Shown: in pieces, positions 1 to 54,921 of the stretch
Position numbering within the stretch: the stretch's first letter is position 1
Layout: each line of letters opens with the position of its first letter
Source of the DNA: a virus
Lineage: Duplodnaviria > Caudoviricetes
Virus record (IMG/VR): IMGVR_UViG_3300050003_000010
Span: 1-54,921 of that record
Direction: 5' to 3' (one strand)
Length of the DNA stretch: 54,921 bases
Made by a program: the position numbers and the translations under genes
Notes under the pieces: model-generated
The model's input: the letters and a program-made list of their open reading frames with translations, nothing else
What the model was told of the DNA's origin: nothing
The model's database searches: none

Positions 1-132
1 AGGGCCGGCAGCCCCAGGACCAGGCGACGGACGGGTGAGGGTGCTCGGGGTCTCGGGTGCGGCGGACGCGAAGTGGCGGCCGGGGCTGGGTCATGTCGCT
101 CCTGGTGGTGGTTACGGTCGGGGCGGCCGTCC
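1..132. repeat. Terminal direct repeat copy 1 (assembly circularity overlap)
   Basis: Matches 54790-54921 except position 127 (c vs g). Confidence 0.95.
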
Positions 133-163
133 CCGGGTTGAGCGGGGACGGCCTCCGCGTGGG

Positions 164-979
164 TCAGTGCTGGTCGTGGCGGTCCTGGAACCGCCAGTCA
201 GCGGCGGCCTGTTCGGCGTCGGCCGCCGAGTCCTCGTCGTCGCTGCTGGGCGCGGTGGCGCGCCGCTCGGGCGTGACCTCGGTGGGCCTGGCATGTGCCG
301 GGCAGTAGTCGCCGTCGGCGTCGCACTGCCAGTTCTCGTTGCGGACCAGCCAGTTGCGGGCGACGGAGAGGCGTTCGTCCTTGGTCATGAGGTCCGAGAC
401 GAGGTAGTCCCCGGTGCGGGTGAAGCCGCAGTCGTCGCAGTACACGCCGATCTGGCAGGGGTAGTGCTGGCCGGTGGGGGTGTCGTCGTCCATGTCGCTC
501 CTGTGCTGGTGGGTGTGGTCGCGGGGTTCGATGTGGGCGAGGCGGATCCCGCCGGCGTAGCCCTCGACGGAGACGACGGCGGCGCCGTGCCCGAGGGTCC
601 ATGCGGGCGTGCGGGTGTGGGTGGCGATGGGCTTGTCGTCGCGGCTGCCGGGCCAGGCGTGGACGGGGGTGCCGACGGGGTGCGTCGCGTTCCACTGGTC
701 GGCGGTGGTGCTGCGGGCGGCGAGGCGAGCGTTCGCCGCGCAGATGCGCCTCAATGCGTCGGCGTTCGCCCGCAGTTCGGGGTGGGCCGTCTCCTCGCGG
801 AGGCGTTCGGCCGACCAGCACGGGGTGCACAGGAGCGGCTGTCGGGTGCGCGTGCACCAGCGGCAGGTGGCGGCCCCGGCGTCGAGGTGGAAGTCGTGGA
901 GGGTGTCGTAGAGCCAGACGACGCGGGTCTGCGTGCAGTGGTCGCACCGGGCTTCGATTGGGCCGAGGTCGTCGGTCAT
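164..979 (-). CDS. Cys-rich hypothetical phage protein, probably a multi-module fusion
   Basis: MTDDLGPIEARCDHC...; CxxC motifs at both ends; RBS AGGAG upstream. Confidence 0.75.
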   Translation of the reverse strand: MTDDLGPIEARCDHCTQTRVVWLYDTLHDFHLDAGAATCRWCTRTRQPLLCTPCWSAERLREETAHPELRANADALRRICAANARLAARSTTADQWNATHPVGTPVHAWPGSRDDKPIATHTRTPAWTLGHGAAVVSVEGYAGGIRLAHIEPRDHTHQHRSDMDDDTPTGQHYPCQIGVYCDDCGFTRTGDYLVSDLMTKDERLSVARNWLVRNENWQCDADGDYCPAHARPTEVTPERRATAPSSDDEDSAADAEQAAADWRFQDRHDQH

Positions 980-1096
980 CGGTCGTGTCTCCTGTCGTCG
1001 TGGGCCTCGCATGGCCCGTGCGTGTGGCTGTGTGCCCGTCTGCGGGCTCAGCGGGCGTCGGGCGTCGCTCGGTGCGTGGCGGGGTCTGCTGTCGGC

Positions 1097-1279
1097 TCAG
1101 GGCTGCGGTTGCGGTCCGAGCCCGAGTTCGGTGGCGGCGATGTCGATGGCCGCGCGGATCGAGAGGCTGTCTCCGTCGGCGCCGGCCGCCGCCCGGAGTT
1201 CGTGGGCCCGCCGCTCCAACCGGTCGGCGATGGGCTGCTGTTCGGCGGTGAGCGTCCGCCGGGTGGTGCGCCTGGGCAT
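1097..1279 (-). CDS. Hypothetical protein
   Basis: MPRRTTRRTLTAEQQPIADRLERR; GAGG RBS upstream. Confidence 0.6.
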   Translation of the reverse strand: MPRRTTRRTLTAEQQPIADRLERRAHELRAAAGADGDSLSIRAAIDIAATELGLGPQPQP

Positions 1280-1346
1280 GGGTCGGGATCCTCGATCCGG
1301 GTCGGAGGGCGCCGTGAAGGGCCCTGGGTGGCCGCGTGCTGGGTTT

Positions 1347-2075
1347 TCAGCCCGAGCGTGGGTCGTTGGACGGGTCGGGTGCATCTGCGGGGCTCTCAGG
1401 GGCGCGTGAGGCGTCGAGCCGGTACGTCGACTCCACCCCCAGCACCCGCACCTCCCGCAAACCCGGCAGCGCACGCCACCGAGCCGCATCGGCGTGCGCG
1501 GCCTCCGGGGTCCGATACGGCGACCTGATCTGCTCCCACTCCTCGCCGAATCGCTCGGGCTCGTAGGCCTGGACGATCCACTCGACGCGCGGCGGGTACA
1601 GCGGCAGCGGCTCCGGCCCCGCCACCGTCGCCGTCGTGCAGTCGGGATCGGGCTCGGGGTCCTCCTCCGGCCACTCCGCCGCTTCCGCCCGCTCGTGCCG
1701 CTCCCGGGCCAGGGCGAGGTGCATCCGGTCGCGGTCGGTCCGCAGCCGCTCGTTCTCGGCCGCCAGCCGGTCCCGGTCCTCGTCGGCCGCGGCGAGCGCC
1801 TGGTCCTGTCCCTCGATCTGGCCGTCCAGGTCGGCGATGTGCCGGCGAGCGCGGTCGAGATCGCGGGTGGCCTCGATCAGCGCGGTGTCGTAGCGGGCGA
1901 TCGTGGCGGCCTGCTCGGCGAGTTCGCCCCGGACCACCGCGATGGCGGCGTCGGCGAACGCGAGCGTCTCGGCGTCGTCCGGCTCGAACCCGTGGTCGTA
2001 GCCCCAGTTGCGGCGGTCCTCGTCGGCCAGGGCGGCGGCGATGCGAGTGCGGCGGTCGGGCTCGGTGTCGGTCAC
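1347..2075 (-). CDS. Coiled-coil hypothetical protein
   Basis: GTG start overlapping upstream TGA; heptad-rich centre. Confidence 0.7.
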   Translation of the reverse strand: MTDTEPDRRTRIAAALADEDRRNWGYDHGFEPDDAETLAFADAAIAVVRGELAEQAATIARYDTALIEATRDLDRARRHIADLDGQIEGQDQALAAADEDRDRLAAENERLRTDRDRMHLALARERHERAEAAEWPEEDPEPDPDCTTATVAGPEPLPLYPPRVEWIVQAYEPERFGEEWEQIRSPYRTPEAAHADAARWRALPGLREVRVLGVESTYRLDASRAPESPADAPDPSNDPRSG

Positions 2076-2533
2076 TCCGACCTCCCCAGGTAGGTGCGGG
2101 CGACGTCGAGCGCCAGGACTGCGGCGGGTGTGCCGTAGAACCCGCGCTCGTCGACGACCCGCGCGAGTTGCTCGAGGAGACCGGCGGTCGCTTTGGCGAC
2201 GAGCGGGTCCATGCCGGCGATGTGCTCGGCGTTCGCGGCGTTCGACATGGGCTCGTCGACGACGTACTCGGGCGGGTCGAGGTCGTGCCCGGGGTCGTGG
2301 ACGAGGCGGTCGCCGCCGTCCATGGACAACCAGGGGCCGCGGGTGGCTGCGGCGGCCCGGGTGCGCATGAGGTCGGCTGCTCGGCGGATGGTGTCGGCGG
2401 GCTGCTCGGGCTCGGCCGCGGCAACCGGCTCGGGGTGGCCGGGGCAGATCCACGGGTACACGGCGACCGCGGGGTCTCGCGGGTCGCAGCGGGGGCAGTC
2501 CTCGGCGTTCTCGCCGGGCGGGATGGCGGTCAT
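2072..2533 (-). CDS. Hypothetical phage protein (Ead/Ea22-like motif AATRGPW...ANAEHIA)
   Basis: ATGA overlap with upstream gene; motif common in phage early genes. Confidence 0.65.
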   Translation of the reverse strand: MTAIPPGENAEDCPRCDPRDPAVAVYPWICPGHPEPVAAAEPEQPADTIRRAADLMRTRAAAATRGPWLSMDGGDRLVHDPGHDLDPPEYVVDEPMSNAANAEHIAGMDPLVAKATAGLLEQLARVVDERGFYGTPAAVLALDVARTYLGRSE

Positions 2534-2763
2534 CGCGCTCCTCCGGTGAGCTGCTCGGCCTGCCGGCGGACGCATGCCGGGCACAGGTGCCGGTTGGTGA
2601 CCGCCCAGCCGCGTTCCCGCAGCGGCTCGTCCCAGCCCTCCGCGGCGGCCAAGGACTGAAGCTGCAGCTCGTAGGTCTCGCCGCCGACCTCGAGGTGGAA
2701 GGTCTCGAAGCAGCGGGGGGCGTCGCAGGCGATGGCGTAGACGGTGCGCGGGCTCAGGCTCAC
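2530..2763 (-). CDS. Small zinc-ribbon protein
   Basis: CDAPRC...GW...HLCPAC; 4-nt overlaps on both sides. Confidence 0.65.
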   Translation of the reverse strand: MSLSPRTVYAIACDAPRCFETFHLEVGGETYELQLQSLAAAEGWDEPLRERGWAVTNRHLCPACVRRQAEQLTGGAR

Positions 2764-3104
2764 GACAGACTCCGTTGGGTGTTGGCCAGGCTCTGGGCGA
2801 GGCAGTGGCGGGCGCCGAGCACCTCGACGTCGGCTCCGGCGGTCGTCGCGATGAGGTACTCCAGCGCTTCGAGGGCCCGCGTGGCGTCGGCGTGCAGCAG
2901 GGCCAGGTCGGCGCGCACCTGGGCGGGGTCGGCCGCGGGCATGGTGGTGGTGTGCGCCCGCTCGTGGTGGTCCTGGGCGCGCCGCCGCACCTGGGTCTCG
3001 TCGTCGCCGACGGCGCTGGTCGGGCAGAGGTGGCAGGTCCGCCGCCAGGTGCGGCCGTCGTCGCCGGCGGTGACCGTGTAGGGCTCGGTGGTCGTGTCGG
3101 TCAC
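2760..3104 (-). CDS. Hypothetical protein (CHLC...HH..AH)
   Basis: GTGA overlaps, codon bias. Confidence 0.65.
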   Translation of the reverse strand: MTDTTTEPYTVTAGDDGRTWRRTCHLCPTSAVGDDETQVRRRAQDHHERAHTTTMPAADPAQVRADLALLHADATRALEALEYLIATTAGADVEVLGARHCLAQSLANTQRSLS

Positions 3105-3391
3105 GGCCGGGCCTCGCCTTCGAGCGGCAGCCACTGCTTGACGGTGACCTCGCGCAGCTCGACCTCGGTCGCAACGACCGGGTCGGTGACCCAGGTGTCG
3201 CATTCCTGTTGCTCGGTGGCGGGTTCCTGCCAGCTGACGTGGTAGTGGCGGCCGTCGGGGTGGCGGAAGACGCCCTCGTGGATGGTGCTCCAGCGGTCGG
3301 TGTCGACGACGGCCTGCTCGACCATGTGCTCGTAGGGCACGTCGAGGTCGTCAAGCTCCTGCTGCGTGAACGTCCTGGTGATCTTGGTCAT
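3101..3391 (-). CDS. Hypothetical protein
   Basis: ORF 96 aa with 4-nt overlaps. Confidence 0.75.
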   Translation of the reverse strand: MTKITRTFTQQELDDLDVPYEHMVEQAVVDTDRWSTIHEGVFRHPDGRHYHVSWQEPATEQQECDTWVTDPVVATEVELREVTVKQWLPLEGEARP

Positions 3392-3594
3392 CGGGTCTCC
3401 GTCGTGTGGTTGCCGGGCTGGTCCCGGCGGCGTGTGGTGGGTGCGGGTCGGTCGTCGTAGGCGATGCCGTAGAGCACGCCGGCGACGTGGGAGATCGCGT
3501 CGCGTTCGGAGGCGGTGAGGCGGTCGTGCCAGGCGTGGAAGTGCATGAGCATGCGGTCGGCGGTGACCTCGGCGGGGTGTCGGCGGTCGGTCAC
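3388..3594 (-). CDS. Hypothetical protein
   Basis: ORF 68 aa with 4-nt overlaps. Confidence 0.65.
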   Translation of the reverse strand: MTDRRHPAEVTADRMLMHFHAWHDRLTASERDAISHVAGVLYGIAYDDRPAPTTRRRDQPGNHTTETR

Positions 3595-3872
3595 GTGTGG
3601 CTCCCGGTGGTGGGCGTGGGGTGGTCGGGCCGTCCGGTCGCCGCGGTGACGTCGCCGTGGCGGAGGAGTCCGGTCTCGTAGCCGATGGCGACGGCGTGGG
3701 CCCTGTTGGCGGCGCCGAGGTGCTTGAGGAGCCGCTGCGCGTAGGTCTTGACGGTCTCCTCGACGAGGTGGAGTTCGCGGCCGATCTGGGCGTTCGTGTA
3801 GCCGCGGGCCATGCCGACGAGGGTTTGGATCTCGCGCCGGGACAGGGCGGGCCTGCGCTGGGTGGGGATCAC
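3591..3872 (-). CDS. Stand-alone LuxR/GerE-type HTH regulator
   Basis: LSRREIQTLVGMARGYTNAQIGRELHLVEETVKTY...NRAHAVAIG. Confidence 0.9.
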   Translation of the reverse strand: MIPTQRRPALSRREIQTLVGMARGYTNAQIGRELHLVEETVKTYAQRLLKHLGAANRAHAVAIGYETGLLRHGDVTAATGRPDHPTPTTGSHT

Positions 3873-4042
3873 TGGGGCTCCGTGGTGTCGGGGTCGGGCT
3901 CGGCGAGTGCCGGTCGGATTTCGTAGCCGGCTTCGGTGAGGTCCCGGACGATCAGCACGGCGAGGAACTCGGGTGCGACGGGCAGGACTGCGTCGATCTG
4001 GCAGCGGGCGAGGATGACGGCGAGCGCCGCGGGCGGGATCAC
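3869..4042 (-). CDS. Hypothetical protein
   Basis: VIPPAALAVILARC...; GTGA overlaps. Confidence 0.6.
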   Translation of the reverse strand: MIPPAALAVILARCQIDAVLPVAPEFLAVLIVRDLTEAGYEIRPALAEPDPDTTEPQ

Positions 4043-4350
4043 TGGGTCCTCCGTTCGCGCCGTTCGGCCTCGTCGACCACGGCCTGGTAGGCCCGGTGCA
4101 TCAGGGAGTTCGGGGAGCCGTTCCACTCCAGCGGCGGGACGAAGCCCGTCCACAGGCTGGGGACACGCAGGCCCATCGGCGGTTCACCGAGGCGGGCGAC
4201 GAGGTCGGGGTGCCTCATGACCAACTTGCGGACGCGTTCGCGTTCCTCGAGGGCGCTTTCGCGGACCATCCGGAACCAGTCCTTGAGTTCGCCCTGGCGG
4301 CGGATCTCGCGGATGTCGTCTTGGGTGACGTGGCCGATGCCCATGTTCAT
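4039..4350 (-). CDS. Hypothetical protein
   Basis: ORF 103 aa coupled to replication genes. Confidence 0.7.
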   Translation of the reverse strand: MNMGIGHVTQDDIREIRRQGELKDWFRMVRESALEERERVRKLVMRHPDLVARLGEPPMGLRVPSLWTGFVPPLEWNGSPNSLMHRAYQAVVDEAERRERRTQ

Positions 4351-4760
4351 GCGCGGGGCCTGGGCATCATCGCGGCGGAGGTGCCGATGATCTCGTTGAT
4401 GAGCCGCTGGTCGCCGCTCGGCGGGATGGCGAGGGACGGAGCGCGCAGGCCGTTGGCGACGAGTTCGCGTTGGGCGCGGTAGTTCTCCAGGTAGACCTTG
4501 GGGTTGTCGTCGCCGTCGACGGGTTCGTACTGGAAGCCTTCGAGGCGGGCGTTCCGGAGCTTCTTGACTTCGGCGACGATCTCGGCGGGCGCGACGAACG
4601 GCTGGCGGCCGGCGATGAGGGCGGCGGAGCGCTTGCAGTCGTCGAGGGTGTAGGGCGCGAGGACGTCGATCCAGGCGTCGGCGGTGTACTCGTCGAACTT
4701 CTGCTGGGGGCAGAGGGCCCGCACGTAGCGGGTGATCACGACGGCTTCGAGGTCGTTCAC
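4347..4760 (-). CDS. Putative helicase loader/inhibitor (SPP1 G39P-like N-terminus)
   Basis: ADAWIDVLAPY...PFVAPAEIV pattern; directly downstream of the replication initiator. Confidence 0.6.
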   Translation of the reverse strand: MNDLEAVVITRYVRALCPQQKFDEYTADAWIDVLAPYTLDDCKRSAALIAGRQPFVAPAEIVAEVKKLRNARLEGFQYEPVDGDDNPKVYLENYRAQRELVANGLRAPSLAIPPSGDQRLINEIIGTSAAMMPRPRA

Positions 4761-5743
4761 GAAGACTCCTTCGCTTGCATGCGGGCCTCGGCGCGCCGGG
4801 CGGCGCGGTCGAACATGTCGTCGGTCTCCTGCTGTTGCCGGCTGACGCGCGGTTCGTCGGGGACGGCGCGGAGCACGGGCAGGCCGGTGTCGGGCGAGAG
4901 CGCCGGCGTGGGGATGCGGTGCCAGCCGCCGTAGAAGAACCGCGACGAGAAGACCGAGTCGTTGTGCGTGCTGCGGGCGTACTTGACCATCAGCGGGATG
5001 CCGAGGCGCTTGATGTCGTTGTGCAGCCGGATGAGGTCGTCGCCAAGGAACGCCCAGGGGACGTTGATGCCGACGGCGGACATGGCTTCGAGGAGCGGCC
5101 GGATCCAGGCGGGGTGGCCCATCCCTTCCTCGTCGTCCCGGACCGCCGGAAGCCGCTCGGCGCCGGGGGGCTGGGGGGAAGGGTGGTTCCCGGGTGGTTC
5201 AGTGAGTGGTTCCTTGGTGGTTCGGGGGGCGTTCCGTCCGTGACGGCCGGACGCAGAGTCCGTGACGTCACGGACTTCAAGTGCGTGACGGCCGGACGCA
5301 GAGTCCGTGACACGGCTTGTCACGGACTCGGATGACGTGACGGTCACGCACTTTGCGTCCGTGACATCCTTCGCCCGGGACCGCCGCTTCCGCTCGGTCG
5401 CCGCCGCACGCTCGCGTTCGCGAGCCTCCTCCAGGTCGGTCCAATCCGACGCCGGCCGCCGCAGCTTCAGCGCGAGGCGGTAGACGACGCAGCCCTGCAC
5501 GGTGCCGCCCGCCTTGATCAGCGCGGCCTTCTCCAGCCGCCGCAGTGCCCGCCGGACCGTGGTCTCGTCGTAGCCGGTGCGGTACTGGATGCGCATGACC
5601 GAGGGACGGGCGTTGCTGCCGTCCGCCGAGGCGTGCTCGGCGAGCGCCTGGAGCACACCGCGCGCGGTGGTATCCGGCTTGCCCTTGTCGGTGAGCAACA
5701 TCGGAGCGTCGTCCATGGCCCACTTCACCGCCTCGTGACTCAC
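4757..5743 (-). CDS. Phage replication initiator with N-terminal HTH
   Basis: MSHEAVKWAM...VLQALAEHA...ARPSV..I...TGYDETTVRRALRRLE; internal iteron-like repeats. Confidence 0.8.
   Translation of the reverse strand: MSHEAVKWAMDDAPMLLTDKGKPDTTARGVLQALAEHASADGSNARPSVMRIQYRTGYDETTVRRALRRLEKAALIKAGGTVQGCVVYRLALKLRRPASDWTDLEEARERERAAATERKRRSRAKDVTDAKCVTVTSSESVTSRVTDSASGRHALEVRDVTDSASGRHGRNAPRTTKEPLTEPPGNHPSPQPPGAERLPAVRDDEEGMGHPAWIRPLLEAMSAVGINVPWAFLGDDLIRLHNDIKRLGIPLMVKYARSTHNDSVFSSRFFYGGWHRIPTPALSPDTGLPVLRAVPDEPRVSRQQQETDDMFDRAARRAEARMQAKESS
5238..5366. repeat. Putative replication origin (CGTGAC-based iterons and palindromes)
   Basis: 28-bp direct repeat at 5239-5266 and 5284-5311; perfect palindrome AGTCCGTGACGTCACGGACT at 5257-5276; 12-bp inverted repeat at 5301-5329. 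Confidence 0.75.
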
Positions 5744-5811
5744 AAGCTCTTCTCTCGGGGAGTGCTGACGTGCAGGAACGTGGCGAAGCCGAGTCGTTCA
5801 GGGTGGCTTTC

Positions 5812-6252
5812 TCAGAGCCAGGGGAACTCCGGTGCCGGCGGCGCGAGTCGGGGATCCACTCGCCGCGACGAGCGACGGTTGCCGACCGTGTTGAATGGCG
5901 GGCGCTCCGCCTGGATGGCGGCCATCTCGACGTCCGGTTCCCAGTGGTCGCGTGGGCCGTAGAACGAGAGCGCCACGTAGCGAATGTGTGGCCACCAGGG
6001 GGCCTTGGTCTGGTGCGCGTACCACCGCACGGCGAGGTGTCCCGACTCGCCTATGTAGAGCGGACGCCGGTCGGCGTCGTAGAAGCGGTAGAGGTTCGAC
6101 GGACCTTGCCGAAGCACTTCCGCCTGCGTGGTCAGGTCGGGCCAGTGGGCTGTCGGGTTGATCGTTCGAGCGGGGAGGTGCAGTCCTCCGGGCTTGCGAG
6201 CCATGTCGGATTGATCCCGTCCAGGAGAAGGAGGCTCGGGGGGCTTGGCCAC
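5812..6252 (-). CDS. GIY-YIG nuclease family protein
   Basis: LYRFYDADRRPLYIGES...RW..H...E..AI....P.FN. Confidence 0.85.
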   Translation of the reverse strand: MAKPPEPPSPGRDQSDMARKPGGLHLPARTINPTAHWPDLTTQAEVLRQGPSNLYRFYDADRRPLYIGESGHLAVRWYAHQTKAPWWPHIRYVALSFYGPRDHWEPDVEMAAIQAERPPFNTVGNRRSSRRVDPRLAPPAPEFPWL

Positions 6253-6334
6253 CTCGCGCCGACTCCTCTATGATCTCACCAATCTTTAAAGTATGGCAAC
6301 TATGGTGAGGATGGGCATGTCTTACACTCTGGCC

Positions 6335-6553
6335 ATGAGCGAGCAGCGGACCCCGGGCGAGATGGTCGAGATCGCCGACGACGGCGTACAGGAGGTCCCG
6401 CTCACCGCAGCCCGACCGCTGCTGACCCGACTGATCGAGCAGGTTCGGGAAGACGGCCTGGTCAGCGCCCTGACGGTCCGCAATCGGCGACGCGCCTACC
6501 TCGTGTCGCCCGACTGGTACGAGCGAGCGAAGGCCGCTCTCGGCGAGACCTGA
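6335..6553 (+). CDS. Phd/YefM-family antitoxin-like protein (orphan)
   Basis: VPLTAARPLLTRLIEQV...LTVRNRRRAYLVSPDWYE; start uncertain. Confidence 0.75.
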   Translation: MSEQRTPGEMVEIADDGVQEVPLTAARPLLTRLIEQVREDGLVSALTVRNRRRAYLVSPDWYERAKAALGET

Positions 6554-6575
6554 CATCTGCCCCACCTCCCTTCCT

Positions 6576-6599
6576 GGCCCGGCTTCGGTCGGGCTTTCG
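6576..6599 (+). terminator. Probable intrinsic terminator
   Basis: GCCCGGC-TTCG-GTCGGGC-TTTC hairpin after the antitoxin gene. Confidence 0.6.
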
Positions 6600-6658
6600 T
6601 CATGTCCGCGTGCTCCCGGGGCGGGGGTGTGGACGCCCCGCCCCGGGGGTGTGGTGGG

Positions 6659-7054
6659 TCAGGCGGTGCGGATGGCATCCGCGATCAGGTCGATGACCTC
6701 GCGGCGCGTCTCCTCCGCCATGTCGGGAGCGAACGCGAGGTGCACGCGGACGCGGTGCTCGCCGGCCTTGTCGTTGATGTGGACGACGTGGCGGGCCGGC
6801 TCCAGGCCATCGGCACCCATCTCGACCGCCCAGGTCGACAGGTCGGCGGCGCCTGCGCGGAGGTCGGTGATCCGTTCGCGGGCGATGTTGAAGTCGATGC
6901 CGTTGTGAGGGCCCCAGTTCGCCTCGGGGTCGCCGGTTGCGCTGTCGAGCATGTGTGAGCGGACGCCCATGTAGCTGGGGTGCTCGATGCTCCGCTGGTG
7001 CTGTCGGGCGGCCTCGGCGCGCAGGTCGGCCTCGGTGTACGGCTGGTCGGTCAT
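6659..7054 (-). CDS. Hypothetical protein
   Basis: ORF 131 aa with AAGGA RBS. Confidence 0.75.
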   Translation of the reverse strand: MTDQPYTEADLRAEAARQHQRSIEHPSYMGVRSHMLDSATGDPEANWGPHNGIDFNIARERITDLRAGAADLSTWAVEMGADGLEPARHVVHINDKAGEHRVRVHLAFAPDMAEETRREVIDLIADAIRTA

Positions 7055-7055
7055 G

Positions 7056-7244
7056 TCAGTCCTTCGTGGTGTCGGCGAGTCCGGCGGCGAGGTGCCTGCC
7101 GGCGGCCTGCCGGACGGCGGGGTCGATCTGCTCCCACGCGGCCCAGGGCAGGTCGAGGATCGAGCGGTACGCGGCGGCGAGTTCGTCCCGCAGGCGGAGG
7201 ACTTCGGCTCCGGCGTCGGTCAGGGTGGTGGTCTGGTCGGTCAT
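7056..7244 (-). CDS. Hypothetical protein
   Basis: ORF 62 aa. Confidence 0.6.
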   Translation of the reverse strand: MTDQTTTLTDAGAEVLRLRDELAAAYRSILDLPWAAWEQIDPAVRQAAGRHLAAGLADTTKD

Positions 7245-7315
7245 GTCGGTCTCGTCTCGCGGTAGTTGGTTGGGGTCGGGGCCCGGCGGGGTCGTGTCGC
7301 CGGCCGGGCCCCGAG

Positions 7316-7957
7316 TCAGGCGGCCAAGCCCTTGGCGCGTCGTGCGGCCTTGGTGTTGAGGTGATTGCAGATTCGGGAGACTGCCGAGGAGTCGATGCCG
7401 TACCAGGCGGCCAACTCGGTCTGTGGGACCCCGAGCGCGTACAGGTCGCGCACGTCCTCGCGCTCCGAGTCGGTCAGCCGGATTGCCACCGGGAGGGAGG
7501 CGGGATCGACGAGCCCTTTGTCGATCGCCCGCCGAACAGCCAGGTGTGCTCCGGTCTTGGTCGCGAACTCCAAGGCATCCGCGATTTCGCCGTAGGTGAG
7601 GCCGGTGGCCCGCAGCGCTGCGGCTGCTTCGTGGCGGCGATCCTTGCCAAGGCGCTGGTAAGTGCGCGCCACATGCTCGGCCTTGGTGACTGCGTCAAGG
7701 TGGTCGGGGTTCACGCAGATCGTGTTCTGGCACGTGTGGTCGATCTCGTGGCGCTCGGGAATAGGACCCTTGTGGCGCTCGTAGAACACGCGATGCACCC
7801 AGTCGGTGCGCCTGTTCTTCGGGCGTGTGCGGTCGTAGATCCGGCCGTAGCCGTTCCGGTCGACGTAGCCCTGCCACTCCCAGCAATCGGTATCGGGATC
7901 GATGCGGTAGCCGGGAGTCGTGGCCGTCTCCGACTCGTTGGCGGGGACGCGGCTCAT
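7316..7957 (-). CDS. HNH endonuclease with C-terminal HTH domains
   Basis: CWEWQG...GYG...VHRV...IDHTCQNTICVNPDHL; TYGEIADAL and PQTELAAWYGIDSSAVSRI helices. Confidence 0.9.
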   Translation of the reverse strand: MSRVPANESETATTPGYRIDPDTDCWEWQGYVDRNGYGRIYDRTRPKNRRTDWVHRVFYERHKGPIPERHEIDHTCQNTICVNPDHLDAVTKAEHVARTYQRLGKDRRHEAAAALRATGLTYGEIADALEFATKTGAHLAVRRAIDKGLVDPASLPVAIRLTDSEREDVRDLYALGVPQTELAAWYGIDSSAVSRICNHLNTKAARRAKGLAA

Positions 7958-8256
7958 CGGGTTGCCGCCCGCTTGATGCGGGCCTTGAGCTTCCGGCGCT
8001 CGGTCTCGTCGAGCCCGCCGGCGATCCCGTCCGTCAAGCCGGTCTCCAGTGCCCACGCGAGGCAGCGCTCCATCGCGAGGCAACGGCGACAGACTTCCTT
8101 GGCGCGCTCGGCCTGGTCCTGCGCGATCACGGTGATCCCGACGGGGTGGTGGAGCTCGGGGTCCTCGTCGGCACAGGCCGCGTCGTGCCGCCAGTCGCGG
8201 ACGTACTCGGTCGAGGTGGCGGACGTGTCGTAGTAGACGGCGGGGAGTCGGCTCAC
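7954..8256 (-). CDS. whiB: WhiB-family transcription factor (variant)
   Basis: WRHDAAC..EDPE...AKEVCRRC.....CLAWALE...GIAGGL..ERR; four Cys conserved. Confidence 0.9.
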   Translation of the reverse strand: MSRLPAVYYDTSATSTEYVRDWRHDAACADEDPELHHPVGITVIAQDQAERAKEVCRRCLAMERCLAWALETGLTDGIAGGLDETERRKLKARIKRAATR

Positions 8257-8486
8257 GCCGCGGCCCTCCGTCCCGCGCGCTCGTCGGCGATCAGGGCGAG
8301 TTCGTCGGCCTCGACGGACGCGTCGATGTAGGCGGCACTGTTGCGGGCGCCGCGCAGGCACAGGGCTCCCCAGCGCGCGGCGGCCAGGGCGTTGTGAACC
8401 TGTGCGGCGTTCATCCCGGCGGTGGCACGTCGGATCTCCCACCGGATCTGGGTGAGGGTCCGCAGGTCGGCGAGCGTGGCGGTCAC
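8253..8486 (-). CDS. Hypothetical protein
   Basis: ORF 77 aa, overlaps. Confidence 0.65.
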   Translation of the reverse strand: MTATLADLRTLTQIRWEIRRATAGMNAAQVHNALAAARWGALCLRGARNSAAYIDASVEADELALIADERAGRRAAA

Positions 8487-8923
8487 GAGGCCACCTCCGC
8501 CTTCTTGCGTGCGGCGATGTCCGCGAGGACCGATCGCATGGCGGTCAGGTACTCGTCGGCGTCGAGGCCGTCGACAACCGGGATGTCCGCGGCTTCGGCG
8601 GCGGCACGGGCGGTCTCGGCGAGAGCAAGGGCCTGGTCGCGCTGCTCGCGCAGTTCACGGGTGTCGCCGTCCGCTGCCGCGGCGAGTTGCTGCTCGAGGT
8701 CGACGGCGATTGCGCGGGCCTGGTCGCGCTCGGCGATGGCCTGCTCGTACAGCCCGGCCCACTTCGCGGCGTCGCAGCCGCGCTGCCGGCTCTCGGCGGC
8801 GAGGGCGTCGCGCTCCTTGGTGACCTCCTCCAGGTCCGCGAGGACGTCGTCGTTGAGCTTGGCCTCGCGGGTGTAGTCGCCAGCCAGGCGGTCCAGGGTG
8901 CGGGTGGTGATGAGGCGGATCAT
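8483..8923 (-). CDS. Coiled-coil hypothetical protein
   Basis: MIRLITTRTLDRL; GGAGG RBS. Confidence 0.7.
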   Translation of the reverse strand: MIRLITTRTLDRLAGDYTREAKLNDDVLADLEEVTKERDALAAESRQRGCDAAKWAGLYEQAIAERDQARAIAVDLEQQLAAAADGDTRELREQRDQALALAETARAAAEAADIPVVDGLDADEYLTAMRSVLADIAARKKAEVAS

Positions 8924-9042
8924 CGGGTCCTCCGGTGGCGGCGGTGGGCGACGTGTTCGGCGTGGAGTTGGCGGGCGACGACCAGGCACACGAAGCCGTT
9001 CGTGACGACCAGGCCGGCGGCGAAGACGATCAGGAAGATCAC
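8920..9042 (-). CDS. Small single-pass membrane protein (40 aa, below ORF-track cutoff)
   Basis: VIFLIVFAAGLVVTNGFVCLVVARQL; 4-nt overlaps at both ends. Confidence 0.6.
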   Translation of the reverse strand: MIFLIVFAAGLVVTNGFVCLVVARQLHAEHVAHRRHRRTR

Positions 9043-9215
9043 GACGCGTCTCCGATCAGGTCGGCCGCCCAGGAGCCGCGGCCGGTGTACAGGTCGTCGA
9101 GGTGGCGCTCGATGGCGTCCTCGTCGGCGATGCGGGCGAGTTCACGGCGGAGTTCGCGGGTCCCGGGAGGGGCCGGTGCGAGCCGACCCCTCACGGTCGC
9201 GACGCCGACGATCAC
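9039..9215 (-). CDS. Hypothetical protein
   Basis: GTGA overlaps. Confidence 0.55.
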   Translation of the reverse strand: MIVGVATVRGRLAPAPPGTRELRRELARIADEDAIERHLDDLYTGRGSWAADLIGDAS

Positions 9216-9403
9216 GCCGCGGCCCCGATCGGGCACGCCACCAGCGGAGTGGGGTGGCACTGGCCGCACGTCCACACCGGGCCGGGGCCGTGGTGGATCT
9301 CCCGCCCGTGGACCGGGCACGCCCGCCAGGTCAGCGGTTCGGGCAGGTCGGTGGCGACACTGTCGACGGCTAGCGGCCGGCGCAGAGCCGACGCGGCGAT
9401 CAC
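9212..9403 (-). CDS. Small Cys/His protein
   Basis: CPVH...CGQC; GTGA overlaps. Confidence 0.55.
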   Translation of the reverse strand: MIAASALRRPLAVDSVATDLPEPLTWRACPVHGREIHHGPGPVWTCGQCHPTPLVACPIGAAA

Positions 9404-9921
9404 GCGGCACCTTCCTCGATCGCGGGCAGCACCAGGTGCGCCAGCGCGCCCGCCTGCCACGCGGCACCGATCGCGGCCTTGCCGTCCTTGCTCAGCCGCA
9501 CCGAGTGCGTGCGCGACCTCGTCGCCTTGATCTCCACGCCCGGCACCTTGTGGATCTCGCCGGTCTCGGAGTCGATGATCTGCGGGGTATTCGCCGCCGT
9601 GATCTCTCCGAGGATCTTGCTCACGAACGCCGGCTGTACCTCGGTGACCACGCGCCGCTTGATCTCGGTCTCGTAGTTCTCCCGCACCCACGCCAGGAAC
9701 GCCTGCGGGTCGGTGACCGTCGCCTCGGGCTTGGGGTCGGTGAGGCTGATCGTGCCGACCTTGGTGCCGTCCGGCAGCGTTGCCGCGACCTGCTGCACGC
9801 CCCTGTTCGTCGTGTCGAGCGCGGTCTGCACCTCGGCCCGAACGGACTTGAGCTCATCGCTGATCGCGTCGAGCAGGGCCTTCAGCACCGCTTCGCGCTG
9901 CGCCAGGTCGGGGAGGCTCAC
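9400..9921 (-). CDS. Recombination-module protein (Gam/Gp157-like)
   Basis: VTDPQAFLAWV...ETGEIHKVPGVEI pattern; coupled to Bet. Confidence 0.55.
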   Translation of the reverse strand: MSLPDLAQREAVLKALLDAISDELKSVRAEVQTALDTTNRGVQQVAATLPDGTKVGTISLTDPKPEATVTDPQAFLAWVRENYETEIKRRVVTEVQPAFVSKILGEITAANTPQIIDSETGEIHKVPGVEIKATRSRTHSVRLSKDGKAAIGAAWQAGALAHLVLPAIEEGAA

Positions 9922-11009
9922 GCCGCCTCCCCGAGGAACAGGTCGCGCATCTGCCGGAGTTCGCCCACCGACGCCGCCTCGAGGGCGTGGCCGTAGGACG
10001 CGAAGAAGTCCGACTCCAGGACGGGCGTGGGGATATCGAGCGCCGCAGCCGCGTCGAGCATCTCGCCGCGCGCGACGGCGACCTCGTCGGCGTCCTCCGG
10101 TACCAGCTCGCTCTCGACGACCTCGGTGCCGGCAGACTCCTCGTTCGACTCCCCGGGCGACTTCGGCGGGGCGAACCGCTCCCCGATCAGGTAGAGGTAG
10201 GCGCCCAGTTCGCCCCGGGTGCCGTCCGCCGCCGTGACCTGCTCGGTCAGCAGGCCCCCGGATTTGGCCCGGTTGTACAGCTCGCGGAACGTCGCCCTGT
10301 CCGTCAGAGCGCCCGCCTCGTCGGCGATCACCTGGGCGGGACTCGGCGGCCCCTGTGTATCCCACATGCCGGGGTCGACCGCCTTGGACTGCACCACGAC
10401 CGGCGCCGGGTCGTCCGCCTGCGCCATCTCCTCGGCCGTGTACACCCCGGCCAAGTCGTGCGGGAATGCCCGCCTGAGCGCCAGCGCTTCGCAGCACTTC
10501 GCGATCTGACCTGCGGGCATCTTCGCCCACAGGCCCATCAAGTTGCCGTCGCGAAAGGTCTGCGCGTACTCGCTGAACCGGGCCACCGCGGAGAACCGCG
10601 CGCCGTTCCGGATCACCGTGACCTTCGCGGCGGCCGGGGGCTCATCCGCCAGCCACACGTCCCGCCACTGGCCGGACGAGTCGCACCACAGCGTGTCTTC
10701 GTAGCCGTAGGTGCCGGCGGTCTGGGCGGTGACCCGCTGGGCGATGACGCGGTACCCGTCGATACCGGTCTGAGGCGTGAACACATCACGCCCGGCCTTC
10801 TTGTCGTATCGGCCGATCAGGTAGATCTGGCGGGAGAACGGGTCCAGGCCGGTGCGCTGGCACAGGTGCAGGAACCCGGACAGCTCTGCGGTGGTGACGC
10901 TCTCGCCGATGCCGGACTGCCGAAGGACGGCGCCCTGTTCGGGAGTCCATGTGGTCTGGTCGGGGCGGATGGCGAGCGTGCCGCCCGCCTTCGCGATCTC
11001 GGTGCTCAC
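9918..11009 (-). CDS. bet: Phage single-strand annealing protein, Bet/RecT family
   Basis: FLHLCQRTGLDPFSRQIY...TGIDGYRVIAQR...WAKMP..QIAKCCEALALRRAFP. Confidence 0.92.
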   Translation of the reverse strand: MSTEIAKAGGTLAIRPDQTTWTPEQGAVLRQSGIGESVTTAELSGFLHLCQRTGLDPFSRQIYLIGRYDKKAGRDVFTPQTGIDGYRVIAQRVTAQTAGTYGYEDTLWCDSSGQWRDVWLADEPPAAAKVTVIRNGARFSAVARFSEYAQTFRDGNLMGLWAKMPAGQIAKCCEALALRRAFPHDLAGVYTAEEMAQADDPAPVVVQSKAVDPGMWDTQGPPSPAQVIADEAGALTDRATFRELYNRAKSGGLLTEQVTAADGTRGELGAYLYLIGERFAPPKSPGESNEESAGTEVVESELVPEDADEVAVARGEMLDAAAALDIPTPVLESDFFASYGHALEAASVGELRQMRDLFLGEAA

Positions 11010-11191
11010 TCGGTGTCTCCTTCGTCGTCCCGCACGAGCCCGCGGCAGCAGCCGGCGGGGCAGTCGAGCGCGGGGTTGTACGGGCTGATGCCGGTCTCCC
11101 GGCAGGTGGCGCAGGGGGCCCAGCCGTGGGCCGCGGGGGCCGCCGCCGCCCTGGGGGGCTGGGCAGCGGCGGCAGTCGAGGAGGCGGTCAC
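11006..11191 (-). CDS. Small Cys-rich protein
   Basis: CATC..TG...CPAGC; overlaps. Confidence 0.55.
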   Translation of the reverse strand: MTASSTAAAAQPPRAAAAPAAHGWAPCATCRETGISPYNPALDCPAGCCRGLVRDDEGDTE

Positions 11192-11850
11192 GCGGAGGCC
11201 TCGGCGGTGGGAGCAGGCCGCGGGACCGGGGTCAGCGGGCCGTGGTGCGAGCGCAGGTCACCCAGCGGCTCCCAGTCGGCCTGGCCGAATTGAGCAGTGA
11301 GGCGGTCGCGTTCGTCGACCTGCCGCATCAGCGGCTCGTCGTACTGCCAGTCGCCGTGGTGAGCCCAGTGGTAGCCCCGGATGTCCACGTAAGGCACGCT
11401 CAGGTCGAACACCTCGACGGCGAGGATGTGCGACGCCTCGTCGACCTGGGCCTCGATCGCCTCGGCGACGATGCCGCAGTCCCACCACTCCTGCCAGTCC
11501 AAGCCGGAGGCGGTCAGAACCCGGCCGCCGGACAGTTCGATCGCGACGTGCGTGGTCTCACGCACCCACTCCGGGACGCGGCCCGCAACCTCGTGCTTGT
11601 CCATCTCGGCGCGGTGCACCAGCCGCCGCAGCAGGTCGACCTCCGCGAGCAACTCCCTCTCCAGCGCGGACCCGAGACCGGCCATGACGCGGATCTGGTC
11701 CAGTCGCGCCGCCGACATCGCAGGCGCCGGAGTGTCGCCGCACCATGCACGACAGACCAGAGACCGGGCGGCGTGCCTGTCGGTGACCACGGTCAGGACC
11801 GCGCCGGAGAAGACGCCCAGCCCGCACAGCGCGCAACGGGGCTCCTTCAT
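11188..11850 (-). CDS. Hypothetical protein
   Basis: MKEPRCALCG; ATGA overlap. Confidence 0.65.
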   Translation of the reverse strand: MKEPRCALCGLGVFSGAVLTVVTDRHAARSLVCRAWCGDTPAPAMSAARLDQIRVMAGLGSALERELLAEVDLLRRLVHRAEMDKHEVAGRVPEWVRETTHVAIELSGGRVLTASGLDWQEWWDCGIVAEAIEAQVDEASHILAVEVFDLSVPYVDIRGYHWAHHGDWQYDEPLMRQVDERDRLTAQFGQADWEPLGDLRSHHGPLTPVPRPAPTAEASA

Positions 11851-12455
11851 GAGGCACCGCCGACCGTCGCCGGGATCGCACAGTGCAGGTCGTACCGGCG
11901 GATACCGTCCACGATCGAGTGGCACACCCACAGGAACCACGGGTCGAACTCCCGGAAGCTCCACTCCCACACGTCCGAGAACTCGAAGCCCTTGAACTCG
12001 AAGTCCTGCAACAACCTGCGGGCCTCGGCCTCGTCGGCGAGGTCCCAGTCCAGAACCTCCGCGCGAAGCGCCTTGCCCAGGCCCCGCGGGGCGTCGCCGA
12101 ACCGGACCGCGTCGACGAAGTGCTCGGTCACGACCTGTCGGAACACGGCCTCGTCGTACGCCTCACACGAGAGCCGGCCACCCTCCGTCTTCGTCGACCA
12201 GTAACACGGGTTGATACGGCCGCCGTCGGAGCGGAAGAACTTGAACATGTCCGGCTGTCGCGTGAAGATCCGCCCGCCGTCCATGTCGCCCCGCACCGCG
12301 AGGGATCCCGGCCAGGTGATCAGGTCGAACCAGTACTCGGAGTTGCCCGGCTGTGCGAAGTGCAGGTGCCGGTACAGGCCTTCGTCGTGCAGGACGGTCA
12401 TCTCGTGCTCGGCCGTCTCGCGCTTGAAGCGGGCGGCGATGTCCTCGCCGTTCAC
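11847..12455 (-). CDS. Conserved phage hypothetical protein
   Basis: HEMTVLHDEGLYRHL.F..PG.SEYWFDLITWPGSL..RGD motif. Confidence 0.8.
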   Translation of the reverse strand: MNGEDIAARFKRETAEHEMTVLHDEGLYRHLHFAQPGNSEYWFDLITWPGSLAVRGDMDGGRIFTRQPDMFKFFRSDGGRINPCYWSTKTEGGRLSCEAYDEAVFRQVVTEHFVDAVRFGDAPRGLGKALRAEVLDWDLADEAEARRLLQDFEFKGFEFSDVWEWSFREFDPWFLWVCHSIVDGIRRYDLHCAIPATVGGAS

Positions 12456-12880
12456 GCTGCACCGCCCGACTCGGCCGCGACAGCAGCCCGCTCCAGCGCG
12501 TCGAGGACCTCGTCGACCGTGCGGTCCAAGAGGTCGTCGTTCCAGTCGGTGAGTGCGTCCGTCGGGTGCTCGCGCGGGTCGCGCAGCAAGCCGAGCTGCT
12601 CGGCGAGCCGGCGCTCCGCGACGAGAACGGCGCCCGTCGAGTACGGCGCGTCGTCCGACCACGTGGTCCCCGTGATCGCCACCCGAAGGGCGCCGACCAC
12701 GTCGACCGCGCTGCCGTCCGTCGCCCTGGCCCCGGTGGTCAGTTCGTAGCCCTGAGCCCAGCCGTTCGTGCGGATGATCTCGGCGGCCCGCCGGTACATG
12801 GCGGCGAGTTCGGTGCGCTCGCGCTGGCACCGGTACTCGATCAACTCGCGAACGCTCTCGCGCTCCCTCGGTGTCGTCAT
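12452..12880 (-). CDS. DUF6197-like protein
   Basis: AAEIIRTNGWAQG...VVGAL...WND...RTVDEVLDALERAA. Confidence 0.65.
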   Translation of the reverse strand: MTTPRERESVRELIEYRCQRERTELAAMYRRAAEIIRTNGWAQGYELTTGARATDGSAVDVVGALRVAITGTTWSDDAPYSTGAVLVAERRLAEQLGLLRDPREHPTDALTDWNDDLLDRTVDEVLDALERAAVAAESGGAA

Positions 12881-13089
12881 CGGGTCGTCTCCCCGGTCGT
12901 CGTGTCGGTGGTAGCCCTGTGCAGCCACGAGGCAGGCGGCTCGGCGGCCGGGTCGATCCACTGGGCGCGGTCCTCCGGCGAGGCCATGTCCCACTGGTCC
13001 AGGGCGAGGAGGTGGTCGCACGTCTCCCAGTCCGCGTCCGACCAGGTAGAGGGATCCCCGTGCTTGCGGGCCCACTCGGCGGCCGTCAC
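12877..13089 (-). CDS. Hypothetical protein
   Basis: VTAAEWARKHGDPSTWSDADW; overlaps. Confidence 0.6.
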   Translation of the reverse strand: MTAAEWARKHGDPSTWSDADWETCDHLLALDQWDMASPEDRAQWIDPAAEPPASWLHRATTDTTTGETTR

Positions 13090-13463
13090 GACGCACCACC
13101 GGCGGGCGGCGCCTCGGCCGCAGACCCGCGCACCACTGCGGCAACCGCAGGCGGCACCGGGGCGGCAACCGACTCCCGCATCCGCGTCAACACGGCGTTC
13201 ATGAACCGCAACGCGATCAACATCCCCGCGCGCTGCTCGCCGTCCTTGGTCCTCGCGACCCTGGCCAGCTCGGCCAGCTCCGACTCCAGGAGCGCGACCC
13301 ACACGTCCCGGTCCGCGTCCGCGATCCGCGCCGCGATCTCCGGGGAGAGCAGCATCTGCTGGTCGGCGAGGCGCTGAGCGGCGCTCATGTAGGGGTCGTT
13401 GCCGTAGTTCGTCATGAACGCGCTGGCGATGGTGTTCGCCGCCAGCTCGACGGAGGACGTCAT
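13086..13463 (-). CDS. Hypothetical protein
   Basis: ORF 125 aa, overlaps. Confidence 0.65.
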   Translation of the reverse strand: MTSSVELAANTIASAFMTNYGNDPYMSAAQRLADQQMLLSPEIAARIADADRDVWVALLESELAELARVARTKDGEQRAGMLIALRFMNAVLTRMRESVAAPVPPAVAAVVRGSAAEAPPAGGAS

Positions 13464-13975
13464 CGCGGCACCTGCGATCCGACGCCCAGCGCCAGCAGAT
13501 CGGCCGTGGTCTCGCGGACGTAGGCGCGGATGTCCGTGTACGCCCCGGACTCCACCGCCTCCTGCACGCGCTCGGCCAGCGACACCAGGGCCGCCTCGAC
13601 CAGCTCGTCACGCGTCGGCGACGGCGACGGGCCACCCAACTCCAAGCGGGTCGCCACCTTGAGGGCCTCCTTCAGGGGAGCCCAGATGTGCACGCGGACC
13701 GTCAGGCTGGCCGGCGGCATCTCGTACAAGTCGCCGAAGCCGAACCGCGGGGCCGTGACCACCGCGAACTGCTTCGACTCGGGCATCGCCGGGCAGTCGA
13801 CGACCGCGATCTGCTCGTCCCTGTACGGGCGCCGACTCACGGTCTTCGGGGTGAAGCCGATACGCGGCTGCTGCACGCGCAGGGCCTCGATGATCGCCTC
13901 CTGCGCGCGGGAGTCCCGGGCCTGGACGGCGCGGTCGACCTCCCCGCACGTCAGGTGGGCCATAAGCTTGCTCAT
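13460..13975 (-). CDS. Hypothetical protein
   Basis: MSKLMAHLTCGEVD; AGGA RBS. Confidence 0.65.
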   Translation of the reverse strand: MSKLMAHLTCGEVDRAVQARDSRAQEAIIEALRVQQPRIGFTPKTVSRRPYRDEQIAVVDCPAMPESKQFAVVTAPRFGFGDLYEMPPASLTVRVHIWAPLKEALKVATRLELGGPSPSPTRDELVEAALVSLAERVQEAVESGAYTDIRAYVRETTADLLALGVGSQVPR

Positions 13976-14068
13976 ACGTCCTGCCACCTCTCTCTGTGTC
14001 TTCAGGGATCTCTGGGTTGTGGTGGGGCGGCGGGTCGTGCCGTGAAGGGGCGCGGCCCGCACCTGCGT

Positions 14069-14386
14069 CTAAGGGGCGTCGAAGTCCTCGGTCGGGCTCT
14101 CGCGCAGCTCGTCGACATGGGGGTGGAGACCCGACGGGTCGGGGCCCCGGTCCCGCAGCGGCACCGTGAGCACCTCCCACTCCCCGTTGTCCGGGTGGTG
14201 GAACAGCTCCCGAGACCAGCCACCGACGAAGCTCACGTGGGAGCCGTGCTCATCCGTCGTGCCCCTGGCCTGCGGGTTCTCCCCCAGGGCGATCAGCCGG
14301 TCCAGGTACATCGCAGCCATCCGGTACGCCTCTTCGACAGCGATGTCGTGGAGGTCCGTCAAGGCGAGGCGCTCGCGCTGGTTCAT
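14069..14386 (-). CDS. Hypothetical protein
   Basis: ORF 105 aa, GGAGG RBS. Confidence 0.7.
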   Translation of the reverse strand: MNQRERLALTDLHDIAVEEAYRMAAMYLDRLIALGENPQARGTTDEHGSHVSFVGGWSRELFHHPDNGEWEVLTVPLRDRGPDPSGLHPHVDELRESPTEDFDAP

Positions 14387-15090
14387 GCGGACACCTCCGC
14401 GAAGGCGCGCTCCAGAGCTGCTGCCGGATAGGTGTTGACCCGGCCGAAGGTCGCGTCCTGTCGAGGTCGAGGCTCCTCGCCCACCTCGCGGGTCAGTGCA
14501 GACGCCTTGCGGCCCACGCGCGCCAGATACGGACGGCTCGTCGGGAAGTCGTGCAGCTTCGCGAATCCGAGCGCCGTGAACCAGTCGTAAGAGCCCTCGA
14601 TCGCGGCGACCTTCGCGGCCGTGACCGCCTGCTTCTGCTCCAGGGCTGCGAGGCGCTTGCGGTCGGCCCGCAGTGCGCGGAGCATCCCGTCCAGCATGTC
14701 CAGGTCGTCGCTGCCCTGGGTGGTAGCGAGTTCGGCCTCGTGAGTGCGAACCGCGAAGTACGCCTGTGCCGCCGCGACCTCCGGCTTATTCGGGTCGCCG
14801 TTCATCGCGACCAGGTAGGCGGCGAAACGGGTGAGCCGGTAGTCCTGCGGGGCGCGTCCGCTCTGACCTGCGATTTCCTGGGATCCCAGGAAATTCGAGT
14901 CGACGTCCATGCCCTGGTTCCGAGCGGCGGATCGGGCCCGATTCAGCGCCGGGGTCAAGTTCTCCCAGCGCCGGTAGCCCATCAACGGCTGGAGCTTGCG
15001 CGCCGACCAGTACTCATTGCCGTGCTCGTCGGTCTGGCGGATCGCGTCGAACGGCGAAGTGCCGCTCGGCTGAGGGATGATGGTGCTCAA
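14383..15090 (-). CDS. Phage antirepressor (DinD/Bro-like N-terminal domain)
   Basis: PFDAIRQ...EYWSARKLQPLMGYRRWEN...DYRLTRFAAYLVAMNGDPNKPEVAAAQAYFA; TTG start with AAGGAG. Confidence 0.85.
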   Translation of the reverse strand: MSTIIPQPSGTSPFDAIRQTDEHGNEYWSARKLQPLMGYRRWENLTPALNRARSAARNQGMDVDSNFLGSQEIAGQSGRAPQDYRLTRFAAYLVAMNGDPNKPEVAAAQAYFAVRTHEAELATTQGSDDLDMLDGMLRALRADRKRLAALEQKQAVTAAKVAAIEGSYDWFTALGFAKLHDFPTSRPYLARVGRKASALTREVGEEPRPRQDATFGRVNTYPAAALERAFAEVSA

Positions 15091-15152
15091 GACTTGCTCC
15101 TTGTAGGGAAGGGGTGGGTCCAGGCCGGTCCTTCGGGGCCGGCCGGTTTGCG

Positions 15153-15389
15153 TCAGGCGGCGCCTTCGAGGGCCGCGGCCTCCAGCTCGTCCAGCCAGGC
15201 GTCCACCCGCCAGGCGCGGACGGCGTGCTTGGCGCCGACCTTGAACCACGGACCGGGTCCGTAATTCGTCTGGCGCCAGTTGCGGACGGTGCTGGGGTCC
15301 ACGCCGAACATCTCGGCGATGTCCCTGGTCAGGTAGACCGCCTTCGGCGTTGCCGGGGACTTCGGGTTCTTCGACTTCGGGGTGTCCAT
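15153..15389 (-). CDS. xis: Excisionase / AlpA-like HTH protein
   Basis: LTRDIAEMFGVDPSTVRNWRQTNYGP..FKVG...VDAWL. Confidence 0.8.
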   Translation of the reverse strand: MDTPKSKNPKSPATPKAVYLTRDIAEMFGVDPSTVRNWRQTNYGPGPWFKVGAKHAVRAWRVDAWLDELEAAALEGAA

Positions 15390-15463
15390 CGAGTTCTCCT
15401 CTCGCCGTTCCGACTATCGATACAAGCTGTGGTGACTCGTGAATGTAGTCATTCGCGGCATGC

Positions 15464-15712
15464 CTATGTGTCGCTGTCGAACAGGTTCTTCACCGGCTTG
15501 CCCAGGGCTTCCGCCACGAGCGCTGCGGTCCGAGGGCGGTTGTTCTCGCGACCTGATGTCCCCAGGGAAACGAGGGATCCGATAGCGGACTTGGAGACGC
15601 CCTCGCCATAGGGGTCGATTTCTCGGGTGCGCTTCGCCAGTCGGGTGATGGACAGGCCGGCTTCGTCCATCGCTTCTCGGATCGGCTGGCCTTCGTCCCG
15701 TCTGTGGTGCAT
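15464..15712 (-). CDS. Cro-like HTH regulator
   Basis: IREAMDEAGLSITRLA...VSKSAIG...AALVAEALG.PV.NLF; divergent from repressor. Confidence 0.8.
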   Translation of the reverse strand: MHHRRDEGQPIREAMDEAGLSITRLAKRTREIDPYGEGVSKSAIGSLVSLGTSGRENNRPRTAALVAEALGKPVKNLFDSDT

Positions 15713-15769
15713 TGCTGCCCTTCGGGGGAGAGCGGTATACGCCACCGGCGTGCAGACGGCGTGGATTTT

Positions 15770-15960
15770 GACTACATCCGGGGCTCGATTGTGGTTCGTG
15801 CACCCGGTGCTGATGACTACTTTCACGCCGAATGTAGTCGCTGTCAAGGCGTCCGATGGCGTCCTAACAGGGAACTTTGGTGAAGATTCTGTATCGTCGC
15901 AGGTCGGATGTAGTCGTCATGATCAAAGACTGTGTCTCACTACACTTGAGCGGATGTAGA
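15770..15960. promoter_or_regulatory. Genetic-switch operator region (G[G/A]ATGTAGTC motifs)
   Basis: GACTACATCC 15770, GAATGTAGTC 15830, GGATGTAGTC 15906, GGATGTAG 15952; another GAATGTAGTC at 15441. Confidence 0.65.
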
Positions 15961-15969
15961 AGGTGCGAC

Positions 15970-16338
15970 ATGCTTCCCGTTGTGGACGCGTTGGCACGCC
16001 TCATCAAGACGCGGCTGGACGAGCTCGGCTGGAAGCAGGCCGAACTCGCCCGGCGATCCGGCGTGCACCCCGCCACGCTCAGTGCCTGGCTGCGGGAGGA
16101 TCGCGCCAAGGGCACCCGGGGGCCCGACCCCAAAAAGCTGAGGGCGGTTGCCCTCACGCTGGGCATCCCGGTCGCGGACGTCTTCGAAGCCGCCGGCCGC
16201 ATCGTCGATCAGGGCCTGGAGCCGGACGAGGAGGAGCGCTTCCTTCGCATGCTGCGCTCCCTCACCAAGGACGGCCGTGAGATGACGTTCGCCGCGATGC
16301 AAGCACTCATGGGGCACTCCGGCCGTCAGTCCGAATAG
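15970..16338 (+). CDS. Immunity repressor, XRE-family HTH
   Basis: LDELGWKQAELARRSGVHPATLSAW...LRAVALTLGIPVADVFEAAG; position between cro and int. Confidence 0.88.
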   Translation: MLPVVDALARLIKTRLDELGWKQAELARRSGVHPATLSAWLREDRAKGTRGPDPKKLRAVALTLGIPVADVFEAAGRIVDQGLEPDEEERFLRMLRSLTKDGREMTFAAMQALMGHSGRQSE

Positions 16339-16346
16339 ATCGCCGA

Positions 16347-16378
16347 ACCGCCGGTTCCGTCGGGGCCGGTGCTTTTTG
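16347..16378 (+). terminator. Intrinsic terminator after repressor
   Basis: CCGGTTCC-GTC-GGGGCCGG hairpin followed by TGCTTTTT. Confidence 0.7.
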
Positions 16379-16510
16379 ATGCCTCGATCCGGTGGCTGAT
16401 TTGGGTTCTTATGACTGCGCGTCAGCAGACTGTTCGTAACCAAACGTGATCGCCTGTAGCCACTTCTCAGATCTTTCACGTCTGGAATCGGCGAGTGCTT
16501 GATCGGTCGC

Positions 16511-16810
16511 ATGATGCGAGTAGCTTGGTCAGACCGTGTCCTCCGTCGCGGCCCTGATGCATCCGCTGCGCTCTTGGGGGGACCTGTGTGCGTTGTCGTC
16601 ACCGTCTGTTCTGACGTCGACTCGGCCCGGCCCGTCTCTTTCAGCCACGACGAGGCTGAGATCTTGCTGGACCCCGACGTTGCTGTGGGGCAACGTCTGC
16701 TATACGTGCAAGCCCTGTTGATCTTCCTAGGCATTGCTCAACGCGAGGGCGTGGCGACATGCCGGTGTGGGGAGCGTGTCCGCATTCCCGGAGATCACGA
16801 CGAAACGTAG
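16511..16810 (+). CDS. Hypothetical protein with C-terminal CRCGE motif
   Basis: Fills the repressor-integrase gap; weaker codon bias. Confidence 0.5.
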   Translation: MMRVAWSDRVLRRGPDASAALLGGPVCVVVTVCSDVDSARPVSFSHDEAEILLDPDVAVGQRLLYVQALLIFLGIAQREGVATCRCGERVRIPGDHDET

Positions 16811-17074
16811 TCAAGTTCGCTCTTTTGGGTGAGCTATGCAGCTATGGCTACAGGTTGTCAGTGATCGAGCGTAGAGTGCCGTTCGCCGTTGGGTTGTCAC
16901 GGAGGCACTCGGCGGTGACGCCCCCTGCCGTAGAAAGCGGCAGGGGGCGCCATGGGCTCCGGGCACGGCACAGCGATGCACGTGCCGCCATGAGAGTAGA
17001 GCGCGAAGTTCCATTCGGCATCCTGCGCATGACCCAGGTGGCAAAAACTTGACCGATTCCTGACGGGGAGAGTC

Positions 17075-18319
17075 ATGGCCGGGTACATCGAAGATCGCTG
17101 GATGAACAAACGGCCCCACAAGGAGACCGGCAAGCGCGAGCGTACTGCCCTCTGGGGCAAAGGGAAGCGCTACCGGGTCAAGGGCATCCCCGGCGTCGAG
17201 GATCGCTCGTTCGACTCCTCCGCCGAGGCGAAGAAGTGGAAGTCGACGGCCACCACGGACAAGAGTCGCGGACAGTTCGTCGACCCCCGGCGCGGTGACA
17301 TCACCCTCAGGGACTACGTCGACAAGCACTGGTGGCCCAGTGTCCGGTACCCGCCGTCCACACGCGAAGGCGTCGAGTACCGGGTCTGGGGGCACATCCT
17401 TCCCCACCTGGGATCGACGCCCCTCAACGGCATCGGAACGGACGAGATCAACGCCTGGGTCGTCAAGGCCGAGGCGAGCATCGAGCCGAACCACGTCAGA
17501 ACCTGCTGGCGCCACCTGTCGTCGATCCTCCAAGCTGCCGTCGAGGCGAAGCGCATCGCCGTCAACCCCTGCCGCGGCCACAGCACGGCGCGCCCGCCGG
17601 CCAAGCCCAAGCAGACCGTTCGCTCGCTGGACCAGGCGTCGATGTTCCTCGTCCGCGAAGCTCTCGTCGAGCGCTACCGACTCCTTCTCGACCTCGGCAT
17701 CGGGAGCGGCCTGCGCCAAGGCGAGGCGTTCGGCCTGAGTCCGGACGACATCACGGACGATCGGCTGCATGTCGACCGGCAGGTGCTCCGCATCAAGTCG
17801 AAGCTGTGCTTCGGGCCACCCAAGGGAAACAAGACGCGAGCCCTGCCGCTCGCGCCCGCCCTGGCGGATGCCATCCGTGAGCACGCGAAGCGCTTCCCGC
17901 CGGTCGAGGTGGAGTTGCGGTGGGTGGACCCGGACCGACCGAACATGCCCTGGGAGGACCGGCCGAAGATCAAGGTCCTGCTGCTCAACGCGACGGCGCA
18001 CAAGAACGCGATCAACCGGACCGACTGGAACGCGATGATCTGGAAGCCGGCACTGGAGGCGGCCGGCTTGGTCTCCAAGATCGAGGGCTCGCACCTGTAC
18101 GAGGCATCGCGTGATCTCGGCTTCCACATTGCTCGCCACACGTTCGCCTCGGTGATGCTGGAGGCCGGCGAGTCGATCGTGACGCTGGCACATCTGCTCG
18201 GCCACAGCGACCCGGCGTTCACGCTCAGGACGTACACTCATTTCATGCCGAACGCCGGCGCGCGCGGAGTGACTGCGATGGACGCCTGGCTGCGAGCGAC
18301 TCCCCCGAAGAGCGAGTGA
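17075..18319 (+). CDS. int: Tyrosine integrase
   Basis: GLRQGEAFGL, PKG, FHIARHTFAS, LGHSD...TLRTYTH catalytic motifs. Confidence 0.97.
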   Translation: MAGYIEDRWMNKRPHKETGKRERTALWGKGKRYRVKGIPGVEDRSFDSSAEAKKWKSTATTDKSRGQFVDPRRGDITLRDYVDKHWWPSVRYPPSTREGVEYRVWGHILPHLGSTPLNGIGTDEINAWVVKAEASIEPNHVRTCWRHLSSILQAAVEAKRIAVNPCRGHSTARPPAKPKQTVRSLDQASMFLVREALVERYRLLLDLGIGSGLRQGEAFGLSPDDITDDRLHVDRQVLRIKSKLCFGPPKGNKTRALPLAPALADAIREHAKRFPPVEVELRWVDPDRPNMPWEDRPKIKVLLLNATAHKNAINRTDWNAMIWKPALEAAGLVSKIEGSHLYEASRDLGFHIARHTFASVMLEAGESIVTLAHLLGHSDPAFTLRTYTHFMPNAGARGVTAMDAWLRATPPKSE

Positions 18320-18588
18320 GTCCCGGCGCGCCGAAAAGTCCCCGAGAAGTCCCAGGGACCCTATTGGATCTTCCTCTGCTCGGCTCCTGTGCTGGTCAGA
18401 GGCATAAGCGACGGATGAGTCGGCCTCTACGCCGGGTTCTGTGTGTCGGGCAGTCCCGAGCAGGCGCTCTTCTCCGAAACCCCGGCCTGTACTGCATAAA
18501 CAGGGTCCCTCAGCGTCCTACGGCGTCCGTGCTCAAGAGGCGTTTTCGTCCCTCTGGAGTCCCAGGAAATCCCTGAGGAGTCCCAGAG
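18318..18588. other. attP region with arm-type repeats
   Basis: AAGTCCCCGAG/AAGTCCCAGG at 18336-18356 and GAGTCCCAGG/AATCCCTGAG/GAGTCCCAGAG at 18557-18588 flank the core, directly after int. Confidence 0.8.
18412..18442 (-). ncRNA. rnpB: 3' terminal fragment of an RNase P RNA gene (attP core); not a complete gene
   Basis: Minus strand reads ACAGAACCCGGCGTAGAGGCCGACTCATCCG = conserved region V/P4 3' strand plus P1 3' strand of actinobacterial RNase P RNA. Confidence 0.82.
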
Positions 18589-18618
18589 CGTCCGCCGGAG
18601 AGAACCAGGACGGAGGGC

Positions 18619-19389
18619 TCATTTGCCCGGGCTGACCGGAAGCTCGTACCGCAGCCGACGGCCCGCCGCAGGCACCAGGATGGTGGCGGTCTCCACGGCC
18701 CGGTCGGCCGTGCGATACGTCCGCTCCACCAAGACCAGGACGGACTGCCGCGGGACCGCGAGCCGCTCCGCTTCGTCCGGGAGTGCGGCCCGCGCCGTGA
18801 TGTCTTCCTCGGTCCGCGTCACCTGCAGGCCGATCGATGCCATCCGCACCGGGACCCCCTGGCCGGCGAGGGGGCCGCGCTCGGGCAGGAGGATCGGGGT
18901 GCCGCCCGTGATCTCGTAGGGCTCCCAGCTCACTACCAGCATCACCGGGACGCCATCAGCACGGAAGAGATACTCCGACCGCATGACGCGGTCCCCCGCC
19001 GCGATACCGAGACGTGCCGCGACGTCGGCCGGCGCCTCCCAGGTGGCGCTCTCCGACTCCCACTTCGCCGGCATGTCCGGCTGGCCCTCGATCGCGACGA
19101 TCCACGGCATGCGTTCCGGTGAGGTGGCCTGCCAATGCCGGACCAAGCGCACGGGAGTAGGAGAGCGGACGAAGGTGCCGGATCCCGACCGGCCCTCGAC
19201 GAGACCCTCCGCGAGGAGCACCCGCATGGCCTCAAGGGCGGCGGTTGCGCCCACGCCGAACTCGGCTCGGATTTGTGAGCGCGATGGGATGCGCGAACCA
19301 GGTTCGTATTCGCCCGAGAGGATTCTTCGGCGCAACTCTGCGGCCACCTGCTTATGGGCTGGGGTGCCGCCGTAAGGCGTCCCGGCCAC
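18619..19389 (-). CDS. GntR/HutC-family regulator with UTRA domain (KorSA-like)
   Basis: QVAAELRRRILSGEYEPGSRIPS...LLAEGLVEGRSGSGTFVR plus UTRA-type C-terminus. Confidence 0.92.
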   Translation of the reverse strand: MAGTPYGGTPAHKQVAAELRRRILSGEYEPGSRIPSRSQIRAEFGVGATAALEAMRVLLAEGLVEGRSGSGTFVRSPTPVRLVRHWQATSPERMPWIVAIEGQPDMPAKWESESATWEAPADVAARLGIAAGDRVMRSEYLFRADGVPVMLVVSWEPYEITGGTPILLPERGPLAGQGVPVRMASIGLQVTRTEEDITARAALPDEAERLAVPRQSVLVLVERTYRTADRAVETATILVPAAGRRLRYELPVSPGK

Positions 19390-19426
19390 GCTGTCCCCTC
19401 TCGCATCACGTGATGTGAGCAACAGA

Positions 19427-19480
19427 TTGACAGCCTATGGCCACAGCTCCAAAGCTATGGCGGCAGCGTATACGCTATGT
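19427..19480 (+). promoter_or_regulatory. Promoter/operator between divergent gntR and HATPase genes
   Basis: TTGACA at 19427; CTATG repeated at exact 20-bp period (19435, 19455, 19475); palindrome AGCGTATACGCT at 19465-19476. Confidence 0.6.
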
Positions 19481-19512
19481 AATCAATTGCCGGGTAGGTC
19501 GGGGGACGCTCC

Positions 19513-19860
19513 ATGCAGTCGACACGGACCGAGATCCCGGCGGGGCCGGATGCGGCGACAGTCGCCGAGCGGCACACCCTGCTCGCCCTCGCGGGAACGC
19601 CTCGTGCCGAGGAGGCCGCGGCCCTCGTGGGCGCAATGGTGGCGGAAGAGGTTCAGGCAAGCAGCGGGACCATGGTCGCCTTGATCGTCGACCTGGACGT
19701 CGGCTCGTGCCGCGTGGCCGTTGAGTGCGCCGGCGCGGGAGATGAAGCCCCGGAATCCGCATGGATCACTGCGGTCGGCTTGAGGGCCGATCGAGTCGGA
19801 CACAGCCTCACCGAGGCAGGCCAGACGGTGTGGTTCGAACTGGCGTGGCCGGCAGAGTAA
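19513..19860 (+). CDS. Degenerate HATPase_c (RsbW-like ATP-binding) protein
   Basis: Overall pattern and C-terminal ADRVG...GQTVWFEL; N and G boxes eroded. Confidence 0.6.
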   Translation: MQSTRTEIPAGPDAATVAERHTLLALAGTPRAEEAAALVGAMVAEEVQASSGTMVALIVDLDVGSCRVAVECAGAGDEAPESAWITAVGLRADRVGHSLTEAGQTVWFELAWPAE

Positions 19861-19943
19861 GAGAGTGGGACCGGAGTTAGCCTCCGTGCGTCGTCCGATC
19901 CCACCCGCGCGGCACCGCCTGGTCCGGCGGTGGTCTGAGGGGC

Positions 19944-20147
19944 CTACCGGCCCTGATAGCGCGCGACGATGCGGATGTCCGCGACCGCCGCCGACCACTT
20001 CGCGTCGCCGTTGTACGGCTTCACCCACACCCGGCCACCCTGGGGGTAGCCCTCGATCGCCCCCGGCGCACGTCCCGGGGCGTTGTGGGCGTGCTCGACG
20101 TGGTCGCCGTCTCCGGGCGGCGTGTCCTGGGCCATCGTGATCTCCAT
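19944..20147 (-). CDS. Small hypothetical protein
   Basis: GGRVWVKPYNGDAKWSA beta-rich motif. Confidence 0.55.
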   Translation of the reverse strand: MEITMAQDTPPGDGDHVEHAHNAPGRAPGAIEGYPQGGRVWVKPYNGDAKWSAAVADIRIVARYQGR

Positions 20148-20318
20148 CGTGATCGTCGTGGTGGTGCCTCGCCCGGCCGGACAGCTCTGGCGGCCGGGCG
20201 AGGTGCTGGGGGCCCGGCGGTGAAAGAGGCACCGCCGGGCCGGGGCCGTCCGCCGGGCGAAGGGACAGACGGCCGGGGTGCCGCCCGCGGATCGATCGCG
20301 GGCGGCGTCGGGCGTGGC

Positions 20319-20537
20319 TCAGCCGCCCGAGTTCGAGATCCGGCCGATCCCCGTCGGCGGCGCCGTGCGCATCAGGCAAATCCGGGCCTCGTGAACCAAG
20401 ACAGTCAACTCCGCACGCGACACGTCCAGATCCGGCCGGCCGGGCAGCGAGATGCGGTGCGGGTGCTCCGAACTGTCCGAGTCGCCGACACTCACCTGGA
20501 CGACGATGTCGCTCCGCGGCACGGGGACCGCCTCCAT
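20319..20537 (-). CDS. Small hypothetical protein
   Basis: ORF 72 aa divergent from the XRE-TPR gene. Confidence 0.45.
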   Translation of the reverse strand: MEAVPVPRSDIVVQVSVGDSDSSEHPHRISLPGRPDLDVSRAELTVLVHEARICLMRTAPPTGIGRISNSGG

Positions 20538-20677
20538 TCCGTCGTGCGCCCCCGACGCAGGTCATCGAGGGTGTGTACTGGGGGAAAGCTTGTGACCATT
20601 CAGCGGGCCATACCCCCTCGGCGTCCACGGTCTGATCCGGACGCCGAGGCTGTCCGCTTCACGAGGACGAGGCCGCC

Positions 20678-22030
20678 ATGCCGTACCCCCTCCGCCCCCT
20701 CGACGGCTCCCGATCCCCGCGGCACCACCTCGGGCAGGAACTGCGCCACTGGCGCAAGCGCGCACGCCTCACGCAGGACGGCCTCGGCGCGTTGGTGCAC
20801 GTCAGCGGTGATCTGGTCGGGAAGATCGAGAAGGCGCAACGTCGTTGCGACGAGGATCTCGCCGAACGTTTCGACGCCATCCTCGACACCGGCGGCGTCC
20901 TCGTCCGCGCGTGGCGCCTCGCCGACGAAGCGGACAGACAAGCCGCTGAAGCGGACAATCAGCCGCCGGCGGCGCTCTCCTCCCTGACGCTGGAGCAGCT
21001 ATCCATCGCTGCCCCAGACAGGACCAGCATGCTCCGCAGGAACTTCATCGCCGGCGCCACCGCCATCACCGGGACCGCGTCCGCTCTCGCGCCGCCACCC
21101 GCCCCGGCACGTGCGCCCGCATCCCGCCAGCCGGTCGACCCGGCGCTCGTCTTGTACTTTCGCGAGCAGCTCCAGGGCCACTACCGGGCGGACATGCTGC
21201 TGGGCCCGCACCAGCTCGTCGCCACCGTCACCGCGCAGCATCAGCTCATCTGCGAACTGTCGGCGAACGCCGCGGGCGAACTCCGCCGCGACCTCCTGCG
21301 GGTCGGTGCCGCCTATGCCGCCCTCCTCGGCTGGCTCCACCAGGACGCCGGCGACCACACCTCCTCGATCCGGTGGCGCGACATCACCCTCGACATGGCC
21401 CACCGCTCCCGCGACCACCAGCTCGTCGGATACGCCCTCGCGAACAAGGCGTCCCTGTGCGTCGATATAGGGGACGGGTCCGGCGCCGTCGACCTCGCCG
21501 ACGCAGCCCTCGCCGACCCTCGGGCCCTGGCCCCCAAGGTGCGCGTCATCGCCTCCGTCCACGGTGCGCACGGCCGCTCCCTCGCGGGCGACCGCGCCGG
21601 CGTCGACGCCCTCCTGGGCGAAGCGCAGCAGCTCGTCGAACGCATCGACGACGACCTGCCCTGGGGCGATGCCTGCCGCCGCACCCCCGGATACATCGAC
21701 GTCCAACGCGCCACCTGCTACGGGCGAATGCAGGACCCCGACGCCATCCGCGAGGCCGACCGCGTATGGACGCGCGTGCTCGCCGCGATGCCGGACACGC
21801 ACCGCCGCGACGTCGCGGTCTTCCAGGCCCGACACGCCGCCGTCGCCGCGGCGGCCGGCGAACCCGAGCGGGCGCTGTACCTCGCCGGCCGGGCCACGCT
21901 GGTCGGCACCAGCACCGGGTCCGCCCGCACGCGCGCCGAACTCGCCGCGGTACGAGACCGGATGCGGCCCTGGGCCGATCACGCATACGGACGTGACCTC
22001 GCCGATCTGCTGGCTACGATCGGCCTCTGA
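20678..22030 (+). CDS. XRE-family HTH regulator with TPR-like helical C-terminal domain
   Basis: LGQELRHWRKRARLTQDGLGALVHVSGDLVGKIEKAQR; LRRNFI motif; Ala-rich helical repeats; GAGG RBS. Confidence 0.88.
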   Translation: MPYPLRPLDGSRSPRHHLGQELRHWRKRARLTQDGLGALVHVSGDLVGKIEKAQRRCDEDLAERFDAILDTGGVLVRAWRLADEADRQAAEADNQPPAALSSLTLEQLSIAAPDRTSMLRRNFIAGATAITGTASALAPPPAPARAPASRQPVDPALVLYFREQLQGHYRADMLLGPHQLVATVTAQHQLICELSANAAGELRRDLLRVGAAYAALLGWLHQDAGDHTSSIRWRDITLDMAHRSRDHQLVGYALANKASLCVDIGDGSGAVDLADAALADPRALAPKVRVIASVHGAHGRSLAGDRAGVDALLGEAQQLVERIDDDLPWGDACRRTPGYIDVQRATCYGRMQDPDAIREADRVWTRVLAAMPDTHRRDVAVFQARHAAVAAAAGEPERALYLAGRATLVGTSTGSARTRAELAAVRDRMRPWADHAYGRDLADLLATIGL

Positions 22031-22046
22031 CGACATGGGGGTGGAC

Positions 22047-22358
22047 ATGGCACTCACGCCACTGACCGACGACCAGATCACCAAGCTTCTCGCCGACCTG
22101 CCCGGCTGGCGGCGAGTCGGCGACGCGATCGAGCGCACGTACACGCAGGCGTACCACGAGACCCTGCACCTGGCGATGTACGTGGGTGCGAAGGCGCGGG
22201 AGGTCCGGCACCACCCGGACATCCACATCACGTGGCAGAAGATCAGGTTCTCGATCACCACTCACGACGCCGGCGAACGCCTCACGGACCGCGACTTCGT
22301 TCTCGCGAAGTGGATCGACTCCATCGCCGCGGGCCACGGGGCGACGCCTGTCGACTGA
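22047..22358 (+). CDS. phhB: Pterin-4-alpha-carbinolamine dehydratase (PCD/DCoH family)
   Basis: LPGW...IERTY...HHPDIHI.W..I.FSITTHDAG.RLTDRDF.LA..ID. Confidence 0.9.
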   Translation: MALTPLTDDQITKLLADLPGWRRVGDAIERTYTQAYHETLHLAMYVGAKAREVRHHPDIHITWQKIRFSITTHDAGERLTDRDFVLAKWIDSIAAGHGATPVD

Positions 22359-22533
22359 CCGGCCGTAGCATCGACGCACCCTGCGGCTGCCGGGCCAAGC
22401 CGGAACCGGGCAACCGGATCCCCCACCCCGAGGTGGCGGCGGCCCCCGGAGCCGCAGGGCGCACACCGGGTCGCGTACCCCACGCGAGTGCGCCGGCTAC
22501 CGATCACGGTCGGCGTGGTGCCACGCTGGACCC

Positions 22534-22812
22534 ATGCCCATCACACACGTCCGCGGCAAGGCCGTCGTCCTCCCCGACACCCTCGACGGGATCCGCGCAG
22601 CCCTCCCCGAGGAACGGCGCGCCGAGTTCGACCGCGTCATCGGATCCACGCCGCTCCGGCAGATCGCCCAGGTCGCGCTGATCGACTTCGCCATGCCCGA
22701 GGACGCACACCGGGAGTCCGACGAGCAGATGGCCCGCATCCGGGCCGGCGACTACACCGGAGTCGTCAACGCCGACGGCACGCCCGCGACCGCACCGGAG
22801 GAGCCCGAGTGA
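22534..22812 (+). CDS. Putative antitoxin (DUF6247-like)
   Basis: TLDGIRAALPEERRAEFDR; acidic; GTGA overlap with downstream RelE-like gene. Confidence 0.65.
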   Translation: MPITHVRGKAVVLPDTLDGIRAALPEERRAEFDRVIGSTPLRQIAQVALIDFAMPEDAHRESDEQMARIRAGDYTGVVNADGTPATAPEEPE

Positions 22813-23054
22813 GCTACCACGTGCAGTACAGCGACCTGGCCGAGCGCGGCCTGTCCGGGTTACCCGCGGCGAACCGGGCCGTCGTCAAGGGCGAGATCGA
22901 GCGGACCATCGGCCGCGACCCCTACGGGTGCGGGTCCTCGCCCGTCCGCGGCAACAAGGACCGACGGAGCGCCTCGGTGTCGACAGTGATCATCGAGTAC
23001 GAGGTGTCCGCGTCCGTGCTCGTCGTCACCGTGCTGAAGGCGCTCACCTGGTAG
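22809..23054 (+). CDS. RelE/ParE-superfamily toxin-like protein, TTA at codon 18
   Basis: YHVQYSDLAERGLSGLP...DPYG.GS...RRSASV..VIIEYEVS..VLVVTVLK. Confidence 0.7.
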   Translation: MSYHVQYSDLAERGLSGLPAANRAVVKGEIERTIGRDPYGCGSSPVRGNKDRRSASVSTVIIEYEVSASVLVVTVLKALTW

Positions 23055-23119
23055 CCGCCACCCGGACGCCGGCCGCGCCCACGGGCCCGGTGTCGGACTC
23101 GGCGGGTAGCGTCGGACGG

Positions 23120-23368
23120 ATGCACGACTCGCAGGACACCCCCACGCTCGACGTCGCCCAAGCACGGTGGGACGCCGCGAACGAAGCGGTCAAGGTGCAC
23201 GCCAAGCGCGGCCGCCGGAACGATGCGATCCCGCCGGAGGACGAGGGCGAGCGGGCCGCCTGGGACGCCGAGCACGCGGCCTGGGTCGAGGAGTGGGAGC
23301 GGGTCCAGGCCGAGGCGCGGGCGGCCGTCGTCGAGTTGTACCGGGCGCGGCAGGCCGCGGGCGAGTAG
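23120..23368 (+). CDS. Helical hypothetical protein
   Basis: MHDSQDTPTLDVAQARW; strong codon bias. Confidence 0.65.
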   Translation: MHDSQDTPTLDVAQARWDAANEAVKVHAKRGRRNDAIPPEDEGERAAWDAEHAAWVEEWERVQAEARAAVVELYRARQAAGE

Positions 23369-23453
23369 GACAGCAGGGGCCTCGTTTCGGTGATTCGCCA
23401 GCGTTGAACGGTTACCAGCCGTTACGTTCGGCGTTGACTCATCGAGGGGGCCC

Positions 23454-23927
23454 ATGAGTAAACAGTCATCTCCGCTTCTGACCATGCAGACGGTCGGCGC
23501 CCTGCTGTCACCAACAGCCAAAGCCATCACCCGAGGCGGCATCCAGTGGAGCCGTAAGCACTCCGTCTACACCGGCCTGGTCACGGTCGAGACCCAGATC
23601 CCGGACCTCCGCAAGGGCGTCATCCGCATGCACGTCCGCAAGCCCGCCGCGTCCCAGCCGAGGCTCCAGTACCTGATCGGGAACGCTGCTGTCAGACGGC
23701 TTTGCGTAAATGAACCCCACCCCCCGTTCGGTGGGACCCACAAGCACATGATCAACCCGCAACAGAGCGACGAAGACGCCTACGAGCCCACCGATATTCC
23801 GGTCCCCGCGCTCGCCCCGCGCGTGGCACCAGGCGTCTACCGTGCAATTCTGGAAGCGTTCATCCGGGAGTGCCAAATCGAGGTCGGACCCGACTTCGAG
23901 TGGATCGAGCCAGGTCAGGAGGCGTGA
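23454..23927 (+). CDS. DUF6978-like protein (R-x-x-x-N-x-x-H...HKH motif)
   Basis: VRRLCVNEPHPPFGGTHKH...LEAFIRECQI; GAGGGG RBS. Confidence 0.6.
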   Translation: MSKQSSPLLTMQTVGALLSPTAKAITRGGIQWSRKHSVYTGLVTVETQIPDLRKGVIRMHVRKPAASQPRLQYLIGNAAVRRLCVNEPHPPFGGTHKHMINPQQSDEDAYEPTDIPVPALAPRVAPGVYRAILEAFIRECQIEVGPDFEWIEPGQEA

Positions 23928-23928
23928 C

Positions 23929-24720
23929 GTGAAGTCCAGCACCGTCATAAGCGCACTGCTTGGGGCCACCAACGACGGCACGACCGTCCACGAATACGGC
24001 GACGGGTTCCTGGTCGACCTGCCTCTCACCTACAGCGACGGCGACTCCGTCAGGCTGCTCATCGAGCCCGTGGGCGGCGGCTACCGCGTATCCGACCAGG
24101 CATCCGCACAGGAACGCCTCCTCATGGCCGACGTGACAACCGAGCACGGCCGCGTTGCCGAAGCCATCGCCGCGACGATCCGAGCGGCCGGACTCGTGAA
24201 CATTGGCGGTGAGGCCGACGAGCTGGCAGTCTTCGGCTCGGCCGAAGATCTGGGCCGCTCCATTTGGGCGGTGGGCTCAGCAGCCATGCGGATCGAGCAG
24301 CTACGGTGGCTTGCGGTCCGGCGCCCCCCAGTGAAGTTCGCCGAACGCGTCGTCGAAAGGGTGACGAACGCAGCCCGTGAAGGATGGAAGGTGCGCAAGA
24401 ACGCGCCCATCCGGCTGACATCGGGCAGAGAGCGGCCAGTCACCGTCGCAGTTACTCAGGGCACGACGGCGGCCTACGTGCAGGCTCTCAGCTCGAGCGA
24501 CTTCGAGAAGGCGGCGGAACACTGCCACTACCTCTTCAGCTTCGCGGAGGATCGACACACCGGACGTGTGGCCGCGTTGGCTGGCGAGCCGGGTTCTTGG
24601 CCATCGGCCATCGTCAAGGAACTGGGCAGCATCGCGGACATCGAATACTTCGGACGGCCCGGCTCCCTGGAATCGGCAGTCGAGAGGGCTCTCGCCGGGA
24701 CAGCCCAGACGTCTCTGTAG
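23929..24720 (+). CDS. DUF1828-domain protein
   Basis: VDLPLTYSDGDSVRLLIE..GGGYRVSD; C-terminal restriction-fold-like region (I..TSGRE..V); AGGAGG RBS. Confidence 0.7.
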   Translation: MKSSTVISALLGATNDGTTVHEYGDGFLVDLPLTYSDGDSVRLLIEPVGGGYRVSDQASAQERLLMADVTTEHGRVAEAIAATIRAAGLVNIGGEADELAVFGSAEDLGRSIWAVGSAAMRIEQLRWLAVRRPPVKFAERVVERVTNAAREGWKVRKNAPIRLTSGRERPVTVAVTQGTTAAYVQALSSSDFEKAAEHCHYLFSFAEDRHTGRVAALAGEPGSWPSAIVKELGSIADIEYFGRPGSLESAVERALAGTAQTSL

Positions 24721-24726
24721 GAAACG

Positions 24727-24777
24727 AAAAGAGAGCCCCCGCCGCCGCCCACGAAGGGCAGCAGCGGGGGCTCTTTG
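24727..24777. terminator. Bidirectional terminator between accessory block and lysis cassette
   Basis: AAAAGAGAGCCCCCGCCGCCGCCC...GGGCAGCAGCGGGGGCTCTTT hairpin between convergent genes. Confidence 0.85.
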
Positions 24778-24828
24778 CGCAGGTCAGCGGGATACGTGTA
24801 GGTGGACGTGATAATTCAGGCGCGGAAT

Positions 24829-25191
24829 TCACACTCCAGTTCGGTGGTACTCCTCCACCAAAGGCTCCGGCGGCTCCGGATCGATCCCCGCCCGCCGCAT
24901 CTGCGCACACCACCGATCCGCACTCCGCGAGAACGCCCGCAACACCGCCTCCAGCCGCGACAACCGCTGCCGCAACTCCCCATTCTCCCGATCGACCCGC
25001 TCCGTCGTCTCCTTCAGAATCGACAGATTCACCTGATCACGCGCAGGCTCCACGGTGATCTGAGCCACCGCACGCTGAGCCTCGGCCGTCGCCGCAGTCG
25101 CCCGCGACGTCGCCCTCAACGTGAACCACCCACCCACACCCGTCACCGACACCGCAGCAAGCGTCCCGATCAGCTGAAATATCTCACTCAC
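24829..25191 (-). CDS. Lysis-cassette membrane-anchored coiled-coil protein
   Basis: N-terminal TM helix then coiled coil; last gene of the late run. Confidence 0.7.
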   Translation of the reverse strand: MSEIFQLIGTLAAVSVTGVGGWFTLRATSRATAATAEAQRAVAQITVEPARDQVNLSILKETTERVDRENGELRQRLSRLEAVLRAFSRSADRWCAQMRRAGIDPEPPEPLVEEYHRTGV

Positions 25192-25194
25192 GAG

Positions 25195-25623
25195 TCACTC
25201 GCTCTCGCCCGTTCCGGTGGGCGGGAGCGAGTGCTCAGGCACCGTGCTCGCCCACAAAATCACGCCGATATGGCTAAGAAGAAACCACCCGGCCACCGCC
25301 CACCCGCGCGGATAGCCGTCCACGGCAGCCCGCAGATAAGCCGTCCCCCACACCGCCGGCGGAATCAAAGCCGCGAAGAACGCCACCCCGTCCTGGCCAA
25401 TCCGCACCCACGCGCCGGCGAACGTCGCCGAGCCCGCAATGATCCACACCCACGCCCAGCAGTGCAGCGGCAGTGCGTTCGTCAGCAGCTCCAGGCCGCG
25501 GGTGCTGGTGGGCGGGGTGGTCACAAGGCCGATGCCGTAGCAGATCTTGCCCGCACCCAGGATCGCGAGGATCGCGCCGCGGCGGCCCAGACGCTGCCGC
25601 AACAGGGCCGCCGCGCGCCTCAC
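25195..25623 (-). CDS. Four-TM membrane protein of the lysis cassette
   Basis: Four hydrophobic segments; coupled to holin. Confidence 0.75.
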   Translation of the reverse strand: MRRAAALLRQRLGRRGAILAILGAGKICYGIGLVTTPPTSTRGLELLTNALPLHCWAWVWIIAGSATFAGAWVRIGQDGVAFFAALIPPAVWGTAYLRAAVDGYPRGWAVAGWFLLSHIGVILWASTVPEHSLPPTGTGESE

Positions 25624-25862
25624 CGCGAGTACCCCGGGGTGGGCGGGTCGTCCTCCGGCCGGGGCGTGTGCTTCGCCAGCCAGCCCGCAACCAGCGTGAT
25701 CGCCGCCGGGATCGTCGGAGCGATGAACACCTCCGCGACGTCCGGCAAGCCCGCGACGATGTTGATGTCGCTGGCCGCGTGCAGGACCGCGAGCAGGCCG
25801 GTCAGGCCCAGGTAGGTCGCGGTCGTCGAGACCTTGACCTTCGTCTCCATCGGCGCCGCCAT
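25620..25862 (-). CDS. Holin
   Basis: MAAPMETKVK..T..TYL...two TMs...GWLAKHTPR; follows endolysin. Confidence 0.8.
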   Translation of the reverse strand: MAAPMETKVKVSTTATYLGLTGLLAVLHAASDINIVAGLPDVAEVFIAPTIPAAITLVAGWLAKHTPRPEDDPPTPGYSR

Positions 25863-25863
25863 G

Positions 25864-27351
25864 TCAGGACTCCATCCGCTTGTGGTTCTCGTCCGCGACC
25901 GCCTTGGCGATCGCCGCGAGGAACGAGGTGTTGGCCGCCAGAGCCGTAGCGACGGCCGCCGCGTCGACCTGGACCGGGACCGGCGTGGACTGCGCGGCCC
26001 GCACCTCGGCGATCGCGTCCATCACCTGCTTCTTGAAGATGTAGATCTCCCGGTCGACCTCGAAACCGCGCGGCACGTAGGGCTTGCCGTCCAGCTCGAA
26101 CGTCGCCTCCGGATACGGGTCCTCCCGCAGCCGCTTCACGACCGCGTTCACGACCTCGTCAACACTGGCCATATCGAACTCATCTCCTGATGAAGGGGTG
26201 GTGGGGATCGGCCCGCCCGCGAGGCCGCGCTGGATACCGGGCAGGATGAGCTGGTCGAACTGCCGCACGCGCGCGTCACCCGGGCAGGCCGTACCGTCCG
26301 TGGACCACTGCCGGAACAGCCGGTGATAGCCGATCCCCGGCGCGTCCCAGCTCGTGGGTTTGCGGGCGGGGATGCCGTGGGTCTGGCACAGCCACACACC
26401 CAGGCGGATGATCATCGCGACCTGGGCGTCCGTCCACGGATCCGTGTGCTGCAGATTGCTCGCCGACTCCAAGCTGATCGCGCGCACGTTCGCCGACGCG
26501 TTCGCATCCGCACGGGTCTGAGTGCCGATGAACTGGCCGAGCGAGCCGTCGTAACCCAGCCCGAAGTGCGAGTCGAGGTTCGTCGAGTCGCGCCAGTACT
26601 CGAAGATCCGCTTCGGCGCCCACGGTGCCGCGATCGAGTGCAGGATGAACTGAGTCGGGCGGATCGCCGCCTGACTGTTCGATTCGGGCTGTAGCTCCAT
26701 ACGTTCGGCAAATGGGCACCAGGCCATAGCCCCTCCTGAGGGCGAGTTGAACCACGCGCCGTAGTCGGCCTGCATGGCGTCGTCGATGTCGATGTCGTAG
26801 CCCGCGAGGCGAGTGGGCGGGATCCGCTGGAAGAGGTGAATTCCGGGCACCTTCACCCCGCTCGACCAAGCGCCCGTCTGCCAGAACCACGCTGCGGCGC
26901 CGGTCCGTTGAGCCCACTCGATCGTGGCCCGGCCGCCGTAGACGCCGATGTTGGCGAGGTCGAAGACGGAGCGGATGCCGCGGAAGTACTCGGCCACGGC
27001 GGCGAAGTCCTCGGCCCGCCGCACGTCGTAGTCGACCGCGAAGTAGACCGGGCGGCCGCCCTCGCCCTCCGGCCGGCCGAGCGCACCAGCCTGCTGGGCG
27101 GCCAGGCGAGCGTCGCGGCGGCCGCGGTCGTAGCCGCCACGCCACGCGACCGTGCGGTCGGCGCCGCCGCCCTCCCAGACGGCGACCACACCCAGGCCCG
27201 CAGCACGACAGGCGGCAATCTGCGCGGTCGTCCACGACTTGGCACGGTGCGAGGTGTCGAGGTCGGTGAGATAGCGCGCCACGAACGAGTGGCCGGCGGC
27301 GCGCACGACCTCGGCCGGGACCGGGGTGAAGCTGTCGATACCGGTGGGCAT
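25864..27351 (-). CDS. Endolysin: DUF1906 (Rv2525c-like glycoside hydrolase) fused to Amidase_2
   Basis: AAGHSFVARYL...PVYFAVDYD...IGVYGG...WFWQT.AWS; then ILHS...SHF...SLES...GYH...TACPG. Confidence 0.88.
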   Translation of the reverse strand: MPTGIDSFTPVPAEVVRAAGHSFVARYLTDLDTSHRAKSWTTAQIAACRAAGLGVVAVWEGGGADRTVAWRGGYDRGRRDARLAAQQAGALGRPEGEGGRPVYFAVDYDVRRAEDFAAVAEYFRGIRSVFDLANIGVYGGRATIEWAQRTGAAAWFWQTGAWSSGVKVPGIHLFQRIPPTRLAGYDIDIDDAMQADYGAWFNSPSGGAMAWCPFAERMELQPESNSQAAIRPTQFILHSIAAPWAPKRIFEYWRDSTNLDSHFGLGYDGSLGQFIGTQTRADANASANVRAISLESASNLQHTDPWTDAQVAMIIRLGVWLCQTHGIPARKPTSWDAPGIGYHRLFRQWSTDGTACPGDARVRQFDQLILPGIQRGLAGGPIPTTPSSGDEFDMASVDEVVNAVVKRLREDPYPEATFELDGKPYVPRGFEVDREIYIFKKQVMDAIAEVRAAQSTPVPVQVDAAAVATALAANTSFLAAIAKAVADENHKRMES

Positions 27352-27415
27352 GCCGACCCCCTCGGGCATAACGAAGCCCCGGCCGACCGGCGCGGGGCTG
27401 AGGTTGGGCGGTGGA

Positions 27416-27871
27416 TCAGACCGCGAGCAGCCGGCAGTACTCCATGCCGACCCGGACCAGGCCCGCACCACTCGTGCGGCGCGCCTGCACCGTGACCGTC
27501 ATCGTCTCCACGGTCACCCCGTGCTCGGCGGGCGGCGGCGACCAGAAATCCGCCGTGAACGCGGGGATCGCCACCGTCGGCCCGAACTGGTCGACGCTGA
27601 CCATGACACGGACCTCGCCCGTGGTCCCGGACTCCGTCACGACCTGGCCGCCGATGTCGAGGATCGGCGCATCCACCGTCAGCCGGCCGAGCCAGATCGT
27701 CTCGAACGTGCCTGAGGTCGTCGCCAGCCAGTCCGAGACCCGCGCCGGATACATGCCCGTCGCCGGCCGTGTAGCCGGCCCGGAGTTCGCGTCGGTGAAC
27801 AGCCTCCGGGCGGAGTTGGATTGGTCGGCGATCCAGTCCGCGGCGTCCTGCCGCTGGAGCGGATACGGCAT
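27416..27871 (-). CDS. Minor tail protein
   Basis: MPYPLQRQD; beta-rich; end of tail module. Confidence 0.6.
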   Translation of the reverse strand: MPYPLQRQDAADWIADQSNSARRLFTDANSGPATRPATGMYPARVSDWLATTSGTFETIWLGRLTVDAPILDIGGQVVTESGTTGEVRVMVSVDQFGPTVAIPAFTADFWSPPPAEHGVTVETMTVTVQARRTSGAGLVRVGMEYCRLLAV

Positions 27872-28989
27872 CAGGCAGCCCCTTCCAGGTAGATCTCCAT
27901 CGACTCCTCGGACTGCCCCCGCTCGGGCGGCCGGACTTTGAACCCGACCATTCGCCGGTCCGCTTCGAGCGGCGGCGTCCACCAGGTGTCCGCGATCCGG
28001 ATCCGCACCGTGTCGCCGAGGTGCTGCGGGGTGATGTCCGTCTCGGACAGGCGCACCGTCACCGACGGCGTCGCGACCGGGCCGGACGAGCGGCTCATCT
28101 CCGCGCGGGCCAGCGCCCGCAGCGTCGGGCCGTCCGTGATGTCGCTGTAGTCGCGCAGCACGTCGACGAGCGGCCACCCCGCGTCGAGGTAGTCCTGGGC
28201 GACCTCGTACGCGAGGCCCGGGCCGTGGGATGCCGGCCGTGTCTCGTTGCCCAGCGGCACGCCCCCGCCTCTGCATCTGAAGCTGGTGCCGCCGCGGGTG
28301 CCGTCCTCATCCCAGGTCCACGTCAGCACGTTGCCGGGGTCGGACAGCTCATGCTGTGCCTCGGACCGACCGAGTTGCGGGTACCCGAGGCGCATGTGCC
28401 GCACCCGGTCACCACTGCTGTCGTGGTACGCGTCGATGGCGTACTCGAAGCCGTCCTCCACGTCGGCGATCTGGTCCAGCGCCGCCCCGTAAGAAATCCC
28501 CGCGTTGCTCGGCCAGTCCTTCGTGATCAGAACACCAGAGAGCCCCGAGTCGATCGTGATGCCGATATGGCTATCGTTGCCGACGCCGAGCTGGAGCTGA
28601 TCGAGCAGATCCCGCACGGCGTCGAACTGATCCATGTCCACGAAATCGAGGATGTACAGGGGCGTCTGCCGGTAGAGGTACGACTCGAACGACGCGGCCT
28701 GCAGGCGTACCTGGTGCGGCCCGCGGTGGGGCCGGGTGATCGTGCGCCGCCACAGGATCCCCGACCACCAGATGTCCCGGTCACCCCTGTACAGGTACAC
28801 CGCGGTGCGCTGCGGCTCGCACGGCCGCACGAGGTCGGCAGTGGTCTGGTCCGGGATCGTGATCGAACACGACAGCGAACCCGCCTGGCCGATCAACCTG
28901 TCGAACTCGACGCCCGACGCCTCGATGTCGGCGAACGTCCTGTCCGTCCGCACGTCCGCCAACTCGACCCGCCACGTCGGGGCGGTCAC
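27871..28989 (-). CDS. Minor tail/baseplate hub protein (Tal, Gp37-like)
   Basis: VYLYRGD..IWWSGILW...DQFDAVRDL...LGDTVRIRIAD. Confidence 0.8.
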   Translation of the reverse strand: MTAPTWRVELADVRTDRTFADIEASGVEFDRLIGQAGSLSCSITIPDQTTADLVRPCEPQRTAVYLYRGDRDIWWSGILWRRTITRPHRGPHQVRLQAASFESYLYRQTPLYILDFVDMDQFDAVRDLLDQLQLGVGNDSHIGITIDSGLSGVLITKDWPSNAGISYGAALDQIADVEDGFEYAIDAYHDSSGDRVRHMRLGYPQLGRSEAQHELSDPGNVLTWTWDEDGTRGGTSFRCRGGGVPLGNETRPASHGPGLAYEVAQDYLDAGWPLVDVLRDYSDITDGPTLRALARAEMSRSSGPVATPSVTVRLSETDITPQHLGDTVRIRIADTWWTPPLEADRRMVGFKVRPPERGQSEESMEIYLEGAA

Positions 28990-29951
28990 AGACTGACCCA
29001 CGCCGCAGTCATCGACGGCGACGAGTTGATGGCCGCGATCGCCAGCGACCCGCCCGAGGACTGGTAGGCGATCGCCATCACGATGTCGCCCACCGCCAGG
29101 GGCACGACATCGGTGGAGATGGTCCCGGCCGCGTTCCCGGCGCCGTTGGCGGCGATCGAGTAGCCGGCCAAGAAGGTCCCCGACGTGCCGCTCGCGGACG
29201 TGGTCGAGTACAACTCGATGCCTCGCGACCCCGTGTTGTTGCTGGTCCACCCTGCGCTGCATCCGAGGCGGTAGTACCCGGCCCGGGTGATGTACAGCCC
29301 CGTGATCGCGCTGCTCGCCGCACTGCCCGAGGAGTTGATCGGCGTGATGTCGCGGCTGACGATGCTGCTCGACCAGGCGAGACGGGTCACGGTCCCGGAG
29401 GCAACGGACGCACTCACGCCCTGGACTCGGGCAATCGGCGGCTGCCCCACCAGCACCCGCCGGTCGGTGAGCGCCGACACCCAGGTGATCCCGCCGTTGC
29501 CCGCGTTGGCGCCGGCCGGGACACGCACCTCCCACAAGGCGATGCTGCTGGCCGGCACCGGCGGGGCGACCGGCGACACGGCGGCCGAGCCGACCACGAT
29601 CGTCACTCGGGCGTCCTGTTGACCCAGGCTGTCGTACGGATTGTCCCTGACCTGCAGCACGACCAGGTCCTGCCGCGGCAGCGTCGCGTGGCCGTCGGTG
29701 AACGTGAGCCCGACCGCCGCGTCGACCACCACCGGGTACGGCCCCTGCAGCGACGAGGACGTGCCCTGCACGATCGCCCGCACCGTGCCGACAGACGCCG
29801 TCATCGCGCCTGTGGAGGACAGCGCGGCGCCCATCGTGACGAGCCCGGAAGCCGAGGACATCGCCCCTGTCGAGGCCATGCTGACGCTGGCGTACAGCCT
29901 GTGGTCCTCGGGGGTGATGCCGCTCTTCTGATAGCCCACTCGGACAGCCAT
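28986..29951 (-). CDS. Minor tail / receptor-binding candidate protein
   Basis: MAVRVGYQ...QGPY...HATLPRQDLVVLQVRD...C1q-like beta C-terminus (ITRAGYY). Confidence 0.75.
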   Translation of the reverse strand: MAVRVGYQKSGITPEDHRLYASVSMASTGAMSSASGLVTMGAALSSTGAMTASVGTVRAIVQGTSSSLQGPYPVVVDAAVGLTFTDGHATLPRQDLVVLQVRDNPYDSLGQQDARVTIVVGSAAVSPVAPPVPASSIALWEVRVPAGANAGNGGITWVSALTDRRVLVGQPPIARVQGVSASVASGTVTRLAWSSSIVSRDITPINSSGSAASSAITGLYITRAGYYRLGCSAGWTSNNTGSRGIELYSTTSASGTSGTFLAGYSIAANGAGNAAGTISTDVVPLAVGDIVMAIAYQSSGGSLAIAAINSSPSMTAAWVSL

Positions 29952-29959
29952 GGGACTCC

Positions 29960-30814
29960 CTACATCCAGGCCGCGTAGCGGCTGACGGTCATGGTGGCCG
30001 AGCCGGAGGCGGCTCTGAACGCGATCTCTTGCGAGCCAGGCGGGACGACGAACTGCCGCAGCAGGGCCGAGCGCGCGGTGCGGGTCATCAGCCTCGACGC
30101 GGTCCCGTTGAGGATCACGGTCCCGGCTCGGCAGTCGATCACCAGGACGTCGCTGACGGTGAGGGCAATGTCGAACTCGATGGTCAGGCCGGTCGATACG
30201 ACCGTCACCGCGGGAGTCGCGCACTCGCCGCTGATCGTGATCAGCGGGTGGGCCTCGGCGTTGCCGGCGTTGGCAACGGTTGCCGACCCCGACGCGCCGC
30301 CCGACCCGTACGACAGGTTGTACGTGAGGTTGTAGCTGAGGCCGGCCGGCGCCGACGGAAGGCCCGTCCCGACCGCCACCTCCGCCGGGTCGTACAGGCG
30401 CGGATCGCTCGCCTCCCACTGCAGCGCGACGCCGTAGACGCGGCCGATACGGTGCACCGGGGCGATGGGAATCGCGCGGCGTGTGCACCGCGCCTCGGCG
30501 TACAGCGTCTGTCCGTCCAGCCGCACGACCAGCGGCTGCTCGTCCTGGGCGACCGGCGTCGCGGAACGGATCGCCGCCAGGTTGCTGCCGACCGGCTCGC
30601 GGATGATCACGCCCTCCACCGTGATCGTCCGCGTCTGCGCGTACAGCCGCCCCGGCCACGCCCCGTGCTCCACCGGCCGGAGCGTCGTCCCACTGTCCAG
30701 GGCGGGCATGTCGAGCCAGCCCGTGAGCTGGTTCCAGCCCGCGGCGCCGCCCTCGCCGAGCAGGAGGTCGCCGTACTGGATGTGGCCGTCTTCGGTGACC
30801 AGATCGCCGATCAT
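29960..30814 (-). CDS. Distal tail protein (Dit)
   Basis: LTGW.D.P...HGAW.G...RTIT...WEASDPRLY...NAGNAEAHPLITISG; follows tape measure. Confidence 0.85.
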   Translation of the reverse strand: MIGDLVTEDGHIQYGDLLLGEGGAAGWNQLTGWLDMPALDSGTTLRPVEHGAWPGRLYAQTRTITVEGVIIREPVGSNLAAIRSATPVAQDEQPLVVRLDGQTLYAEARCTRRAIPIAPVHRIGRVYGVALQWEASDPRLYDPAEVAVGTGLPSAPAGLSYNLTYNLSYGSGGASGSATVANAGNAEAHPLITISGECATPAVTVVSTGLTIEFDIALTVSDVLVIDCRAGTVILNGTASRLMTRTARSALLRQFVVPPGSQEIAFRAASGSATMTVSRYAAWM

Positions 30815-33800
30815 CTACGCCCCTCGCTTCGTGGCTTCCCACCACAGGCTTTCGGCGACGCCCTGCTCGCTCTGGCCGTCCGCGTAGTAGTTGTCGATGT
30901 GCACCGTGACCGACCGGCCGCCACTGCTGCCCGAAGCTGCAGCCGCCGCCGTCCCGGCCATCGCCATCCCGGCCCCGACGAGTGCGGGGCCGCCGACCGT
31001 CTTGGATGCCGGGGCCAGGCTGTAGCCGAAACGCCCGGCAACGTCCGCCAGGATCGCGGTGGATCGCGACCGCTTGGCCGCCCCGAGCGGGATGTAAGCC
31101 TCGCCTCCGGTCTCCGGCTCGGCCCACACCCGCCAGTCGCCCGCGCGCGCGATCTGCGCGATGTGCTGGCCCTCCGCGTAGGCGCGGATCGACTTCGGGA
31201 GCCGGAGCCCACCGTCGACGAACTGGATGACGCCGCCGGACGATTGGAGCATTGCCCGGATTCGCGCGACATTCTCGGCGACCTGGGAGGCGTTGACCGT
31301 GACGTACGCCTGGTAGGTGCCCTCCAGCGAGTTGAGCTGGCGCTGGATGTACGCGACGTTGGCCTCGGCCTGCGACGTCTGCGCCCGCACGTCCGTCCCA
31401 ACCTCGCCGGGGATCCGGAAGTAGTGCTGGATCAGCGACGCGATCTCGTCCTGCGTATAGCCCATCTGCTCCATGACCGCCCTGAACCGCTCCCGCTGGG
31501 TGGCCAGAACGGCGTTCGCAGCCTCCTCCGAGCCGGTCTCCTCCAGTTTTGCCTTGGACATCGCATACGACGCCTCGATCATTTCCCGGATCGCGGCCCG
31601 GTTGGCGCGGCCCTTTTCGCTGCCCGCGTCGAGGGTGCGGCCGTTCTCCTCGATGCTCGCGGTCAGGTCGTCGACCGACGCCTCCAGGTCGTCCTGGGCC
31701 TGCATCGAGTCGAGCGCCTTGCCGTTGAGGGCATCCCACGAGTCCTTGAGGTCCTTGATGGCCTTCTCTTGATCCTCGGCCGCCTTGGTGACCTGGGACT
31801 GCTGGGCGGCGGTTTCCTTGGCCTGCTCCGCCGACATGCCCGCTGCCTCGTGTTGGCGGCGCCATTCCTCCGTGCCCGCGGCCAGGGCGCCGGACGTGTC
31901 CTCGATCGCGCCTGTGACCGCGACCTGGTCGACCAGGAAATCGGTCCAGGTCTTGCCTTGCGCCTTGTAGGTCTGCTCCAGTGCCGCCCAGGTGGAGGCG
32001 CCGTTCTTCATCGCGGCGTTGACGCGGGCCTGTGCCTCGGCGTTGCCCTGGGCTGCCTCGGTCACGTCCTGAAGCGACAGGTGCATGCGCTCCGCCGACG
32101 CCAGGGCGCCATCGCGGGAGATGCGGTTGAGCGCCCACTCCTTCGAGTTCTTCGAGATGACGCCCGAGTCGCGCTCGACCGCCTCGGTGCCCTCGCGGAC
32201 GATCGCGGTGTTGTCCTTCTTGGCCTTGCTGAACAGCGCCATGAAGCCGGTCGCGGCCACCAGGGCGATGCCGAGGAAACCCATGCTCATCTGGAGCGTG
32301 CGCATCGCCACGCTCGTCACCGACGCCTGTGCGGACAGGGCGGCCAGCATGGACTGGTAGGCGTTGACCGCCGCCCGTCCGAGGGTGAACGCCAGTGTCA
32401 CGCCGGCCACGGCCACGGTCGCGAGCGCCAAGACCTGGATGACGGCCTTGCCCTCGTCGGGCATTCCCTCCCACAGGCCCTTCGCCGCGGCGCCCAGGCC
32501 CATCAGCCTGGGGATCACCTCGCCGCCGATGAACTCGGTGACGTTCTGGCTCACCGTGCGCTTGAACTTTTCCAGGTTCGCGCCGGCGTTCTCGGTGAGC
32601 GCCGCTGTCTGGCGGTCGACCGTCCCCGCGAAACCGGCCATCTTGGCGCTGGCGGCCGACGGGTCGATCGCCAGCAGTGCCTTCGAGAGGTCTTCGGACT
32701 TGGTGCCGAGGATCTGCTGGGACAGGGCGTAGCGCTCCGTCGCGGGCACGCTCGTCCGCAGGCGATCGAGGATCTGGTCGAGTGCCTGCTTCGCGACCGG
32801 GCCGCCCTTGGCGAAGGCGGCGGCCATCTCGTCCGCGTCGAGGCCGAGCTTCTCCAGGGCCGGGGCCGCGCTCAGGTCCTGGACGCGGATCGTGAGTTCC
32901 TTGAGCGCGTCGGCGACGAAGTCGGTGTCCCTGACCGCGCCTTCCAGGCCCTGCTGCATGATGCCGAGGGCGTCGTCCGCCGACAGCCCCAGGTCCCGGA
33001 AGTGCGTCGGGTACTCCTGGAGGGTGTCGAGCATGTCGTCGCCGCGCTGGTCGGAGAGCTGGAACGCGCGGCTGATCACGTCGAGCGCCTCGGTGGCGTT
33101 CGCCGCCATCCCCGTACGCATCAGCTGGCCTGCGGCCACCGCCGCCTGGCCGAGGTCGACGTCGAAGGTCCTGGCCAGGGTGAGGACCTTGCGGGAGATC
33201 GACTCGATCTGCTCGTTCGTCGCGCCCGACGGGACCAGCCCGGCCTGCATGACGTTGCGGATGGCCTGTGTGCCCTGCTCGAAGCTCTCCGCGAGCGTCG
33301 AGGAGTAGAGGCGGCCGGCGATCTCGCCGTGCTCGGCGGCGACCGCGTCCGACGTGCCGAGCTGGGCCTGGAGCTTGCCGCTGAGCTGGCCCTGCTCCAT
33401 TGCCTCGGCGAACCCGGCGATGAAGATCGCGCCGAGCGCTGCTGCCGCCGCGGCGACCCCCACGGTCCCGGCGTCGAGGCCCTCGGCCAGGCCCTCGCCG
33501 CCCTCGGCCCCGGCCTCTTCCCCGGCCTGTGCCATCTGCTGGGTCAGTGCCTGGCCCGCGTCCTGCCCGGCGGCCCGGCCCGCGTTCTGGGCGATGGCGC
33601 CGAGGGAGTGGTCGAGCGCCGCGCCCGCCTGGGTGCCCGCCGCGGCGGCGCCGCCCGTGATGCCCGAAAGCCCCTGTCCTGCCTGCTGGGCTGCGCGCTG
33701 CCCGGCCTGGGCTGCGGACTGGCCGAGTGACGCGTCGAGTTGCCGACCCGCCTGCTGCCCTGCCTGCTGGGCCGCCTGTCCGAGCCCCTGCGACAGGCCC

Positions 33801-34072
33801 TGCCCCGCACGCTGCCCCGCCTGCGTGCCCGCCTGGCCCGCCTGCTGGGCCATGTTCCCCAGGTTCTGCGTGGCGAGCCGGGCCGCGTCCTGTGCGCCGG
33901 ACCCGACCCCCTGTGCCAGGTTCTGCCCGGCGGCCTGCCCGGCGCGCTCCGTCGTCTGCGTGATCGACCTGGCGGCCTGGTCCATGGTCTGGCCGGCGCG
34001 GGCGACACCTTGCTGCAGGCCGCGATCGTCGACGGTCAAAAACGCGACGAGCTGCCCGACGGTGAGCGCCAC
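30815..34072 (-). CDS. Tape measure protein (1085 aa)
   Basis: ALTVGQLVAFL; DDMLDTLQEY...DTDFVADALKE core; WAEPETGGEAYIPL. Confidence 0.95.
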   Translation of the reverse strand: MALTVGQLVAFLTVDDRGLQQGVARAGQTMDQAARSITQTTERAGQAAGQNLAQGVGSGAQDAARLATQNLGNMAQQAGQAGTQAGQRAGQGLSQGLGQAAQQAGQQAGRQLDASLGQSAAQAGQRAAQQAGQGLSGITGGAAAAGTQAGAALDHSLGAIAQNAGRAAGQDAGQALTQQMAQAGEEAGAEGGEGLAEGLDAGTVGVAAAAAALGAIFIAGFAEAMEQGQLSGKLQAQLGTSDAVAAEHGEIAGRLYSSTLAESFEQGTQAIRNVMQAGLVPSGATNEQIESISRKVLTLARTFDVDLGQAAVAAGQLMRTGMAANATEALDVISRAFQLSDQRGDDMLDTLQEYPTHFRDLGLSADDALGIMQQGLEGAVRDTDFVADALKELTIRVQDLSAAPALEKLGLDADEMAAAFAKGGPVAKQALDQILDRLRTSVPATERYALSQQILGTKSEDLSKALLAIDPSAASAKMAGFAGTVDRQTAALTENAGANLEKFKRTVSQNVTEFIGGEVIPRLMGLGAAAKGLWEGMPDEGKAVIQVLALATVAVAGVTLAFTLGRAAVNAYQSMLAALSAQASVTSVAMRTLQMSMGFLGIALVAATGFMALFSKAKKDNTAIVREGTEAVERDSGVISKNSKEWALNRISRDGALASAERMHLSLQDVTEAAQGNAEAQARVNAAMKNGASTWAALEQTYKAQGKTWTDFLVDQVAVTGAIEDTSGALAAGTEEWRRQHEAAGMSAEQAKETAAQQSQVTKAAEDQEKAIKDLKDSWDALNGKALDSMQAQDDLEASVDDLTASIEENGRTLDAGSEKGRANRAAIREMIEASYAMSKAKLEETGSEEAANAVLATQRERFRAVMEQMGYTQDEIASLIQHYFRIPGEVGTDVRAQTSQAEANVAYIQRQLNSLEGTYQAYVTVNASQVAENVARIRAMLQSSGGVIQFVDGGLRLPKSIRAYAEGQHIAQIARAGDWRVWAEPETGGEAYIPLGAAKRSRSTAILADVAGRFGYSLAPASKTVGGPALVGAGMAMAGTAAAAASGSSGGRSVTVHIDNYYADGQSEQGVAESLWWEATKRGA

Positions 34073-34075
34073 GAG

Positions 34076-34734
34076 TCACCTCCCGGATGCTGGCTCCTGA
34101 CTCGATGTCAGCAACCGGTGGATGCGGCAATCCGTCGACAGCAGGCCGAGGATGCGCAGGCTCAGCCAGCGCCACGACCGCGTGTCCAGGACCTGCTCGT
34201 AGTCGATCCCGTAGACCTGGTGCAGGTCGGCCTCGATGGCGGTCTCATGGGCGAGGATGTCCGCCCATGTCACCGACGGCCCTTGTTCGGCCGCCGGCGC
34301 CGGGGTGCCGCGGCGCCGTTCGTAGTACTCGTAGATGCCGTCTTCGTCGCAGGTGCCCCGGCCGACCCAGCCCGCCCACGGGTCTGCGCCCGCCGGGCTG
34401 CCAGAGGGTTTGGGACCTCGCCCTCCCATACGAGTTCGGCGTGGTCCGCGCCGAAGAGCACCCACGCGACGAGCGTGTTGGCGACGTGCTCCCACTCCCG
34501 GTCGGACAGTTCGTCCAGCAGGCGCGTGTAGTGCTCGCCGAAAAGAAGCCGATACTCGTTGGCCTCGCGACTGTCCGGCAGCACCTCCTGGTCGAGCGTG
34601 CCGGTCGTCACCGCCTTGCGCAGCGCCCGCCCCAGCCGTGCCGGCGGCGAGACGAACCGCACGTCGCGGCCGCGGATCGGCAGCGTGAACGACGCATCTT
34701 CGAGTTCGAGACGCGATAGATCGGTCAGGGCCAC
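34076..34734 (-). CDS. Tail assembly chaperones G (34270-34734) and G-T by -1 frameshift
   Basis: Two overlapping frames between tail tube and tape measure; slippery C CCA AAC at 34408-34414. Confidence 0.85.
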
Positions 34735-34735
34735 G

Positions 34736-35476
34736 TCACGCCGCCGGGTTCACGATGTCGTGGCGCTTGCCCACGCCGGTGAGCGTGACCGACGCCGAGT
34801 CCAGGTCGGCCGGGCCGCCGCCCGCGGGGTTCCACCCGATCTGTGCGACGCCCTCGTACGCCTCCGGGTCGCCGGTGAGGCGCTTGTACCAGCGAACATG
34901 GATCGTGCCCTCGCCGCCGAACCTGGTCGACGCCAGCCGGATCCTCTCCTGCGTCAGCGGATAGTCGCCGGTGATCCGGCCCTTCTTGCGCGCGAGCGTC
35001 AGCTCCAGCGTCCACGCCTGCATCGTCTTCACCGACGACGCCCACCCGTCGCTGTCGTAGTCCGAGTCGTCCTGCAGCGTGGGGTCGACCTTCGGCACCA
35101 GGTTCGTCATGCCCCGCAGCCGCTTCCACTCCGGCGGGTCGCCGACGTCGGCCATGTCCACGTCGAGCGCCCAGTCGCGGGCGAGTGTCGCGATCAGGTC
35201 CTCGGTGTCCGCGTCCGCCGGAACCGCGTACGTGAACTGGCCGGTGAGGGTCACCGTGGTCGAGCCGTCACCGATGACGATGTTGACGGCGCCCGCCGCG
35301 CCCGCGGGCGTGAGGATCTGCAGGAACTTGGCGGACAGGGCCTCGAAGTCGGGCGCCGCCGTGCCGCCGACGGTGACCGTGGTGACCGTGTTGAGGTCGG
35401 TGCCAGACACGGTGATCGTGTCGCCGCCGAGGGTGGATCCGGTGACCGGGATGACCCCGGTGATCGTGAGCGCCAT
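34736..35476 (-). CDS. Major tail tube protein with N-terminal IPT/TIG domain
   Basis: ITGVIPVTGSTLGGDTITVSGTDL...TPAGAAGAV...FTY, then LARDWALDVD...DDSDYDSDGW. Confidence 0.88.
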   Translation of the reverse strand: MALTITGVIPVTGSTLGGDTITVSGTDLNTVTTVTVGGTAAPDFEALSAKFLQILTPAGAAGAVNIVIGDGSTTVTLTGQFTYAVPADADTEDLIATLARDWALDVDMADVGDPPEWKRLRGMTNLVPKVDPTLQDDSDYDSDGWASSVKTMQAWTLELTLARKKGRITGDYPLTQERIRLASTRFGGEGTIHVRWYKRLTGDPEAYEGVAQIGWNPAGGGPADLDSASVTLTGVGKRHDIVNPAA

Positions 35477-35491
35477 GGTGCTGACTCCTCG

Positions 35492-35935
35492 TCAGTCGGG
35501 GTAGTACGCGGTCGGCCGCTCGGCCGTGAACGCGTAGTTGTCGGTGCGGCCGGGCCGGTTGAGCCCGTCGAGGCCGAGCGGCCCGGGGCCGGACATGTGG
35601 AGGATCTGCGCGACCCGCACCCCGCCGATCACCAAGTGCGTGCGGCCGTCGAGGTAGTTGCGGATGGGGTCGGAGATCGCGTCCGCCGAACGGGAGTTGC
35701 CTGCCGGGCCGCGGGTGCGAACCTGTATCGACACCGAGGTGTCCGCGAGACCGCGAGGGCGGCTCGTGCTGTACGCGGTCAGGCACACCAGCCGGTCCGG
35801 TGCCGGCGGGACCACCCCGGCGACGATCGCGATGTCGCCGGCGGCGTAGGTGCCGGTTGGTCGGTAGGTTCCGAGTCCGGCGTCGTGCAGGAGCTGTGCC
35901 AGGCCGTCGACCAATTCGGTGGTCCATGTGCTCAC
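35492..35935 (-). CDS. Tail terminator / minor capsid-3-like protein
   Basis: DGLAQLL..AGLGTY.P...PPAPDR...QVRTRG...LG.D...R...TDNY. Confidence 0.8.
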   Translation of the reverse strand: MSTWTTELVDGLAQLLHDAGLGTYRPTGTYAAGDIAIVAGVVPPAPDRLVCLTAYSTSRPRGLADTSVSIQVRTRGPAGNSRSADAISDPIRNYLDGRTHLVIGGVRVAQILHMSGPGPLGLDGLNRPGRTDNYAFTAERPTAYYPD

Positions 35936-36279
35936 CGCAGCGCCCGCCGGATCTCGGCCGCGACCAGGTCCAGGGCGGTGCCGGACTCCGCCTCGGCCGT
36001 GTCCTCCAGGTACTTGGCCTTGCGGCCCGGCAGGTGGTGGTACGTCAGGTCCTCGTGCTGGTCGACCGCGTACGGCGTGTCGTAGGCGACGGCCGCGGTC
36101 AGCGTCCCGGCGTCGACGGTCGCAGTGCCGGAGCGCTCCAGGGGGCCCTCGTCGAGCGGGACCTGCTTGTTGCTCTCGCCGAGGATGTGTTCGCCTCCAA
36201 GCAGCAGCCCGCGGGCCGCTCCGTCGCGGGCGAGCCCGGTCACGGCGGCGCCGTTCCAGGTCACAGTGGCTCGGGTCAT
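35932..36279 (-). CDS. Neck protein (HK97 gp10-like)
   Basis: VPLDEGPLERSG...YDTPYAVDQHEDL...KAKYLE. Confidence 0.8.
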   Translation of the reverse strand: MTRATVTWNGAAVTGLARDGAARGLLLGGEHILGESNKQVPLDEGPLERSGTATVDAGTLTAAVAYDTPYAVDQHEDLTYHHLPGRKAKYLEDTAEAESGTALDLVAAEIRRALR

Positions 36280-36590
36280 TGCAGCATCACCTCCGTGTTG
36301 CTCGGTACCGCCGCGATGCCGACTCCTGCGCGCCGCACGGTGATCACCGTCGTGATCCGCCCGCCGGGCAGCGTCACCCTGGAGCCGGGCGGCGGGTCGT
36401 GGTCGGGCGGTGTGATGTACGTAGCCGACGAGGCGACCTCGCGGCCGTCGGGCGCGCGGACCAGGGTGGTTGCCTCGGTCAGCAGGCAGGCGACCGCAGT
36501 TGCCGCGGCGTACACGGGGCCGTGCGCGCCGTCGCCCGCGTACGCCTCGACCGTCACGGTGTGGGCGAGGAGCATGCCCGGGATGTTCAC
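36276..36590 (-). CDS. Head closure/stopper protein
   Basis: HTVTVEAYAG.GAHGPVY...VRAPDGREVASS. Confidence 0.75.
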   Translation of the reverse strand: MNIPGMLLAHTVTVEAYAGDGAHGPVYAAATAVACLLTEATTLVRAPDGREVASSATYITPPDHDPPPGSRVTLPGGRITTVITVRRAGVGIAAVPSNTEVMLQ

Positions 36591-37006
36591 CACCACCAGG
36601 CTCCCGCCGTCGAGACCACGCCGAGCCGGAACGCGGTCGAGGGCAGGGCCGCGAGGACATCGAGCGCCGACTCGGGCAGGGCCGCGGACGTGGTGACCGG
36701 GTCGGCGGCCGCCCTGGACAGGGAGACCGAACCGGCGCTGACCGTTGTCCACCCGCCTCCGCCGGTCCCGCTGTCACCGGTGTCCAGCCGGTATTCGACG
36801 ATCGCGCACGTCGCCTCCGCCAGGGCCTGCGCGACCTCGGGGTCGGTCGGCAGGCCGGACGGGCCGACGTCGTACACGGCCGTCAGCAGCACACGCGAGA
36901 GCCGTTGTGATGCCTTGGCGAGCTGCAGCTCGGCATCGGCGGGCACCTCCAGACGAGGCGGCAGCCATGCCTCCAGGTCGGCGACGGTGGCGTAGACGAG
37001 AGGCAT
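36587..37006 (-). CDS. Head-to-tail adaptor
   Basis: YATVADL...LAKAS...ALAEATCA.VEY...VSAGSVSLS. Confidence 0.8.
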   Translation of the reverse strand: MPLVYATVADLEAWLPPRLEVPADAELQLAKASQRLSRVLLTAVYDVGPSGLPTDPEVAQALAEATCAIVEYRLDTGDSGTGGGGWTTVSAGSVSLSRAAADPVTTSAALPESALDVLAALPSTAFRLGVVSTAGAWWW

Positions 37007-37019
37007 GGCGTCCCTCCCA

Positions 37020-37586
37020 TCAGGTCGCGATGACCAGCGGCACCTGCCGCTTGAACGCCGGCGTCGCGATCGTCGCCGGTGCGGTCGTGGTGAGGCTGGA
37101 GCCGGACGTCTGCGACAGGTTCCCCTCGCCGGTGAGGACCGGCTTGGCGCCGACGGTGCCGACCAGGCTCGGCGGCGTGGTCGCGGTCACGTTGATCGCG
37201 GCGTAGTAGATGCCGCTCTTCGTGATCCGCTGGGCGGTCGCCAGCGCCAGGGTCTTCGCGGTGTCCGCCGCCCAGGCCGTGGTGGTCTGGTCGGCGGTTT
37301 GCGCGAGCAGGGTGCCCGCGCCGGTGTAGAGCGCGAACCAGTACGCCGTCGGCGTACCGGCGGCGGTGCCGGCCGACACGAACGTGAGGTTCGTGATCAG
37401 GTCGCCGTCGTTGAGGTAGATCGCCGCCGAGGTCATGACGCCGGTCGCGAGTGCGGCGACGTCGTCGAGTCCCACCCGCGGCAGGTTCGCCCGGTGGAAC
37501 ACGGCCTCCGGGTCGGGGCGGCCGGCGCTGTTGAGCCAGCCGAGGTCGTTGCGGACGAGGCCGCGGTATGCGCCGAGGACGGTCAC
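37020..37586 (-). CDS. Beta-rich structural protein (capsid decoration candidate)
   Basis: Thr/Ala-rich; between capsid and adaptor genes. Confidence 0.6.
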   Translation of the reverse strand: MTVLGAYRGLVRNDLGWLNSAGRPDPEAVFHRANLPRVGLDDVAALATGVMTSAAIYLNDGDLITNLTFVSAGTAAGTPTAYWFALYTGAGTLLAQTADQTTTAWAADTAKTLALATAQRITKSGIYYAAINVTATTPPSLVGTVGAKPVLTGEGNLSQTSGSSLTTTAPATIATPAFKRQVPLVIAT

Positions 37587-38050
37587 TGGGTCGGTCCCTT
37601 CGGGTCGGTCTTGGTCTCGTCCGGCGTCGGGGCCGGGGACTTCGCGGCCAGCAGCGCCTCACGCTGCTTGACGATCCCGGCCCGGTTCTGGCCGGCGGCC
37701 TCGGCGTCGAGGACGCGCTCGGCTTCGGCCCGGCCGGCACCGTCGAGGTGGGACAGGACCGCGGCCACGGTGTGCTCGCTCGGGTCGAACGGGCCCTGGA
37801 AGCCGCCGCCGGTCTGGGCGATGCTGCCGCTCGGGCTTGCCGGGGGCGGGGTGACGAGGTCCGTCACCATCTCCTCCAGGCTCTGCTCGGGCGCCTCGGA
37901 AACGCCGTAGCCGCCGCGGCGGAAGTACGCCAGCGCCGCCCTGTCGGCGTCGGTGCCGTCGGTGACGAAGCCGGTGCCGTTCTTGAACGCGACACCGGCG
38001 ACCTCGCCCGTGAACGTGCGGACGGGCGCCTCGATCTGATAGCGCGTCAT
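37583..38050 (-). CDS. Head-associated hypothetical protein
   Basis: MTRYQIEAPV..FTG.VAGVAF..G; C-terminal HTVAAVLSHL...AEAAGQNRAGI. Confidence 0.7.
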   Translation of the reverse strand: MTRYQIEAPVRTFTGEVAGVAFKNGTGFVTDGTDADRAALAYFRRGGYGVSEAPEQSLEEMVTDLVTPPPASPSGSIAQTGGGFQGPFDPSEHTVAAVLSHLDGAGRAEAERVLDAEAAGQNRAGIVKQREALLAAKSPAPTPDETKTDPKGPTQ

Positions 38051-38052
38051 GA

Positions 38053-39117
38053 TCAGCTCACCTTCACGTTGCGCAGGACGCCGCAGCTCTTGGTGTTGCG
38101 CAGGACCGCGCCCACCGGGCCCATCTCGACCTCGCCGGTCTTGACCGCCCCGGCCTGGGCGAAGTCGGGCAGCCACGTCTGGACGAGGGGCTTGCCCGCC
38201 ATCGCCGCACCGTGGAACGAGTCCAGGCCGAAGCTCACGGCGTAGATGTCGGTCAGTCCGGTGATGACACCGCCCGCGCCGCCGCCGTCGGTGTCCGCCG
38301 ACCGGATCGGGATGATCGGCGCGGACCCGTCGACGCGGTCGCCCAGGTCGACGAGGACCCACGGCCCGTACATGTCGATCTGGCGGCCCAGGTCGTCCTT
38401 GTTGGACGTGAACTGGCTGGCGCGCCGAGCCAAGGACTTGAGGCGGGCGATGGACTTGGTGTTGCCGAGGATGGCCTTCACTCCGGGCGGAAGGCTGCCG
38501 GCCGCGCCGCCGTCGCCGGATCCGGTCTGCGATGCGACGATCCGGGCGAGGAAGTCGTCGAGCGAGTCGAACGCCGCCATCGCCAAGTCTTCGGTGGTGA
38601 TCGCCGCCGGGGACCAGTTGATGTAGCCCGTGGCCACGCCCTCGTTGATCGGCAGGTACTCGGTCGACTGCCCCACCAGGCTCTTGTCGAGGCCGTCGAA
38701 GCCGGCGTCGTCGACCGCCACATCGCCCAGGATCAGCTCCTGCTGGAAGCGCGTGCGCACCGACGTGAGCTTCTGCGACATCTGGAACATGATCTCGTTG
38801 GTGGCCGCCGGGCCCAGGTTCGCGAGCGAACGGTCGATGTTGAACGCACCGCCGAGGGGGTGTAGTTCGGTGCTCTTGCGTTCCTTCGTGGCCTGGTTCG
38901 TCGGGTATTCCTCGTTGAACCGGCGGAACTGCGCGGTCGACGGGGCGAGGAGCCGCGTGTACCCGTAGGTGAGGGTGCCTCCGCCCGTGCCCGGGTTGAC
39001 GACGTTGTCCCACACCATGTGGTCCAGCAGCCACGAGTTGCGGCGAAGGTTGTCGATGACGGCGAAATCGATGTCCGCCTGCGTGTTGAGCTGCGCCTGA
39101 GCGAGCGTGACGGGCAC
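38053..39117 (-). CDS. Major capsid protein
   Basis: PVTLAQAQL...FRRFNEEY...LGGAFNIDR...FDGLDK...GVLRNVKV; follows scaffold. Confidence 0.92.
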   Translation of the reverse strand: MPVTLAQAQLNTQADIDFAVIDNLRRNSWLLDHMVWDNVVNPGTGGGTLTYGYTRLLAPSTAQFRRFNEEYPTNQATKERKSTELHPLGGAFNIDRSLANLGPAATNEIMFQMSQKLTSVRTRFQQELILGDVAVDDAGFDGLDKSLVGQSTEYLPINEGVATGYINWSPAAITTEDLAMAAFDSLDDFLARIVASQTGSGDGGAAGSLPPGVKAILGNTKSIARLKSLARRASQFTSNKDDLGRQIDMYGPWVLVDLGDRVDGSAPIIPIRSADTDGGGAGGVITGLTDIYAVSFGLDSFHGAAMAGKPLVQTWLPDFAQAGAVKTGEVEMGPVGAVLRNTKSCGVLRNVKVS

Positions 39118-39135
39118 GGGGTCCTCCTGGGTTGG

Positions 39136-39912
39136 CTATGTGCCGTAGTGGGCGCCGATGGCGCCGCTGAGGGATGTGGTGCGGGGCTTGTTCGTCTCAC
39201 CCGCGCCGTCGCTGAGGTCCGCGCCGGAGCGGCCCGCGACAGGCGTGGCCTTGAGCGACGGGTTCTCCTTGACGGCGTCCTTGATCGCGCTGTCGAGCGC
39301 CGCCCCGAAGCTCTTGGCGGTCGGATCAAGATCGGCTACGGCCTTGAGGAACGAGCGCGAGTCGAGCAGCGCACTCGCCTTCGCCTGGTGCTTCTCGGCG
39401 CGCAGGTGGACGGCAAGTTCGACGTCCTTCGCCCGCAGCGCGCCCTCCAGGTCGCCGATGCGGCCGTCCTTCTCCGCGACCGCCGCCGCGAGTTTGGCGG
39501 GGTCCGGCGGAGAGTCGTCCTCGACGAGACCGAGAAGCTTGCCGATCTCCGTCGCGAACTGCTTCTTCGCCTCGTCGGCGGCCTGCGCCTTGGCGGTGGT
39601 GCGGGTCTTCGCCGCCTCGCCCCGTGCTTCCTTCAGCTCCCGCTCCAGGCGGGAGATGACGGCCTTGGGGTCGTCGTCGGCGTCCTTGCCGGTCGACTTG
39701 GCCGCGGGCGGTGCGGGCTTGGGCGCCTGGCCCTGCTCGGTACCGGCCTCGGCGCCGTCGGTCTGCTCGGTCTCGGTACCCTGCTCGGTGCTCTCGCCCT
39801 CGCCGGAGCCGCCCTTGATCGGCCAGTAGGCGCGGCCGGTCCGCGGCGAGACGTACACGGCGGTGAGGCCGGTGCGCGGGTGTACGGGCATGACGATGTC
39901 GGGGGTCTGCAT
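39136..39912 (-). CDS. Capsid scaffolding protein
   Basis: WPIKGGSG acidic N-terminus; ARGEAAKTR coiled coil; LLDSRSFL; RSGADL. Confidence 0.85.
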   Translation of the reverse strand: MQTPDIVMPVHPRTGLTAVYVSPRTGRAYWPIKGGSGEGESTEQGTETEQTDGAEAGTEQGQAPKPAPPAAKSTGKDADDDPKAVISRLERELKEARGEAAKTRTTAKAQAADEAKKQFATEIGKLLGLVEDDSPPDPAKLAAAVAEKDGRIGDLEGALRAKDVELAVHLRAEKHQAKASALLDSRSFLKAVADLDPTAKSFGAALDSAIKDAVKENPSLKATPVAGRSGADLSDGAGETNKPRTTSLSGAIGAHYGT

Positions 39913-39968
39913 GGGTGCCCTCCTGGGGCGTGTAGGGCTCGCACCTGGCGGGCCGGTGGTTCTGGTGT

Positions 39969-41384
39969 TCAGTCGCGTGGCAGGCCGCGGCGCTTCATCT
40001 CCTCGTACACAGCGACGCCCCGGAAGCTCAGTTCGGCCATGCCGGGCTCGGGTGTCCCGTGCCGGGTGCGGAGGTAGTCGAGCTCGGCGCGGAGCTGCTT
40101 GTCGGGCATGCGTTTGACGTTGCGCCGGGTTCCGGGCTTGAACGGGACGTCGTCGTACTTGGCGGCGCTGGCAGCCTTCTTCGCCGCAGGCTTCTTTGCC
40201 GCAGCGGTGGGCGGTTTCGGCGGCTTGCGTGGCGCGGGCGTGCGCAGTGTCGGCGAGCCGCTGATGCCCGGGTTCCCGGTCATCGGGCTCTCTCGCTCGC
40301 GCTTGCGGCGCAGGCCGGTCTCCTCGACGTGCTCGCGCATCGCCGCCTGGTGGGTGCGGACCCGGGCCGCCGCCGCCTTGCGGGTGGGCTCGTCGAGCGC
40401 TGCGGCCTCCCGCTTCTTCCACTTGCGGATTGCCCGCTCGATCGCCCGCTGGCGTTGGGTGTCGGCGTAGGTGGCGCCGGTCGGGTGCGGAATCGGGCGT
40501 GGTGGCGTCGAGACGCCGACCAGGTAGGCGGACACGCTGCACCGGCAGTTGGGGTGCAACAGCCCCTTGGCCCTGGCGTCGGGCAGCGTGCCCGCCACGG
40601 TGACGCTGACCCACCGTTCCTCGGTGGCGTGCCGCAGCATCACGGTGCCGGCGGCCCCGCCCGAGCGCCACAGGATCTTGCCCGACCACTTGTCGCAGCG
40701 TGGGCAGTGCAGGGGCTGTTCGGACACCGTGACCAGCTCGACGCCGCCGGCGCCCAGCCGGTCCGTGTGGGCCTCGATCGCGGCCCGCCCCACGCTGGTG
40801 CGGAGGGCCATCTCGGCGTACTCGGCCATGCCCCAGCCGCGGCCTCGGCTGTCGACAAAGTGCACGACACCCCGGTCGACGAGCCGGTCCAGGGCGCGCT
40901 GTGTGGCCTGTCGCCTGCTCTCGACGCCGAGCGCCGGAGCGGCTGATGCCTCGGCGATCACCGACCGGTAGACATCCTGGGTCTGCCGCAGGATCGCCGT
41001 CCGGACCGGCGTGAGCGTGTCCATCACCGCGGCGGCGAGCCGGTCCACGACCGGGGCCGTCGGCAGGGTGGCCGCGGCAACGGCCGCCTGCCCCGCCGCG
41101 ACAGCACCGAGTTCGGCTACGGCCGCCTGCTGGCCCCGGTCGTACGCCGTGGCGAGCGCCTCGCTCACGGTGGTGGCGGTCTCGCCGGCGAGGGAGTCGG
41201 CGATGCCCGCGAGAGCAGTGGAGAGGTCGCCGAGCGCCGCGAGCTTGGCCTCCGCCCAGTTGGGCAAGGCCATGCCTGCCGCGAGGGTGCGCCGGATCGT
41301 GTCGATCAGGACGTACTCGGCGGCCCGGTACAGGTCTCCGAGTACGCCGGCGAGATCCTCGGCCATCGCTGGGGATACCGGCAT
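39969..41384 (-). CDS. Phage minor capsid protein 2 (MuF-like) with C-terminal extension
   Basis: FVDSRGRGW.MAEYAEMA.RT...CPRC..W.GK...GLLHPNCRC...QRQRAIERAIRKWK. Confidence 0.88.
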   Translation of the reverse strand: MPVSPAMAEDLAGVLGDLYRAAEYVLIDTIRRTLAAGMALPNWAEAKLAALGDLSTALAGIADSLAGETATTVSEALATAYDRGQQAAVAELGAVAAGQAAVAAATLPTAPVVDRLAAAVMDTLTPVRTAILRQTQDVYRSVIAEASAAPALGVESRRQATQRALDRLVDRGVVHFVDSRGRGWGMAEYAEMALRTSVGRAAIEAHTDRLGAGGVELVTVSEQPLHCPRCDKWSGKILWRSGGAAGTVMLRHATEERWVSVTVAGTLPDARAKGLLHPNCRCSVSAYLVGVSTPPRPIPHPTGATYADTQRQRAIERAIRKWKKREAAALDEPTRKAAAARVRTHQAAMREHVEETGLRRKRERESPMTGNPGISGSPTLRTPAPRKPPKPPTAAAKKPAAKKAASAAKYDDVPFKPGTRRNVKRMPDKQLRAELDYLRTRHGTPEPGMAELSFRGVAVYEEMKRRGLPRD

Positions 41385-41387
41385 GCG

Positions 41388-42938
41388 TCACCCCTCGATC
41401 AGGTCGGGCTCCTCGTCCGCGGGATCGTCCGGCGGCTCGTCGGCACCGAACGTCGTCGGGTCCTGGGTGCTCATCCCGGTCTCGGCCTGGATGCGGGCGA
41501 CCTCGTCGTCGATCCGATCGTCGTCCCAGTCGGGGTTGATGAGCCGAACGATCGTCTCCGTGGACGCGGCCTGCGCGCGACGCAGCAACTCGGCGGTCTC
41601 GGCCAAGGTCTTGGGATCCTCGGAGATCGAATCCTGGAACTCGACGTCGGGGCACTCGACCTCGACGTCGCCCTTGAACAACAGCCCCGCCTCGACCGCG
41701 AGCTGGGCCTCGATGATCTCGGCGATCGCGATCTTCCCGTACAACGCCTTGTGGGCGCGGGTGCTCATCGACCGTGCGTTCCGGGCCCGGATCTCGGTCG
41801 CCGTCACCGCGGCGCCTTCGGAGTCGGACCCGAACGTGCCCGCGCTGTAACCGGCCTGGCGTACGGCCTGCTGGGTCAGCTCCAGGCAGGTGCCCCGATG
41901 CTCCTCGATGCGGATCTTGAACTGCACGAGCGTCAACTGTGACGAACTGTCGGCGCGTTGCAGGACGTTGAGGCCGCTGTAGATCTCGCGGTCGTCGAAC
42001 GACGCCCCCTGGCCGGGGCCGTTGCCGGCGAGCATGCTCTCGGGCACGATCACCCGGCCTGCGCCGAGGCGGACGTCCCGCATCCACGAGGAGTACGTCT
42101 CGTCCAGCGCGTCGAGGATGCCCTCGATGCCCTGGTAGTCGGAGCGGCCGAGGTTGGCCGCGCCCGGGATGTTCCGCCAGGCCCTGGCCGGGCGGATGTT
42201 CGGCAGGTAGGCCGCGGTCAGGTGCTTGAGGGCGCCTGTCTCCACCACCGGCTTCAGGCCCTTGGTCTCGGCGCGGGCATCGAGCGGAAGTGGCTTGCCG
42301 AGGATGCCCTCGGTGCCTTCGTACAGGCCGTGCAGGATGTAGCCGCGCTCGTGTCGCTCGAGGTGCCGGGTCACCTGCTGTCCGTCGACGGCGAGGACGC
42401 GCCAGAACGTGACCGCCCACAGCCGACCGTAGCGCCACTCGGGGGCGGCGCCGTCGGCATGGACGACGTCGATCCAGGGCCGGTCGGACATCTCCAGGTC
42501 CCATACGACCCGCAGGTAGGCGCCGCCGAGTGCCGCACAGACCTCGCCGAGTTCGATGAGCTTGGTGTGGAGGCCGCCCTCGATCATCTCGACGATCCGG
42601 TCCTGCGTGGCGCCGTGCGCGACGGTGATCGACGGGGGCTCACTGAACAGGAGGTTGCTGCTGGTACGGGCGATGTCGCCGGCCAGCGGCACGTGGAGCT
42701 TGACGCGCTTCTCGCCGATCGGCGTCGGCTGCCCCCACCACCAGCGGGCGAACCGGCCGGTGATCCCGCCGCGGTACTGGCTGGGCCGGTTCTGGACGCT
42801 CTTGTCGCCGCGGTTGCGGTAGCGCTCGGCGAGGCGGTCCGGGTCGGCGCTGTACCAGGCGTCCCAGTCGGCCATGGCGTCGCGGACGGTGGCGTCGATC
42901 GGCGGCCACGGGAGGTTCTTGCCCTCGGGCAGAGGCAT
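41388..42938 (-). CDS. Portal protein (SPP1/A118-type)
   Basis: KLHVPLAGDIA..S..LLFSEPP...GRSDY...LDETYSSWMRD...TATEI. Confidence 0.92.
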   Translation of the reverse strand: MPLPEGKNLPWPPIDATVRDAMADWDAWYSADPDRLAERYRNRGDKSVQNRPSQYRGGITGRFARWWWGQPTPIGEKRVKLHVPLAGDIARTSSNLLFSEPPSITVAHGATQDRIVEMIEGGLHTKLIELGEVCAALGGAYLRVVWDLEMSDRPWIDVVHADGAAPEWRYGRLWAVTFWRVLAVDGQQVTRHLERHERGYILHGLYEGTEGILGKPLPLDARAETKGLKPVVETGALKHLTAAYLPNIRPARAWRNIPGAANLGRSDYQGIEGILDALDETYSSWMRDVRLGAGRVIVPESMLAGNGPGQGASFDDREIYSGLNVLQRADSSSQLTLVQFKIRIEEHRGTCLELTQQAVRQAGYSAGTFGSDSEGAAVTATEIRARNARSMSTRAHKALYGKIAIAEIIEAQLAVEAGLLFKGDVEVECPDVEFQDSISEDPKTLAETAELLRRAQAASTETIVRLINPDWDDDRIDDEVARIQAETGMSTQDPTTFGADEPPDDPADEEPDLIEG

Positions 42939-43198
42939 CAGGCGCCTCCCTCCGGCGGTGTCCAGCCGAGCGCCCGCAGGGCGGCGACCGTCTTCTCGGG
43001 GAGAACGACCGCCACTTCGCCGTCGATCTCGATGTCGTGGACCAAGAGATCGAGGGTCAGTGTCGTGAGGCTGCTCCCGGCCGCCGAGTCCAGGCGCATC
43101 GCGCGCGTGGCGCCTTGAACGGCCACGCCGTCGATCTCGATCAGATTCGATCCGCTGCCGGGGCGAGGGAGGCGGATACGTGCGGTGTGCGTGGTCAC
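42938..43198 (-). CDS. Small hypothetical protein between terminase and portal
   Basis: GTGA overlap with terL; IEIDGVAV. Confidence 0.65.
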   Translation of the reverse strand: MTTHTARIRLPRPGSGSNLIEIDGVAVQGATRAMRLDSAAGSSLTTLTLDLLVHDIEIDGEVAVVLPEKTVAALRALGWTPPEGGA

Positions 43199-44475
43199 GC
43201 GGCGACCTCCAGGTGGGTCGGGATGTGGGGTCGCCACAGGGACTCGGTGGTACGGACGCCGTAGCGGAGCGCATCACAGGAGTGGTCGTTTTCCTTGAGC
43301 GGCTCGTCTTGGCCCGCCTCGGCGGCGGCGTCGTCCCAGGCGTAGCCGGGGAGTTCGTCGATGAGGCCGACCGCCGACTCGTGCACCATCAAGCGACCGG
43401 CGGCGAAGAGGCTGGACACCGTGCGGATGCCGTCGAGGACGGCGTTGTCGGCCTGGGTGGCGCCGGAGACGCCGTCACGGTGGAGCTGCTCGATGTAGGA
43501 GGACGCCGACGGGTCGACGATCGTCCACTCGGGTTGCACGCCGATCACGTTGGACTCGGGGTGCGGCACGGCGGCGAGCCAGCGTTTACGTGCCTGGCTG
43601 TACTCGGTGTCCGTGAGCTGTCGTCGGGCACGCCGGGAGTCGTGCCGGTACTCGGACACTACGTACAGCCGGCGGTCGGCGCCGAGCCCGATCAGCAGGT
43701 CGGAGTACGGGTTGACGGTGCCGTAGTCGATCGCGTCGCACAACCAGCGGTCGATGCGGGGGAGTTCGCGGACGACGTGGCGGTCGGCCGTGAACATGTC
43801 GTAGATCGAACCCTCGGACTGGACCCACCGGCCCTCGATGAACCGCCGGTACCAGAGGCCGACGTACTCCGTCTTGAGCGCGCGCACGTATGCGGGATCG
43901 AGGCTGGGGTTGTCATCGAGGCTGAAGTGCCACGAGCGGAGGTCGAGTTCGCCGGCGCGTTGCAGGTACTCCTTGCGGATCCAGTGCCCGGGGTTGTCGG
44001 GGTTGGTCGTGCACAGCAGCCGGGCGCCGGGCGCGGACAGGCGCGCGAGCATCTGCCTGAAGTAGTCCCGTGGCAGGAGCGACGCCTCGTCCAGGTAGGC
44101 GAGACAAACGGTCGCGCCTCGGATCTTGCCTTCGGATCGTTTGTCGTTCGCGCCGATCAGGTGGACCGTCCGGCCCATGATCACCGCTGTCGACGCGCCC
44201 GGCGTCCACTTGATCAGCTTCGCCAGGGGCCCGAACAGGGCTTGGTCGACGAGCGGCTCCATGATGTTGCGGCCGATGGTGTCGAGCGTCCGACCGGTGA
44301 TAATGATCAGGCCCCGCGGTGGGGCCGCCGCCACGGCCGCCAGGAACGCGATGAGCGAGGCGATGGTCTTGCCGGACCGGACGGCGCCGTGCCAGATGCA
44401 GATGCGGGAGGTCGCATCGACAATGCTCTCGATCTGCTTCGGCGAGAGAATCTTGCGGATCTCTTCGGGGAGCAT
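43195..44475 (-). CDS. terL: Terminase large subunit (PBSX family)
   Basis: Walker A GAVRSGKT, Walker B AYLDEA, TTNPD, nuclease AIDYG / VDPSA / NDHSCDALRY. Confidence 0.96.
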   Translation of the reverse strand: MLPEEIRKILSPKQIESIVDATSRICIWHGAVRSGKTIASLIAFLAAVAAAPPRGLIIITGRTLDTIGRNIMEPLVDQALFGPLAKLIKWTPGASTAVIMGRTVHLIGANDKRSEGKIRGATVCLAYLDEASLLPRDYFRQMLARLSAPGARLLCTTNPDNPGHWIRKEYLQRAGELDLRSWHFSLDDNPSLDPAYVRALKTEYVGLWYRRFIEGRWVQSEGSIYDMFTADRHVVRELPRIDRWLCDAIDYGTVNPYSDLLIGLGADRRLYVVSEYRHDSRRARRQLTDTEYSQARKRWLAAVPHPESNVIGVQPEWTIVDPSASSYIEQLHRDGVSGATQADNAVLDGIRTVSSLFAAGRLMVHESAVGLIDELPGYAWDDAAAEAGQDEPLKENDHSCDALRYGVRTTESLWRPHIPTHLEVAA

Positions 44476-45008
44476 CAGGCCCCCTCGTCTGTGGCCTCCT
44501 GCTGATCGCGGTGGATCGCGGTGAGTCCGGCCATGAGGCTGGTGATGAGGTCGCGACCGGCTTGCTCGTCGCTGGACCCGGCATCGGGTGGGCAGAGCTT
44601 GAGGCTGCGGTCGTAGAGCATGCTGGCCGCGCTGGCGAGTGCCCGCTTGTCGGATGCCGGGGGTTCGTTGACCGCCCGTTCCTCGTAGGTGTTGTCCTTG
44701 CCGCCGAATGAATAGACGACGCTGGGCTCCGACATCTGCTCGCGGATGCGCATCGCGTCCAGCAGGCACATGTACGCCTCGCGGACCCGAAGCGATTCGA
44801 GATCCGCCTTTCGGGCGGCTGTCGCGGCCTCGACCTGTGGGCCGCGAGCGAACGTCAAGCCCGCCTCGGCGACGACCTTGGACACGGTGCCGGAGGCGCG
44901 TCCTGTCTCGCGACAGATGCCGTTGCGGCTGACGCCCTGGGCATGGAGTTCGAGGATCCGCTCACGGTCGGGATCGGTGAGCGGGTTCGACGTTCCCTGT
45001 CGGAGCAC
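44475..45008 (-). CDS. terS: Terminase small subunit (N-terminal HTH)
   Basis: RILELHAQGVSRNGICRETGRASGTVSK; directly upstream of terL. Confidence 0.75.
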   Translation of the reverse strand: MLRQGTSNPLTDPDRERILELHAQGVSRNGICRETGRASGTVSKVVAEAGLTFARGPQVEAATAARKADLESLRVREAYMCLLDAMRIREQMSEPSVVYSFGGKDNTYEERAVNEPPASDKRALASAASMLYDRSLKLCPPDAGSSDEQAGRDLITSLMAGLTAIHRDQQEATDEGA

Positions 45009-45017
45009 TGTCTCCTC

Positions 45018-46049
45018 CTACATCGGGTTGCCCTTGGTGAGGACGTCCCAGTCGTCCAGGCCGAGCGGATCGACCTGGGCGGCGGGGGAAATGCCGTACC
45101 AGTTGGCGTTCGTGCTGGCGGGCATGGCGCCCGGGCTGGCGTTGAAGCCGCCGGCCGTTGCGCGGACCACGCCGTCGTCGACCGGGGTCGCGAGGGCCCC
45201 GGTCGTGACGCTGTACCGGCCTGCGGGGCAGGCGTAGCTCGCCCAGTAGTCGGTGGCGAGGCTCGGGATGTAGGGGGTGGTGAACACGGCCAGGTTCCAG
45301 CCGTCGACCGGCGAGGGCGTGACGGCGGTCGCGAGGAGCGCGGAGTCCGACTGTCGCCACAGGTGCACTGTGTTCGCCGTGTTGGCCGATGAGCCGCGGT
45401 ACCAGTAGATGCCGGTGAGGCTGCAGGCGACGAGGATCCGGAAGCGGACGCCCAGTTCGTAGTCGCCCGTGTCGCTCTCGGTGGGCGATGTGGGCGGCGT
45501 CGGATAGATGACGCCGAACTCGCCGGCGGTGAGCGTGGTGGGCGGAGCCACGTTGATGTTGGTCCGCTTGGCGATGGCGAGGACGCCGGTGGAGCGGACG
45601 CGCACGAGGTCGCCCGCGGCGTAGGTGGTGGCGCCGTCCCAGTCGGTTTTCCACGCGTCGGCGAAGGAGACGCCGGCCGGCCCGGTTGCCCCGGTCGCGC
45701 CGGTTGCCCCCGTGGCTCCGGTCGCACCAGCAGCTCCGGTCGGCCCCTGGGCGCCATCGGCTCCGGACGGCCCTTGGGCACCTGTCGCGCCCGTGGCGCC
45801 GGTGGCACCAGCCGGGCCCTGGGGACCTGTTGCCCCTGTTGCGCCGGCCGGGCCTGTCGCGCCGTCCGCTCCCGCGGGGCCCGTTGCCCCGGTTGCCCCG
45901 GTGGCGCCCTGGGGTCCTGCCGGTCCCGTCGCCCCGGTGGCGCCGGCGGGCCCGGCAGGACCCTGCGCCCCGGGCGGGCCGGGCTGCCCGGTCGCCTCGA
46001 CGGTGATGTCGGTGACGCTGGTCTCGACGGTGATCACGGTGTCGGTCAT
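45018..46049 (-). CDS. Collagen-like fibre protein with DUF4082-like C-terminal domain
   Basis: Long Gly-X-Y run (GAT/GPA/GPQ); YELGVRFR...TGIYWY...VHLW...GWN...Y.ASY..P.GRY. Confidence 0.82.
45678..45992 (-). repeat. Collagen Gly-X-Y coding repeat
   Basis: Degenerate 9-bp periodic repeats. Confidence 0.9.

Positions 46050-54921: not shown

What the first reader, a model, noticed from the sequence alone, without database searches (positions are those of the whole stretch)
18318..18588. attP core is the 3' end of RNase P RNA: phage appears to integrate into rnpB
Seen: directly after int, between two sets of AGTCCC arm-type repeats, the minus strand reads ACAGAACCCGGCGTAGAGGCCGACTCATCCG (18442-18412). 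Known: ACAGAAxxCGGC is conserved region V (P4 3' strand) of bacterial RNase P RNA and is followed by the P1 3' strand; tyrosine integrases usually carry the 3' end of the target RNA gene so that it is rebuilt on integration, typically a tRNA or tmRNA. Inference: this integrase targets the essential ribozyme gene rnpB, a much less familiar site, with crossover near the catalytic P4 helix. The phage copy would supply the host ribozyme's 3' end, and the pair could be a new integration tool.
Basis: partly seen in the sequence, partly recalled or inferred. Interest (0 to 1): 0.85.

Follow-up and report, generated by a model that had tools for sequence, protein, structure and literature searches.

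The report
Phage attachment site in RNase P gene
This soil actinomycete phage carries, right after its integrase gene, a copy of the last 34 bases of the host's essential RNase P ribozyme gene, and related prophages sit at exactly that spot, so the phage almost certainly inserts into that gene and rebuilds its end.

Summary
Window 18409-18442 (minus strand) is the last 34 nt of bacterial RNase P RNA. It lies 89 nt after a tyrosine integrase gene, between clusters of AGTCCC repeats, with phage genes on both sides.

- The 31-mer is exact in 4 of 401 Streptomycetaceae genomes and within 3 mismatches in 176. Every one of the 30 such loci I fetched and read ends an rnpB gene. The reversed control found nothing.
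- The closest genomic integrases (Embleya 69%, Kitasatospora 61%) lie about 100 nt from a full rnpB. A second copy of its 3' end sits on another contig.
- The Embleya junctions are syntenic with the two sides of the window's site.
- Of the 30 best integrase loci, 17 carry rnpB or its 3' end next to int. In 15 of these the core is in the opposite orientation.
- In three lysogens the phage-supplied terminal-helix strand differs from the displaced copy, so the ribozyme is chimeric.

The mechanism is the classical one for tRNA and tmRNA sites; only the target is unusual. Ten literature searches found no report of rnpB as an attachment site. This scan has noted the same target on other DNA before, and two cultured Arthrobacter phages carry a similar core. 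No lysogen of this phage was seen. Interest 0.6.

The parts
17075..18319 (+). Tyrosine integrase gene (414 aa)
   Evidence: Pfam PF00589 E 1e-15 and PF22022. By eye, motifs LRQGE (213), HIARH (351), GHSD (376) and RTYTH (385) fit the R..HxxR..H..Y catalytic set (the assignment is recalled). Nearest relatives are Embleya spp. at 69-71%.
18320..18408 (+). int-proximal attP arm with three AGTCCC arm-type repeats (18319, 18337, 18348) and a GGTCAG motif
   Evidence: The same AAGTCCC[TC]GAGAAGTCCC motif follows the int stop codon in most of the 30 related loci.
18409..18442 (-). attP core: the last 34 nt of RNase P RNA, from ACAGAA of the P4 3' strand through the P1 3' strand. It contains the inverted repeat CGGC/GCCG around a 6-nt spacer.
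   Evidence: 34/34 identity to rnpB in L030. The boundaries coincide with the 34-nt direct repeat that flanks the Embleya prophage.
18443..18618 (+). Distal attP arm with AGTCCC at 18452, 18558 and 18579, degenerate GTCCC copies at 18505 and 18548, and a TTTATGCAGT-type motif (about 18487-18500, minus strand) shared with the Embleya junction
18619..19422 (-). GntR/UTRA regulator gene flanking attP. Its homologue lies next to the displaced rnpB fragment in the Embleya lysogen.
   Evidence: Pfam GntR 8.7e-18 and UTRA 1e-16. tblastx: L012 581-1333 matches window 19374-18628, 59-63% identity.

Best explanation
Window 18320-18618 is the attP of a temperate, siphovirus-like phage of an Embleya-like member of the Streptomycetaceae. 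Its 34-nt core is a copy of the 3' end of the host's single RNase P RNA gene (rnpB). The tyrosine integrase encoded just upstream is inferred to bind the AGTCCC arm repeats and the near-palindromic core, and to exchange strands within the core. The most likely zone is the block ACCCGGCGTA(G/C)AGGCC, at the junction of the P4 3' strand and the P1 3' strand. After integration int lies about 100 nt from rnpB and converges on it. The ribozyme gene stays whole because everything 3' of the crossover (P1 3' strand and trailer) is now phage DNA. The displaced native 3' end, with the host terminator, lies at the far end of the prophage next to the GntR gene. Shown: the anatomy of the site, the identity to rnpB, the junctions in relatives, and the synteny. 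Inferred: the binding sites, the exact crossover, and that this phage does the same.
For: 1. The core equals the rnpB 3' end: RF00010 partial hit; Rfam alignment of a full gene; exact in 4 of 401 genomes and within 3 mismatches in 176, with 0 in the control; 34-nt identity to L030.
2. Phage genes lie on both sides: RecT and a replication initiator at 4.7-11 kb; endolysin, tape measure, major head and portal at 25.8-43.3 kb. There is no tRNA or tmRNA gene in the window.
3. Relatives caught integrated. In Embleya (int 69%), int 2786-4009 is followed by a full rnpB at 4108-4523(-). The second copy on contig C21 is followed by a hairpin plus T-run, and the direct repeat is 34 nt with the same boundaries as the window core. 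Kitasatospora (61%) has the same layout. Each genome has one rnpB.
4. Synteny splits at the core. The Embleya int-side flank matches window 15.4-16.6 kb, and the far junction matches the GntR gene at 18.6-19.4 kb.
5. 17 of the 30 best int loci from 401 genomes carry rnpB or its 3' end 90-110 nt after int. All 18 rnpB-associated rows fall in one 22-row clade, support 96/95.
6. Whole elements lie on single contigs: G172 23.5 kb and G306 about 52 kb, bounded by rnpB and the int-side fragment.
7. The core's A at the variable P1 position matches hosts with T in the 5' strand; Embleya-type genes have the C-G pair.
8. An independent assembly of the source run bridges the site in one 54,819-nt contig.
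Against: No lysogen of this phage itself was found. The source metagenome's contigs show only the uninterrupted site. The junction evidence comes from integrases that are 53-69% identical, and specificity can shift at such distances: one subclade inside the same 22-row clade (L065, L067, L070) has no rnpB piece. cmscan of the 401-nt region in E-value mode did not list RF00010; the hit comes from the genome search Infernal run and is well under the gathering score. No excisionase gene was identified (one search found nothing for 16759-17052). No convincing terminator follows the core in the window's int-side arm (fold z -1.04), unlike its Kitasatospora relative.
Confidence: 0.9

Rival explanations
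1. The rnpB piece is a passive scar, host DNA picked up by an ancestor through imprecise excision, and the real attachment core lies elsewhere in the int-GntR spacer or at another site.
For: Phage arms often derive from host flanks. A CAGGTCAG-like motif in the arms resembles native rnpB terminators.
Against: In the Embleya lysogen, homology to the window breaks exactly at the two ends of the 34-nt block. Direct repeats of the same block bound elements in G172, G306 and G194. There is no tRNA gene or other RNA family in the window.
Confidence: 0.04
2. The window is not a free phage genome but a prophage end with host DNA on one side, so the fragment is an attL/attR remnant rather than attP.
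For: The IMG/VR record is classed as linear with no end repeats.
Against: Phage structural and replication genes lie on both sides. AGTCCC repeats lie on both sides. Only 34 nt of rnpB are present. The GntR side is prophage DNA in Embleya too. An independent contig of nearly the same length starts 5.8 kb into the window yet bridges the site, which suggests a circular or permuted genome.
Confidence: 0.02
3. The fragment acts at the RNA level, for example as an antisense or decoy for RNase P RNA or its protein, rather than or besides serving as a recombination site.
For: None was obtained here. It is not excluded by the DNA data.
Against: The core occurs in both orientations relative to int in related elements, which fits a DNA site better than a transcribed RNA. 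No promoter-like site was found in 18200-18700.
Confidence: 0.03
4. The resemblance to rnpB is chance.
For: The Infernal score is low (19.2 bits).
Against: 31/31 and 34/34 identities to real rnpB ends, 0 control matches in 401 genomes, and the position next to int is repeated in 17 related loci.
Confidence: 0.01

Closest known systems
Phages and islands that integrate into the 3' ends of tRNA and tmRNA genes through tyrosine integrases (Williams 2002, seen only as a reference in PMC12540744; Islander, PMC4383910, abstract seen in a search listing)
   Same: int lies next to attP. The core is a copy of the 3' end of a structured RNA gene. The gene is regenerated and a displaced 3' fragment marks the other end. 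Arm-type repeats are present, and tandem arrays and remnants occur at the site.
   Different: The target is the RNase P ribozyme gene, a single-copy essential gene with no isoacceptor back-up. The crossover zone includes the 3' strand of helix P4 and the start of P1.
Enterococcus phage phiEf11 integrating into ffs (4.5S RNA); PMC12540744, abstract and passages read
   Same: A non-tRNA structural RNA gene is used as attB. The core lies tens of nt after int. That target was reported as novel in 2025.
   Different: Different RNA, host phylum and integrase. That paper lists tRNA/tmRNA and csRNA as known ncRNA targets and does not name rnpB. Its software includes RNase P models, but no hit to them is reported in the passages I read.
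Arthrobacter phages TripleJ (NC_049470) and Kukla, cultured
   Same: An rnpB-3'-end-like 31-mer (84% to the window core) lies in the unannotated spacer right after the integrase gene. RF00010 gives a partial hit of 20.4 bits, E 3.5e-6.
   Different: Their integrases were not compared with the window's, and no integrase in the phage collection exceeds about 28% identity to it. In TripleJ the core is co-directional with int and only about 14 nt from its stop. I did not check the core against an Arthrobacter rnpB. The listing of 15 of 29 papers that name these phages showed none about integration sites by title or abstract start, and I opened none of them.
Streptomyces phage VWB and Micromonospora pMLP1 integrases (tRNA-targeting by recall)
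   Same: Actinomycete tyrosine integrases of the same superfamily (26-27% identity).
   Different: Distant relatives. Their tRNA targets are recalled, not tested here.

Membership tests
Tyrosine recombinase / phage integrase (PF00589) | Catalytic domain matching the family profile above its cut-off | tested here: met
   58.4 bits against a cut-off of 27.1, E 1e-15, residues 196-390.
Tyrosine recombinase / phage integrase (PF00589) | Catalytic R, HxxR, H/W and Y residues | tested here: inconclusive
   Motifs LRQGE (213), HIARH (351), GHSD (376) and RTYTH (385) are present. Their assignment to catalytic roles is by eye and recall, not by a structural alignment.
attP of elements that integrate into the 3' end of an RNA gene | Core adjacent to int and identical to the 3' end of a host RNA gene | tested here: met
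   The core lies 89 nt after the int stop. It is 31/31 identical in 4 of 401 genomes and 34/34 in L030.
attP of elements that integrate into the 3' end of an RNA gene | Arm-type repeats on both sides of the core | tested here: met
   6 AGTCCC copies in 301 nt against 0.08 expected, three to the left and three to the right of the core.
attP of elements that integrate into the 3' end of an RNA gene | Lysogens show a regenerated gene plus a displaced 3' fragment as direct repeats bounding the element | tested here: met
   Met in relatives only: Embleya, Kitasatospora, G172, G194 and G306. Not seen for this phage itself.
attP of elements that integrate into the 3' end of an RNA gene | Integrase-dependent recombination between attP and attB | not testable with these tools
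   This needs an int-attP vector or lysogenisation with junction PCR.
Bacterial RNase P RNA class A gene (RF00010) | Full-length match above the gathering score | tested here: not met
   19.2 bits against 100, and only the last ~31-47 nt align. It is a fragment of the gene and not a second rnpB.

The most novel reading that the evidence does not exclude
One integrase clade uses the near-palindromic block at the P4/P1 junction of rnpB in either orientation. Each insertion rewrites the terminal P1 strand, and in the elements where a terminator was seen also the terminator, of the cell's only RNase P ribozyme. The phage-borne P1 strand must therefore stay compatible with the host's 5' strand, so ribozyme compatibility, and not only attB identity, would limit which hosts can be lysogenised. 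Lysogeny could also change RNase P RNA 3' processing or level.
Probability: 0.3. Interest if true: 0.75.

Novelty: new variant of a known kind. Interest (0 to 1): 0.6.

Why it matters
The site extends the rule 'integrate into the 3' end of a stable RNA gene and rebuild it' to the catalytic RNA of RNase P, an essential single-copy gene. It also shows that this is common in Streptomycetaceae: 17 of the 401 sampled genomes carry such an integrase locus. Because the rnpB 3' end is conserved across the family (176 of 401 genomes within 3 mismatches of the 31-mer), the integrase and its site could give an integration vector for Embleya, Kitasatospora and Streptomyces strains that lack the usual sites; this is untested. 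The data also give a natural series of chimeric ribozymes for asking how much variation helix P1 tolerates. For annotation, short rnpB-like fragments in actinomycete genomes mark the ends of mobile elements.

Tried and rejected
- cmscan of 18250-18650 in E-value mode listed only weak eukaryotic lncRNA hits and no RF00010. The partial hit came from the genome search.
- ARAGORN found no tRNA or tmRNA in the window or in L004/L005.
- The phage collection has no DNA match to 17000-18650, and its best integrase match is 28% identical.
- The viral-contig scan with the integrase found nothing.
- The 43%-identical Dehalococcoidia integrase (L004) has CTCCCC-type repeats but no piece of its own genome's rnpB end.
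- L011, L014 and L015 were extra pattern matches with one mismatch. L011 and L015 lie inside coding-like sequence and are chance; my regex did not find the match in L014, so it went unread.
- I looked for a terminator after the core in the window's int-side arm. The fold is not better than shuffles (z -1.04), and the only terminator-like call is the core's own inverted repeat, so I claim none for this phage.
- The look-up of sequencing runs gave one run, the likely source soil metagenome. Its contigs show only the uninterrupted site, with no joints or loose ends. That says nothing against integration.
- Literature: ten searches and passages of PMC2516327, PMC2386152, PMC2864759, PMC3937233, PMC3541175, 10.1101/850248, PMC2818188, PMC12424338 and PMC12540744 gave no report of rnpB as an attachment site.
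- The TIGER paper (Mageeney 2020) was not held.
- I first read the Kitasatospora second copy (L013) as native host sequence. One search shows it is followed by the arm of another element, so it is the previous 3' end and not necessarily the ancestral one.

Full report
**The observation**

The quoted 31-mer is on the minus strand of 18442-18412, as stated. It lies in a 299-nt spacer between a tyrosine integrase gene (17075-18319, +; PF00589, E 1e-15) and a GntR/UTRA regulator gene (18619-19422, -).

The window is a complete 54,921-nt virus record. A search of it with the RNase P class A model gives one partial hit, at 18412-18458(-), of 19.2 bits and E 1.1e-5. That is far under the 100-bit gathering score, and the gathering scan of the window is empty. 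So this is a piece of the RNA gene and not a gene.

In the alignment of a full rnpB from a related locus, the family consensus ends with the stretch that the 31-mer matches, model positions 337-367. That this stretch is the P4 3' strand followed by the P1 3' strand is established knowledge recalled by me. The Rfam structure line does not draw P4.

AGTCCC occurs six times in 18300-18600 against 0.08 expected. All six are on the + strand, three on each side of the core.

**Is it rnpB, and whose?**

With the 31-mer as a pattern, 176 of 401 sampled Streptomycetaceae genomes match at up to three mismatches. Four match exactly (G025, G037, G086, G091). The reversed-pattern control gave no match in any genome.

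In all 30 loci fetched from that search, the match is preceded by the conserved body of rnpB. Against L030 (G086) the identity runs 34 nt (18409-18442), from ACAGAA to the end of the P1 strand.

The four exact genomes, and two more with the same A at the variable P1 position, have T at the pairing position of the 5' strand. The Embleya-type genes have the C-G pair instead. The first 120 nt of rnpB in these genomes are 98-99% identical to that of the named Embleya strain. The nearest integrases are also from Embleya, at 69-71%. I therefore predict an Embleya-like host.

**Is the site an attP?**

Phage genes lie on both sides of the spacer:
- a replication initiator and a RecT-like protein at 4.7-11 kb;
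- endolysin, tape measure, major head, head morphogenesis and portal proteins at 25.8-43.3 kb.

There is no tRNA or tmRNA gene in the window. The one public run that holds the stretch is a soil metagenome and probably the source, so it is not independent. It has a single 54,819-nt contig that bridges the site. Window base 17900 lies at base 12133 of that contig, so the contig begins about 5.8 kb into the window. If the two are colinear, the genome assembles as a circle or is permuted. That last point is an inference.

**Relatives caught integrated**

- In Embleya sp. (69%), int at L002 2786-4009 is followed 98 nt later by a full rnpB on the opposite strand (4108-4523; 284.9 bits).
- In Kitasatospora sp. 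(61%) the layout is the same (L003 11387-11788; 284.2 bits).
- Each genome has one rnpB.
- A 15-mer from the core finds a second copy on another contig in both genomes.

In Embleya the second copy is flanked on one side by GGGGGATCTC-like repeats and on the other by a hairpin plus T-run. The two Embleya copies share exactly 34 nt, with the same boundaries as the window's core.

Synteny gives the decisive comparison. DNA upstream of the Embleya int matches window 15.4-16.6 kb. DNA next to the second copy matches the GntR gene at 18.6-19.4 kb (59-63% identity in tblastx). So what is continuous in the window (int, core, GntR) is split in the lysogen into two junctions around rnpB.

**How wide is this?**

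The integrase was searched in the same 401 genomes. 58 genomes have a match at E <= 1e-90, and the 30 best loci were fetched. Of these 30:
- two have a full rnpB next to int;
- fourteen have a 24-32-nt rnpB 3' end 90-110 nt after int by blastn;
- one more (L062) has it by pattern;
- thirteen have none.

In a tree of these 30, the window and L004 (32 rows in all), the 18 rnpB-associated rows fall in one 22-row clade with support 96/95. That clade also holds a three-row subclade without an rnpB piece (L065, L067, L070) and one truncated integrase (L069).

In 15 of the 17 loci the rnpB piece is co-directional with int, the opposite of the window, Embleya and Kitasatospora. The AAGTCCC arm repeats keep their orientation relative to int. 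In that geometry int ends up at the far end of the element. Three cases show this:
- in G172, rnpB and the int-side fragment are 23.5 kb apart on one contig;
- in G306 they are about 52 kb apart, with CTCCCC-type repeats at both ends;
- in G194 the two junctions are on two contigs.

**What the phage supplies**

In G172 and G306 the two copies share ACCCGGCGTACAGGCC and then differ (GA against TG). In Kitasatospora they share 30 nt ending at the same place and then differ at several positions. Two things follow.
- Strand exchange must lie within the shared block. That block contains the inverted repeat CCGGC/GCCGG around a 6-nt spacer (flags it in the window as 18420-18435) and the CCCGG of the P4 3' strand. 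That these are the core-type binding sites and the overlap region is my inference.
- The P1 3' strand now attached to rnpB is element-derived. By my hand pairing it still pairs with the host 5' strand with at most one mismatch.

In the co-directional elements the arm that follows rnpB carries a conserved hairpin plus T-run and three or four AAGTCCC repeats (L018, L040 and L013; L036 has the hairpin but a single AAGTCCC copy). The Kitasatospora relative of the window has a strong hairpin plus T-run right after the core. For the window itself no convincing terminator was found.

**Comparison with what is known**

The mechanism is that of tRNA- and tmRNA-targeting integrases. The difference is the target.

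Ten full-text searches and the passages I read gave no report of rnpB as an attachment site. A 2025 paper presents ffs as a novel site and names tRNA/tmRNA and csRNA as the known RNA targets (PMC12540744). The TIGER paper and all supplements were not available to me, so a catalogue entry may exist.

The scan's own notebook shows that the same target was noted before on other DNA, in actinobacteria and archaea. Those are unchecked notes. One mentioned two cultured phages. Independently of it, I found that Arthrobacter phages TripleJ and Kukla carry an rnpB-end-like 31-mer right after their integrase genes, with a partial RF00010 hit in TripleJ.

**Verdict**

It is a new target variant of a classical mechanism, is widespread in Streptomycetaceae, and is not described in the literature I could search. 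Integration by this particular phage, the crossover point, the arm and core binding, and any effect on the ribozyme remain to be shown.

Noticed in passing
L079 (G238:C17:21800-26500) and L080 (G268:C1:2691800-2694200): The rnpB 3' end is repeated 3.7 kb and 1.1 kb downstream of the gene with no integrase homologue in between. These look like integrase-less islets or decayed remnants at the same site. G011 also has two copies, which I did not look at.
   Followed up: partly
L013 1350-1500 (Kitasatospora G002:C13) and L061 (G202:C2): The rnpB fragment at the end of one element is followed directly by the conserved arm (hairpin plus AAGTCCC repeats) of another element. This points to tandem arrays of elements at rnpB.
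   Followed up: partly
L068, L071, L072, L073, L075; also L063, L064, L066: Sister integrases (46-53% identical) keep the same AAGTCCC..GAGAAGTCCC arm motif after int. About 100 nt downstream they carry the 3' end of a protein gene (ending ...KVKYKETARGGLAVNVIEC) or of another coding sequence. The target has switched while the arm sites are conserved.
   Followed up: no
L076 2501-2531 (Arthrobacter phage TripleJ, NC_049470 26916-26946); also phage Kukla: These cultured phages have an rnpB-3'-end-like 31-mer in the unannotated spacer right after the integrase gene. RF00010 gives a partial hit of 20.4 bits.
   Followed up: partly
L016, L017, L019 (rnpB loci of G009, G065, G221): Here rnpB is followed by CTGTAAAACCGCAGGTCAGAGC, which resembles the CAGGTCAG motif of the integrase-side arms. 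It may be a remnant of yet another element type.
   Followed up: no
window 17900-19000 against run X1: The independent Logan contig (54,819 nt) places window base 17900 at its base 12133, so it starts about 5.8 kb into the window. This suggests a circular or circularly permuted genome.
   Followed up: no
L004 3296-3969 (Dehalococcoidia MAG): This 43%-identical integrase is followed by CTCCCC-type repeats in two clusters, like an attP or junction, with an unidentified core. It has no rnpB piece and no tRNA gene.
   Followed up: partly
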